Shown in pieces: positions 1 through 64,000 of a DNA stretch of 64,000 bases. Source of the stretch: Octopus vulgaris (taxonomy: Eukaryota); NCBI GenBank assembly GCA_951406725.2, contig OX597827.1, positions 54,498,001 through 54,562,000 on the forward strand. Direction: 5' to 3'. Each line of letters opens with the position of its first letter. The first letter of the stretch is position 1. Made by a program: the position numbers and the translations under genes. The notes beneath the pieces were generated by a model that saw only the letters and a program-made list of their open reading frames with translations, was not told the DNA's origin and searched no databases.

Positions 1-53
1 TCTCTTCTCTCTTTCTCTCTTTCTTTTCTCTCTTTTTCTCTCTCTCCCCTCTT

Positions 54-122
<69 letters not shown>

Positions 123-131
123 TACACACAC
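1..131. repeat. (CT)n/(CA)n microsatellite
   Basis: Directly visible dinucleotide runs. Confidence 0.95.
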
Positions 132-528
132 AAACATATGCATGTGCTGACATGTTGGGGCAAGTCTTTCCTTCGATTCATTTCAACCATTACAGAAAGA
201 CTCTATCTAGAGAACACTGATAAAGTGTTACCCCAAAAGGAACCATATGATTTTCAATCTAAAATATCGAACATTTGTGTTGATCTTACAATGTAAATCT
301 TTCAGTGATTTTTATCTCATAAAATGTTCGATAACTTGAGCTTACTCAAGATTTTTGAATCCAGAAAATATTGCTTGTAGCATATCAAGGCCTATTATTT
401 CACTGAATGTAATATCAGAACAGCATCATAAGCAGATCAATAAGAAATGGAGGGAGTTTACATCTTAGGAAGCACTAACAGTATTAGAGAAGAATCTAGA
501 AAAGTTTTGTTACATTTCACAAGAAATA

Positions 529-699
529 GGCGTAGGAGTGGCTGTGTGGTAAGTAGCTCACTTATGAGCCGCATGGTTCCGGGTTCAGTCCCACTGCGTG
601 GTACCTTGGGCAAGTGTCTTCTACTATAGCCTCGGGCCGACCAAAGCCGTGTGAGTGGATTTGGTAGTTGAAACCTGAAAGAAGCCAGTCGTATATATG

Positions 700-771
<72 letters not shown>

Positions 772-993
772 TGTGTATATGTTTGTGTGTTTGTGTTTGT
801 CCCACCCCACAACATCGCTTGACAGCCAATGCTGGTGTGTTTATGTCCCCCATAACTTAGCAGTTAGGCAAAAGAGACCGATAGAATAAGTACTAAGCTT
901 CCAAAGAATAAGTCCCGGGGTCGATTTGCTCAACTAAAGGCAGTGCTCCAGCATGGCCACAGTCAAATGACTGAAACTAGTAAAAGAGTAAGA
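529..993 (+). mobile_element. tRNA-headed CORE-type SINE with internal TA/TG microsatellite (family A, octopus-type)
   Basis: Head ggcgtaggagtggctgtgtggtaag...ggttcagtccc has pol III A/B-box-like motifs. CORE-like accttgggcaagt, internal microsatellite and (gtaaaaga)n tail. Many copies in the window. Confidence 0.85.
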
Positions 994-1957
994 AAAATGC
1001 AGAAACAAATATTGTTATTCTTAACAATGTAATCTAATGATAAATTTATTTTCTTTAACTTGCTGCCAATAAAATAATATATTTTCTTGCTGCCAATAAA
1101 ATAATATATTTTCTGCTCTGAATAAGTAATAAAAAGTCATTGTTTACTATATCAAGGCCTATTATTTCACTGAATGTAATATCAGAACAGCATCATAAGC
1201 AGATCAATAAGAAATGGAGGGAGTTTACATTTTAGGAAGCACTAACAGTATTAGAGAAGAATCTAGAAAAGTTTTGTTACATTTCACAAGAAATAGGCGT
1301 AGGAGTGGCTGTGTGGTAAGTAGCTCACTTATGAGCCACATGGTTCCGGGTTCAGTTCCACTGTGTGATACCTTGGGCAAATGTCTTCTACAATAGCCTC
1401 GGGCCGACCAAAGCCATGTGAGTGGATTTGGTAGATGAAACCTGAAAGAAGCCAGTCGTATATATCTCTTATTATAAAAGGCAGATTTTATCTGCCTCCC
1501 TTTGGGAGTTATACAAATCTACAATATAGGATTTCTTCAATTACAATTTACCTAGCATTTTTAAGAGTACAATGCATCACGTCATGCCAGGTCCAGTTTT
1601 TAAAATTTAAACTCCAATTAAGCAAAATTTACAGAAAACTCACATTCTGGTGTGTGTGTCAAATGCTTTTCTTAGTCTGGTTTACACCACACGCAAACAC
1701 ACACACACAGTGTGCAACGAATAAAATGAAAGTAAATAGCGACAGAGTGATTTGAGGAAGACTAAACTGAAAGTATTCTGTCTATGACGCTGATAGATAC
1801 ATGAGTAAAATGTATGGGAAGCTAAGAGCTAAGAGTGAGTGAAAATGTTCTTGGAAGAGAGTAAATAGCGAGAGAGAGAGAGTGATTTGAGGAAGACTTT
1901 ACATTAAATAACCGTAGTGGCTTGTGTTAGTAATAAAGTAAACATACACTCATACAT

Positions 1958-1988
<31 letters not shown>

Positions 1989-2308
1989 TACACACACACA
2001 TACACACACACATACATACACACACACATACATACACACACATACACACATACATACATACATACATATACATACATACATACATATACATACATACATA
2101 CACACACACACATACACACACACACAGTATTGAAGCTTGAGAACAATCAGATACATTTGCAACACATCTGTTGAAAATATTATTGTTCACACACATACAA
2201 ATACATATATACATACAGACAGACAGACAGATAGACACACACACACACATGATCCAGCATGGCCACAACCTCAAGGCTGAAACATATAAAAGAATAACAG
2301 AATATAAA

Positions 2309-2667
2309 TGTGTGCAAAGTACAAGAAATATTAATGCAGTATATGGGGATTGGACAATAAGCGTAAGGCAGTGTCAATGGTGGTTCCAGAAATCCCGAGC
2401 CATAAACTACAGCCTAGAAGACGAGCCTCATCCTGAAAGATCTGTAGAACTCGACAAGGACATCCTGAAAACCCTGGTGGAACAAAATCTCATCGTAACT
2501 GTTGAGGAACTAGCAGAGAAGCTTGGATTTGGTCATTCAACCATTCATTGAGACCTGTGTGCTATCGGAAAAGTCAGCAAATTGGGTCAATGGGTTCCTC
2601 ACGAACTTTCCGAGTCTAATTGCATGCAGAGAGTGAATGTATGCTTTTCTTTGCTGTCACATCTCAC
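2309..2667 (+). pseudogene. mariner transposase N-terminal fragment (HTH region to WVPHEL)
   Basis: Translates as RNINAVYGDWTISVRQCQWWFQK...LEDEPH...TVEELAEKLGFGHSTIH*DLCAIGKVSKLGQWVPHELSE. Confidence 0.9.
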
Positions 2668-2686
2668 CACTACTGCGCTATGTATA

Positions 2687-3323
2687 TCTATATATATAAA
2701 ACTGTAGTTGTGTGAGTGTCTGTCCCCTTCCATTTAGATTCCTAACTACTCCCACATTTTGCGGTGCAGTTTAACCAAATTCGGGTAGCTTATAGTCGTG
2801 ATTCATATCGAGCCCGTCTGAATACTAGCGCGCGTCTACAATGACTCTACGATTTTAAAAATAATTTAACATCATTTTTTATTCCATTTTAATGCATAAT
2901 TTTTCGTGTGTCGATGGCGGCGGAGTTGGCGTCCATGCTCACACCTGCACCTGTGGGGAAGGGAGTGTAAGGAAATCAACGTCGTAATGCGTTGTCAAGG
3001 AGACCAGTGTTCTTTTAGAACAACGACTTCATGGCTTGAAGACACCAAAACAGAAATGGCTAAGAAAGCGTCTACATGAGTCTACGATTTAAAAAAAAAT
3101 TTACCATCGTTTTTTTTCCATTTTAATGCATTTTTTCGCTATTATATAAGGGAAGTAACTCTCTAAAAATGTCTACGATGAGTCAACGATTTAAAAAAAA
3201 ATTTACCATCATATTTTTTCCATTTTTAATGCATTTTTTGCTATTTTTTGGCTATAACTCTCTAAAAATGCTTATATAGTTATTTCCCTTACAAACCCGA
3301 GCAACGCCGGGCGATACTGCTAG
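2687..3323 (+). mobile_element. Non-autonomous Helitron (family supplying the 3' end of the composite element)
   Basis: A|TCTATATATATAAAA 5' end, subterminal hairpin cccg..cggg and CTAG|T 3' end. Internal ~60-bp repeats (tctacgatttt...ccattttaatgca). Confidence 0.8.
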
Positions 3324-3325
3324 TG

Positions 3326-3426
<101 letters not shown>

Positions 3427-3949
3427 TTGTGTGTTTATGTCCCCCGTAACTCAGCAGTTAGGCAAATGAGACCAATAGAATAAGTACTAAGCTTCCAAAG
3501 AATAAGTCCCGGGGTCAATTTGCTCGACTAAAGGCAGTGCTCCAGCATGGCCACAGTCAAATGACTGAAACAAGTAAAAGAGTAAGAAAAATGCAGAAAC
3601 AAATATTGTTATTTTTAACAATGTAATCTAATGATAAATCTGTTTTCATTAACTTGCTCTTGTGCTGCCAATAAAATAATATATTTTCTGCTCTGAATAA
3701 GTAATAAAAAGTCATTGTTTACTAAAAACTTCAAATACTGGTGCACTTTTTGTACACAAAAGGACTAATGGCAAACAATTATGAGGAATCCTTTTGAAGT
3801 CTACGATGGGAAACCCATCTGAAAAGAAAAGAATTTGAAAAATGTTTGATGAATTTTTTGGTATTAACATGGTTTTCTTGATTTGGCATATTTTTTTTTA
3901 TCTCAACACTGTCACTGACATGTCATATCTAATATCTAACTTTTCTTTA

Positions 3950-4334
3950 TCTATATATAAAGCTGAAATTGTCTGTGTGTGGCAGGTTTGGTAGCCTTCA
4001 ACTAACACTATCTCCTCCGAGACCCTGCGGCACAAGTTGACCAAAATTGAGAGTATGATAGAAGGCTTGCTCTACTTTCCATAGAAGATAAAATTCAAAT
4101 CGGATCATGTTAACACCAAAAATTATTTACATCAAAAAAGTGCTTTTTTTCTATGAAAATCCCTATTTTTTACAATTTTTTGTCTGCTGTATCACCATTT
4201 TTCAGTGTATATCAACCAGAAAAATGTTCACTTAAAAAAAATAACAAACTACATAATGCAAAATTTTTACTTTTCAAAAATTCCAATTCTAAAGGATCAA
4301 AACAAACCCGAGCAACGCCGGGCGATACTGCTAG
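3950..4334 (+). mobile_element. Non-autonomous Helitron
   Basis: A|TCTATATATAAAG 5' end. Its 3' end aaacccgagcaacgccgggcgatactgCTAG|T is identical to that of the copy ending at 3323. Confidence 0.8.
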
Positions 4335-4944
4335 TAACTTTATGCAGGCATAGCTGTGTGATAAGAAGTTTACTTCTCAGTCACTTGGTTGTAGGTTCAG
4401 TAAGTGTTACTTCCCATTTACTTCTATCTAGAAATCAGATGTAAAAACTACTTTTCCCTTTAAACTTTGCTTTTGTAACCTGAGTATCAAGGTTTTGAAA
4501 CTGATCTATTTTCCATTACATTTCAGACAAATTCAGTACAGAGTTGCTGAAGCAGAAATATCATTATAGGAGATATTCTGCTCAATACCACAGATCTGCT
4601 TCTCACTTGCTTGACCATAACCACTTGAGCAAGTCCCTTAGTGGCTGAGAATATTTGCATCTCTGATCACAAGCAGGAGTAGTGGGGGATTATCATAGCC
4701 ATGTGTTGAGAGGGATTCTTTGGGATTTGAATAAATGTAACAAAAGCAAAGTGTGAAGGAAATATTAGCTGTTTTTCATGCTTTCTAGGGTAAGCAATAG
4801 GAAATAACAGTTGCTACCCAGGGACAAAAATGCAGGAGTGGCTGTGTGGTTAAGGAGTTTGCTTCTGGAACACAAAGTCTTGTGAGTGGATTTAGTAGAC
4901 AGACAATGAAAGAAGTCTATCCTATGGAAGAGTGGACATAAAAA

Positions 4945-5535
4945 CAATGGTGGAAGAGGTAGTGATGATGATGAAGAGGAGGACAATGGCAGTAACAATA
5001 ATGGCAGCAACAATGATGATGGTAGTGATGAGTAGTGATAATAACAGTGGTGATGGTGATCTGCTGCTGTTGCTGCTGCTGCTGGTGATGATGATGATGA
5101 TAATGATGATAATGATTTTGATGATCATGTTCATGATGATAATGAAGATGACGATGATAACAATGATGATTGTGATGAATAGTGATGTGTTGATGATGAT
5201 GATGATGAGGAGGAGGAGGAGGGAGAAGAGGAGGAGGACTACAACAACTATGATGATGGCAGCAACAATGTTGATGATTGTGATGAGTGGTGATAACGGT
5301 GATGGTGCTGGTGATGTGTTGACATGACGATGATAATGACAATAATGAGATGATGACGGCAGTGGTGGTGGTGATGATGATTATAGCGATGGTGATGTGT
5401 CGATGAAGATGATGATGCCAATGATGGTGATGATGGTGAAGACAATACTGACAGCAGCAACAATGGTGGTAGTAGTAGCAGTGATGGTTGTGCTGGTGGA
5501 GCTGGTAACGAGGATTATGGTGATGACGATGAGAT
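4945..5535. repeat. Degenerate (GAT/GGT)n trinucleotide array
   Basis: Visible repeat; source of the poly-H/poly-M pseudo-ORFs. Confidence 0.9.
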
Positions 5536-6196
5536 GGAAACATTTAGAATTCCATACTTGTACAAACTAAAATTTATCACTTGAAATACAAATGTCTCAC
5601 ATTCATTTATCATTTATTATGTCTTGAATTAAAACTTGCATTCAAACAAATTGCAATATTCTCCCTCTAGAAAACATAAGAAATAATTAATTTATTAGTT
5701 TCTTGCTGAAGGAAATTGTTGTCGATTGATTAATTGTATCATTTGAAGGTAATTTTCTGTGGTAATTTTCTGCTGCTTCAAACCAACATTTTATCACATG
5801 AAAGAATAAACAACCACAAGGAATGGAGTACAATAATTGTATAAGTTCAGGCATGGGTGTGTGGTAAGAAGATTGCTTCCCAACTACATGGTTCTGAGTT
5901 CAATCTCACTGTGTGTCTCCAGTTATAGCCTCAGGTGAACTAAAGCTGTGTGAGTGGATTTATTAGAAAGAAACTGAAAGAAGCTTGTCGTATATATATA
6001 TATATATATATATATATTTAGGTTTAGCTCACAGATGATCTAAATGAATAGGTACGCTAGGTAAGTGCTGTAACAGATTACTAAGGCTCCAAGGTCATAG
6101 TCAAGATGATAGTTATGGTGCCATTGCAGATTTCCAATATAGTGGATATATTTAACAATTATATATATATGTATATATATATACATATATATATAT

Positions 6197-6293
<97 letters not shown>

Positions 6294-7287
6294 TGTTACG
6301 GACCACCTGCCGTCGCTCCAACTCCTCAAGAAACCCGGGACCCTATCAAGTCAAGCGATGACAATTCACCGGCCCGATCGATCGGTGAACTCGCCACGGA
6401 CTCAGAGAGAGAGAGAATTCGGTGGGGGGGGGGAAGGCGGCAGCGAACACGGCAAGACCAGCGACCGGAGAGAACAACAACAACAACAAACAACAGCAGG
6501 AAGAGACACAAAGAGAGACGACGGAAGGCAATTGGCTACATTTAACAACAGTTTATACAATTATTACAACATCAAATAAATCAAAGATACATCAGGTATA
6601 CATTAAAGAAAACAACAAATCAAATTAAAGCATGCAGATACAATATACAGTTCAGAGACAACTCAGTTCTACATTAACGATACAGTTCAATATTCAAATC
6701 ACATTAAAGTCTTTCTCTTTCTTTAACACGTATCAACAACTCTGTAACACAATTCACAATGTTCTTTATAATCTCATTTCTTTTTCTCTTTAGCGCTGTT
6801 CTTTCTTTTTCCTCTTTCCTTCTTTCTCTTTTTTTTTTTAACACATCAAAATACAACAACCAAAAGACACAAACAAAACTTTACCAAACGTTCTTTCCCC
6901 TCTGCAACAATTTCAGAAACTACTACCGTAATCGCCATGCCCTCTCACCGTAATCTTTCTCAGTTCCTTCTCAGCTCCTTAATTTTCTCTGCCTGTCTTC
7001 CTCTTTCACGTTCACTGCCACCGCAGAAACAACCTGTTACTAACTCGCTCTGTCCTCAACTACCGACTGCCCTCGTATCAGTCCCGTCTCTGCTAGAGCT
7101 GCCGGCTGACTGTTTTTACAGGCTCACATCTCCTGCTTTTTAAAGGGGTGTTTCCTCGAACTTTCTTTCACCTGAAAAGGGTCGAAGGTCTCCCCAGAAC
7201 TCATCAATCCACCTGAATCTAACAGGACAAAGGATTTACTCACAAAAGTCGGTCGCAAGCACTGTCCCTGAATTGACCCCCATAACA
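6294..7287. mobile_element. Solo LTR (probably Gypsy-type) inserted in a TA microsatellite
   Basis: 994 bp, TGTTACGG...CCATAACA termini (7/8 inverted match, TG..CA), ATAT on both sides, CpG-richer than its flanks. Confidence 0.7.
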
Positions 7288-7504
7288 ATATATATATACA
7301 AAGAGAGAGAGAGACAGATAGACATACATACATACTTGTGTGTGTGTGGGTGTGTCTTTTATTTGTGTTTGTTTCACATACCTCATCACCGCTTGACAAC
7401 TGGTGTTGGTTTGTTTATGTCCCTCTAACTTAGCAATTTGGCAAAATGACCAAAAGGATATGTACTAGGCTTTAGAAAACAAAATAAGTACTGGGGTCAA
7501 TTCA

Positions 7505-7815
7505 GTGGTGGTGGTGGTGGTGGTGGTAGTGGTGGTGAAGACAATTATAATGATGGTAACAAAAATAATAACAACAATGATGATGATGATGGTGATGAAT
7601 GCTGATAATGATGATAGTGATGGTGATGGGTTGATGAGGATGATAATGACATGGAGATTGTGATGATGATGATGATGATGAGGAGGAGGAGGAGGAGGAG
7701 GACACAGATGATGATGACACTGATGATTGTGGTGATGATGATGGTGGTGGTGGTGGTGGTTTGTGGTGGTTTGTGGTGGTGGTGGTGGTGATGCTGATGG
7801 TGGTGATTTTGGTGG
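7505..7815. repeat. (GGT/GAT)n array inside a SINE family A 3' half
   Basis: Visible repeat. Confidence 0.85.
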
Positions 7816-8341
7816 TACTGTAGCACTGCTGCAGTCAAGTGACTGAAATATGAATAAGATGAAAAAAATTATATAATTTATACAGGTAATAAATAACATA
7901 ACTCCAATACCTTACTCTTATAATTTATCCTCTACCAAAGGAACTGAATTAATTGCATAAGAACTGCTACCCCTGAGATTAATTGTAATTAAGCAAAATC
8001 AAAAATATAAAAGTCTAGAAATGATGAAACCAATGCGGTTATTGGAAACTGAAACAATTACCATTTTATGGTGCCCTGGTGAAGTCAAGAAAAATTGAAA
8101 GCAAATACATAATGAAGACACCAGAATTTATACAGGTACAGGTGTGGCTGTATGGTAGGAAGTTTGCTGCTCAACCACATGGTTCTGGGTTCAGCCCTTC
8201 TACTATGGCCTTGAGACAACGAAAGCCTTGTGAGTGGATTTGGTAGACAGAAACTTAAAGACACCTGTTGAATAGATACATACATACATACATACATACA
8301 TACACACATATATATATATATACATACACACACACACACAC

Positions 8342-8394
<53 letters not shown>

Positions 8395-8590
8395 GTGGGG
8401 AGGGGTGTTTTGTGTCTGTGTTTGTCTCCTATCACTGCTTGACAACTGGTGTTGGTGTGTTTGTGTCCCAGTAACTTGGTGGTTCAGTAAAAGAGACCAT
8501 TACAAGGTATTAAGCTTTAAAAAGTCTTGGGGTCGATTGGAATATAAAAGTAATAACCAAACACAAATAATGCATGAAGTCTAGAGAGTA

Positions 8591-8995
8591 GACATAGGAG
8601 TGGCTGTGTGGTAAGTAGTTTGTTTACCAACCACATGGTTCTGGGTTCAGTCCCACTGCATGGTACCTTGGGCAAGTGTCTTCTACAATAGCCTTGTGAG
8701 TGGATTGGGTAGACGGAAACCGAAAGAAGCCCTTCGTATATATGTATATATATATATGTGTGTATGTGTGTGTATATGTTTGTGTGTCTGTGTTTGTCCC
8801 ACCCCCAACATCGCTTGACAACCGATGCTGATGTGTTTACGTCGCTGTAACTTAGCGGTTCAGCAAAAGAGACTGATAGAATAAGTACTAGACTTACAAA
8901 GAATAAGTCCTGCGGTCGATTTGCTCGACTAAAGGTGGTGCTCCAGCATGGCCACAGTCAAATGACTGAAACAAGTAAAAGAGTAAAAGAGTAAA
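8591..8995 (+). mobile_element. SINE family A, full-length copy
   Basis: Same head, body and tail as 529-993. Confidence 0.85.
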
Positions 8996-9254
8996 GACAG
9001 TAGTTGTGCTTGGTTGTACAGTGAAAACAAGAAATGAAAATAGCACTGCTTAAAAAAATGGTTTCAAATTTTGGCTCAAGGCCTGCAATTTTGAGGGGAA
9101 GGGACATTAACTATGTTTAACCCAGTGCTGTTGCATATTTGATTGACCCCTCCAAAAGAATTAAAGGCAAAGATGACCTTGGTAGCATTTGAACTCAGAA
9201 TGTGAAGCTAGAAGAAATACTGCTAAGCGTTTTGTCCAGTACGTTAACAATTCT

Positions 9255-9730
9255 TATCTCTTTATTGCCCACAAGGGGCTAAACATAGAGGGGACAAACA
9301 AGAACAGACAAAGGAATTAAGTCGATTACATCGACCCCAGTGTGTAACTGGTACTTAATTTATCGACCTTGAAAGGATGAAAGGCAAAGTCAACCTCGGC
9401 GAAATTTGAACTCAGAACATAATGGCAGACGAAATACCTATTTCTTTATTACCTACAAGGGGCTAAACATAGAGGGGACAAACAATGACAGACATAGGTA
9501 TTAAGTCGATTACATCGACCCCAGTGCGTAACTGGTGCTTAATTTATCGACCCCGAAAGGATGAAAGGCAAAGTCGACCTCAGCGGAATTTGAACTCAGA
9601 ACGTAGTGGCAGGCAAAATACCGCTAAGCATTTCGCCCGGTATGCTAACGTTTCTGCCAGCTCGCCGCTTTCTGGCAGATGAAATACCACTAAACATATC
9701 GCCTGGCATGCCAACAATTCTGCCAGCTCG
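9255..9730 (-). mobile_element. Tandem/nested tRNA-derived SINEs (family B, Meta-domain-like)
   Basis: Minus strand reads gcggcgagctggcagaaacgttagc...gcctttcatcctttcggggtcgataaattaagtaccag...aataaaga. Two bodies plus extra heads. Confidence 0.8.
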
Positions 9731-9988
9731 TATGTTAACAATTCTACCAAGCCCACCACCTTCATTCAGTACTGCAATAATAAAAATTGTCTCCAGCTTA
9801 GAAACAAGGCCAGAAATTTTAGGGAGAGGGGTTAGTTGATTAAATTGACACCAGTACTAGACTGATACTTAATTTTATTGACCTCAGAGAAATGAAAACC
9901 GAATTTAGCCTCAGCAGGATTTGAATTCAGAATGTTGAGAGCCAGAAGAAATATTGTAAGCTATTTTTTCGCCCAATATTCTAACAAC

Positions 9989-10369
9989 AGGCATGGCTCT
10001 GTGGTAAGAACTTTGCTTCACAACCACATGGTTCCAGGTTCAGTCCTGCTGCATGGTACCTTGGACAAATGTCTTCTACTATAGCCTTGGGCCACCCAAA
10101 GCCTTGTGAGTGGATTTGGAAGACAGAAACTGAAAGGAGACCGACATATGTATGTGTGTGTGTGTTGTCCCCCACTACTGTTTGATGACTGGTGTTGGTT
10201 TGCTTGCATCCCTGTAACTTAGCAGCTCAGCAAAAGATACTGTTAGAATAAGTACCAGGTTTGAAAAGAAAATAAGTACTGGGGTCAATTAGTTCAATTA
10301 AATTTCCCTGAGGCAGTACTCCCAGCATGGCCGCAGTCTAATAACTGAAACAAATAAAAGATAAAAGAT
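9989..10369 (+). mobile_element. SINE family A copy
   Basis: Homologous to 529-993, with an (aaaagat)n tail. Confidence 0.8.
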
Positions 10370-10879
10370 ACTAGCTACCTTGTTTCTTATACAGACACAT
10401 GGCTTGAAATTTAGGGAAAAAAAGTTAGTCAATTATATTGAACTCAGTAATTGACTGGTACTTTATTTCAACCAACTTTAGACTGACTACAATAATAGAT
10501 GATGAGAAAATAGGAAAAGTAAAATAAAAGTAGACAAGAAAGATAACTGGAAAAAAATATTCATGCAGAAACTGATTTTAAGTCTTTTGTTGGCATATTT
10601 CTGTTGAAATACACTGCTTTGGTTTCAATTAATTTTGAAAATAATATTGTCATTATTAGACTGCTATCTGAGACAAATTAAGATGAAATTTTGATGGCTG
10701 ATTTTAATTTAGATAATTTTTAAACATGAGATTTAAATCATGGAACAAGAGGCAGTCTTGGGTGGGTTGGTATGAAAGGAGTTTAAGTGGTTTATTCGTT
10801 AAAATATTATACAACATTGGCCCTGATGTTGGCTCAAGGGAAACAAAATGAAATGACTATGAAGACTAAAATATTTCTT

Positions 10880-11100
10880 ATTTCTTTATTGCCCACAAGA
10901 GGCTAAACATAGAGGGGACAAACAAAGGGATTAAATCGATTGCATTGACCCCACTGCGTAACTGGTACTTAATTTATCGACCCCAAAAAGACGAAAGGTA
11001 AAGTCAACCTCGGTGGAATTTGAACTCAGAACGTAACGGCAGACGAAATACTGCTAAGCATTTCGCCCGGCATGCTGACGTTTCTGCCAGCTTGCCGCCT
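10880..11100 (-). mobile_element. SINE family B with 13-bp TSD
   Basis: taaaatatttctt at 10867-10879 and 11101-11113. Confidence 0.85.
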
Positions 11101-12383
11101 TAAAATATTTCTTTACAGTGATATTTTCTATAGCATTATCTTTCTATCTGTCTGTCTGTCTAAATATTTATCTGTCTATCATCTGATATTTCAATATGTT
11201 TAACCTTCTTAGCTGTAGTGAAGATGCTTTTCCAGGGCTAAAACTCAATATGAATATATCCACCACATTATGAAGCCAAACTTGCACTACTCCTGCCAGA
11301 TGCCTTCCTATGTATGCCTAGCTCCAACTTTCCTTTCTCTACATCTACAAACACACTGTCATCCTCACATCTTGAGAATTTCCCAATATACCTTTCTATG
11401 TAGTGCTATGAAAACATACACATTCTATGCAATCTAGGATATCTTCACAGCACTTATCTAAATAACAGAGGCAATCTTTATGCCAAGTCTCCTGCCATGT
11501 CCTTCCTTCTAATCAGTAACTAAAACCTTCCATTCCACCTCGCCCCATATATTGATGATACCATCAAACAAGAAGTGGGATTTGCCAGAATTCTGAATGA
11601 GAAATAATACAGAGTAGCAGCTACTTGTTCACTATTTAGTCCTCTCACAAGGACCAAACTTTCTAGTGTTGTTGAAATAATTAATTGCACCAAATACATT
11701 TTGTAAGGGGATCCTGATAGGAAGAACAGTCATAGAAAACATTCCAGAATGGACTATATGAGTGAGTATGGATTCCACAAGTATGTTTTGTTCTACAACC
11801 ATAAAATGCAACTATTCAAAAGGAATGTTAATTCCATTGATCTCATCAATCTCCAAAGACCAGCAGAGATCATGGACACAGCCCAATCTTCTAGACCAGT
11901 CATGAGCAAACTGTGACCCTGCAGGACTTTCTGAATGGCACACCAGTGAAAAATTATCTTGAATTTTGTTATAGTGTAACCTTCCTGATAATGATCCATG
12001 TCTCATGCAGTTTGTTTCTTAAAAATGAGTTGCTTATGTCTGTTCGAGACATGAGATTTAAATCATGAAACTAGGGGCAGTCTTGAGCGGGTTGGTATGA
12101 AAGGAGTTTAAGTGGTTTATTAGTTAAAATATTATACAACATTGGCCCTGATGTTGGCTCAATGGGAAACAAACTAAAATGACTAAGGAGACTAATAAAA
12201 ATATAAAAATAATAAAAATATAAAAATCTGTTCCAGTGGACAAGTGAATTTGCTGTTGATTGACCTTTTCGGAGAATATATTGAGGAGTCCAACAAATCT
12301 CCTACCAAACATGTTATGTATTGTGTCATATGGTTTACAAATCACTGAATGTTTTGCAAAACAGTTTTACTCAATACATTTAA

Positions 12384-12585
12384 CCCTTTAGCATTTAAGC
12401 CGATCATATCAGGCCCAAATATTCTACTTGTTTTATATTCAAACTGGCCAGATTCCCCCTACACAATATCATTTTAAAAATGGACAATCACATCATCTTG
12501 AAGCTACAAGATAATACATGATTAATTCAAAACGATGTGAATCAATAAGCATTACATTTAACAGAATAATCTGAAAGCTAAAGGG
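12384..12585. mobile_element. piggyBac-like MITE
   Basis: TTAA|CCCTTTAGC...GCTAAAGGG|TTAA. Second copy at ~18266-18448. Confidence 0.8.
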
Positions 12586-13379
12586 TTAATCTTCAAGCAA
12601 ATATTCCTCCAAACACATCAAATACATTGCCAAACATTTCACAGAACAGATAAAGCCTTTCTTATCAGTTTCTCTATATGTATTCAAAATACTGTCAATA
12701 GTTTCATTGAACACATTAACGTTGCAGTTATTAACCTTTACTTTGAAAAAGTAAAACTATATTATCAATTGTACTCAGCCATTGTTTACAGATTTTGTTG
12801 AATAATTCAAAAGTCCAATAATTATTTTCTCTGAATTCCTTTTATAACTAAATTCTTTCATCAAAAAAGAGAGATTGCCTTTTGTGTCAACTATTTTAAT
12901 CAGGAGTTATTTTTTATTTACTCATTAATTTATTATTATTATCATTATTTTAAAATAAAAAATAAAATAAAAAATAAATTACCATCATTATCATGATCAT
13001 TATCATTGTTATTATTATTATTATTATTATTATCATCATCATTGTTGATGTAGTTGTTTTTGTTGTTGATTCCTGCCAATGAAACTGCACTGAACTCTCC
13101 GGTCCTTTAGTATTTGTATATTGATTTTATGCCTTAAATAATGAAATAAAAACCTTATTACAATTACAGCTACTAGCAAAATGGTAAACACACAGAATAA
13201 AAGATCGCTTAGAAAGCAAAAACAGTGACAATACCAAGATACAAAGTGAAATTACTGCTAATTAGCTCGTTACTGATTGGAATATATATTTCAGAAAAAT
13301 AAAGGTCTCTAGAGATAAATACTCTATAAAGGTAAATGCTCTCCTTGTACAAGACTGTCAATATATGTAATATAAATAT

Positions 13380-13450
<71 letters not shown>

Positions 13451-13480
13451 TATGTATACATATATATGTATACATATATA

Positions 13481-13523
<43 letters not shown>

Positions 13524-14344
13524 TCACACATCTAGGCATGACTGTGTGGTAAGAAGTTTGCTTTTCAGTCACATAGTTCCATGTTCAGTCCATGTTATAT
13601 CCTAATGGATAAACAAATACACTGCAATAGTGTAATAACAATATAACTGAAACAAATGGCAGTAGCCACATGGAACATAACAACGATCTTTTATGAACCA
13701 ACTCTTCAACACGCTCACGTGTACTGTAAACTTTGAACTCCAGCTTTGAACTATCAACACACAAACTGTTGAACGAGCATGATGATTTTATTACAACCAG
13801 AAGGGTTAAACAAAGAGGGGACAATATAAGGGACAAATGGGGTTGGGGACTTATCGAATGATATGAGTAAATATATAATTATGAATGAAGGTGAAACAAA
13901 AATATGAATGGACGCAGAATGGGTTTGACCCCACCAACCACAGTCCTGCTTTGCACCATTTATTTTGTCCTTTATTTCTTAAAACCCACTTCATTTGGCA
14001 CTTATATACCCGACATTCGAGCTACTTTCTTCTATCCTCTTTCGTACTTTTTTACCATCAGGCATTTCTTCTCCAGACATGCTTTCCCTCTTACGTGATA
14101 TAAAAAGAGGTTCACTAAAGCATGCCCGGAGACTAAGGTGTCTGATGCGATACCTCTTTCATGTGTCTCCCATATCATCTCCTTTGCAGTACTACTTAAG
14201 AAGAGTGGTCCCGGTGCGTGTACTCGCGCATCTGCGCTAGCTAGTCATGTTTAGTTGATCCTTACTTTGTGTTTTTGTGCTTTATTTACTGTTTTAAAGA
14301 AAAAAATTTTGGGGTTTTATTTACTTTGCTAGGTAGTCGTTGTA

Positions 14345-14418
<74 letters not shown>

Positions 14419-14528
14419 GTATGTATACATATATATTTATATTTCTTTTTTCGTCTGCCATAAGGCATTATTTTTCAAATACGCCAGCTAAGTTGAACTG
14501 TCTAAAGTCGAAAGACACCTGTTGTTTT

Positions 14529-14571
<43 letters not shown>

Positions 14572-14806
14572 GTGTGTGTGTGTATATGTTTGTGTCTGTG
14601 TTTGTCCCCCACCCACCATCGCTTGACAACCGATGCTGGTGTGTTTACATCCCTGTAACTTAGCGGTTCACAAAAGAAGACCGATAGAATAAGTACTAGG
14701 CATACAAAGAATAAGTCGTGGGGTCGATTTGCTCAACTAAAGGTGGTGCTCCAGCATGGCCGCAGTCAAATGACTGAAACAAGTAAAAGAGTAAAAGAGT
14801 TTATTG

Positions 14807-15004
14807 TATAACAAAACAAAAAGTTGGAAAATTTATTGGTATTATTTATTTACCATTACACATGTTTCATTTACTAATAGGAATTACGGAGTTTTACATG
14901 TCTCTCTAACATATAAAACTCAGTAAATCCTATTAGCAAGTGAAACATGTGTAAAAGTGAATAAATAATGCCAATGAATTTTTCAACTTCCTGTTTTGTT
15001 ATAT
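14807..15004. repeat. Imperfect long palindrome (~95-bp arms, 7-nt loop)
   Basis: tataacaaaac...acatgt ctctcta acatat...gttttgttata. Confidence 0.85.
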
Positions 15005-15075
15005 ATATATATATACCATCGGTAAATACTAAAGAAGTGCACTCTAAGTTATAGAGCAGTAGAGTATATAAATAA

Positions 15076-15302
15076 AGATAGATATGGCTGGTCTATGAGG
15101 TTACCCTGGGTTTCACATTCATAAAGCACTTTGCTTTAGAACGTTTCTTCAGACCCTAGATCTATGGTCTCTCTAGCAAGTGGTGTCTCTAAAAAATGGA
15201 AGAGGAATAGACCTCATTACTCTGTGTCAACAACAGGGGGAAATGCTGTAAAGCTAAGTGCTTTATAGATGAGAAACTTGGGGTAACATCATAGACTGGC
15301 CA

Positions 15303-15311
<9 letters not shown>
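15076..15311. repeat. Inverted repeat (~60-bp arms, ~110-bp spacer), MITE-like
   Basis: agatagatatggctggtctatga...aaagcactttgcttta versus taaagctaagtgcttt...tcatagactggccatatctatct. Confidence 0.8.
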
Positions 15312-15381
<70 letters not shown>

Positions 15382-16653
15382 GTGTATATGTATCTATGTA
15401 TATTTACATGTATGTATGTAATGTATATGTAATTCACATCTACTACCAACTCACTGCCAACACGAGTAAATCGTGTCTCACAACATCACTATTTGTAGCT
15501 AAGTGGGCTGAACTAATGAAACTTCTGTTTCTTTAAGAGAGACAGTATAACGATTGATGGGATGTGAACTGCAAGCCATTCATCTTGTAGACCAATCCTT
15601 CAACCATTCAACAGAATCTACTGTGGCTAATATGAGCTGAGAAAACAAACATATCCTAGATTGATTATAAAAGAGAAAAAAAAAAGTGGTTATTTGACTG
15701 TCATAATGAAATAGCCAACTCTCCTTTTTGAAACTCATCTCCCAGCAGGAACAGATATTTTAACTTGTATGTACATTATTTATATTATGTTTCAAACAAT
15801 TGACAGAGAATAAACAACTTTAGACTGTTAATCTGAAATCATGATGAGATGCAAACACACCCTGTTTCTGGGAAAATGTCTTTTTGTAGAAATCTAGATA
15901 AGACATTCTTTTCAATGAGATTCACACTGAATATTTTTTTTTAAACTGCAAAGTCACAATTTGATCTCTATGTTAAAAACTTTAACCAGGACTTCCTGAT
16001 ATAAATATGTTACATTCTCTGTTTGTTTTAGTCTTTAAAATTTTTCAAAAAAATAAATAGATAAATAAAAATGAAAGGAATAAGAAATGGTGGGTGTCAT
16101 GCAATATAAAGGAAACAATGTTTCTCACTGATATTCTGATAACTCTGTCATCAAATTATTGAACAGCAAGAATGTCTTGTAAAATTTTATTGTCATAGTT
16201 ATAAATTGATTTAAAAGAACATATATTAGGTAGGTTTCTTTCTAAAAGAATCTGAGTTTTTCAAGAATACAACTTAAACACCTGACTACACAGCCATGTA
16301 TGCGAAAGATATAGACTCTAAAAAATAGAAAAATAAAACTTTTTTAACTTTGAAGGAAATCTAATATCAGCTAGAAGAAGGTTGGCTTCAACAATATGGC
16401 AGGTTTTATGCTTTCTGATCGAGAATTTTTTTTTTTTATGTATAGGCACCAGTGTCGTTGTGTGGTAAGGAGTTTTTGCTTCCCAACCACATCGTTCCAG
16501 ATTCAGTCCCAATGCATGATACCTTGGGCAAGTGCCTTCTACTATAGCCTTAGGCCAACCAGAGCACTGAGAGTGGATTTGGTAGATGGAAACTGAAAGA
16601 AACCTGTCAAATATGTGTGTGTGTATTTGTGTATATATATATGTATATATGTA

Positions 16654-16706
<53 letters not shown>

Positions 16707-16710
16707 AGAT

Positions 16711-16809
16711 AAGCCATCTGAATATGGCTAGGACAGGTGGGGGTGTTACTGTTGCATGCAACAGTAACACCCACCACCCTGCCTGTCCCTAGCCATATTC
16801 AGATGGCTT
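16711..16809. repeat. Palindrome with a perfect 32-bp loopless core
   Basis: gggtgttactgttgca|tgcaacagtaacaccc at 16741-16772; outer arms aagccatctgaatatggctagg / cctagccatattcagatggctt. Confidence 0.9.
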
Positions 16810-16867
16810 TAGTCCCTTATGTTATGGAGCAGTTACTGTCTATATCTCATTTAGAGAATTATTATTC

Positions 16868-16924
<57 letters not shown>

Positions 16925-17722
16925 GTGTGTATATATATATTTATATAAATGTATTCTTTTATTCTTTTATTTGTTTCAGTCATATGACTGCGGCTATGCT
17001 GGAGCACTGCCTTTATTCAGACAAATCAATCCCAGGACTTATTCCTTGTTAGCACTTATTCTATCGGTCACTTTTGACAAACTGCTAAGTTACATGGATG
17101 TAAATACACCGATATATACAGTAATCACTTTTGGTTAAAATGTCTTATAGATGTGTTTTGTTTCTCCTTTTTTCCTTGATGAGAAGATTGCATTGTTTTA
17201 CATCATTTTATTCCCTCAGGAATAATACCAATATTTTCTTCGAAACATATGTTGGAAGTATAAAGACTTGAATAATACCTGCGTTTAACTCCATTTATAT
17301 ATATATATATATATATCTTTATGTCTGTGTTTGTCTCTCATCACCACTTGTCAACAGGTGTTGGTGTGTTTATGTCCTTGTAATTTAGCAGTTCAGCAAA
17401 AGAGACCAATAGAATAAGTACCAGGCTTTAAAAAAATAAAATAGTGCTGGGGTTGATCCATTCAGCTAAAAGTTCTTGAAGATGGTGTTCCAGCATGGCC
17501 ACAGTCTAATGACTAAAACAAATAAAAGATAAAAGGTGCAGATATGGCTGTGTGGTTGAGAAATTCACTTCCTAACCATGTGATTTCAGGTTCAGTCCCA
17601 CTGTGTATTGTCTTGGACAAGCGTCTTCTGCAATAGACCTAGGCTGATCAAAGCCTTATGTGTAGGCCTGGTCTAGCAATTTGATACCTCTGTAAATACT
17701 TCTGTCTGAGACATTTCCTTTA

Positions 17723-18165
17723 CATCATCATCATCATCATTATCATCATCATCATCATCCTTAAATGTCTGTTTTCCATGCTGGCATGAGTTGGATGGTT
17801 TGACAGAAAATGACGAGCTGAAGAGCTGTTCAGGCTCCATGTCTGTTTCAGCACGGTTTCTACAGCTGGATACCCACTTTACAGGGAGTGCTGGGTGCTT
17901 TTATGCAACACCAGTATGGCAGGTGTTTTTTACATGGCACCGGCACTTACAAGCCCAAAAGATTAGGGATACTCAACTGGAAAGGGCTGCAAGGGTTGAG
18001 TCTGTATGCAGGGGCAACCACACTTGTACTTAGCTTGACATGTCTTTTCAAGCAGAGCAAACCACTAGGAATCTCGATCCCTTGTCATCCCCTCTGTGAG
18101 TCCCACTGTTTGTAGATCCTTTCTCACCACTTCATCCCACATCTTTCTAGGCTTATCCCTTCTGA
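17723..18165 (-). mobile_element. RTE-type LINE 3' fragment with (GAT)n tail
   Basis: ORF end DKPRKMWDEVVRKDLQTVGLTEGMTRDRD resembles the RTE C-terminal GRPRKTW motif. The 3' UTR is shared with 37110, 40155, 49265 and 53445. Confidence 0.75.
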
Positions 18166-18265
18166 TTATAATGCTGTTATACCCCTCAAAGGGCTTATCT
18201 TTCTGTACACCCTGATTAACTATACAGATGACTAGGACCATTTCCTGCTTCACCAGATATTATAA

Positions 18266-18448
18266 CCTGTTAACATTTAAACTGGTCATATCAGGCCCAG
18301 ATATTCTATCTGCTTTTATATTCAAACCACCCAGGTCTAGCCTCTCACACCATCAAAATTTTGAAGCTATGAAATAATGAATGCTTAATTCAAAGCAATG
18401 TGAATAAATAAACATTACATGTGACAGAGTAATCAGGATGTTAAAGGG
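18266..18448. mobile_element. piggyBac-like MITE (same family as 12384)
   Basis: Shared internal sequence (catatcaggccc...acattacat) and aaaggg|TTAA end. Confidence 0.7.
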
Positions 18449-18532
18449 TTAAGCGCTTCAGTGGTTATTCCTTAATTGCTTTATCTATCGTACTGATGTC
18501 AACTAGAATATCAGATCCTTCAGCCAGGTTTG

Positions 18533-18832
18533 TTTGTTCCTTCTTGAGCCATGCCTGGCTCATAAGGGCCGGTTTCCCGGTTTCCTTGGTGTATAGGTTC
18601 CCCACCTGGATGGGATGCCGGTCCATCGCAGCTGAGCTGCAAGATGCAGGAGGAAAGAGTGAGAGAAAATTGTGGTGAAAGAGTCAGCAGAAGTTCGCGA
18701 TTACCTTCTGCCGGAGCTGCGTGGAGCTTAGGTGTTTCACTCATAAACACACACATCGCTCGGTCTGAGATTTGAACCCACGATCCCTTGACTGCGAGTC
18801 TGCTGCTCTAACCACTAGGCCATATGCCTCCA
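18533..18832 (-). mobile_element. tRNA-derived SINE (family C, Deu/Nin-domain-like) with 12-bp TSD
   Basis: Head tggcctagtggttagagc...ggttcaaatc; gcgatggaccggcatcccatccagg domain; cagccaggtttg at 18521-18532 and 18833-18844. Confidence 0.8.
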
Positions 18833-19398
18833 CAGCCAGGTTTGCTTTGGAAGGCTCTCTTTCTCCCATGCATTCTCTACATTTAGTAGCCTTTCATAGT
18901 AGCATTTCTATCCTCTTTCTATTCAGAATCGCTAAACAGAAGTGAATCATTATCTCTTCACACTCGTTTCTCTCCTACAATATTATTTAATGTTTTTTTT
19001 TACTTTTTAAAAGTAGTATTGTGTAATTTGAGGGAGATTTTGGTTGCTATTTCATGAAGTTTGAATGGTTACATTGAGGGGTGCTGTGCTATTTCACTTG
19101 TTGAGGTATTTTCCCATGCTTTGTGTCTCCTTTCCTTAATACAACAGTTTACTCAACCAAACATAATATGGTAACATGATAATGCACCTGCTCATTCTTT
19201 TGAATTTGTTAAAATAAAAGTTTCTCAGAGAATCTAAAATTTTCTTTTGATTTGAACAGTCTCTAGTCTTGAAGTCTACTGAAACTTTGCAGTAGGACAT
19301 TAAGTTAAAACTGAATTCAAAATGCGTAAACCTTCCAGACAATTTAACAATTAACTTCATCTTTAGAGATAAAACATTTTTCAATACTTACGTTACAT

Positions 19399-19803
19399 AA
19401 GGCAGCGAAGCTGGCAGAATCATTAGCATGCTGGGCAAAATGCTTAACAGCACTTCATTCATCTTTACGCTCTGAGTTCAAACTCCACCAAGGCTGACTT
19501 TACCTTTCTTCCTTTTGGGGACAATAAAATAAGTACCAGTTGAGTACTGGGGCAGATGTTATCAATTTACCCCTTCCTCCGAAATTGCTGGCCTGGTGCC
19601 AAAATTTGAAATGAAATCAAAATGTTTAATAGCATTTCATCTGCCTTTATATTCTGTGTTCAAATTTCACCAAGGTCAGTTTCGCCTTTCATCCTTCTGG
19701 GATCTATGAAATAAGTACCAGTTGAGCATTGGGATCAATGTAAGCAATTATCCCCTCAGCCACGCCTGAAATTGCTGTCCCTGTGCCAAAATGGAAACCA
19801 ATA
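19399..19803 (+). mobile_element. Two tandem older SINE family B-like copies
   Basis: aaggcagcgaagctggcagaatc heads, Meta-like central block, ccaaaatttgaaa tails. Confidence 0.7.
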
Positions 19804-20918
19804 TTTACATTACATTCCAGCCATTCGATTTCTGGTCATCTAGTTCTCAGGTTCTCATCTATTTTTTGTCTACGGACCCCTCTGATTACTATTTTATTCT
19901 GGTGGACTCCCATAGCCATCTGATATTGAAAAACTAGTTTTATAGAAACTTCTTTCAAAATTTCTATTTTGTGTTTTTTAGACATTAACTTGTGTAGGTT
20001 ATGTAAAATGATAGAGAAAGAAACCAAACTGTTTCTTGCAAGACATAAAAGGGTAAACACCCACTTCAGTCATGAATGACCATGGGATTGCACCTAGAAA
20101 GTTACCCTCCAAAGCACAAGTCCAGGCAATGTTGATTATGGAAACCAGCAGTCACCCATGGATACCAGCTTCCCCTCTCCACATCATTGATGTTATCCGA
20201 TGTTATCCAAGGGAAAGGCAAAGGCTGATACAACTATCTATTGTGTAATTGAAAGGAAGTTTATATCATGTTACATCATGTTTATTCCCGTTTTTACTCT
20301 TGTGTATGCTATACTTCTTATCCCTACAATTAGTTTGGGGTTTGTATGAAGAACTTGCAGTATTGACCATGTTGTAAATACTGTCCAGGGGGTATGCACT
20401 ATGCTCAATGATAACAGAGCAATTAGTAATTATGGTACCAATACAGACAAAGACCATATCAGCAACAACACAAATAAAAATGAAAATAAAAATAAAAACA
20501 AAGGTTCTTCACTAGGTTAAGCTTACACCATACCACTCCCTACAACCTTAACACTTTCTCCACTAGCTATAAGGACCACCCACCTACTTCCATTCATGCT
20601 GTTGATATACTATTCATGGTATGCTATATTGAGGAAACTAACCATTCTACCTGTGGTGTACCCAGTATTATGCAATAGTGATAACAAAGATATCTAACCT
20701 AGAAGTAGCAGCCTGCACACCCATCCAGTTCTTTTCCAATTCTACTAGGTAAGTAATTCTAACACCAAGATATACTTATTTCTGTTTTGCTTGCTAAATA
20801 ATAGTTGGAACAAACTATCCGAACCTCTTACCTGAGACTATTGTCTGGAATTGCATTACATGATTCACATAATGGTGATTATACTATCTAATTAAATAAT
20901 ATCAATGCCACCTATATA

Positions 20919-22209
20919 CGAGGGACGTTCAATAAGTAATGCCTCTGACCCACTTGCAGTTGTTTGATCCAGCTGAAATTTTGCATGTGCAATCATTTAT
21001 ATCTCTATAGAGTAAGTGGCAAATTACAGCTCTGAATTAATTGTGGTTTCTGATTTACAGGTGTTTGAACCGAGTCAAGTGTGAAATGGAGCCTGTTGAG
21101 TGTCGAGCAGTGATCCGGTTTTTGTATTTGAAAGGACACATACCACGGGAGACTTTTGATGAAATGAAAGTAACTTATGGTGATGATGCCCCATCATATG
21201 ACTTTGTAAAACGCTGGCATCGTGAATTCAAACATGGTCGGAACTCTGTGGAAACAGCTCCCAGATCTGGTCGCCCCCTTCTGCCATTGATGAGGCATCT
21301 GTCCGTCAAGTTGAGGCTGCCATTTTGGAAGATCGACGCATAATTATTTGCCAAATAGCCCATGAGGTCAAGATTAGTACCGGGTCTGTGGAAACTATCA
21401 TTCATGACCATTTGCATATGCAAAAGGTGTCTGCCAGATGGATTCCCAGGTTGCTCACGCCTTTCCAGAAGCAAGAACACGTCGAGTGCTCGAGGGTGAA
21501 TTTGGAGATGTGCCAAGAAGATGAGTCAAAATTTTTCAAAAGACTGATTACACAGGATGAAACCTGGGTCCATCACGATGATCCAGAGACCAAATCCCAG
21601 TCAATGCAGTGGAAGCACCGTGACTCACCCCCTCCAAAGAAGGCAAGGGTGCAGCCCTCCGCTGGCAAGGTCATGCTCACAGTCTTCTGGGACCAGGACG
21701 GAGTAGTGATGACAGATTTCCTGGCAAAGGGTACCACAATTGCAGGAGCCTATTATGCTTCACTTCTGAGGAAATTAAGAGAAGTTATCAAAATCAAGAG
21801 GCGGCGCAAGATCAGCAAAGGCATCCTCCTCCTGCAGGACAACGCTCCGGTCCACAACTCGCTTGTCGCCAGATCAGAAGCACAGGCGTATGGCTATGAA
21901 CTCCTCACCATCCCCCCTACTTTCCTGACCTTGCACCCTCTGATTTTCACTTCTTCCCAATCATGAAGTTGTTTTTGAAAGGAAAGCGTTTCCCAGATGA
22001 TGCAGCCTTGATTTCTGAAGTTACGTTGAGGTTGGAGGACCAAGCTGGGTTCTTCTACAAAAACGGTCTCCAGAGCCGCATCAAACGATGGGAGAAATGC
22101 GTAACTCTGGGTGGTTGCTATGTAGAAAAAGACTAATAACTGTGCCAAGTTTCGTTACTCTACTGCTATGGGAAGTGGGTCAGGGGCATTACTTATTAAA
22201 CGCCCCTCG
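20919..22209 (+). mobile_element. Full-length mariner DNA transposon (1291 bp)
   Basis: ~37-bp TIRs: cgagggacgttcaataagtaatgcctctgacccactt versus the reverse complement of aagtgggtcaggggcattacttattaaacgcccctcg. TA on both sides (20917-18, 22210-11). Confidence 0.95.
21086..22136 (+). pseudogene. mariner DD34D-type transposase with two frameshifts (irritans-like)
   Basis: MEPVECRAVIRFL...RSGRP, frameshift, ARWIPRLL, ITQDETWVHH, LLQDNAPVH, frameshift, HPPYFPDLAPSDF...RWEKCVTLGGCYVEKD*. Confidence 0.93.
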
Positions 22210-23943
22210 TACATATATATGGGAGCACCAAATACTTTAAATGCTTAGAGCCTCTATGGATCTCTATCTGGTCCTAGTTTCAAGAATGACCTACAACTGT
22301 TCTACTAAAATAAGCCTATAGTTTTCACCTATATTACTTTTAAGTTTTACTTGTATCAGGCAGAATTTGTCTTATATTGATTTAACTAACAAACACCCTA
22401 TTAGTGTGTTAACACTTGGTGACCAGTCACTCATTAGTATGAACATTATTAATGCATAATTATTCAACTATTCAAGAGGAACCTTAAGGGTATTGACCTC
22501 AAAGTCTTAGAGAACACCAGAAAGCCATGAGCACAGTCTCTTCTTCCAGATCAAACCAATAAAAAAAATATTCCTTCCTTGCATATTTTCCAAACCAAAT
22601 TGTAAAGTATACATGAAGTATTGAAATATATTCCTATCAGGTCAATTTTTGTCTTTCCTGTTTTCTTTGAGAAGTGAAATAACTGGTCATTTATTTAGAT
22701 AGGCATCATTTTTATTGTATACCAGCTTATCAGTCTTGGACAATGTGCAATTTTACATGCTCCATTCTTTTTTCTATTTTTTATGCATCAAATTCAAAGC
22801 ACATATGTCATTTTTTTAAAAAAACTTTGGACTGAACGATAAGTTTTCATGTTTTTATTTATATTGTTTTTCATTTCATTTATGCCAAGCAGAATTTATC
22901 TGATGTTGGTTGATTTAACTGGTGCTCCATCAATATGTTTACACATGGTGGTCTGTTGATGATTTCTGTGAAGAGTAGCAAAACATAAGTTATATTAGGC
23001 TAAGAGCAATAAAAGTAAAGTTAATGTGTTACTTACAAAGGTATCCTTTCAACATTTTTATCATTTATTTTTGGTTTTCTTCATTGTTATTTTATCGATG
23101 TTAATAGATGTTCTTGGGGAGCCTTGGAGTAGTGATGTCTGTTGTTATTCAATAAGATACTACTTTTGTTGTTGTTGTTGTTGTTGCTGCTGCTGTTGTT
23201 GCTATAACTATAGTTACTAAGGTGGCAAAGTGGCAGAGTTATTAGAGAGCTAAATAGAATACCTTGTAGAATTCATTCCATTTTGCTGTGTTCTGTGTTC
23301 ATATCCTGTTAAGCTCAACTTGCCATTCATCCTTTTAGGGTCAATAAAAGTTGCCCCATTTCAAAACAATGGAAGAATTGTTTGACAGTCAGACAAGGTG
23401 CAATATCTGTTCCAGTTCTCTTTGTTCTGAAGGCAACACCTGTGACAAGACTAGTGCCAAACTGAATCAGCCTTGACTTACCCCTGAGTAACATCAATAA
23501 CATGGCAAGGAGAGATTTGCATGAAGAGTTAACTGTTGTAAATCTTGTCCAGCTGTGGACCATGCAGAGGATCTTCCCAAATAGAAATGAATCTATAAAG
23601 TCAAACCTAACTGATGAGGCCTTATCACTGCTATCAAAATTTATTTGTAGAATAAGGTGGCAAGCAGGTACAATTGTCAGAGCATCAGAAAAATGCTTTG
23701 CACTATTTGTTCCAGGTCTTTACATTCTGAGTTCAAATCCTGATGAGGTCAACTTTGCACTTCATTATTCCTGGGTCAATAAAATTAAGTGCCAATGAAA
23801 TACTGGGCTTGATGGTATGGACTAAACTCTCCTCTCAAAAACGTTGGCCCTATGGCCTAAATCCAAAACCATTATCAATCAAAAGAGTGGAATATATAGT
23901 AGAGTACAAGAAGAAATATTTTGCAAAATTTAGTAAGTTTCTT

Positions 23944-24395
23944 AAGGCAGCGAGCTGGCAGAATTGTTACTGTGCTGGGCAAAATACTTAGTGAAATTTT
24001 GTCCATCTTTATATTCATAGTTCAAACTCTGCCAAGGTTGACTTTGCCGTTCATCCTTTGGTGATCAATAGGATAAATACCAGTTGAGTACTGGAGTTGA
24101 TGTAATCAACTTATCCTATCCACCGAAATTGCTGGCCTTGTGCTAACATTGGAAATCAATATTCAATATGTTCCTTAAGGCAGCGAGAGGGCAGAATCAT
24201 TACTGTGCTGAGAAGACTGTTTAGTGGCATTTTGCTCATCTTTATGTTCTGAGTTCAAATTCCACCAAAGTCAACTTTGCCTCTCATCCTTTCACGGTCG
24301 ATAAAATAAGAACCAGTTGAGCATTGGGGTTGAAGCAGTTGACTAGCTACCTCCTCCAAAATTGCTGGCCGCCTCCCAAAATTTGAAACCAATAT
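23944..24395 (+). mobile_element. Tandem older SINE family B-like copies
   Basis: Two aaggcagcgag heads at ~23944 and ~24177, each with the Meta-like block. Confidence 0.7.
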
Positions 24396-25131
24396 TTAGT
24401 ATGTTCCATTATATTCAGAGGTCAAAGCACTCATTGGTTAACACCAGTTGAACTCTGAAGTAATATGGTATCAGAATGAGTAAATACAAGAATAAATATG
24501 TAATGGTATTTAGTCTAATACCTCTGAATTCTAGGTTCGAATACTATTGAGACTGATTTGCTTTTAATGCTTCTGAAGTTGATAATGTAAGGTACCATAA
24601 ATATACTCCTCTAAAGTCTGTGGTCTTCTAGAAATAATTGTTCCAGTCAATTTCACTTAAATGCATAGCCTCACGTCATCAAAATCTTGTGCAATTCATT
24701 ATAGTATCCCAATAACCAAAATTACTTATGAATTAATCGTAAGGTTTCAATATATTTTCGGCATTAAGGCAAATGTAACTATGTTATAAATGTATTGATT
24801 CTATAACAAAAGAAAATTAAAGCATTTTTTTTATTTACAGCATGTTGGTATTATTTTATTTTTAACAGGAATAAAAAGAATGACTGTGTGAAAAAAGAAA
24901 GAAATATTAATATTTCTTTCTTTAATGTACAAGAAAATTTTTTTACCAAACTGTGAGAAAGCCATTTTCATGTATATTTTTACTTGGATATTAGTTCACA
25001 TTATCATCATGGCTCTGTATCATGCATGGAGCACTCTGTTATTTATGAAGAAAATATATTCATGCTTACATACATACACATATATATACATATACATATA
25101 CATATATACATACATATACACATATATATAT

Positions 25132-25162
<31 letters not shown>

Positions 25163-26241
25163 CACAGATATACATATCTATATATGTATATATATATGTA
25201 TGTATTATGTATGTATACGCACACACACACACACACTCATTTTGGAAGGTATATTGGAAAATATCTGCATTAAGCTCCCAGGTGCTCATTGAACCCCTTT
25301 CTGTGTGTAGAGCAAAGTTTTCAAATGCTTGTGTATATGAAGCTGTATGCAGCAGTTTCCATGATTATCCTTTGTATATTTGCAATAAGAAATCTTTACC
25401 TTAGTTTCCTGAGAGGAACCAAAACAATTTATAAAACAACTGATTCCCCTGCAAGCCTTTGAAACCTTTCAACAACATCGAACAATTCCTCTTTCTCTTT
25501 TTCTGTGTTTCCCTGACAGTTTCTTTTCTTTTTGCTCTTCCTTTCCATTTTATCACCCGTCTCTCTGTTTTGATCCAAAACTTCCAATTATTTTCCCTAT
25601 TCTTCCAACTTTCTCTCAATGTTCTGTGTCTTTCCTTCCCAGTAATCTTCAATCTCATTGCATCTTTGCATTTCCAACTCTCTACATTTCTCCCTTTTTC
25701 ATTCTCTCCTTTTTTTTTATATTCCTCTTCTACTACTTCTTGCTTTTCTCACCCACAAGCTTATGCAAACCCAACTTGCCTCTATATAGAGATATAAATG
25801 TATGCCTATTTCCTTTCGTACATATTTATGGCATAAAAGTCACAGAGGTGATCGTTTGCCTCAGATTAAAGTCTTTCATCTTTCACTTGTTTTTCAGACT
25901 TTGGACTGCAGCCACGCTGGAATACCACCTTGAAAGGTTTAAGCTAACAAATCAATCTCTATACATATTTTTTGCTTTAAATCTGGTACTTTTGGCAAAC
26001 TGCTAAGTTATGTGGACATAAACAAACCAACACCTGTTGTCAAGAGACAGTGGAAGATTAATACAAATACAAAAATACACACAATTGTACACATATGTAC
26101 CTATACACACACATGCATTCACACACACATGCACACTTCACTTCATGCATTTATTTTAGTGCCTTTTTTTTTAATGAGGGATATTTATTTATTTAGATAG
26201 GATGAGTTATTATATATATATGTATATATATGTATACATAC

Positions 26242-26290
<49 letters not shown>

Positions 26291-26461
26291 TGAACCCGGA
26301 GTTTCTACAACACACAAATTTCTGCACATGAACCCAGAGTTTCTACCCTTGGACAGGTCGCTTCAATTATGTTTCTGATGTGAATTTGCTACCCAGGTTT
26401 CGGTTAAACGAATTTTCCATGCTGACGATAAACATAGGATAATTCATTCGCCTATTTATAC

Positions 26462-26494
<33 letters not shown>

Positions 26495-26569
26495 ATATAT
26501 ACATACATACGTACATATACATATATAAGAGATGGTGCACTTACACACACACACACACACACAAACACA

Positions 26570-26612
<43 letters not shown>

Positions 26613-27201
26613 CACTGAAGGAAAGTGGCAAGCTGGAGAAACTCATGTGATTCTTCTGATCATGAGTGACATAAGTGAAGTAGTTTCAGTTACTCACTTT
26701 CTATGGGATTTCCTGCCTCACAAGGGGAACTTGCTTGTGTATTATTGTCAAGCTATATATCCTGTCTGTGAAGGAAAGCAAGGCAGCTGGTTGGATGAAA
26801 TGCTGGACTGCTGTTTTATACAGTGATTCTCATCTTTTTTCCTTCTTTCATTTTTTTCTCTTGTCGTTTATCTGTTACTTGTTTCAATCACTGGACTACA
26901 GCCATGCTGGGAAACTGCTAGGAAGGATTTTAATAAAACGAATCAACCCCAGTTCTTATTGTTTGAAAGCACTCATTTTGTCAGTTTCTTTTGCTGAACA
27001 GCTAGATTATAGCGATATAAACAAGCTAACACCAGTTGTCAGTGGTGATAGGGAACAAATACATGGACAAAGACATAAAGGTACATACATACACATACAT
27101 ACATACATACATACATACATACACACATACACACATATGTGCATCTATATAAGTACATATATACACACACCTATCTTTGTCTTTTGTTTTTTGTAAATTT
27201 C

Positions 27202-27252
<51 letters not shown>

Positions 27253-27557
27253 ATATCTTTTATCATTTGCTTGTTTCAGTCATTTGACTGTAGCTACATT
27301 GTGCCCTACCTTGAAGGGTCATTTTAGTCAACAAATTAACCTCAGGAATATCTTTTTAAAGCTAGAACTTATTCTTTAGTCTCTTTTGTCCACTAAACCT
27401 TTTTTTATTTTCACACCCTGTTTATTTCTGTGTTCCTTTCTGTCAAAGAGCATAGGCTCCAAATGTAAAAGACTTTCTCATTTCCTGAACATTAAACTAA
27501 TACATCTGTTTGCTGTTTACACACCTGTCTTTGTCTTTTGTTTTTTTGTAAATTCTT

Positions 27558-27614
<57 letters not shown>

Positions 27615-28439
27615 ACACAGTATATGCTTTTATGTGCTACTGTTAGTTTCATGAGATGAAAGCATGCGAAACAGTATTTTTTAACACATCTGGTGTCTCA
27701 ATGCAATCTTCAGGTATTGTCCACATAGCATAACAAGCTAAAAACAGGATGATAGGATGAGAGAGAAAGTGGTACAGCTGCTCTGTTCAGAAAGTGTAGT
27801 GCTTTCCAATTCATCAACAGGAGCTTAGCCATATGCTTTTATCTGCTGAAAAGTTCAGATCTAGAATTCAGCAGTGTCACTTCTAGATCCAAAAGTAGTG
27901 GAAAATAGTCGAAAAATTCACACCATGTGTCAACAGATCAAAAAAATGTAAGCTATACATGGCTGAAAGAACTATAATTCCCTGCTTTTGCTTCTTTGTG
28001 CTTTCTTTTTCATTTTCCAGGCTTTCACCAATAATCCCTACTTTTTTCTCATCTTTTCTCACTTTTTTTCTCATCCTATCGTCCTCTATCTAAAAATTCA
28101 AAAAATAAAAAAGTCACAAGGAGATATGGGTTGTTTAAAGCAGAATTCTGCCTATATATAAATATATACTCATACATCATCATCATCATCATCAATGCAT
28201 ACATATTTATATACACCTATAGATGCACATACATATACATATGTGTGTATGCCCGTGAGAGTGTGTGAATATGTATGCATGCTCGTATTTTGTTTACATT
28301 TTTCAGATTAATGAAATCAGTAAAATATGTTATTCTTTATTTGGAAAGGAAAATAAGGTTTATATCAGAATGGATAAAAATTTTTTTAAATGGATGGAAA
28401 TGAATGAAAAATACTTTTTTTTATATTCATGCATACACA

Positions 28440-28497
<58 letters not shown>

Positions 28498-28589
28498 GGG
28501 GTGAAGGGTCTATGTATGCAATGCATGCATTGCATGCCTTAGTATTTTTCCATGATAAATAATTTTTGTGTAACATACAATTGGTTATT

Positions 28590-29125
28590 CTTTTACTCTT
28601 TTACTTGTTTCAGTCATTTGACTGCGGCCATGCTGGAGCACCGCCTTTAGTCAAGCAAATCAACCCCAGGATTTATTCTTTGTAAGCCTAGTACTTATTC
28701 TATCGATCTCTTTTGCCGAACCGCTAAGTTACGGGGATGTAAACACACCAGCATCGGTTGTCAAGTCTTGTTTCAGTCGGTAGATTATAGTCATGCTGGG
28801 GCACCACCTTAAATAATTTTAGCCGGGTGCTTATACTTTTTTGTTTCAAGTGCCAAACTGCTAAGTTACAGGAACATAAACACACCAATGCTGGTTGTTA
28901 AGTGTTGGTGAAGGACAAACACAGACACAAACACTCAAACACACATACACACATACACAAACACACACACATGCACACACACATATATACGATGCTTTCT
29001 TTCAGTTTCCCTCTATCAAGTCCACTTACAAGGTTTTATTTGGCCCAAGGCTATAGCAGAAGATGCTAGTGGAAGACTGAACCTGGAACTATGTGGTTGG
29101 GAAGCAAACTTCTTATCACACATCC
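28590..29125 (-). mobile_element. SINE family A (nested young 3' part plus older copy)
   Basis: Reverse complement of the family A sequence. Confidence 0.75.
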
Positions 29126-29242
29126 ATAGTTGCTTTCTAAAAAGATTTAACCAATGGAGATAATATTGTTGATCCCTTCTTAAGACCTGAATTCAGTCAT
29201 GTGACCCCAGTATTTTCTTGACTATTTCACGCATAGAGCTAA

Positions 29243-29461
29243 AAGGTGGCAAGCTAGCAGAATCACTAGGCATGCTGGGCAAAATACTTAGTAGCATTTT
29301 GTCCATTTTTATGTTCTGAGTTCAAATGCCACTAAGGTAAACTTTGCCTTTCATCCTTTAGGGGTCAATAAAGTAAGTAACAGTTGAGCACTGAGGTTGA
29401 TATATTCAACTAGCTCTCTCCCACGAAATTTCTGGCCTTGTGCCAAAATTTGAAACCAATT
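29243..29461 (+). mobile_element. SINE family B-like copy
   Basis: aaggtggcaagctagcagaatc head and gcctttcatccttt block. Confidence 0.7.
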
Positions 29462-30224
29462 ATTAAGCTAGACTTTTGATATCATTTGCGCCAAGAATCC
29501 CTTTAATAAAGGAACTTATGAATGTATAACTACGTACACACAACTGAAGCACTGTTAACCTTTCTTCTCACTATCTACCACACCCTCCCTAAGTAACTCT
29601 CACCTCATATCAATTCCTACACCAACCCATTTCTCTGAAGTAATGGAAGAGAAATAGCTGATATCTCACACACTGCCTGTCACACTCATCTCCTCTCTGA
29701 TGTAATGGAATGGAAATAACTCTTCTAATGCATGATCATAATGGCCGCCATCTTCATTAATATACTTATCACTCAGTGTATGACATAACTATTTGCACAG
29801 ATGCTAGCTGCCATTATATAAGTGATGAGATTCCAGGACTTAATGGCAATCCAGTAAATACAATACAGTGCACCAGGTGCACAAATATTGTGTGACATGT
29901 TCATCTAGGATATGATGTACATTATAATATTTTATTATAATTTAGAATTGATGGATTGGTGAAGAAGAAATGGAGCAGAAATTTAATAGGATTTAGTTAC
30001 ATCTCTTTAAGACCTGAGACCAAGTTCTGCAAAAGGTGATTTTGCTTTACATGCTTCAGGTGATCAATAAAATTAAGGAACAGTCCCCATGCTGAAATCT
30101 ATTAAAGTGACAACACTGCTCCTTCACTCCTTCTCCAGGTCATTCATAAATAACATGCATCACTCTCTCTCTTACCATCAAATATCTATACATCTAACCA
30201 TCCTTAACTTTCTCACCCTTAATT

Positions 30225-30560
30225 CCCCTCCTTTCTCTCTCTCTCCCTCCTTTCTTTTTCTCTCTCTCCCTCCTTTCTCTCTCTCACTCCTTTCTTTTTC
30301 TCTCTCTCCTTTCTCACTCTCCCTTCTTTCTCTCTCTCTCCCTCCTTTCTCTCCCTCTCCCTCCTTTCTCTCTCCCCTCTTTTCTCTCTCTCTCCTTTCT
30401 CTCTTTCCCTTCTTTCTCTCTCTCCCTCCTTTCTCTCTCTCTCTCCTTTCTCTCTCCCTCCTTTCTCTCTCTCTCCTTTCTCTCTCTCCCTCCTTTCTCT
30501 CTCTCTCTCTCCCTCTTTTCTCTCTCTCTCCTTCCTTTCTCTCTCTCTCCTTTTCTCTCA
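30225..30560. repeat. Polypyrimidine (CT/CCT)n tract
   Basis: Visible low-complexity tract. Confidence 0.9.
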
Positions 30561-31256
30561 CACCCACTAGCAAACATGTTATCATCACTACTTCTTACAC
30601 ATTAACCCCTGTCATTGCTGTCTATTTCTCCCTTTCTACTATTATTGCTGTCACTTCCATAAAGTCCTCTTCTGCTGCCCTCTTACCCTAATAACTCTGC
30701 TTCTTGCATCATGCACTTACTTGTTTGTTCCTATCACTCAAAGTTCATTTGTCATCACTTTTCTATTCACCTCCCAGTCATCTTTTCTGTTCAGCCTCCT
30801 TTCCTTGAATGAATGGAAATAGCATAGACAAGGACTCTTTAGTCTTGCAGAGTACAATCAACTCCAGTTAATAAAAGACTGACTACAATCTATAAAGTGG
30901 TTGGTGAATGAGAAGAGACAATGGAATGTCAAAAGATCCAACTATGTTGCCACAAGCTTGACAACCTCTACAGTGCTGGTTCAATAATAAAATGAACCCT
31001 GTGCACAGTATAAAATAACTAGTGTTAGGAAGGACATTTAGTTGTTGAAATCATGCCAAAATTTGAAATGTACCAGTTAAATATGATCCTCCAATCTCTC
31101 TCGGAGGGTAATGACTCTGAATAAGAGCTGTCTCGGATGAAAAAATATGTATTAGTGGCAGAGGCAGTATTAATACGGAGATATAATATATATCCCCACT
31201 TAAACATGGATGTTCTGTTAGAACAGACTATACTGCAGTAGATACCGTGAGAGAAA

Positions 31257-31314
<58 letters not shown>

Positions 31315-31539
31315 AATATTAGGGAGTATAACTCCAAACTTACAGGGAAAAATTCAATTTAGATAGAGAAAAACTACTATTATGCAATTCAAACAATGAT
31401 AGACATAAACCAAATCATTAATGAAAAATAAAATATATTTTTAAAAACATATAACTAGATCACAAAAAGTACAAAAATGAATAAGCAAAATATAATGATA
31501 AGTAAAAAAAATTAATAAACAATATATAATAAGTAAAAA

Positions 31540-31641
31540 AACTACGTACGTTTCATGGCTATAATTTAAATTCGAATTACAATTAAATTTAAATTTAATG
31601 AAAAAACAATTCAATTTAAAATTATAGTCACTCTTCAGGTT
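31540..31641 (-). ncRNA. Putative minimal type I hammerhead ribozyme (Penelope-like)
   Basis: Minus strand: aac-CTGAAGA-[~22-bp stem II]-GAAA-C-gtac-G-TA-gtt. Core is intact and stem III has a palindromic tetraloop. Confidence 0.55.
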
Positions 31642-33227
31642 AACAATAATGACAATAATAGTTAAATAAATAAGCAAATAGAATTAAACAATTAATTAAT
31701 AGAATTAAGAATATTGTTACACATTACAATTAATATTCAACTATAAGGTAACTATATAAACCATGGTTTATATGTATATATTTATTTAAAAAAGATTAAA
31801 AAATAGAGCCAATTAATATATTATTATTTATTAATTAAAAGATTGTTACTTATTAATTTTTAAAAATTGACAACAATGACTGAAACAGGTGAAAAGAAAA
31901 AGAAATGTAAATATATCATTCAACCATGGTAGTGGTTGAATATATTCTTAAGTCCACCATTTCATCAATTGCAGCAGCTTCCAAGCTTCACCACCAATTC
32001 AGTTCTGAACTAAATTGCAAACTGCTAACAGTTTTAAAGAGGACCCCTCCTCAGCTATACTTTGACATAAATAGTTTGAGATTTGGTTCTGTAGAAAAAA
32101 GTTAAATCAAAATATCTGCGACCTCAAGGATGGCAGTAAGGCACCTATTCATTTTCAATTAATATAATTTTTTTTATTTTAAAATAAAAGTATACTTTTC
32201 TTAGGCTTAAATGATAGAAAAATGCATGAGGAATTCAGAATCGTTAGTCACATTGAACAAAAATTTGTAGAAAAAAGTTATGAGGTGAAATGTCATGAAA
32301 TTTATTGTCAGTGAGGAAGTAAGAAGTAACGCCCCAAGCAATAATGTTAAGATAAGAATATATTTCTAAAATGAATGCTTATATTCCAATGTGGTGAGTT
32401 GGCAGAAAAATTAGTGTGCAGGGCATAAAGCTTAGTGGTATTTTGTCTGTCTTTTCATTCAGAGTTCAAATTGCACTGAGGCTGACTTTAACTTTTGTAT
32501 ATTTTACCTTTATAATTAAGTCTTTAATAAAGTTATTTTTAATATGTTGTTGAATTAGGGTAAGTTTAACTTTTATTATTAATTTTCTCTTTCAGCTTTA
32601 ATTAACTTGATTTCTGCTTTTTTGCTTTTCCTTTTTAGTTACTTTCCTTTTCTTTTTAGTTAATTATTTAATCAGACCGGTTCATTAATGTGTTATTTGC
32701 TTCAGATATGTGCATCTAAATTTATTGAGGCAAGAATATAGTCATTTTTGGCTGTGTCTCTATGGGCAGACCTGAAGGCATGTAGTAAGGCTGTCAAGAA
32801 AAGGCATTGGTTAAAAGTGCTTATATTCTAAATTTACTTTTCAAATTTCAAAATTAATTAAAAGAGATTTTTCATAAATCAAATTTATATTAAGGGGATG
32901 TGGGTAATTTTACTTGTGATATCAGATATGCTTTTATAATTACTGTTGTATTGAATAATTATTGATAGATCTAGATTAGCAGCAGTCAGTGCTATTATCA
33001 CCAACTCAAAATCTAGGTTACTTAAGGCGAGCCTGGTAACTGATTGTTTTAGGGTCTTGTTTGTAACTTTTGGTGAGCCATGGTGCAACCAAGAAGATGG
33101 TAAAATTCCTAGCCATTAATTTGGTGTGGATGGGTAATATCAAATAATTCAATCACAACATATATTTAAATTAAACATGAAATATTATCATCACTTACAT
33201 AGAAAAATTGAAATATTATAAACTAAG

Positions 33228-33253
33228 TAGGGTTAGGGTTAGGGTTAGGGTTA
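33228..33253 (+). repeat. Interstitial (TTAGGG)n telomere-type repeat, ~4 units
   Basis: tagggttagggttagggttagggtta. Confidence 0.8.
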
Positions 33254-33341
33254 CCTCTTCCACTGCTAACTTGGTCACTTAAATTATTAATCGACACATT
33301 ATTAATTATTTTATAACAGCAATGCCTGGAAAAATCATGGA

Positions 33342-33860
33342 TTACATGGAAAAATGCGAGCATGAAAGTAATATTCTTAAGATTATAAACCTGGGAAAGT
33401 ACAGGACAAGTTATTACACCTGGAAAAATATAGCACGAGCTATTACTTCTAGTAAAGTAAAGAATACAAAACATTTTACTGAAAATATTACAGCTAAAAT
33501 TAAAATTTGAATATTAAAAATTATTTTATTATTGTTTACAAATGACACTATACTTATTTAAGTAGAATTTGGGTAATTTACTACCTTAAATACAGAAAAA
33601 AGTGACTAATTAGATAAACTTACAAATTAGCTGAACAGTTTTGTACAATAAATTTAAAAGATGAGAACTGTAAAGAGTGATAAATTAGAGGAACTGGCAT
33701 TCTGTGCTGCAATATTTTAAGTAAAAAGTTTCTTATTCTTTACTTTACTTCAAGTAATAGCTTGTCTTATATTTTTCCATGTGTAATAACTTGTTGTGTA
33801 CTTTTCCAGGTTTATAATCTTAAGAATATTACTTTTCATGCTCGCATTTTTCCATGTAAT
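33342..33860. repeat. Inverted repeat (~140-bp arms, ~240-bp spacer)
   Basis: attacatggaaaaatgcgagcatg...cattttact mirrored at ~33720-33860. ORFs 33322(+) and 33750(-) give the same peptide. Confidence 0.85.
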
Positions 33861-33919
33861 ATATATGTATGTATGCATATGTGTATATATGTACGTATGT
33901 AAGTATTTATGTATGTATT

Positions 33920-33997
<78 letters not shown>

Positions 33998-35435
33998 TGC
34001 ACGCGTGCACACACACACACACAAACACATGCACACACATGTACATATGTATCATTATGTTTGCAGATAAATAAACATTAGACTATAACGATCATATTCT
34101 AGAAACCATAAATTCTAATTTTTATGTGGCATGGGTGCAGTCAGTGTACTAAACTAGCATCCTAACAAGCAAGAAATTTATTTCTCAACTGCTCCATATT
34201 ACTGAAAACCAAAGCTCTGATGTCATTAGATTTTTGTGATTCAGAAAGGATTTGATTCTATGAAAATTACCATTATTTACCATTTATTTGATAGTTTCAC
34301 CTAAGAGTCTGTTTTACCATCTACCCACTGTGTAGTAGTTCCTTCCAAGAGAACTAAGTCAGTATTATATTTCACTACTTACATGGAAGAATTCATTATA
34401 AATTAAAGGATATACAAAAAGGGATTGATTTTCCTTGGAAAAAAAAAAACAAAAGTGTATCTTTAATTACTCTATAATGAGAACATAATGAGCATGCATT
34501 TCCTTGACATGAGAATTTTTTTTTTTTTGTCTAGAACTAGATCTAGACATGAAATGAATATGGTCTCTTGAGAAATATTTAATTATTTAATTTTATTCTA
34601 AATTTTTACTTATTTATCTATTTATTTATTTATTTATTTATTTATTCGTGCAGATTATTTAGACTTAGAATCTGGAGGAAAAAAGTTTAAATAAGTCATA
34701 AATGTTTCACAAATATTTGCTTCCTGAATTATTTCAAGACAGCAACCAAATTTTACTTTACATGCTGTGAGTAGAAAGAGTATTTACTTAGCAAAAACAA
34801 AATTGTTGTGATTTAAAAAATCATCTTCACAATCTTTATTTTCAACCAATTCTTTAAAAAGATTTGATATCTTTTAAAGTTTTATTTATTAAGCTACTCG
34901 CAGTGTGGTAATGAATGGGAAAAGTTCCCTGTCCTTATAATAGTGTTTTGTTAATTTGGTTAATGATAATCCTTCTACTTTGTTTTTATCTAGATATTCA
35001 TTTTCTATAGTTCTTCACTCCAACTCAGCTGAATTTATTCAGAAATATAACAGAGATATAACATTAAAAATTGGATTAAAATTTGTCAAGTCATAGATAA
35101 AAGTGAATGCTATCAGTAAGCCATCATAACTAGTTGCTCTAAAGGCAAAACTCAAGCTGGTTAAGAAAAGCAGAGGAAAACAAATTGATTTTGACAAAAA
35201 TATAGCCGATGATCACAAAGATCTTGAATCAATAAGTCAGTAAAAGAGAAAAGGTTATACTATTAGATCATCTGATACTTGTTCAAAGCTACTTCTGGCC
35301 ATCTAGAAATTAAGTATCTCTTCTACTAAAACAAACTGTCTCCTTTTATGGCAACTGTCTTATACCAAGCAGAAAGCAAAGCATGAAATAAGAATTGTAT
35401 TTTACAATACAAGATCAGTATCCAGAGATTGACAC

Positions 35436-35546
<111 letters not shown>

Positions 35547-35819
35547 CAAAAAAACTTTTTGGTTCTTTAAATAAAACTAACCAAAGTATTTCTGGCTGTC
35601 ATAAAAATATCTTCAAAACAAGAAAGAGACCCGAGTGGGAGAAAGGTTAACACCATGTTGGTTTAAATGGATTTCAGATTTTATGATTAATACATACTAA
35701 AGAGATGTGATACATGCTAAAATGTTGGTAGCTTCATGTGTAAATACATGTGGGAGACTATGAAAGTAAAGAATATAATGAGACAGCTTCTAAAAATCTT
35801 TCAGTGTATATTCTTTTCT

Positions 35820-36225
35820 ACTCTAAGGACAAGACCCGAAATTTTGGGGGAGGGGGGAGGAGGCAGTCGATTAGGTCGACCCCAGTACACAACTGGTACT
35901 TAATTTATCAGCCCCCCACCAAAAAAAAAAATGAAAGATAAAGTTGACCCCAGCAAAATTTGAACTCAGAACATAAAGACAGACGAAATACCTATTTCTT
36001 TACTACCCACAAGGGGCTAAACAAAGAGGGGACAAACAAGGACAGACACATGGATTAAGTCGATTACATTGACCCCCAGTGTGTAATTGGTACTTATTTA
36101 ATCGACCCCGAAAGGATGAAAGGCAAAGTCGACCTCGGCGGAATTTGAACTCAGTACATAGCGGCAGACGAAATACTGTTAAGCATTTCGCCCGGCGTGC
36201 TAATGGTTCTGCCAGCTCGCCACCT
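35820..36225 (-). mobile_element. SINE family B dimer
   Basis: Two family B bodies in tandem. Confidence 0.75.
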
Positions 36226-36525
36226 TTCTTTGAGTGTATATTGTGTGCACTAAGGTAATCCAAAAGATGCCTGTTGCATGGTGGCATTAATAGAATGTAT
36301 GTCACAAATATAGATACAAACAGCTATAATAATCATAATAATCACAAAAACAAAGTCAGATATAAAAGCTTGTTGCACATCCTGTAATTTGTGGTTTATT
36401 ATAAGCAAAAGCATAATTCTTGTTTTGTTGCTATATAATGATAGCAATACTTTTGTAAATTTTTAATTTCCAAGGACACGTGTCTGCATTGGAATGCACC
36501 ATCCCCTAAATGTCTAATGTAGGGC

Positions 36526-37125
36526 ACATTTATGTTTCTGAATCATCATCATCACCACCACCACCACCACCACCACCACCACCGCCGCCACCACCATCAA
36601 CCACCACCACCAACCACCACCAACACCACCACCACCACCACCACCATCACCACCCCTAACCACCATCAACCACCACTACCAACATTTATGTTGCTGAATC
36701 ATCATCACCACCACCACCACCGCCACCACCATCAACCACCATCACCAACCACCACCAACCACCAACCACCACCAGCACCCCCACCACCACCACCAACAAC
36801 AACAACAACACCAGCACCAACACCACCACCAACACCAACACCACAACCACCACCACTACTACTACCAACATATATGTTTCTGAATCATCATCATCACCAC
36901 CACCACCACCAACAACAACAACAACCACCACCACCATCATCACCATCATCATCGTCGTCATCATCATCACCACCATCATATAGATCAAGTGGGGTAATCT
37001 ATATAAGGAGGTAAAACAGAAATAGTCCTCAGTCAGAAAGATGCCACCACCAAATAAATGTCACATCATCATCGTCGTTGTCATCGTCATCATAACCACC
37101 ACCACCACCACCATCATCATCATCA
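36526..37125. repeat. (CCA/CAT)n array with higher-order units
   Basis: acat(t/a)tatgtt(t/g)ctgaatcatcatca recurs at 36526, 36682 and 36868. Confidence 0.85.
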
Positions 37126-37975
37126 TCTTTTAAACCCCAAACCCCTTTTATCCATGCTGGCATAGGCTGGATAGTTTGACAAGAGCTGACCAGCTAGAGG
37201 GCTGTCCTGGCTCCATTTGTGTTTTGGTATGGTTTCTACAGCTGGATATTTTTTTCCTAACATCAACTGCTTTACAGTGTGTACAGGATGCTTTTTCATG
37301 GCCCTGGCATGGGCACTTTTCTGTGGCACCAGCATGGGCACTTTTACATGTCACTAGCACAGGTACTTTTATGTGACACCAGCACTCAAGAGCCCACAAG
37401 ACTAGTATCTCTTGGCTGACAAAGGAATGTAGAGGACATGTCTGTACACATGGACAGCTTAATTTTACTTAGCTTGGTGTATCTTCTCAAGCACAGCAAA
37501 CCACCAGACACCTCAGTCCCTTGTCATTGCCTCTGTGAGGCCCAATGTCAGTAGATCTTTTTTCACCACTTCACCCCACATCTTCCTGGGTCCGTCTCTT
37601 CCACACATTCCCTCCACAATTAAAAAATAGCACTTTTGATCCAGATGTCCTCATCCATACACATAACATGACCATACTAGTGCAGTCTTCTCTCTTGCAT
37701 GTTACATCTGGTGCCTTGTATCCCAAATTTTCCTTTCAAACCACTTTCATTTTGTCATACATGCACACTGACATTAATACATCCAATAGAATATGCTGGT
37801 TTCATTTCTTTCAAGCCTTTGCACATCTTCAGTAGTCATAGCCCATGTCTCACTTCCATTTAGCATAGCTGTTCATAGACAGGCATCATACAATCTACCT
37901 TTCTCTCTGTTGCCAACAAAGTAACAGCTCTCTGAACTTTGCCCAGCCTATTCTTATTCTAGCAGCCACACTTAC
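37110..37975 (-). mobile_element. Degenerate RTE-type LINE 3' fragment
   Basis: Same 3' UTR as 17723, plus decayed C-terminal coding sequence. Confidence 0.65.
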
Positions 37976-38183
37976 AGTATTACATCTTCAGCTGGCAAAA
38001 GATGAGTAGTTTCTGTATTTCAAAAGGCCAGCCTTGTCACATTGTGTTATACTGAATTTCCTTGAGAACCAACTACATTATGCTTTCCGAAATCCGCCCT
38101 CATGCTTTCCGAAATCCGCCGAAACTACACCTGATTATATATACACTTTAGATGAGTTGTAGTGCACCTGAGCACTGTACACA

Positions 38184-38272
<89 letters not shown>

Positions 38273-38561
38273 GAGTATGCGTGTCTGTGAAGTGCTCATC
38301 CACTCGCATGTTGATTTCACAAGCCGGCTGCTCCGTTCATCGGATCAAATGGAACACTTGTCATCATAACCAATGGAGAACCATTATGGGGAAACATAGT
38401 TTAACTGGCAAATAACAAAATTATGGGGTGGGAGAATGGATATACTGCAAGAAAGGAATTAAGTTGTTGAAGTAGCATATAAACTAAAAAATACATCGAT
38501 GTCTCAGCTAAACTTGTTTTTAGATAGAATTGGCATAGTTTATTGTCTCAGTTTCGTATAT

Positions 38562-38911
38562 ACTCTTACTCTTTACTCTTTTACTTGTTTCAGTCATTTG
38601 ACTGGAGCACCGCCTTTAATCGAGCAACTCGACCCCGGGACTTATTCTTTTGTAAGCCCAGTACTTATTCTATCAGTCTCTTTTGCCGAACCGCTAAGTA
38701 ACGGGGACAAAAACACACCAGCATCGGTTGTCAAGCAATGCTAGGGGGACAAACACAGACACACAAACACACACATGCATATATATATATAAGCTTTGGT
38801 TGGCCCGAGCCTATAGTAGAAAACACTTGCCCAAGGTGCCACGCAGTGGGACTGAACCCGGAATCATGTGATTGGTAAACAAGCTACTTACCACACAGCC
38901 ACTCCTGCGCC
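38562..38911 (-). mobile_element. SINE family A copy (internally deleted)
   Basis: Reverse complement of family A. Confidence 0.8.
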
Positions 38912-39149
38912 TCTTCCACTTGTTTGAAATACTAACTGGAGGAATTATGAAAATAATAGCACAAATATATATCTTATTTGAGCTCCTTAGTGCATGTTCT
39001 CATGCTTTCGCTTGCACAAACAAATGCTCCTCACATGTGCTGAAAAAGCAAATGTTCATAGAAGTAACACAGGAATTTAAAACATCCTGATGTCTCAGCT
39101 AAATTTCCTTTTAGACCAAATTTGCATAGCTCATTGTATGAAATTGCAT

Positions 39150-39750
39150 ATACATTGGCATGCACGCATATATACATATATGTGTGTATATATATATATA
39201 TATGTATATATATATTGATGTATGTATGTTTGCGTGTGTGTGTGCTTGTGTGTTTGTGTATGTATGCATGTATGTATGCATGTGTGCATGTATGTATGTA
39301 TGTATGTATGTATGCGTGCATGTATGTATATGTATGTATATATATGCATGTATGTATGCATGCGTGTATGTATGTATGTATGCATGCATGTATGTATGTA
39401 TGCATGTATATATGCATGTATTTATGCATGTATGTATGTATGCATGTATGTATGTATGCATATATGTACGTATGCATGCATGTATGTATGCATGTATGTA
39501 TGTATGCATGTATGTATGTATGTATGTACTTATGCATGTATTTATGCATGTATTTATGCATGTATATATGCATGCATGTGTGTGTATGTATGTGTGTATG
39601 TGTGTATGCATGCATGTATGTATGCATGTATTTATGTATGCATGTATGTATGCATGCATGTATGTATGTATGTATGTATGCATGCATGTATGCATGTATG
39701 TATGTATGCATGTATATATATATGTATATACGTATGTATGTATGTATGTG
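39150..39750. repeat. (TATG/CATG)n array
   Basis: Visible repeat. Confidence 0.95.
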
Positions 39751-40154
39751 AGAGATAAAGTGTTAAATGGTGTGAGAGAAACAGTAAGATAAGTAGATGT
39801 ACAAACAGATAGATCAAAGAGGAATGTTCAAAAACAAATAAGGATGAAATGAGGAATGCTTTGTTACTCTCATCCTTGTTTTCCCCCAATATCCTCAAAA
39901 GCATTATCAATGCATTTAATCAGATTTTCTATCATCTGCAATCTAGTCTCCATACAAACTACATTCTAATAATTAGGAAAGATATTGTGCCTGCTATTAA
40001 CCGCTTTGACAGGCAAACAGTTCAAGGGTTTCTTTTATGCAGTTGTTTGATTTGCTAGATATAGCAACCAAATAACACTACTGTTTTCAAAAAGGAAAAC
40101 TATGTCGGAGAATATAGTTCTGGAAGAAAAACATTGCATTGAGCTAAGTAAGGC

Positions 40155-40488
40155 ACTTGTGCTGGTGACATATAAGAGGCACCTGTGCTGGTGACACGTG
40201 AAAAGCACCCATGCCGGTGACACATACAATCACCAGTACCAGTGACATGTAAAGGGCACCCATGCTGGTGACACATAGATGACACCCATGCTGGTGACAT
40301 GTAAAAGGTGCCTCTGCTGGTGACATGTAAAAGAACCCATGCTGGTGACACTCTGTGGAGTGGTTGGCATTAGGAAGGGCATCCAGCTGTTGAAACCAAA
40401 GAAGATTGGAGCCTGGTGCAGCTCTCCAACTTACCAGCTCCAGTCAGTCCATCTAACCCATGCCAGCATGGAAAACAGAAGCTAAATA

Positions 40489-40522
<34 letters not shown>

Positions 40523-40603
40523 CGACGACGACGATGATGATGATGATGATAATGACAATGACGACAGCGACGGCGACGATGACAACGATGATGATGATGA
40601 TGC
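40155..40603 (+). mobile_element. RTE-type 3' UTR with ~24-bp minisatellite and (GAT)n tail
   Basis: About 8 units of (g)cacccatgctggtgacatgtaaa, then ggttggcattaggaagggcatccagc...gatgatgat. Confidence 0.75.
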
Positions 40604-41481
40604 ATAATTCAGTACAACTTTAGTGCGTCCTAAGCAGGGTCATAGCCAGATTCTAAAGTTAGTGAGAGTGAGCACGTAAAGATAAGACACTGTAACACAT
40701 ACCAAACAAATTTAAACTCATTACTAATACATTTTATAGAAATCCACCAATTTTGAAAAATTTGCTAGGTATGAACAGTTGCTCTCCTTGCTCCCCCATT
40801 AGCTATGGCATTGGCCCTATTTTTTTGGCAATGTCCTTAACACCACTGTCCTCTGTATGTTAGCAACCAGCTGGTTGTTGCTTGTTACAATGCTCTCTCC
40901 TATGCAGATGATATTATCTGCTAGTTCTCTTTAACCTGCAGCACATTTCTTCTCCATGTGCAACTTCATCACCTCATGTCAAACATAATCTAGTTTCATT
41001 CAAAACCACAAATTCACAGTTCAAACTAAGGATAACCATCTTGTACCTCACAATGTAGGTTGTCACTTGGACAACCTACATTTAAAATCTTCAATTGCTC
41101 CAAATTCTAGGCTACCTTAATCTTTGATAATCTTTCATGGTGATCCCACATTACATGACATAGCTAAAACATTCACCCAAAAGACAAGCCCTCCTCTTCA
41201 GGACTGGTAAATGCTTCAGATTCAATCAGTTAAATAAAGCACGGGTGCTTTTCAATCAGACCCTCAATTAAATTCAATAAGATGGTTTCCTCCCATCCAA
41301 TAGACAGGAATGGGGAGATGTGAGGGGACTCAGAGACAGTGCATTTACAAGTGTAAGAGGATCAAATTATAATGCTATATAATGATCAGCATCAGTGATT
41401 TTGTCGATTGCAAACCACTGGTATATGATGTCATAGTCATGTGGATATGTCATGTGGTAGGTCAGATCAAGTGGGGTAATC

Positions 41482-41515
41482 TATATAAGGAGGTAAAACA
41501 GAAATAGTCCTCAGT
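41482..41515 (+). promoter_or_regulatory. TATA box plus TCAGT initiator upstream of VP1
   Basis: TATATAA at 41482-41488 and TCAGT at 41511-41515 (Inr A 31 nt from TATA start), ATG at 41523. Two gtcatgtgg motifs at 41436 and 41449. Confidence 0.7.
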
Positions 41516-41522
41516 CAGAAAG

Positions 41523-43283
41523 ATGCCACCACCAAGTAAATGTCACATCAAATATGAGGCTGATTTCGAGCCACCAATAAAGAGGAAGGAAAGGATACCC
41601 CATACCAGGCTATGATTTCTTAGGACCAGGAACTGATATTGAAAGAAAGAATTTTTTGGTACCAAAAAGCGCACTCAATGTTGCTACAAAGGATCTGGAG
41701 TCTGCAAATAAAGACATCAATACTTTGGGCACAGACAAGATATTTATTGATCACCCAATATACATTGGTCCTACAGGATTCTTATCTGTTGGTAAACATA
41801 TCTTGGATCTGATATCTACTTCAGACCACCAGAGGCTAACACTAATATCAATCCTTCTACTTCTTATTTATTTATTGCCCACAAGGGGATAAACATAGAG
41901 GGGACAAACAAGGACAGACAAAGGAATAAAGTGGATTACATCGTCCCCAGTGCATAACTGGTACTTAATTTATCAACCCCAAAAGGATGAAAGACAAAGT
42001 CAACCTCGGCGGAATTTGAACACAGAACGTAACGGCAGCCGAAATACTGCTAAGCATTTTACCCGGCGTGCTAATGTTTCTGCCAACTCGTCGCCTTTAT
42101 CAACCCTTCTACTTCTGACCATCTTTGTAATGATATGGCTTTGGATGAAAATATGTGTGACACTATGAGCAAGGGTACAGGATCAAATGGCTGGGAAGGC
42201 ATGCAAATTAGTCCAACTGTGCCAGACCCTTCAAACTCATTCAAACAAGCTTGCACATTCAGTAGAACATTCAGAATTCTAAAATTGGCTGACATGAACA
42301 TTGCAGAAAACAAATTCAAACTCTTCCAAGACAAAAGTGTTAAAATAGCAGTAGTCAAAAGTTTGCATTTCGCATGGCAAATTCTATGGACTTCAACACA
42401 CCATATTTCTTAATGCCATGGATTCAGTCTATTCAATACAAGGCAACTCTGAAGACAACAGTTTCGTACAGAATAGTAAGCATCATTTGCAAAATCAACA
42501 ACATTACAGCAGGAGAATGGACAATCAAAAACAAGACAAAGTCTTCAGACCAAATCCAATGCTATATTTTAAAATATTCATAGACAAAAGACAATACACG
42601 ATATCTCACATACCAAATTTGGGAGTCTTGCAAATTCAACCGAGCAGCTACTCTGAATGTAAAATGCCAATGTGTTCATACTTCTACACATGCTCAAATA
42701 TTATCTTGAAAGCATTTGGAGAAGAACCAAGGAAAGAAGGAAAAAATACCATGAAAGCCAATACATTACATGACTGGCAAGAAATGAAATCAATTAAACT
42801 CAGACAAAGAAATACAATTTACAAGTACACAATACAATCCTGAAATGAGAATTCTACTTCAACAAACAGAAAAAGAAGAATCCTTATATGACATGGGATG
42901 GTTGTTTCAGCTCCAACTTCCAGTGATGAATGGAAAGATGACTCTGTTAATACTGGTGAAATTTGAAAAAGAAAAATGGAAAAAATTAATGATGAGGACC
43001 TGAATTACACAGAAGTTAATTCTGTCACTTTCAACTACCAACCACAGACAAAACATTCAAAGAAGGCAAGATAAATGCTAGTATTCACATAGTGGCTAAC
43101 AGGACATGCATTAACCACACCTTATACTCTTAAGAAGACCTGCCTGAAATGATCCTCATCAACTTTCTGCTCATGACACCTAATGTAACTTTGACTATAA
43201 TTTACTTTAACATTGATGTTACTTACACTCTTGCCATAGAGGCACAGCATGTTGCCATCAACCAGCCACAGAACATGCATTAG
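41523..43283 (+). pseudogene. Parvovirus-like VP1 capsid pseudogene with N-terminal PLA2 region
   Basis: MPPPSK...PPIKRK, frameshift, RKGYPIPGYDFLGPGTDI...PKSALNVATKDLES...TDKIFID. After the SINE: TFSRTFRI, FNTPYFLMPW, YRIVSIICKINNI, NPMLYFKIFID, LPEMILI, YFNIDVTYTLAIEA, which match the order of parvoviral jelly-roll strands. Confidence 0.8.
41865..42097 (-). mobile_element. SINE family B inserted in the viral VP gene, 19-bp TSD
   Basis: tatcaatccttctacttct (41846-41864) and tatcaacccttctacttct (42098-42116). Confidence 0.9.
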
Positions 43284-43456
43284 CCACTTTGATAGAACTA
43301 CTTCTGATGCTTTAACTTTCCCAAGATTCTTCCATGACCATCTAGCTGTCATTCAATCAGGCAGACACTTAAACAGAGAAATACTTGATATGGTTCTTCA
43401 AGGAAGAGCCATATTGGTCAATAACACAAATCCCCGTCTACATCTCAGCAGATACA

Positions 43457-45110
43457 ATGGCAGATTCCTAAATAAACTGACATCATGCAAAATTTTGGGC
43501 TGATGCAATCAAGAAGTTAGCTAATGGAATCGAAAATTTTATTGTAAAAATTGATACAACAGTCAACTGCCACCAGTCAGCTGCCAGTGATGGAAGAGGA
43601 CAGATGCATGAGAAGAGAATTCAACACTGCCTTCAAAGAAAACAGCAACAACAACATCACAGCTTACACTTAGAGTTCAAGCTTTGATACAAATGACAAG
43701 TAGGTTTGTGTGTCAAAAGAATATCTCAACTCACCAGACAAAATTTTAAACTGCAGACATAGAGACACACACAGATACTTGCTGAGAAATCTTTGCCAAA
43801 ATTCTTCCGCCTTAATATTTCATTAATGAGGATCAAGCAAGATAAAACATTGTGATGATATTCCTCACTTTCACATCATCACCTGCTACACTATGTGCCT
43901 GAGTAACAACTGCAGCTCCATCAGACTCAAGACTTAGTTGAAAAACAGACCTAACAAATGCTATGATATTGTCACTTTCAACCCAGAATTAAATACTGAA
44001 TTCAAGTCTTATAAAAGATGGGTGATTGCACAGAACAACATCACAACAGCTGCTCAGAAAATTTTCTTGAGCTATTTAACAGACATGAAGTACAAATAGC
44101 AGCAAGAGCTGCAGAAAGAAATAACCATAAAGCAACATGATGCTGTTCGTGGTCAGCAGTTCAACTTTATAAAAACAATAAGGAACAAGTGCTGAAGACA
44201 TACACGAATGATACCCTTCAGAAAACATGGGAACATATATACAAATCAGCAAACAATCTAATCAACATCATTCAACAAGCATTCATCAACATTTACAGAG
44301 ATGAGAATAATGACAACATACAAGCAAATATAAGAAGAAAAAAGAAAAGTTTGTGTTGATGACAAACACTTACTTGGATGTATAGACATCTCTCAACATC
44401 TTGGACAAATGGTTCAAATATTTCCCATTAAATAAATTCTCACATGGTACATTTGAGATTTGCCTAAAATATCTCCCATGGAAAACAGACTACATATCAA
44501 AGGACCCAGCAACCGTGGAAATAGTTACATTTTAAGAAGCATCAAGAATGGCCTCATGAATTGTAGGAGAATTCAATAGCAGGCTACAGATAACTTTTCT
44601 TTTGGCAGCCGTGCCACTAAAGTCTTCATTATCACAGAAAAGATGTGGTTTACTAACAACAATATAGAAGAGGCAAAATGCATTCTCGAAGGACCACCCA
44701 TGCCTGAATACGTTGCCGTATTTCATCTCCTGTTATGTTCTGAGTTCAAATTCCACTGAGGTTGACTTTGCCTTTCATCCTTTCGGGGTCGATAAATTAA
44801 GTACCAGTTACACACTGGAGTCGTAATCGACTTAATACCTTTGTCTGTCCTTGTTTTCCCCTCTGTGTTTAGCCCCTTGTGGGCAATAAAGAAGTAAAAA
44901 AAAACATCAAGCACCTTTAGCATAAGACATATTTGTCCACTCATTTCAGAGAACCATGGGACACAATCATTCATGTAAAAGCACAATCATGAACAGAATG
45001 CATTACGACAAAATGATTAGATCAATGTTAAGCTTTCAAGAATGGGTTAGAGTTAGAATTGAACCAACTAATGTGGATAAAAATATAGAGAGAGCACATC
45101 ATCTCTGAAA
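43457..45110 (+). pseudogene. Parvovirus-like NS1/Rep pseudogene (HUH endonuclease plus SF3 helicase)
   Basis: DDIPHFHIITCY (HFH at 43866-43874); ENRLHIKGPSNRGNSYILRSI (Walker A relic 44502-44525); DNFSFG, VFIITEKMWF, EEAKCILEG. After the SINE: NIKH, IMNRMHY, ELNQLMW. Start position is uncertain. Confidence 0.85.
44699..44900 (+). mobile_element. SINE family B inserted in the NS1 helicase domain
   Basis: ttctgagttcaaattcc...gcctttcatcctttcggggtcgataaattaagtaccag...gggcaataaaga. Confidence 0.85.
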
Positions 45111-45171
45111 TTTACATGACTGGCAAGAAACCAAAAATATCCAAGTGATTTATTCAACATGAATCCAGCTT

Positions 45172-45453
45172 TGGTTCAGCTGTGTGGTAAGAAGCTTGCT
45201 TCCCAACCACATTGTTCTGAGTTCAGTGCCACTGCATGACACCTTTGACGAGTGTCTTCCACAATAGACAACCGATGTTGGTGTATTTACATCCCCGTAA
45301 CTTAGTGGCTCAGCAAAAGTAATTAATAGAATAAGTACCAGACTTAAAAAAATAAGTACTGGGGTTGATTCATTCGACTAAAATTTACTAAGGTGGTGTC
45401 CCAGCATGGCCACAATCTAATGACTGAAACAAGTAAAAGATAAAGGATAAAAG
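45172..45453 (+). mobile_element. SINE family A (internally deleted) at the NS1 3' end
   Basis: gctgtgtggtaagaag head and aaaagat tail. Confidence 0.8.
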
Positions 45454-46139
45454 ATCCAATCCAGACCAGCCTGAATATTACATGGTATGGCATCCGATGC
45501 ATGTGATTTTAATGATACAATAATCATACATGAAACACTTCCAGGTGCTTCTTCCCCTCCCCGCATGCACAATTACTACCAATGACTTTGCATGATATTG
45601 ATTGGGAAACCAAACTAGAACCAGTTCCTATATTGCCATCCAAATGACAATTACAGAAAAACTCTTTTCCTCAATATGCAACAATGCATGATACATCCTT
45701 TTTTTTTTTTTTCCATAAATTTAACTTCCTTAGAAATGGCCACTTACTACAAAGGCAGCTACAATGACTATTACATTACAAATTCTGATTTGGAATGTTT
45801 TGTTTAAATTATCAATAATGACGACACTTGTCTTCAACATTATCTAAAAAAAATAGGACTTGATATTGTCTCATTGTTTTTATTCACATGCACATGTGCA
45901 CCTGAAAGAATCACATCTAATACTATTATAAGAATGTCGTATCTTTGATATATGATATTCTTAATAATTTATTATCTTTATTATATGTACATAGATATCA
46001 ATTTCACTGATACTTTTCCAAGAAATGGGTAACTCTGCCACCAGTGATTATTAATAAAAAAGAAAAAATACATATAACAAAATTAATCTTATTTTAAAAA
46101 CAAAGACAAAATCAAAATATAAGAAGAAACTGAAAACGA

Positions 46140-47321
46140 ATGTTTCCAAGTATTAAATGTAGCATGTCAAAAGAAATAAAATAAAATGTTATATTTCTCT
46201 CAACACACTTCATCCAATATTTGTTAAAAGTCGTTTTCAGTTTCTCGCTGCCTTGACTGGCTTCTGTGCTGGTGGCACGTAAAAAGCAGGTGAGGAGGGG
46301 TATTTCCACTGCATGAATTGTCTCTTTGTCTCTGGTTCTATGGCTTAGGAAATATTCAAGGAAACCAACTGGATCTGCCTCAAACATTGTCAGATTTTCC
46401 CATGATGTGTTCAACTTGGTGTGTTTTTGCTTAGGTATGAGATGTACCACCCACTGAGCAGCAACCTTCGTGGAGGCGCAATGGCCCAATGGTTAGGGCA
46501 GCAGACTCTATTTATTGAGCGAAAACACCTAAAGCTCCACGAGGCTCTGGCAGGGGGTGGTGGCGACCCCTGTTGTACTTTTTCGCTCCAACTTTCTCTC
46601 ACTCTTTCTTCCTGTTTCTTGTCCCCGACTTCTTACGCAACCACTGAACCTGGATGCGCATTCATCCATCTGTCGGTGTTCTCGGTGTCAGGGGTTGACC
46701 TGCTTTCTCTTCTGCAGGTCTTACAAATAGCAAAGGACCACGTTTCAGACTTCTCCCATCTTGCGAGCTCTGGGACGAAGACCGTTCGCTCAACAGCAAC
46801 AGTAGCAACCTTCATCATATCAAGTTCATTGTGCAGAATATTCTCAACTCTCACACAGCATATGCTAATAACATTAGCTATTTGATTTATGGTCAATTGC
46901 TTGTCATACATCAGCATGTGGTGCACATGATTGATGTCTTCATTGGTGGTGACAGTTGCAAGACATCCAGATCTTAGGTCATCTTCAAAACTCTCCCTTC
47001 CTCTCCTCAATTCAGCTGCCCACTTTTGCACTGATGATAAAGCTGGTACATCATCTCCTAATATAGCAACCATGTCAGCGTGAATGTTGTTGGGAACCAA
47101 ATCTTCTTTCTGTAGGCATTTGATAACCCCACAATGCTAAATGTTGTCCATTTCCAAGAGAAGTCACAACTAGTTACTTTTGAAATCTTCTTTGAACAGC
47201 CAGGTATCAGTGTATCTGCAAAGACTCAATGAAAGAAGATTTGAAATTAATGCATGCAAGATTTCATAGTTCCAGCATCACTCCTTCATAGTCAGCTCAT
47301 GAACTTTTCAGCCCACTCTCA
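46140..47321 (-). mobile_element. Degenerate, internally deleted mariner element
   Basis: TIR-like tatgagagtgggctgaaaagttc at the right end. Minus-strand IHADMVAILGDDVPALSSVQKWAAELRRGRESFEDDLRSG...ILHNELDMMKV, FEADPVGFLEYFL and KYWMKCVERN. Confidence 0.85.
46470..46800 (+). mobile_element. SINE (family C-related head) inserted in the mariner, 13-bp TSD
   Basis: agcagcaaccttc (46457-46469) and agtagcaaccttc (46801-46813). Head gtggaggcgcaatggcccaatggttag resembles the 18533 element. Confidence 0.8.
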
Positions 47322-48243
47322 TAGATAGCTTTGAGAATTTAATGAAAAGAAAGTGGGAGAAAGAAGTTGATGCTTTAAAATCTGCAGAGAATTTATTCAT
47401 TGATAAAAGGGTTTATGTTAGATGCAATGGTCTGACTAAAAACAACAAGGAAAGAAAAGAACGTTCTTTTCATAGAGTGATGTTTAGACAGAGAATAACA
47501 GTTAAGTTCAGTTCATAATGTGAGTATATATATCTGTGTTGCTCCACAAAGAAATTAAAAGAGAGGATGAGAGAGAGAGGTGAGGAATTGCAAGAGAGAG
47601 ACAGAAAGATAGTAAGAGAAAGTGTGTGTGTGTGTGCATGCCCATGCGTGTGTATGCATATGTGCCCATGTGTGTGTGTGTGCATGCTAGTGTATAAATA
47701 TGTACTCGGTTTGCTTACTAAGGCAATGAGAGTGATTAAAATTTTAATGTCATCCACTTTAATTTTTAGTATTTTTAAGTTAGTAATTTAGCAAAGTTAG
47801 TTTATGCTGCAGAACTTCATTTTTGATCAATCTTTCTATCAAAACAAACAGCTGATAGGCAAATAGCCACGGGTATGAATGCTAGCCTGTATTCGTTTCT
47901 GTCTTTCTTTTTGGCACCTTGACGAGGAAGCTTATATTATGTATGACTGATTTGCAATCAGAAACTTTAATTGGTCAGTTTATTACTGATGTCATCAGTG
48001 TTCTTGATGAGTATTTCAAAAGCTTTAGTGGTTATGTTTTGACTGATGTCATCAAGCTTTTTAATGGTGCTCAGTTGTTTATCACAAATTTCTTGATTAG
48101 AAACAACAAATCAATTTGGGCAGAAATCTGCTACATGTGTGTATGCATAAGAGTGTGTGTGTGTGTGTGTGAGTGTGTATTTCACAACATTGCCTGAAAC
48201 ATGGAATAAAAATATCATCTGTTTATGGAAAAAATTAGAATGT

Positions 48244-48301
<58 letters not shown>

Positions 48302-48560
48302 ACATTCCAGTATATATGTATATGGAGATGCTTGGCTTAGTGGTTAGGGTGTTGCACTCATGATTGTAAGAATTATGATGCTCCTAGGACCAGATAATGT
48401 GCCGTATTCTTGTGCAAAACACTTCATTACATATTGTTCCAGTCAACTGAGCTGGCAAAAATGAATAATCCTGTGACAGACCAGCATCTCATCTAGGGAG
48501 GAATTTGAGAAACCAGGTTCATGAGCCTACAGCTCAGGAAGGACCCTCAATTCTCTTGAT

Positions 48561-48626
<66 letters not shown>

Positions 48627-49264
48627 CACTGATGGAACCTTAAATAATGAAATCCTATGCATAATGCAGACTCTACCAAACAGTTGGCACCCTAATAGAA
48701 AAGCAGAGTAGGCCATATAATAATACATGATACAATAGATATAACATTTACTGAAAAGGCACCAGCCATACTTATCATGTACTATAAGAACCAGGTGCTC
48801 TTTGCTTATAAAACTGATTAATACACAATGAGAAAATATTTGGTTGTGTGCAGTTCATATAAAAAAAATTATTAATGATTTATAAAAAAAGAAATTGCTG
48901 TTATTGTGATGATGACAGAAAGGCGATATTTACATCTAGTGAATTAGTTTGAGTGTGTCTGTGCAAATGATTGTGTCACCAGTCATATTGGATTTTGCCA
49001 GAGGAAATGAGCTGTAAAGAGCTGGAAGAAACGGTAGTAGTTATTGAATTCCAAGTGAGGGCATAAGTTCTTGTAGCAATTGACTTTAGTTGTATTATGA
49101 GCACTGGTCAAATAAACCCTCTATATATAACCCATGATATGTCAAAGAAAAGCACCAAAGGCAAACTTGTTAATGACATTCCAGTATGTTGTTTATCCCA
49201 GAATAGTTAAGCTGTTTACATCTGGGTTTCTAATGAGTTAAGCATTTGCTGAATGTATTGTGCA

Positions 49265-49455
49265 GGTGGCACGTAAAAAGCACCCACTACACTCACGGAG
49301 TGGTTGGCGTTAGGAAGGGCATCCAGCTGTAGAAACATTGCCAGATTAGACTGGAGCCTGGTGCAGCCTTCTGGCTTCCCAGAACCCCGGTCGAACCGTC
49401 CAACCCATGCTAGCATGGAGAACGGACGTTAAACGACGATGATGATGATGATGAT
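49265..49455 (+). mobile_element. RTE-type 3' end, well-preserved copy
   Basis: ggtggcacgtaaaaagcacc...ggacgttaaacgacgatgatgat; near-identical to 53445-53573. Confidence 0.75.
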
Positions 49456-51165
49456 TGTGTTTCAATGGTCAACCCAGTTCCTGATACAAACAGATTCTTA
49501 ACATGTTTACCAGGGACCTGGCATGATTGGTTGCCTACTGACATCATCAATCCATGACAAAATCCTATTTTGGTATTTATAATTATTTTCTCATCTGAAC
49601 ACAGTGATTTCAGGTTCAATGTCTTATCAGTAAGTTGGTGTTTGGGATTCAGTCAACATTCTTGATGTAAATATATCATTTAAAAAACTTACAAAACAGA
49701 ACACAGCCTGTAGCACATGTAACAAGCTCATAGTTAAAATACTCCAGAATGCTAAAAAAAATCTCCTTTCAACACAAACTTACAATCTAGCAAACCAGAT
49801 GATGTATGTCAGCCAACCAAAGAAATTTACAAATTGTAATGTAAACATAAAAGTTGTAAGCTTCAGGATTCAGGCTGTTTCAATAGACACTCATGCTTAA
49901 TCATTGGTAGCAGATCCATTTATACCATGGAGCTGCTGCAACTCATTGTAATACAGTATAAAAATTAAAATTGACATCACTGCATTTTGTATAGAATTTC
50001 ATTAGAAAATGAGAATATCTATGGAGATTTTGCAAATATAAATTGAAATCCTGATCAAGAGGAGTAAATGAGGCTGACAGAGACACACCCTACATAAATC
50101 TGTTTCCAGTATTCAAGTCAAGTTCTTTGATCGACGCTCCAAGGGATACATAAACATAGCGAGCGCAAAACGACATGGAGAAAATCCACAGAAACTGAGG
50201 CAGAGACAAGCACCTACACCAGGAACCAACTGCAATTCAATTCAATGCCAGATATCATGACTTGTGCAGATCTCTTGTCAGTACCCTATGTTCCACATGG
50301 ATTTGAAGAATTAAGAAGACTCCACATTTTAAAATGTGTCATGAATTCATGAAATCTACCAAATTGTACCATTAACATTATGAAATTATTTATCATTATG
50401 AAATTATTTCCTTTGTTTCTCATCACAGAACACTCAAACTATATGCCAATCATCATCTTTATCATCATCATCATTTAACATCCATTTACCATGCTGGCAT
50501 GAGTTAGATGGTTTTACTGAAGTCGGTAAGCTGGAGGCTGCATCAAGCTCCAGTCATCTGTTTTTGTTTGGTTTCTGCAGCTGGATGCTTTTCCTAATGC
50601 CAACTAATACAATAGTTTGATTTGAAAGTGAGATTGTGAGATGTCTTGAAATGTTAGTTGAATAGATTCAAGACAGTCAGTGTTTCCAAACCAAATATAT
50701 AAAAAAAAAAAACTGTTATGGAAATATGAAAAATCCTTAATCAAAAAAAAAACACAAGCTTGAAAATTCTCATGATTTTAATATAAATTTGAAAAAAATT
50801 TCTTATTTACACACACACACACACACACACACATACACACACACATGCACATAGTATATCCTGTGTATACAGTTAGATGTATGACTACTACTGGTGAATT
50901 TAGAACTCCACATAAAGTATCATATTCCAGTTTTCTTCCAGTAAAGTGGTGTGATTACTTCACTACTAAGTGGTATTACCCGTTGTGATTATACAGAGCA
51001 AATGTAGGTAGAAATATGATTAAACACAAGACATAGTCTATACCATTTGTTCCCAATGTATGTTTCCCTATTGTGGATATTTGCATCTTCTGGAGTGGCT
51101 ATTCAAAGTGCATTTGGATGCAGATTCACAACGGTTTTTCAGAGGAACAATATATTACATTAATT

Positions 51166-51210
<45 letters not shown>

Positions 51211-51597
51211 CTTGTTCCAGCCGTTAGATTAGGACCATGCTGAAGCACTGCCTTCAAGAAGTTTTAGCAGAATGAATTGATCCCAGCTTTTATTATTTTT
51301 AAGCCTGGTACTTAATTTATTGGTCACTTTTGTCAAGCACCAGTGGGGGGGGGGGCAAACAGACACACAGACACACACACAATTGGCTTCTGCACAGCTA
51401 CACTCATCATATTCCACTTGCAAAGTACTGATGAACCAAAGTTTATGGTTGAATATATTTACATGTCCAAGATGCTATGCAATGAGATGAAAAATGGACC
51501 ACATGGTAACAAGTAATATTCTTCACCACATGACTGTGCCTGTGGCCATACATTAACTGATTGTCATATATTAGGTTTTGACCACTTTTCACATTAA

Positions 51598-51817
51598 CCC
51601 TTTTCATACCAACCTACCCAAAACTGCATGTTTTTATGATACAAACTTTCTATTTGAAGTGATCTACATGAAAATTTCCTATTAAAATTCCATGTTAATT
51701 TATATTCCATTTACCAGCTTAGTAATGACCAAGATATTTTAGGAAATTCTTTATCATTTTCAAAATTAATTGAAATAAGGAGGGAATAGTTTAACAGAAA
51801 TATGGTGACGAAAAGGT
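51598..51817. mobile_element. piggyBac-like MITE, second family
   Basis: TTAA|CCCTTTTC...GAAAAGGT|TTAA. Related copies at ~10580-10786 and ~59591-59810. Confidence 0.65.
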
Positions 51818-52730
51818 TTAATGGAAGATGTGATAAAAAATAAAGAATCATAAAAGCTTCTTTATATAGTAGTTTACACAGTAACGATTTGTTTATCCAT
51901 ATGTGTTAACTGTGCAGCCTCAGCTATCATCTCCATTTTATGACAACAGGCAAAGCTGGGGTTTTTTTTTAAATAGCCATGTGCTCCTAAACTTTCTTCT
52001 GGAAGATACAGCTATCATTAACTTTAGCATGAGTGCAGCCAATAATCTCTCTCTCTCCCTCTCTTCCTGATTTCCTCTTTCTCTCTCCCTCTCTTCCTGA
52101 TTTCTTCTCTCTCTCTCACTCTTCCACCACCTCTCTCTTTCTCTCTACCTTTCTCTCACTCTCTTTCTCTCTTGATCTTTCCTATCAGCTAAAAACACAA
52201 ATAAACTAGGTGTAGTTATCTTCTAAAAATCTAGTCTGCTGCCATTTAAAATTCATAAAGTTGCATTTTGTCTTACTTTTAATCTTTATTTCCTTTCATC
52301 TGCTCACATACACACATATTTGTGTATATGTACACACACACACACACACACATACACACACACACACACATATACACATATACACACACACACATAGTAA
52401 ATAAAAAAAAATGAACAAACACAAAAAAGAAACAACAATGCAAGGACATAGTACATGTAAAGTATTAGCAGACACTCAGGGAAGGAAAGAAAAATGGTTT
52501 AACGTTTTGAGCAAAGCTCTTCTTCAGAAATAGAGGAAAGTCCAATAGAAAAGGAAAATGTAGGGGGAAAAAAAAGCACCAACGATTCACATGTGGTTAC
52601 ATTTTGAAATGACTGGAAGCGAATGGGTGAAGAAAAAGTTCTTTCTAAGACAGGAGAATGTAAGAGAAGGAGGTATGTGTGTGCACGTGTGGGTATGTGC
52701 ATGCACACAAATCTGTGTGTGTGTGTACAT

Positions 52731-52949
52731 ACTCTCTTTACTTTTTTATTCTTTTACTTGTATCAGTCATTTGACTGCGGCCATGCTGGAGCACCGCCTT
52801 TAGTCGAGCAAATCGACCCCGGGACTTATTCTTTGTAAGCCCAGTACTTATTCTATCGGTCTCTTTTGCCGAACCACTAAGTGACGGGGACGTAAACACA
52901 CCAGCATCGGTTGTCAAGCAATGCTAGGGGGACAAACACAGACACACAA

Positions 52950-52980
<31 letters not shown>

Positions 52981-53146
52981 CATATATACGACAGGCTTCT
53001 TTCAGTTTCCGTCTACCAAATCCACTCACAAGGCATTGGTCGGCCCGGGGCTATAGCAGAAGACACTTGCCCAAGATGCCACGCAGTGAGACTGAACCCG
53101 GAACCATGTGGTTGGTTAGCAAGCTACTTACCACACAGCCACTCCT
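52731..53146 (-). mobile_element. SINE family A, full-length copy
   Basis: Reverse complement of family A. Confidence 0.85.
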
Positions 53147-53628
53147 GTATGTGTTTGTCTGTGTTGTGTGTGTGGTGTTTGTGTGGTGTTGGCTGTTTAT
53201 ATGTGTATATGCGAGTGAACTTTGTGTCTCTTAATGGTGTAGGAACAATTCAGCAGGATGGTAACAGGAATGGTGGTCCTTTGTGTAGTTGTGTACCTCT
53301 TCACATGTGCGTTTTGGAATGGTCAGCAGAAAGGTGGCAGTTTGAAGTATGTGTGTGCATGTGTATATGTGTGTGTATACACACACACATATACAAATAC
53401 ATGCATACCTGCATACATACATATATACATAAATACAGGTTTGTAAGGGCATCCAGCTGTAGAAACACTGCCAGATCAGACTGGACCTGGTGCAGCCTTC
53501 TGGCTTCCCAGACCCCAGTTGAACCGTCCAACCCATGCTAGCATGGAAAGCGGACGTTAAACGATGATGATGATATATGTATGCATATACACATACACAC
53601 ACATGTATATGTCTACCTACATACCTAC

Positions 53629-53731
<103 letters not shown>

Positions 53732-53878
53732 AACATACATACACTAACACACATATCGTTAGTGGTACAAACACAAGAAATAGAATTCAATAAGCAAAAT
53801 TTGAGCATATATATATTTTTTTTACTATTTAGGTGTGAAGTTACATAAGTTATATCTTTACAATTAGAGTGACTATAT

Positions 53879-54077
53879 ATATATAAATTTATATAAATAA
53901 GAATAAGATCAATATTTAAATACCAATCTTATCAGGTAGCCAGCATGGGAATAAAAACCTTCAAAGGTAATAATTATTATTAAAATTACCTTTGAAGGTT
54001 TTTATTCCCATGCTGGCCACCTTGTAAGATCGGTATTTAAATATTGATCTTATCCTTATTTATATAAATTTATATAT
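53879..54077. repeat. Long palindrome (~93-bp arms, ~13-nt loop)
   Basis: atatataaatttatataaataag...ccttcaaaggtaat versus attacctttgaagg...cttatttatataaatttatatat. Confidence 0.9.
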
Positions 54078-54276
54078 TCATTTTGTCATTATATTCACTG
54101 CGGTGGTATTTTGACCACATTGCACGAGGAGTTTTAGACAGGCAATTTAAACTGGTCGTGTGCATATGTGCATATATATGTATGTATACGTTCATATATG
54201 TAAGTATATATGTAAGTATATCATATGTTGTATATATACATATATATATATTTGTATTTATGTGCTATCTGAATAT

Positions 54277-54335
54277 ATTCCACTGATGAAGGCAGAGCAT
54301 TTCTTACGCAGAGTCAGAAATCCGAGATCTGGAAT
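54277..54335 (+). ncRNA. Putative type I hammerhead ribozyme
   Basis: attcca-CTGATGA-[weak stem II]-GAAA-tc-cga-ga-TC-tggaat: 6-bp stem I, intact core, AUC cleavage triplet. Confidence 0.55.
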
Positions 54336-54471
54336 TATCCAGTAATTTTTTTGCTAGTTTATTTTGTCTTATTGTCTTCTCTCCTGGTGCTGTATGAAAA
54401 TTTAATGTGGTTTTAGAGTCAAGTTTTGACTGCTATTTCCAGCGTGGTGGTATCTCTTAGATACCCTAAAT

Positions 54472-54509
<38 letters not shown>

Positions 54510-55099
54510 TGAGAAAGTTACGTGTGTTTGTGTGGTCATGTTATTAAAGCTTATAAATAAACACACCCATTAGTTGTTTGTCTCTATATTTTTTTCTCTC
54601 TTTTCTTCCAAAATTTTGGGTACACCAATTTTGTGGCCTTCTCAATGGCCGTGGACTTTCAATTGAATTTGGTTTTTTCAGTTGATTTTTCTGTGTTATG
54701 TTACATATATATGGTAAGTATGTCAGCTAAATGGTATTTTTGTTGTTTGTTTCTATATTTTATTTTGTTATTGTATGTGTTTGAGTGCGCATGTGTGTGT
54801 GGTGGTGGCTGGGATTAGTTGGCTTTAGTCCTTTTGTATTCTTATTCTTGAATTTCTGTGGTAGTGAGTCATGATCAAGAGGAGTGGGTCCTTGTAATGC
54901 TATTCATTCTTGATTTTGAGTTTGTGTGAGGTCTGCTTCCTATAGACTCTATTGCTTCCTTTAATGTTGTGTCTTTTAAGTGTCTGGAAAGAATTTTTAC
55001 TTCCACGATTTTTATTAATCCAAAGTACAAAATGTAGATCATCACATGACAGATTCAGTTTACCACATGCATAGAAAGGAATGTTAAGACACCTCCACA

Positions 55100-55225
55100 A
55101 TGTATATAGCAGAAACAACCTGTAGCGTAGGTGAAAGGATTGCAGAGCACTGGCAAAAATACAATAAAAAGAATCAGACATCCATACTATATCTATACAC
55201 TGCACTGAAACACAATGAGTGTTGA
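55100..55225 (+). pseudogene. GIY-YIG endonuclease relic (Penelope-like element)
   Basis: MYIAETTCSVGERIAEHWQKYNKKNQTSILY resembles the YIGETxRxLxxRxxEH pattern. Confidence 0.5.
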
Positions 55226-55934
55226 TGTATAAACTGGGTACATTTTAAAATGCCACCAGTAATAGGGAGGTTGTCAGTCAGAACTGAAGTATCCCTTCTA
55301 CATTGAATCAGTTTTTATTTTGTTATTGCTCGCCTAATTGTGGTGTCTTCATTTCTCTTGTCCTGAATTTGATCAGGAGTTACAGTTCTCCAAGTCAGGT
55401 TGCTTTCACGATGACTCATATTTCTCCATAATGTGGTTCAGGATGTTCATGGTATTGAGGTGAGAAGTATGGATGTTGGCTCATAGTACACTGATGGAAG
55501 AGTTCCTAGAAGTGGAGAGAGGCTTACGAAACACAGGTAGTTTAGGATAATTGTATTTATGGTGGTTTATCATTCATGGGAAATGAGCAGGGTGGTTGCC
55601 TTCACCCCATACAACTGGTCAGACATGTTTGCTCAAGGGGATTTATAAAAAGTAAACTGTTTCAGCGGTGGTGCCCCAGCATGGCCACGGCCTTCGGGCT
55701 AAAACATTTTTAAGGATTTAAGGATTTATGTTTAAAGAATATTATTATTTAACAATTTCTAGAATTTGCAAGAAGTTTGTGATTTTAGTGATAAATGATA
55801 TTAGTTTCTAACTTAGGCACAAGACCAACAAGTTTGAGGGAAGTGAATTAGTCAATACCTTAAACCTCAGTACTTGATGGATATTATATTTTATTGAGCC
55901 TGTAGGGATGAAAGGCAAAGTTGAACTCCATCAG

Positions 55935-56240
55935 TTACAACGACGAGGGTCCCAGCTGATACAATTAACAAAACAGCTTGTTCGTGAAATTAACGTGCAA
56001 AGGGCTGAGCACTTCACAGACATGTGTATCTTTAACGTAGTTCTCGGAGAGATTCAGCATGACACAGAGTGTGACAAGGCTGGCCCTTTGAAATACAGGT
56101 ACTACTCATTTTGCCAGCTGAGTGGACTGGAGCAATGTGAAATAAAGTGTTTTGCTCAAGGACATGTATCACCAGGAATTGAACTCACGACCTTACAATC
56201 GTGAGCCGAATGCCCTAACCACTAAGTTACATGTCTTCAC
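55935..56240 (-). mobile_element. tRNA-derived SINE (family D)
   Basis: Minus-strand head ttagtggttagggcattcggctcacgattgtaaggtcgtgagttcaattcc, then cttgagcaaaacactttatttcac. Partial copies near 48330 and 57680. Confidence 0.75.
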
Positions 56241-56532
56241 TTCACAACATATAAAACTGAAAGAAATACCATATTTTCTCAATGCTGCTAATAAATCTGC
56301 CAAACTAGACTTCTTAAATAAATAGTAATGATTTGATAATGTGTTTGTTTTAACTTCACTCTGAATCTGAGAATTCAATGAAACCTTTTACTCTGCCTTC
56401 CTGCTGAGGAAGGTACTTGAAGCCCATATGGGTATTCACTTGGTACAGGAGAGAATGAACATGAAAATATATTATGTCTCCCCACTCCACGACACATGCA
56501 GCTATATTCATCAATGAATATGTAAGTATAGT

Positions 56533-56582
<50 letters not shown>

Positions 56583-57445
56583 CAGACAGACAGACAGAGA
56601 AAGGATGGGCTTTTAGGGACTTAGAAGAAACTTTTTAGAAATCAATAGTAGTAGCTGGTGATTTTAGCAATGAATAAAAATAATAATGATAAACACGTAA
56701 AAAACTATAAATATCTATTTATGTATTTATCTCCAAAAGGCACTGCATCACATATCAACTTCTCAATTTAAGTACCAGCTAGCTCGGTACACACTTCAGT
56801 ACACAATGTAGGACATGTATCTCCTTCCTAAGTCTTATGCTTAATAAACTTAACATTGTCAAAACTGCTTGACAGAAATTTGACTTTCTTCTACAAGCAA
56901 AAACATATAAAACTTTTGAGCAGCAGCTGACCTTTCACAGAACCCAAATATGGAGTACTAACAAATAATCATCAACCAGCACACCAAAAAAAAAAAAAAA
57001 ATTAATATACACATGAGAAATAACTGTATGCTCAGAGGATTAGTTGCTTAAAATAATGTTGTAATTAGCAATAATACTTATTAATACATACATAATTTAC
57101 TATTTCTTGCAGGTAGGGAGAATGTGTAGAAAGCATATTAATTAGATGAAAAGCTTTCATCTGAAAGATGAGTTTGATATCAACGATTAAAGGAAGCACA
57201 CCATTATCATACAATTATAGTAAATAGACATTAAAATAATAGTGATGATGAATACTTATTAGAATGTCCAGAGATTCGGACAATACCATATGAAAGATAC
57301 TGAAAAATAGAGAGGTAGAAATACAATGGCTGTTCTATACCTACATACATTCATGCATATAAACATACAAACATACATGTACATATAAATATATGTATAT
57401 ACATACAAACATACATGTACATATAAATATATGTATATACATACA

Positions 57446-57486
<41 letters not shown>

Positions 57487-58066
57487 TAGAAAAAAATACC
57501 TTTTTTCAGTTTCTGTCTACCATATCCATTCACAAGGCTTTGGTTAATTTGGGGCTATAGTGGAAGACATCTACCCAAGGTACCATGCACTGGAACTGAA
57601 CCTAAAACCACAAGATCGAGGAAGCAAGGTTTTCAACCACACAGCCATAAATATGCACATGTATGCATTTATACACATAGTGCTTAGGCATATTGCATTC
57701 ACAAACATGAGATTGTGGCTTCAGTTTGCAAACCGGCTGTCCATTGTGTTCTTGAGCAAAACATTTCATTTCACATTGCTGCAGTCCACTCAGCTGTAAC
57801 CAGCAAGCCTAACAATCCGAAAGAATGTTGGCCTGCTCACCTAACCAGCAGAGTGGCATCAGTGAAAAGCTAAAACAATCCAAAGCACATTATGACCAGT
57901 GATGGATAACAACATCCAATAGTCAGGTTGATCACATGATACTCTCTCTCTCTTTCCCACACACACACACACATGCATGCACTCACACATGCATGTATGC
58001 ACACACACAATAGGCATATATGTATCTATCTATAAATAGATAGGTAGGTCTATTTATCTATCTATT

Positions 58067-58102
<36 letters not shown>

Positions 58103-58104
58103 CA

Positions 58105-58144
<40 letters not shown>

Positions 58145-58771
58145 CAAACACACACATGCTATGCATATTTGAATGTGTATGATCATATATGTGTAAGACA
58201 TAAGTAGCTCCAGTTTAAACTCTATTACTATTTTATTAGAGATTTTCTTCAGTTCTGTTTAAAATACTAAATATCAAGGTTCAATGAGGTTTGAAACCCT
58301 TTTTGATCTTATCTCCTGGGTGAAATGTCAGTAACGGAAGTGGTTATTATACTTTCTTTGATTTCAGATGACAATATTTTTTCTTATTCATTTTCACATC
58401 ATTTTGAATTACTTGTCTGTTGACACTAGATTTTTATCTGCATAGAGGGAAAAGCTCCATCTTTGGGAACATCAACATAGAAAGGTCCTTTAGGTGGTAC
58501 TCTATAAATCAAACACCATATGAAGAAATTAGTAGCAGGTTACAGAAATGGTGTATACTGCAGAAATTGCTTGAGGAATTCTTTCTAGTTTTGGCACAAG
58601 GCCAACAATTTTGAATGGGTGAAGTAGTTGGTTAACAGCCTCAGTGCTCAAGAAAGCTTTGGCATCAATTTTTCTTTTTTGCATTTATTTCAAACACCAT
58701 TCAATATTCAATAGTGGATAGCATTTGAGAACAATGAAAATGGACACCAATTATTACTGGATAAAAATTAT

Positions 58772-60110
58772 GAGTCAACTCTTCGTAAATGGTTTACTAT
58801 AAATCATAGAGATGAATCTGTAATATATTATGCTCCAGTTTTCCACAGCACCATATTTAAAATAAATTAATAAAAAATGGACAAAGAGGAAATGAAGAGG
58901 ATTATTAATTATAAGAATCTACTTTATCAGCCTTCAAGATTCTGAAAGACATCATTAGCATATGATTTTTGCAATGCAAATATGGGTCATGCTCATTTTA
59001 GGGGCAGCTTTAAAGATTGACTTTGAGTCTGATAAAGAATTTGATAGAAATATCAATGAAAGCTGTAAATTTGAAACTTGTTCTGCACTCGAGTTTAAAA
59101 TTTGTTCATTTGAATATTGATTTTAAATTTTTGCACAAGGCCAGTAACTTTGGTGAAGAGGTAAGTCAATTACATCGACCCCAGTACTCAACTAGTACTT
59201 ATTTTAACAAACTTGAAAGGATGAAAGGTAAAGTTGACCTTAGTGGATTTGTACTCTGAATGCAAAGACAGATGAAATGCTGCTGACCATTTTTGCACAG
59301 TGTGCTAACAATTTGGCCAGCACACCACTTTATGTTCATTTGAATATTACTGCTCGATTGCTTCCCAGATCAATTGGAATCCTTTCCATATCACAAGTTG
59401 CCTATGGAGGATGATTGATTTCATTCTAACAAAATGATTATGAACAGTTAGAGAGACCTGTTTCCTGTCTCTGAAATGGAACTTCTCTTTATCAGTTTAT
59501 CCTTGGATCATTTGAACCAAATGTATAAAAACTTTTTAATCAACTTTAGACATTACCATCAACAACTTATAGGAAACTGAAGCAAGCTATTAACTCTTTT
59601 GTTATCATAGTTTTGTTAGCATATACTACCACTGTTTCAGTTAATTTCTAAAATAATGAAGAATTTAGTAAAATAACTTTCTTGTCATTAAGGTATGGTC
59701 TGGAACAAATTAACATAAAATTTTGATGGAAGATTATAATTTAGACCACTTTAAAACAGTAAGTTTATGTTACAGAACCTGGGGCAGTCTCAGGTATGTT
59801 GGTATCAAAAGAAACTTTGAACTAAGAGCTCTGATGCCTTAAGAGATAATATACGGAATAACAGTTGAAGTCCAAACCACTTCTTTTGTTGATAGTTCTA
59901 GTGGCTTCAGAAAGATGTTTCATGTGAACATTTATTATGTGAAAGCATGTTTAGATGAACTGGTTTTCACTGTTTTACCCCCAGGACTGGCTACATTGTT
60001 TTACAAAAGTGGTTCTGCAGCTCATTCAACTTTCCATATTCCAATTTCCATTGACAGGAATTCTGTTTCCAGTATTGGTGTTAACAACAAACTAGCAAAC
60101 ATAATTTCTA
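58772..60110 (+). pseudogene. Helitron RepHel (PIF1-like helicase) relic, interrupted by a SINE and a MITE
   Basis: ESTLRKWFTINHRDES; KKWTKRK*RGLLIIRIYFISLQDSERHH; FVDSSSGFRKMF (Walker A relic); PPGLATLFYKSGSAAHSTFHIPISIDRNS (compare SGIAATLLxGGRTAHSxFKIP). Confidence 0.75.
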
Positions 60111-60712
60111 ATAGTTGGGTGTGGTTTGAGGGAGATTTGTTTCCTATTTACAAATACAGTGAATCGAAACTGCAAGAGTTAAATGTTTCGACAGAACTAG
60201 TGACAGGATACAACTCATCAAAATTTCATCTGGTAGTCTCACACACCATTCACTTGCTTGACCAGCACAAGTTATTAAATAGTATTATAAAGGGATTATT
60301 TTAGGACATTATAAAGTGTAATTAACAAATAACAATGAGGTTGTTCTCATGTCTGAGCTTGCATCAATGTTCATTTTCTCTCTTTCTTACTCTCTCTCTC
60401 TCTCTCTCTTATTCTTTGTTTCTTTCAGCTTTTAGATGCCTTTTTCACTGGCTCTCTTTCCCTTTACCCCCCACCCCCACACCCCGCCTAATCTTATTTT
60501 CATTTGTTCTCTTCCATTTGTTCGTTTGAAACTTCTAGCTTGTTCCTCTCCTGTTTCTTTCATGATATTCATTCGCCCTAACCATGTACTTCCCTCTGTC
60601 AGTGTCTGACTCTTTATACTCTCTCCCAGCCTCTCACTTTCACTCTTTTAGTCTCCTCCTCCTCTCTCCTTCTCCTTCTCCCTCTCTCCTTTTCCCTCCC
60701 CCCCTTCTCTAA

Positions 60713-61043
60713 TCTTGGGCAAGTGTCTTCTACTATAGCCTTGGGCCGATCAAAGCCTTGTGAGTGGATTTGGTAGATGGAAACTGAAAGAAGCCCATCA
60801 TATATATGTATATGTGTATGTATGTGTGTGTGTTTGTGTGTCTGTATTTGTCCCCCCAACATCACTTGACAACCGATGCTGGTGTGTTTGCATCCCCATA
60901 ACCTAGCGGTTCAGCAAAAAGATTGATAGAATAAGTATTGGGCTTACAAAGAATAAGTCCTGGGGTCAATTTGCTCAACTAAAGGCGATGCTCCAGCATG
61001 GCCACAGTCAAATGACTGAAACAAGTAAAAGAGTAAAATGAGT
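60713..61043 (+). mobile_element. SINE family A, 5'-truncated
   Basis: Starts at cttgggcaagtgtc and has the family A tail. Confidence 0.8.
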
Positions 61044-61619
61044 AACATTTCTAAATCTATCAATGTTTCAAATCTTCTCTATAATCCTTTCCATTACAGG
61101 TACAAAGCCTGAAATTTGGGGGATGGGGGTCAATCAATTACATCAACCCCAGTTCTCAACTGATACTTATTCTATCAACCCCCAAAAGGATGAAAGACAA
61201 AAGTTGACCCCCCACCATGAGATTTGAGTTTAGAACATAATGATGGACAAAATGCTGAACAAAATTTTTGTCTGGCATGCTAACAATTCTGCCAGCTCAC
61301 TTCACTGCCAAACTTTTCTATAATAAAAAGAAAGAACAAAACACGAAACAAAAAGAGATAGAAAATACATTAGTTGATAACGCTATCATCCAGTATATAA
61401 TTCCATTAAACACTAGGTGATTAACTGAGAAGGCTTTATTGACAGCAAAATGCAAACCAAAAATCAACAAATTAAACCAAATGAAAGTAACCAGAAGTTG
61501 AGATGTTAAAATTTTAAGTCTAGCAACGTTGATTTTATCAATTACAAAGTTATTCCTATGATCCATTGCTGCCCACTGCAAAACAGAGCAATAATAAAAC
61601 AATGTCTAGCAACAGTACC

Positions 61620-61714
61620 ATGTATGCATGTATGTATGTATGTATGTATGTATGTATGTATGTATGTATGTATGTATGTATGTATGTATATATGTATGTA
61701 TGCATGTATGCATG

Positions 61715-61748
<34 letters not shown>

Positions 61749-62330
61749 TGCATATGTATGTATGTATGTATGCATGCATTTATGTATGCATGTATGTATG
61801 TATGTATGTATGTATGCATGCATTTATGTATGCATGTATGTATGTATGTATGTATGTATGTATGTATGTATGTATGTATGTATGTATGCATGTATGTATG
61901 TATGTATGCATGCATTTATGTATGTATGTATGTATGTATGTATGCATGCATTTATATATGTATGTATGTATGCATGTATGTATGTATGTATGCATGCATT
62001 TATGTATGTATGTATGTATGTATGTATGCATGCATTTATGTATGTATGTATGCATGTATGTATGTATGTATGCATTTATGTATGTATGTATGTATGTATG
62101 TATGTATGTATGTATGTATGTATATATGTATATATGTATGTATGTATGTATGTTTGCATTTATGTATGTATGTATGTATGTATGCATGCATTTATGTATG
62201 TATGTATGCATGTATGTATGCATGCATGTATGTATGTATGTATGTATGCATGTATGTATGTATGTATGTGTGTATGTATGTATGTATGTATGTATGTATG
62301 CATGCATGTATGTATGTATGTATGTGTATG
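61620..62330. repeat. (TATG)n array
   Basis: Visible repeat. Confidence 0.95.
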
Positions 62331-62544
62331 TCCTTCAATAGTATTATCATGAGTCATTTAGTACCAAATGCTGAGGATGAGACAAAGATGGTCTTGAATT
62401 GCTCATGGATTTTGAAACATTGTTCTTTGAAACTAAACACAAGGAACTAAAGGAAACAACAAAAAAAAAATCAATAGAATAATTAAACTTGAACCTAAAT
62501 TTTTCTTCATTATGACATATTTCAAAGAAAACTTATTCCCTATA

Positions 62545-62577
<33 letters not shown>

Positions 62578-62756
62578 CTGTGTGTGTGTATACATAGGTC
62601 TATAATTTTGTACACAAATGTATACACTTTAGACCACCACATTTTGCATCTATGCAACAATAACAACAACAACTAAATACTGGATTGTAATAATGGAATA
62701 AGTTGGTGTGCTTCAAGAAGAAACAGTTGAGATTTTACCCTACCTACCAACATAAT

Positions 62757-62967
62757 ATGTATGTCTGTCTGCCTGTCTGTCTGTCTGTCTGTCTGTATGT
62801 ATGTATGTATGTACGTACGTACGTACATATGTATGCATGCATATATGTAAGTATGTATGTACGTATGCAAGTACGTATATATGTATGTATGCATGCATGC
62901 ATGTATGTATGTATGTATGTATGCATGTATATATGTATGTATGCATATATATATGTATGTATGTATG

Positions 62968-62999
<32 letters not shown>

Positions 63000-63155
63000 T
63001 GCATGCATTTATGTATGTGTGTATGCATGCATGTATGTATGCATGCATTTATGTTTGTATGCATGCATTTATGTATGCATGTATGCATGTATGTATGCAT
63101 CTATGTATGTATGTATGTATCTATGCATGCATGTATGTATGTATGTATGTGTATG
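62757..63155. repeat. (TCTG)/(TATG)n array
   Basis: Visible repeat. Confidence 0.95.
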
Positions 63156-64000
63156 TCCTTCAATAGTGTTATCATGAGTCATTTAGTACCAAAATGTTAT
63201 TCCACTCATGCAAGGACTTATTTCACTAAATTTCAATGTTTGAGGAAATGAGGCAATTTCCTTAACAACCAAATATTTGTAGACTACAGAAACAAGCTGT
63301 TTCAATTTTGTGTCTATCTTTTTTTCCCCTAGTCTTTCTTTTCCCTGACTTTCAGGTGCCACAAAGGGCTCTGTTTTCTTTGTGACTCTCTCTTAAAGAA
63401 CCAAAATGTGTAGATTCTTTCAGTAATATATGGCTGCTTAAGCTGGAGCAGATTATCTCTCTTATCTCTCTAAAACTTGAGAATAATTTGTTTCTTCCTC
63501 CATCAAATAAAGTTTGCTTTGTTCATTTAGTACTCTATTCAAGACTACCCTGTCTCTGTTATAATGCTGGCATAATTATTCTATATTAGGGACTGCTTTT
63601 TAAATAGTTCCTGATTAAGACATATCAGAGTGGAGATGAAGGAAATTTGGTAATTACATTGAGCATCTGTTCTATTTTTAATCTCTTATCTTTTAATTCA
63701 GTCATTAGACTTCAGCCATGCTATGAAACTGCCTTGAAGAATTTTTTGCCAAATAAATTGAACCAATTAACCCCAGTCTTTTTTTTTTTAAGCCTCGCAC
63801 TTATTCTATTGTTTAATTTTGCTGAATCGCTAAGTTATATAGGATGTAAATAAACCAACACCCATTGTTAAGTAGTGCTATTTATGCCAAACAACATTGA
63901 CATACTCATCGTGTACAAAGCGATTTGGTTTTAACTTCTATATCTATAAGTTATTCCACAGTCTTCTGCCTAGGATGTTGCATCAATTCTGTGATTTTGC

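What the first reader, a model, noticed from the sequence alone, without database searches (positions are those of the whole stretch)
41464..45700. Near genome-length parvovirus-like endogenous virus with reversed gene order (VP upstream of NS1 on the same strand)
Seen: stitching frames and removing three SINEs gives, in order on the + strand, a promoter, MPPPSK..., KGYPIPGYDFLGPG, capsid strand-like motifs to ~43283, AATAAA at 43471, PHFHII at 43863, GPSNRGNS at 44502, AKCILEG, NIKH, NRM and LNQLMW. Known: YxxLGPG is the parvoviral VP1u PLA2 calcium loop, and HUH plus SF3 helicase defines NS1. Monosense parvoviruses put NS left of VP, and ambisense densoviruses put them on opposite strands. 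Inference: the VP-then-NS order suggests integration of a circular or head-to-tail intermediate, or an undescribed mollusc-infecting lineage with permuted organisation. The KCILEG/NIKH style recalls invertebrate Brevi-/Penstyl-hamaparvovirus NS1, yet those viruses lack PLA2. About 3.5 kb remains after removing SINEs.
Basis: partly seen in the sequence, partly recalled or inferred. Interest (0 to 1): 0.92.

Follow-up and report, generated by a model that had tools for sequence, protein, structure and literature searches.

The report
Fossil parvovirus with reversed gene order
This is a decayed, inherited copy of a parvovirus-like virus in a cephalopod genome whose capsid gene lies in front of its replication gene; other independent copies in the same genome show the same order, which points to an undescribed virus lineage built the opposite way round from the parvoviruses described so far.

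Summary
Observation confirmed. A PLA2-bearing capsid gene (41523-43476) precedes an HUH+SF3 NS1 gene (~43590-45170) on the + strand; both are broken, and three SINE-like inserts interrupt the element. The helicase piece passes Pfam Parvo_NS1. A low-confidence model of an intact VP relative ranks parvovirus capsids in its top 16 fold hits. The order is not a one-off: of 18 independent loci of this lineage in the genome, 4 show both genes by profile and all 4 read VP-then-NS; none reads NS-then-VP. A fifth gives weak support. Where the junction survives it is 27 or ~114 nt long, with no hairpin or TATA box, unlike a fused pair of genome ends. The insertion is orthologous in at least four organisms, up to ~6% diverged, one lacking two SINEs. 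Best reading: native VP-NS order of an undescribed cephalopod parvovirus-like lineage (0.6 linear, 0.15 circular). No exogenous genome with both genes could be read, genome ends were not found, and no full-length NS1 relative turned up. Nine literature searches found no such order or lineage.

The parts
41421..41463 (+). GTCAT-type short repeats upstream of the TATA box; possible remnant of the left-end promoter region (weak)
   Evidence: sequence; no significant hairpin, best z -1.7; role inferred
41482..41522 (+). VP promoter: TATA-like box 41 nt before the ATG, initiator-like TCAGT ~29 nt downstream
   Evidence: TATA 38-47 nt before the VP ATG at 4 of 4 loci scanned that keep the MPP start (window, L042, L017, L058); initiator label recalled, not tested
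41523..43476 (+). Capsid (VP1) pseudogene: N-terminal PLA2-like region, jelly-roll body, conserved C-terminal G-x-F-x-N-K; broken by one SINE and several frame changes and stops
   Evidence: profile hits 41590-43277; tblastn frames; C-terminus; fold of intact relative P0034
41590..41787 (+). PLA2-like domain (calcium-loop motif kept, catalytic helix degenerate)
   Evidence: PF08398 E 0.019, below cut-off, in this copy; above cut-off in paralogue P0024 (28.7 bits) and precomputed on P0031-P0035
41853..42104 (.). SINE-like insert 1 with ~17-bp target-site duplication; youngest insert
   Evidence: self-hits; TSD; skipped by single contigs of organisms C and F (table 8)
43471..43476 (+). AATAAA formed by the last two VP sense codons (N, K); likely VP polyadenylation signal
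   Evidence: sequence; N-K end conserved in most intact relatives; function inferred
43477..43589 (+). VP-NS junction, ~114 nt, no hairpin and no TATA box
   Evidence: z -1.4 or weaker; equivalent junction in L045 is 27 nt; contiguous in other individuals and species (records 9, 19, 24)
43590..45170 (+). NS1 pseudogene (start and end approximate): N-terminal region, HUH motif, SF3 helicase, basic tail; broken by stops, frame changes and SINE 2
   Evidence: start inferred from weak match to L045 N-terminus (E 0.038); tblastn and profile hits 43926-45169
43866..43880 (+). HUH endonuclease motif II (HFHII)
   Evidence: same motif at matching position in L045 (HFHII) and L043 (HFHVI); no Pfam Rep_N hit
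44466..44702 (+). SF3 helicase core (Walker A, degenerate in this copy; Walker B; B')
   Evidence: PF01057 21.9 bits; 54-67% identity to the best relatives; profile hits AAV Rep40/68 at E 5e-14
44707..44902 (.). SINE-like insert 2 (same family as insert 1, opposite orientation)
   Evidence: skipped by the organism F contig
45179..45455 (.). SINE-like insert 3 (different family) in or just after the NS tail; oldest of the three
   Evidence: contigs of all four runs run into it
36982..37068 (+). 87-bp, one-mismatch copy of the VP promoter and start (41464-41550), lodged in an ATC/CAC microsatellite 4482 bp upstream; secondary duplication
   Evidence: microhomology with the microsatellite at both ends

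Best explanation
A germ-line integrated, now dead, near-complete copy of a parvovirus-like ssDNA virus of cephalopods whose natural coding order is promoter - VP (PLA2 + jelly roll) - AATAAA - short spacer - NS1 (HUH + SF3), all on one strand. Shown: identity of both genes, the order at several independent loci, the short junction, orthology across species, later decay. Inferred: the living virus had a linear ~4.1-4.5 kb genome replicating by NS1-driven rolling hairpin; the outermost TATA promoter made VP mRNA ending at the AATAAA in the last VP codons; NS1, which has no TATA box of its own in the junction, was made from a promoter inside the 3' part of VP or from a spliced or read-through transcript of the outer promoter, the mirror image of the usual arrangement. 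The DNA (not an mRNA, since the TATA box is kept) entered the germ line by end-joining before organisms A and F split, then collected stops, frame changes and three SINEs. The copy cannot make working proteins.
For: Both genes detected at 4 of 18 independent loci of the lineage (19 stretches scanned, L044 being a 98% duplicate of L043): window, L017, L043/L044, L045; 4 of 4 VP-then-NS, 0 NS-then-VP; 5 were VP-only and 9 NS-only by profile. L042, VP-only by profile, has an NS N-terminal piece downstream of VP behind an inserted repeat (13-aa match to L045, E 0.002). Loci keeping the NS C-terminus (window, L010, L014, L017, L043/44, L045, L051) have no VP downstream, and loci keeping the VP N-terminus (window, L017, L042, L043/44, L057, L058) have no NS upstream. 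The loci are different viruses: only 65-69% nucleotide identity over short helicase stretches and unrelated flanks, not grouped together in the helicase tree (poorly resolved). Junction 27 nt (L045) and ~114 nt (window), no hairpin, no TATA. One 4183-nt contig of organism F carries left flank, VP and NS in one piece without SINEs 1 and 2, ~6% diverged. Intact 606-621 aa VP relatives lie on contigs up to 4470 nt; five of seven members of one cluster on contigs of 4065-4078 nt, a genome-like size. A cuttlefish genome protein (CAE1320483.1) is a VP relative. Kibenge et al. (PMC11357303, section 1.1.1, read) state that all parvoviruses have NS on the left and VP on the right.
Against: Every view of the order comes from endogenous copies in one genome and its orthologues; no exogenous contig with both genes was read. 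Two of the four junctions (L017, L043/44) carry deletions, as junctions of circularised genomes often do. The L045 VP remnant is weak (profile E 0.0017) and the L042 NS piece weaker. No full-length (~500 aa) NS1 relative was returned: the longest was 363 aa and the helicase-bearing ones looked up lay mostly on contigs of 1.1-2.3 kb (one cluster 3.6 kb), which is unexpected if the ~4.1 kb VP contigs are intact two-gene genomes. Telomeres were not identified at any locus. The VP model is of low confidence (pLDDT 40).
Confidence: 0.6

Rival explanations
1. VP-NS adjacency is native, but the genome is circular (a parvovirus-protein virus replicating like CRESS viruses), and integration always opens it at an origin between the NS end and the VP promoter.
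For: Same order at all loci; no hairpin telomeres found; uniform 4065-4078 nt contigs fit a circle as well as a line.
Against: No locus spans NS end to VP start, which random opening of a circle should sometimes give; weak palindromic GC-rich patches lie after NS in L017 and before VP in L042 (z about -3); both proteins are of the linear-parvovirus type.
Confidence: 0.15
2. The virus had the canonical NS-VP order; the copies come from circular episomes or head-to-tail concatemers in which the right and left ends were fused and deleted, and the integrated piece happens to span that junction.
For: Parvovirus replication makes continuous duplex intermediates (ICTV profile PMC6537627, read whole); two junctions carry deletions; this genome holds a young concatemer of another parvovirus lineage (C4 array).
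Against: It needs 4-5 different viruses each to lose both telomeres and the NS promoter while, in at least two cases, sparing the VP end and an NS start 27-114 nt apart, and each to break exactly between NS and VP; 0 of 18 loci keep an NS-to-VP junction, which should be the commonest form. The C4 concatemer kept its palindromic repeats.
Confidence: 0.15
3. The lineage is bipartite (VP and NS on separate segments, as in Acheta domesticus segmented densovirus) and the loci are joined segments; or VP and NS are two separate insertions.
For: 14 of 18 loci show one gene only by profile; NS relatives lie on short contigs and no full-length NS1 was seen with the VP-sized contigs; the second lineage in this genome has a VP-only unit.
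Against: Joined segments should vary in order and orientation and keep terminal sequence between the genes; 4 of 4 have the same order and strand and the intact junctions hold no terminus. Single-gene loci are mostly short fragments.
Confidence: 0.08
4. Assembly artefact or contaminating viral sequence.
For: None found.
Against: Host SINEs inside, host flanks, and the same joined arrangement in contigs from four runs of four studies and four organism labels.
Confidence: 0.01

Closest known systems
Monosense Parvoviridae with PLA2-bearing VP1 (Parvovirinae; iteradensoviruses, the latter recalled)
   Same: HUH + SF3 NS1, VP1 with N-terminal PLA2 and parvoviral jelly roll, both genes on one strand, ~4 kb scale.
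   Different: Order reversed: VP first with the outer TATA promoter, NS1 second; no close sequence relative (VP has no PDB sequence hit; 10-15% identity in fold alignments); invertebrate host.
Penbrevirinae / former Brevi- and Penstylhamaparvovirus (e.g. IHHNV)
   Same: Monosense, invertebrate hosts, ~4 kb (recalled); Penaeus stylirostris densovirus capsid is fold hit 5 (Z 8.9).
   Different: Penaeid parvoviruses lack PLA2 (PMC11357303, passage read); their VP is ~300 aa against ~610 aa here (target lengths); NS precedes VP.
SwaBA-MePV-1 megaparvovirus lineage of beetles (PMC13426907, section 3.3.1 read)
   Same: A PLA2-coding ORF lies upstream of NS1; lineage defined partly from EVEs that keep the ORF order.
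   Different: There the PLA2 ORF is separate and the capsid gene still follows NS1; here PLA2 and the whole capsid are one gene upstream of NS1; genome ~6.4 kb against ~4 kb.
Mollusc parvovirus-related sequences of Francois et al. 2016 (PMC5013282, passages and phylogeny section read; supplement could not be opened)
   Same: Mollusc hosts, closer to Parvovirinae by similarity, outside all known genera.
   Different: Main text has no mention of octopus or of gene order; whether any is this lineage could not be checked.
Acheta domesticus segmented densovirus (bipartite; cited in PMC13426907 introduction, paper itself recalled)
   Same: Shows that parvoviral cassette layout can change.
   Different: Genes on separate segments there; here adjacent on one stretch with no terminus between.

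Membership tests
Parvoviridae | NS1 with SF3 helicase of the parvoviral type (basis of family-wide classification per PMC13426907 introduction) | tested here: met
   PF01057 above cut-off for the window piece and for relatives (57 bits); AAV Rep best PDB hit; atlas NS1 clusters 0.96-0.97
Parvoviridae | HUH endonuclease domain N-terminal to the helicase | tested here: met
   HFH(I/V)I at the matching position in 3 loci; motif-level only, no profile hit
Parvoviridae | Single jelly-roll capsid protein of parvoviral fold | tested here: met
   Model of intact relative P0034 (pLDDT 40): top 16 of 48161 chains are parvovirus capsids, Z 7.2-10.3, rmsd 4.5-7.3 over 190-231 residues; BFVD top hits parvoviral VP1, E 4e-12; relative linked to the window by tblastn E 2e-23
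Parvoviridae | PLA2 in the VP1 N-terminus (common, not universal) | tested here: met
   PF08398
Parvoviridae | NS cassette on the left, VP on the right (stated as universal in PMC11357303; not the ICTV demarcation criterion) | tested here: not met
   VP upstream of NS on the same strand at 4 of 4 two-gene loci; for this reason filed as parvovirus-like, family membership provisional
Parvoviridae | Linear ssDNA genome with terminal hairpins | tested here: inconclusive
   No clear hairpin at window ends; weak palindromes at L017 and L042; EVEs commonly lose ends
Parvoviridae | Genome of 4-6 kb | tested here: inconclusive
   Coding span here ~3.2 kb without SINEs 1-2; VP relatives on contigs up to 4.47 kb whose content was not read
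Parvoviridae | T=1 virion, rolling-hairpin replication | not testable with these tools
   needs live virus
Penbrevirinae (Brevi-/Penstyl-) | VP without PLA2 | tested here: not met
   PLA2 present in VP; absence in penaeid parvoviruses per PMC11357303 passage
Penbrevirinae (Brevi-/Penstyl-) | Monophyly in SF3 phylogeny | not testable with these tools
   no named reference NS1 set could be fetched; the tree holds only EVEs and unnamed relatives
SwaBA-MePV-1 lineage | Separate 5' PLA2 ORF, unknown ORF, then NS1 and VP | tested here: not met
   PLA2 and capsid in one ORF in intact relatives; no VP after NS

The most novel reading that the evidence does not exclude
Cephalopods host a living, undescribed parvovirus-like lineage (subfamily-level divergent) with a natively reversed VP-then-NS monosense genome, in which the capsid gene owns the terminal promoter and NS1 is the downstream gene; the genome may even be circular, linking parvoviruses to CRESS-type replicons. 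A second, distant lineage in the same genome also has NS at the 3' end and a VP-only unit, so the rearranged or split layout may be general among cephalopod parvoviruses.
Probability: 0.7. Interest if true: 0.85.

Novelty: new variant of a known kind. Interest (0 to 1): 0.72.

Why it matters
NS-left, VP-right is given as a rule for all parvoviruses, and it underlies the usual model of early NS expression from the terminal promoter followed by NS1-activated capsid expression. A lineage with the reverse order needs another way to make NS1 first and shows that cassette order is not fixed. It also records a parvovirus-like lineage in cephalopods (at least 18 loci here, a cuttlefish relative, intact-looking genome-sized public contigs), and orthologous copies give a minimum age. 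The claim is cheap to settle: reading the gene order of existing ~4.1 kb contigs decides it.

Tried and rejected
Scans of IMG/VR and JGI metagenomes with NS and VP alignments found no relative. DNA search of the VP stretch found only the window itself in the genome. PDB sequence search with VP: no hit. First VP model (4 sequences, pLDDT 33) gave no significant Foldseek match, though AAV and goose parvovirus capsids led the weak rows. Rfam: nothing. Hairpin scans: nothing convincing at the window ends; the z about -3 windows at 45606-45976 are AT-rich and probably host. The 87-bp upstream copy was considered as a terminal repeat or concatemer remnant and rejected: it sits in a microsatellite, has no further viral sequence beside it, and differs by only one base. 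The 19-bp exact repeat between VP (42766-42784) and the NS tail (45112-45130) is unexplained. No RNA holder listed. The helicase tree was too poorly resolved to order the loci (2 of 20 inner branches starred). Earlier scan notes: three look-ups, nothing. Literature: nine searches answered (one search timed out) gave no paper on a VP-before-NS monosense parvovirus or on cephalopod parvoviral EVEs; the library lacks most subscription journals, Liu et al. 2011 was not held, and the supplement of PMC5013282 could not be opened and may list related mollusc sequences. BtaDV (PMC12297876, passages) is ambisense and not relevant; PMC7737747, PMC6631224 and bioRxiv 10.64898/2026.03.16.711951 (passages only) had nothing on this.
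Full report
What is there. Between 41.5 and 45.2 kb the + strand carries, in order: a TATA-like box 41 nt before an ATG at 41523; a PLA2-like region; a capsid body; a G-R-F-L-N-K end whose last two codons spell AATAAA at 43471-43476; a ~114-nt spacer; a probable NS1 start at 43590; HFHII at 43866; an SF3 helicase core at 44466-44702; and a basic tail to ~45170. Three SINE-like repeats interrupt it. Both genes are broken by stops and frame changes, and the Walker A and PLA2 catalytic regions are degenerate, so the copy is a fossil.

Identity of the genes. One frame of the helicase region, with stops read as X, passes the Pfam Parvo_NS1 cut-off (21.9 against 20 bits). It finds 2 relatives in the word-indexed search and 19 hits in the representative search, of which 8 reach E 1e-10 at 54-67% identity and at least 2 of the weak ones are repetitive noise. 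A profile of these hits AAV Rep40/68 best in the PDB (E 4.5e-14). For VP, a less decayed paralogue (L042) led to 9 further relatives, five of them intact 606-621 aa proteins with PF08398. The atlas places one among parvoviral VP1 clusters (0.93-0.94). A low-confidence model of P0034 (pLDDT 40) has parvovirus capsids as its top 16 hits among 48161 chains (Z 10.3 to 7.2; other jelly rolls from 6.9 down) and parvoviral VP1 as top BFVD hits. So the upstream gene is a whole capsid gene, not just a PLA2 ORF as in the beetle megaparvovirus lineage (PMC13426907, section 3.3.1).

Is the order a one-off? I took ~10 kb around every distinct place returned by the NS and VP searches of the genome (fetched in 19, 26, 59; these searches are lower bounds). 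For this lineage 19 stretches were scanned with VP and NS profiles; L044 is a 98% duplicate of L043, leaving 18 independent loci. Both genes appear at 4 (window, L017, L043/44, L045), all VP-then-NS on one strand; 5 are VP-only and 9 NS-only by profile; none is NS-then-VP. L042, VP-only by profile, has after its VP stop an inserted repeat and then a stretch matching the L045 NS N-terminus (13 aa, E 0.002), which is weak support. Seven loci keep the NS C-terminus and none has VP after it; six keep the VP N-terminus and none has NS before it. The loci are separate integrations of different viruses: 65-69% nucleotide identity over short helicase stretches, unrelated flanks. In L045 the VP stop and the next ATG are 27 nt apart, in the window ~114 nt; neither junction folds (z -0.9, -1.4) or holds a TATA box, whereas 4 of 4 loci with the MPP start have a TATA box 38-47 nt upstream. 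L017 and L043 have deletions across the junction. The L045 VP remnant is weak (E 0.0017).

Age and reality. Twenty listed runs from 10 studies hold the stretch or part of it. In the four runs laid, a second individual of organism A differs by 4 letters over a 2686-nt contig; organism C is ~2% diverged and lacks SINE 1; organism F is ~6% diverged and has one 4183-nt contig that joins left flank, VP and NS while skipping SINEs 1 and 2; organism D is covered in pieces. The insertion is therefore real, orthologous, and older than the A-F split; SINE 3 came first, then SINE 2, then SINE 1. Contigs of A and C break at 41506-41535 while those of D and F do not, which suggests the 87-bp copy at 36982-37068 arose after those splits (inference).

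How it most likely worked. Shown: gene identity, order, junction, decay. Inferred from established parvovirus biology (ICTV profile PMC6537627, read whole): a ~4.1-4.5 kb ssDNA genome replicated by NS1 nicking and helicase activity, a PLA2-bearing VP1 for endosomal escape, and chance germ-line capture of duplex DNA. The twist is that the outer promoter serves VP, with a polyadenylation signal in its last codons, and NS1 must come from an internal promoter or a spliced or read-through transcript; I could not tell which. I give 0.6 to a linear native VP-NS genome, 0.15 to a circular one, 0.15 to fused ends of a canonical genome, 0.08 to joined segments or separate insertions. The fused-ends model predicts that most two-gene copies keep the NS-to-VP junction; 0 of 4 do.

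Results against. No exogenous two-gene sequence was read: viral and metagenome collections held no relative, and the Logan contigs behind the intact VPs were out of reach. Five of seven contigs of one VP cluster are 4065-4078 nt, which suggests whole genomes, yet no NS1 relative longer than 363 aa was returned and most NS-bearing contigs are under 2.4 kb; this is unexplained. Genome ends were not found. Placement within the family could not be tested (one search has no named references).

Comparison with what is known. It works like a monosense, PLA2-bearing parvovirus and meets the protein criteria, but fails the NS-left, VP-right layout that Kibenge et al. (PMC11357303, section 1.1.1) give for all parvoviruses, so I file it as parvovirus-like with provisional membership. 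Francois et al. (PMC5013282) report unplaced mollusc parvovirus-related sequences without naming octopus or gene order in the main text; their supplement could not be read. Nine answered literature searches found no description of this order or lineage, within a library that lacks most subscription journals.

Verdict. Real, old, repeated, and probably the fossil record of an undescribed cephalopod parvovirus-like lineage with reversed gene order: new variant of a known kind, interest 0.72.

Noticed in passing
L052/L053/L059 (G000:C4:168.36-168.38 Mb): Young (98-100% identical) head-to-tail and inverted array of a ~3.0-3.2 kb VP-only unit of a second parvoviral lineage: intact ~540-aa PLA2-bearing VP (PF08398 50 bits, weak IHHNV_capsid hit), spacers with ~124-nt repeats and palindromes, no NS hit. 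Looks like an integrated rolling-hairpin concatemer of a genome segment or defective genome.
   Followed up: partly
L011, L012 (6860-7500), L013, L015, L016: NS1 copies of that second lineage form a separate clade (100/100). Sequence after the NS stop in L016, L015 and L013 resembles the sequence after the VP stop in the C4 unit (E 8e-9 to 4e-6), and L016 has a VP C-terminal piece 57 nt before a 5'-deleted NS: either a bipartite virus with shared ends or a second VP-then-NS lineage.
   Followed up: partly
window 36982-37068: 87-bp one-mismatch copy of the VP promoter and start inserted in a trinucleotide microsatellite, with microhomology at both ends; probably a templated repair insertion.
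   Followed up: partly
window 42766-42784 and 45112-45130: 19-bp exact repeat shared by the conserved LHDW-E motif of VP and the NS tail (E 0.006); chance or a small templated insertion.
   Followed up: no
L043 and L044 (G000:C20:34.47 and 34.49 Mb): The same EVE and flanks twice, 98% identical over 9.8 kb, ~18 kb apart: tandem segmental duplication or uncollapsed haplotype.
   Followed up: no
L010, L046, L048 and P0006: Several NS-only copies begin at about the same point just after the HUH motif, which might mark a splice acceptor or an internal start.
   Followed up: no
window 46633-47136 (- strand): Mariner-like transposase fragment (HTH_48, E 0.043), with an imperfect inverted repeat at 46125-46245.
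   Followed up: no
L012 (G000:C14:64.33 Mb): NS fragments of both parvoviral lineages lie 1.3 kb apart at one locus.
   Followed up: no
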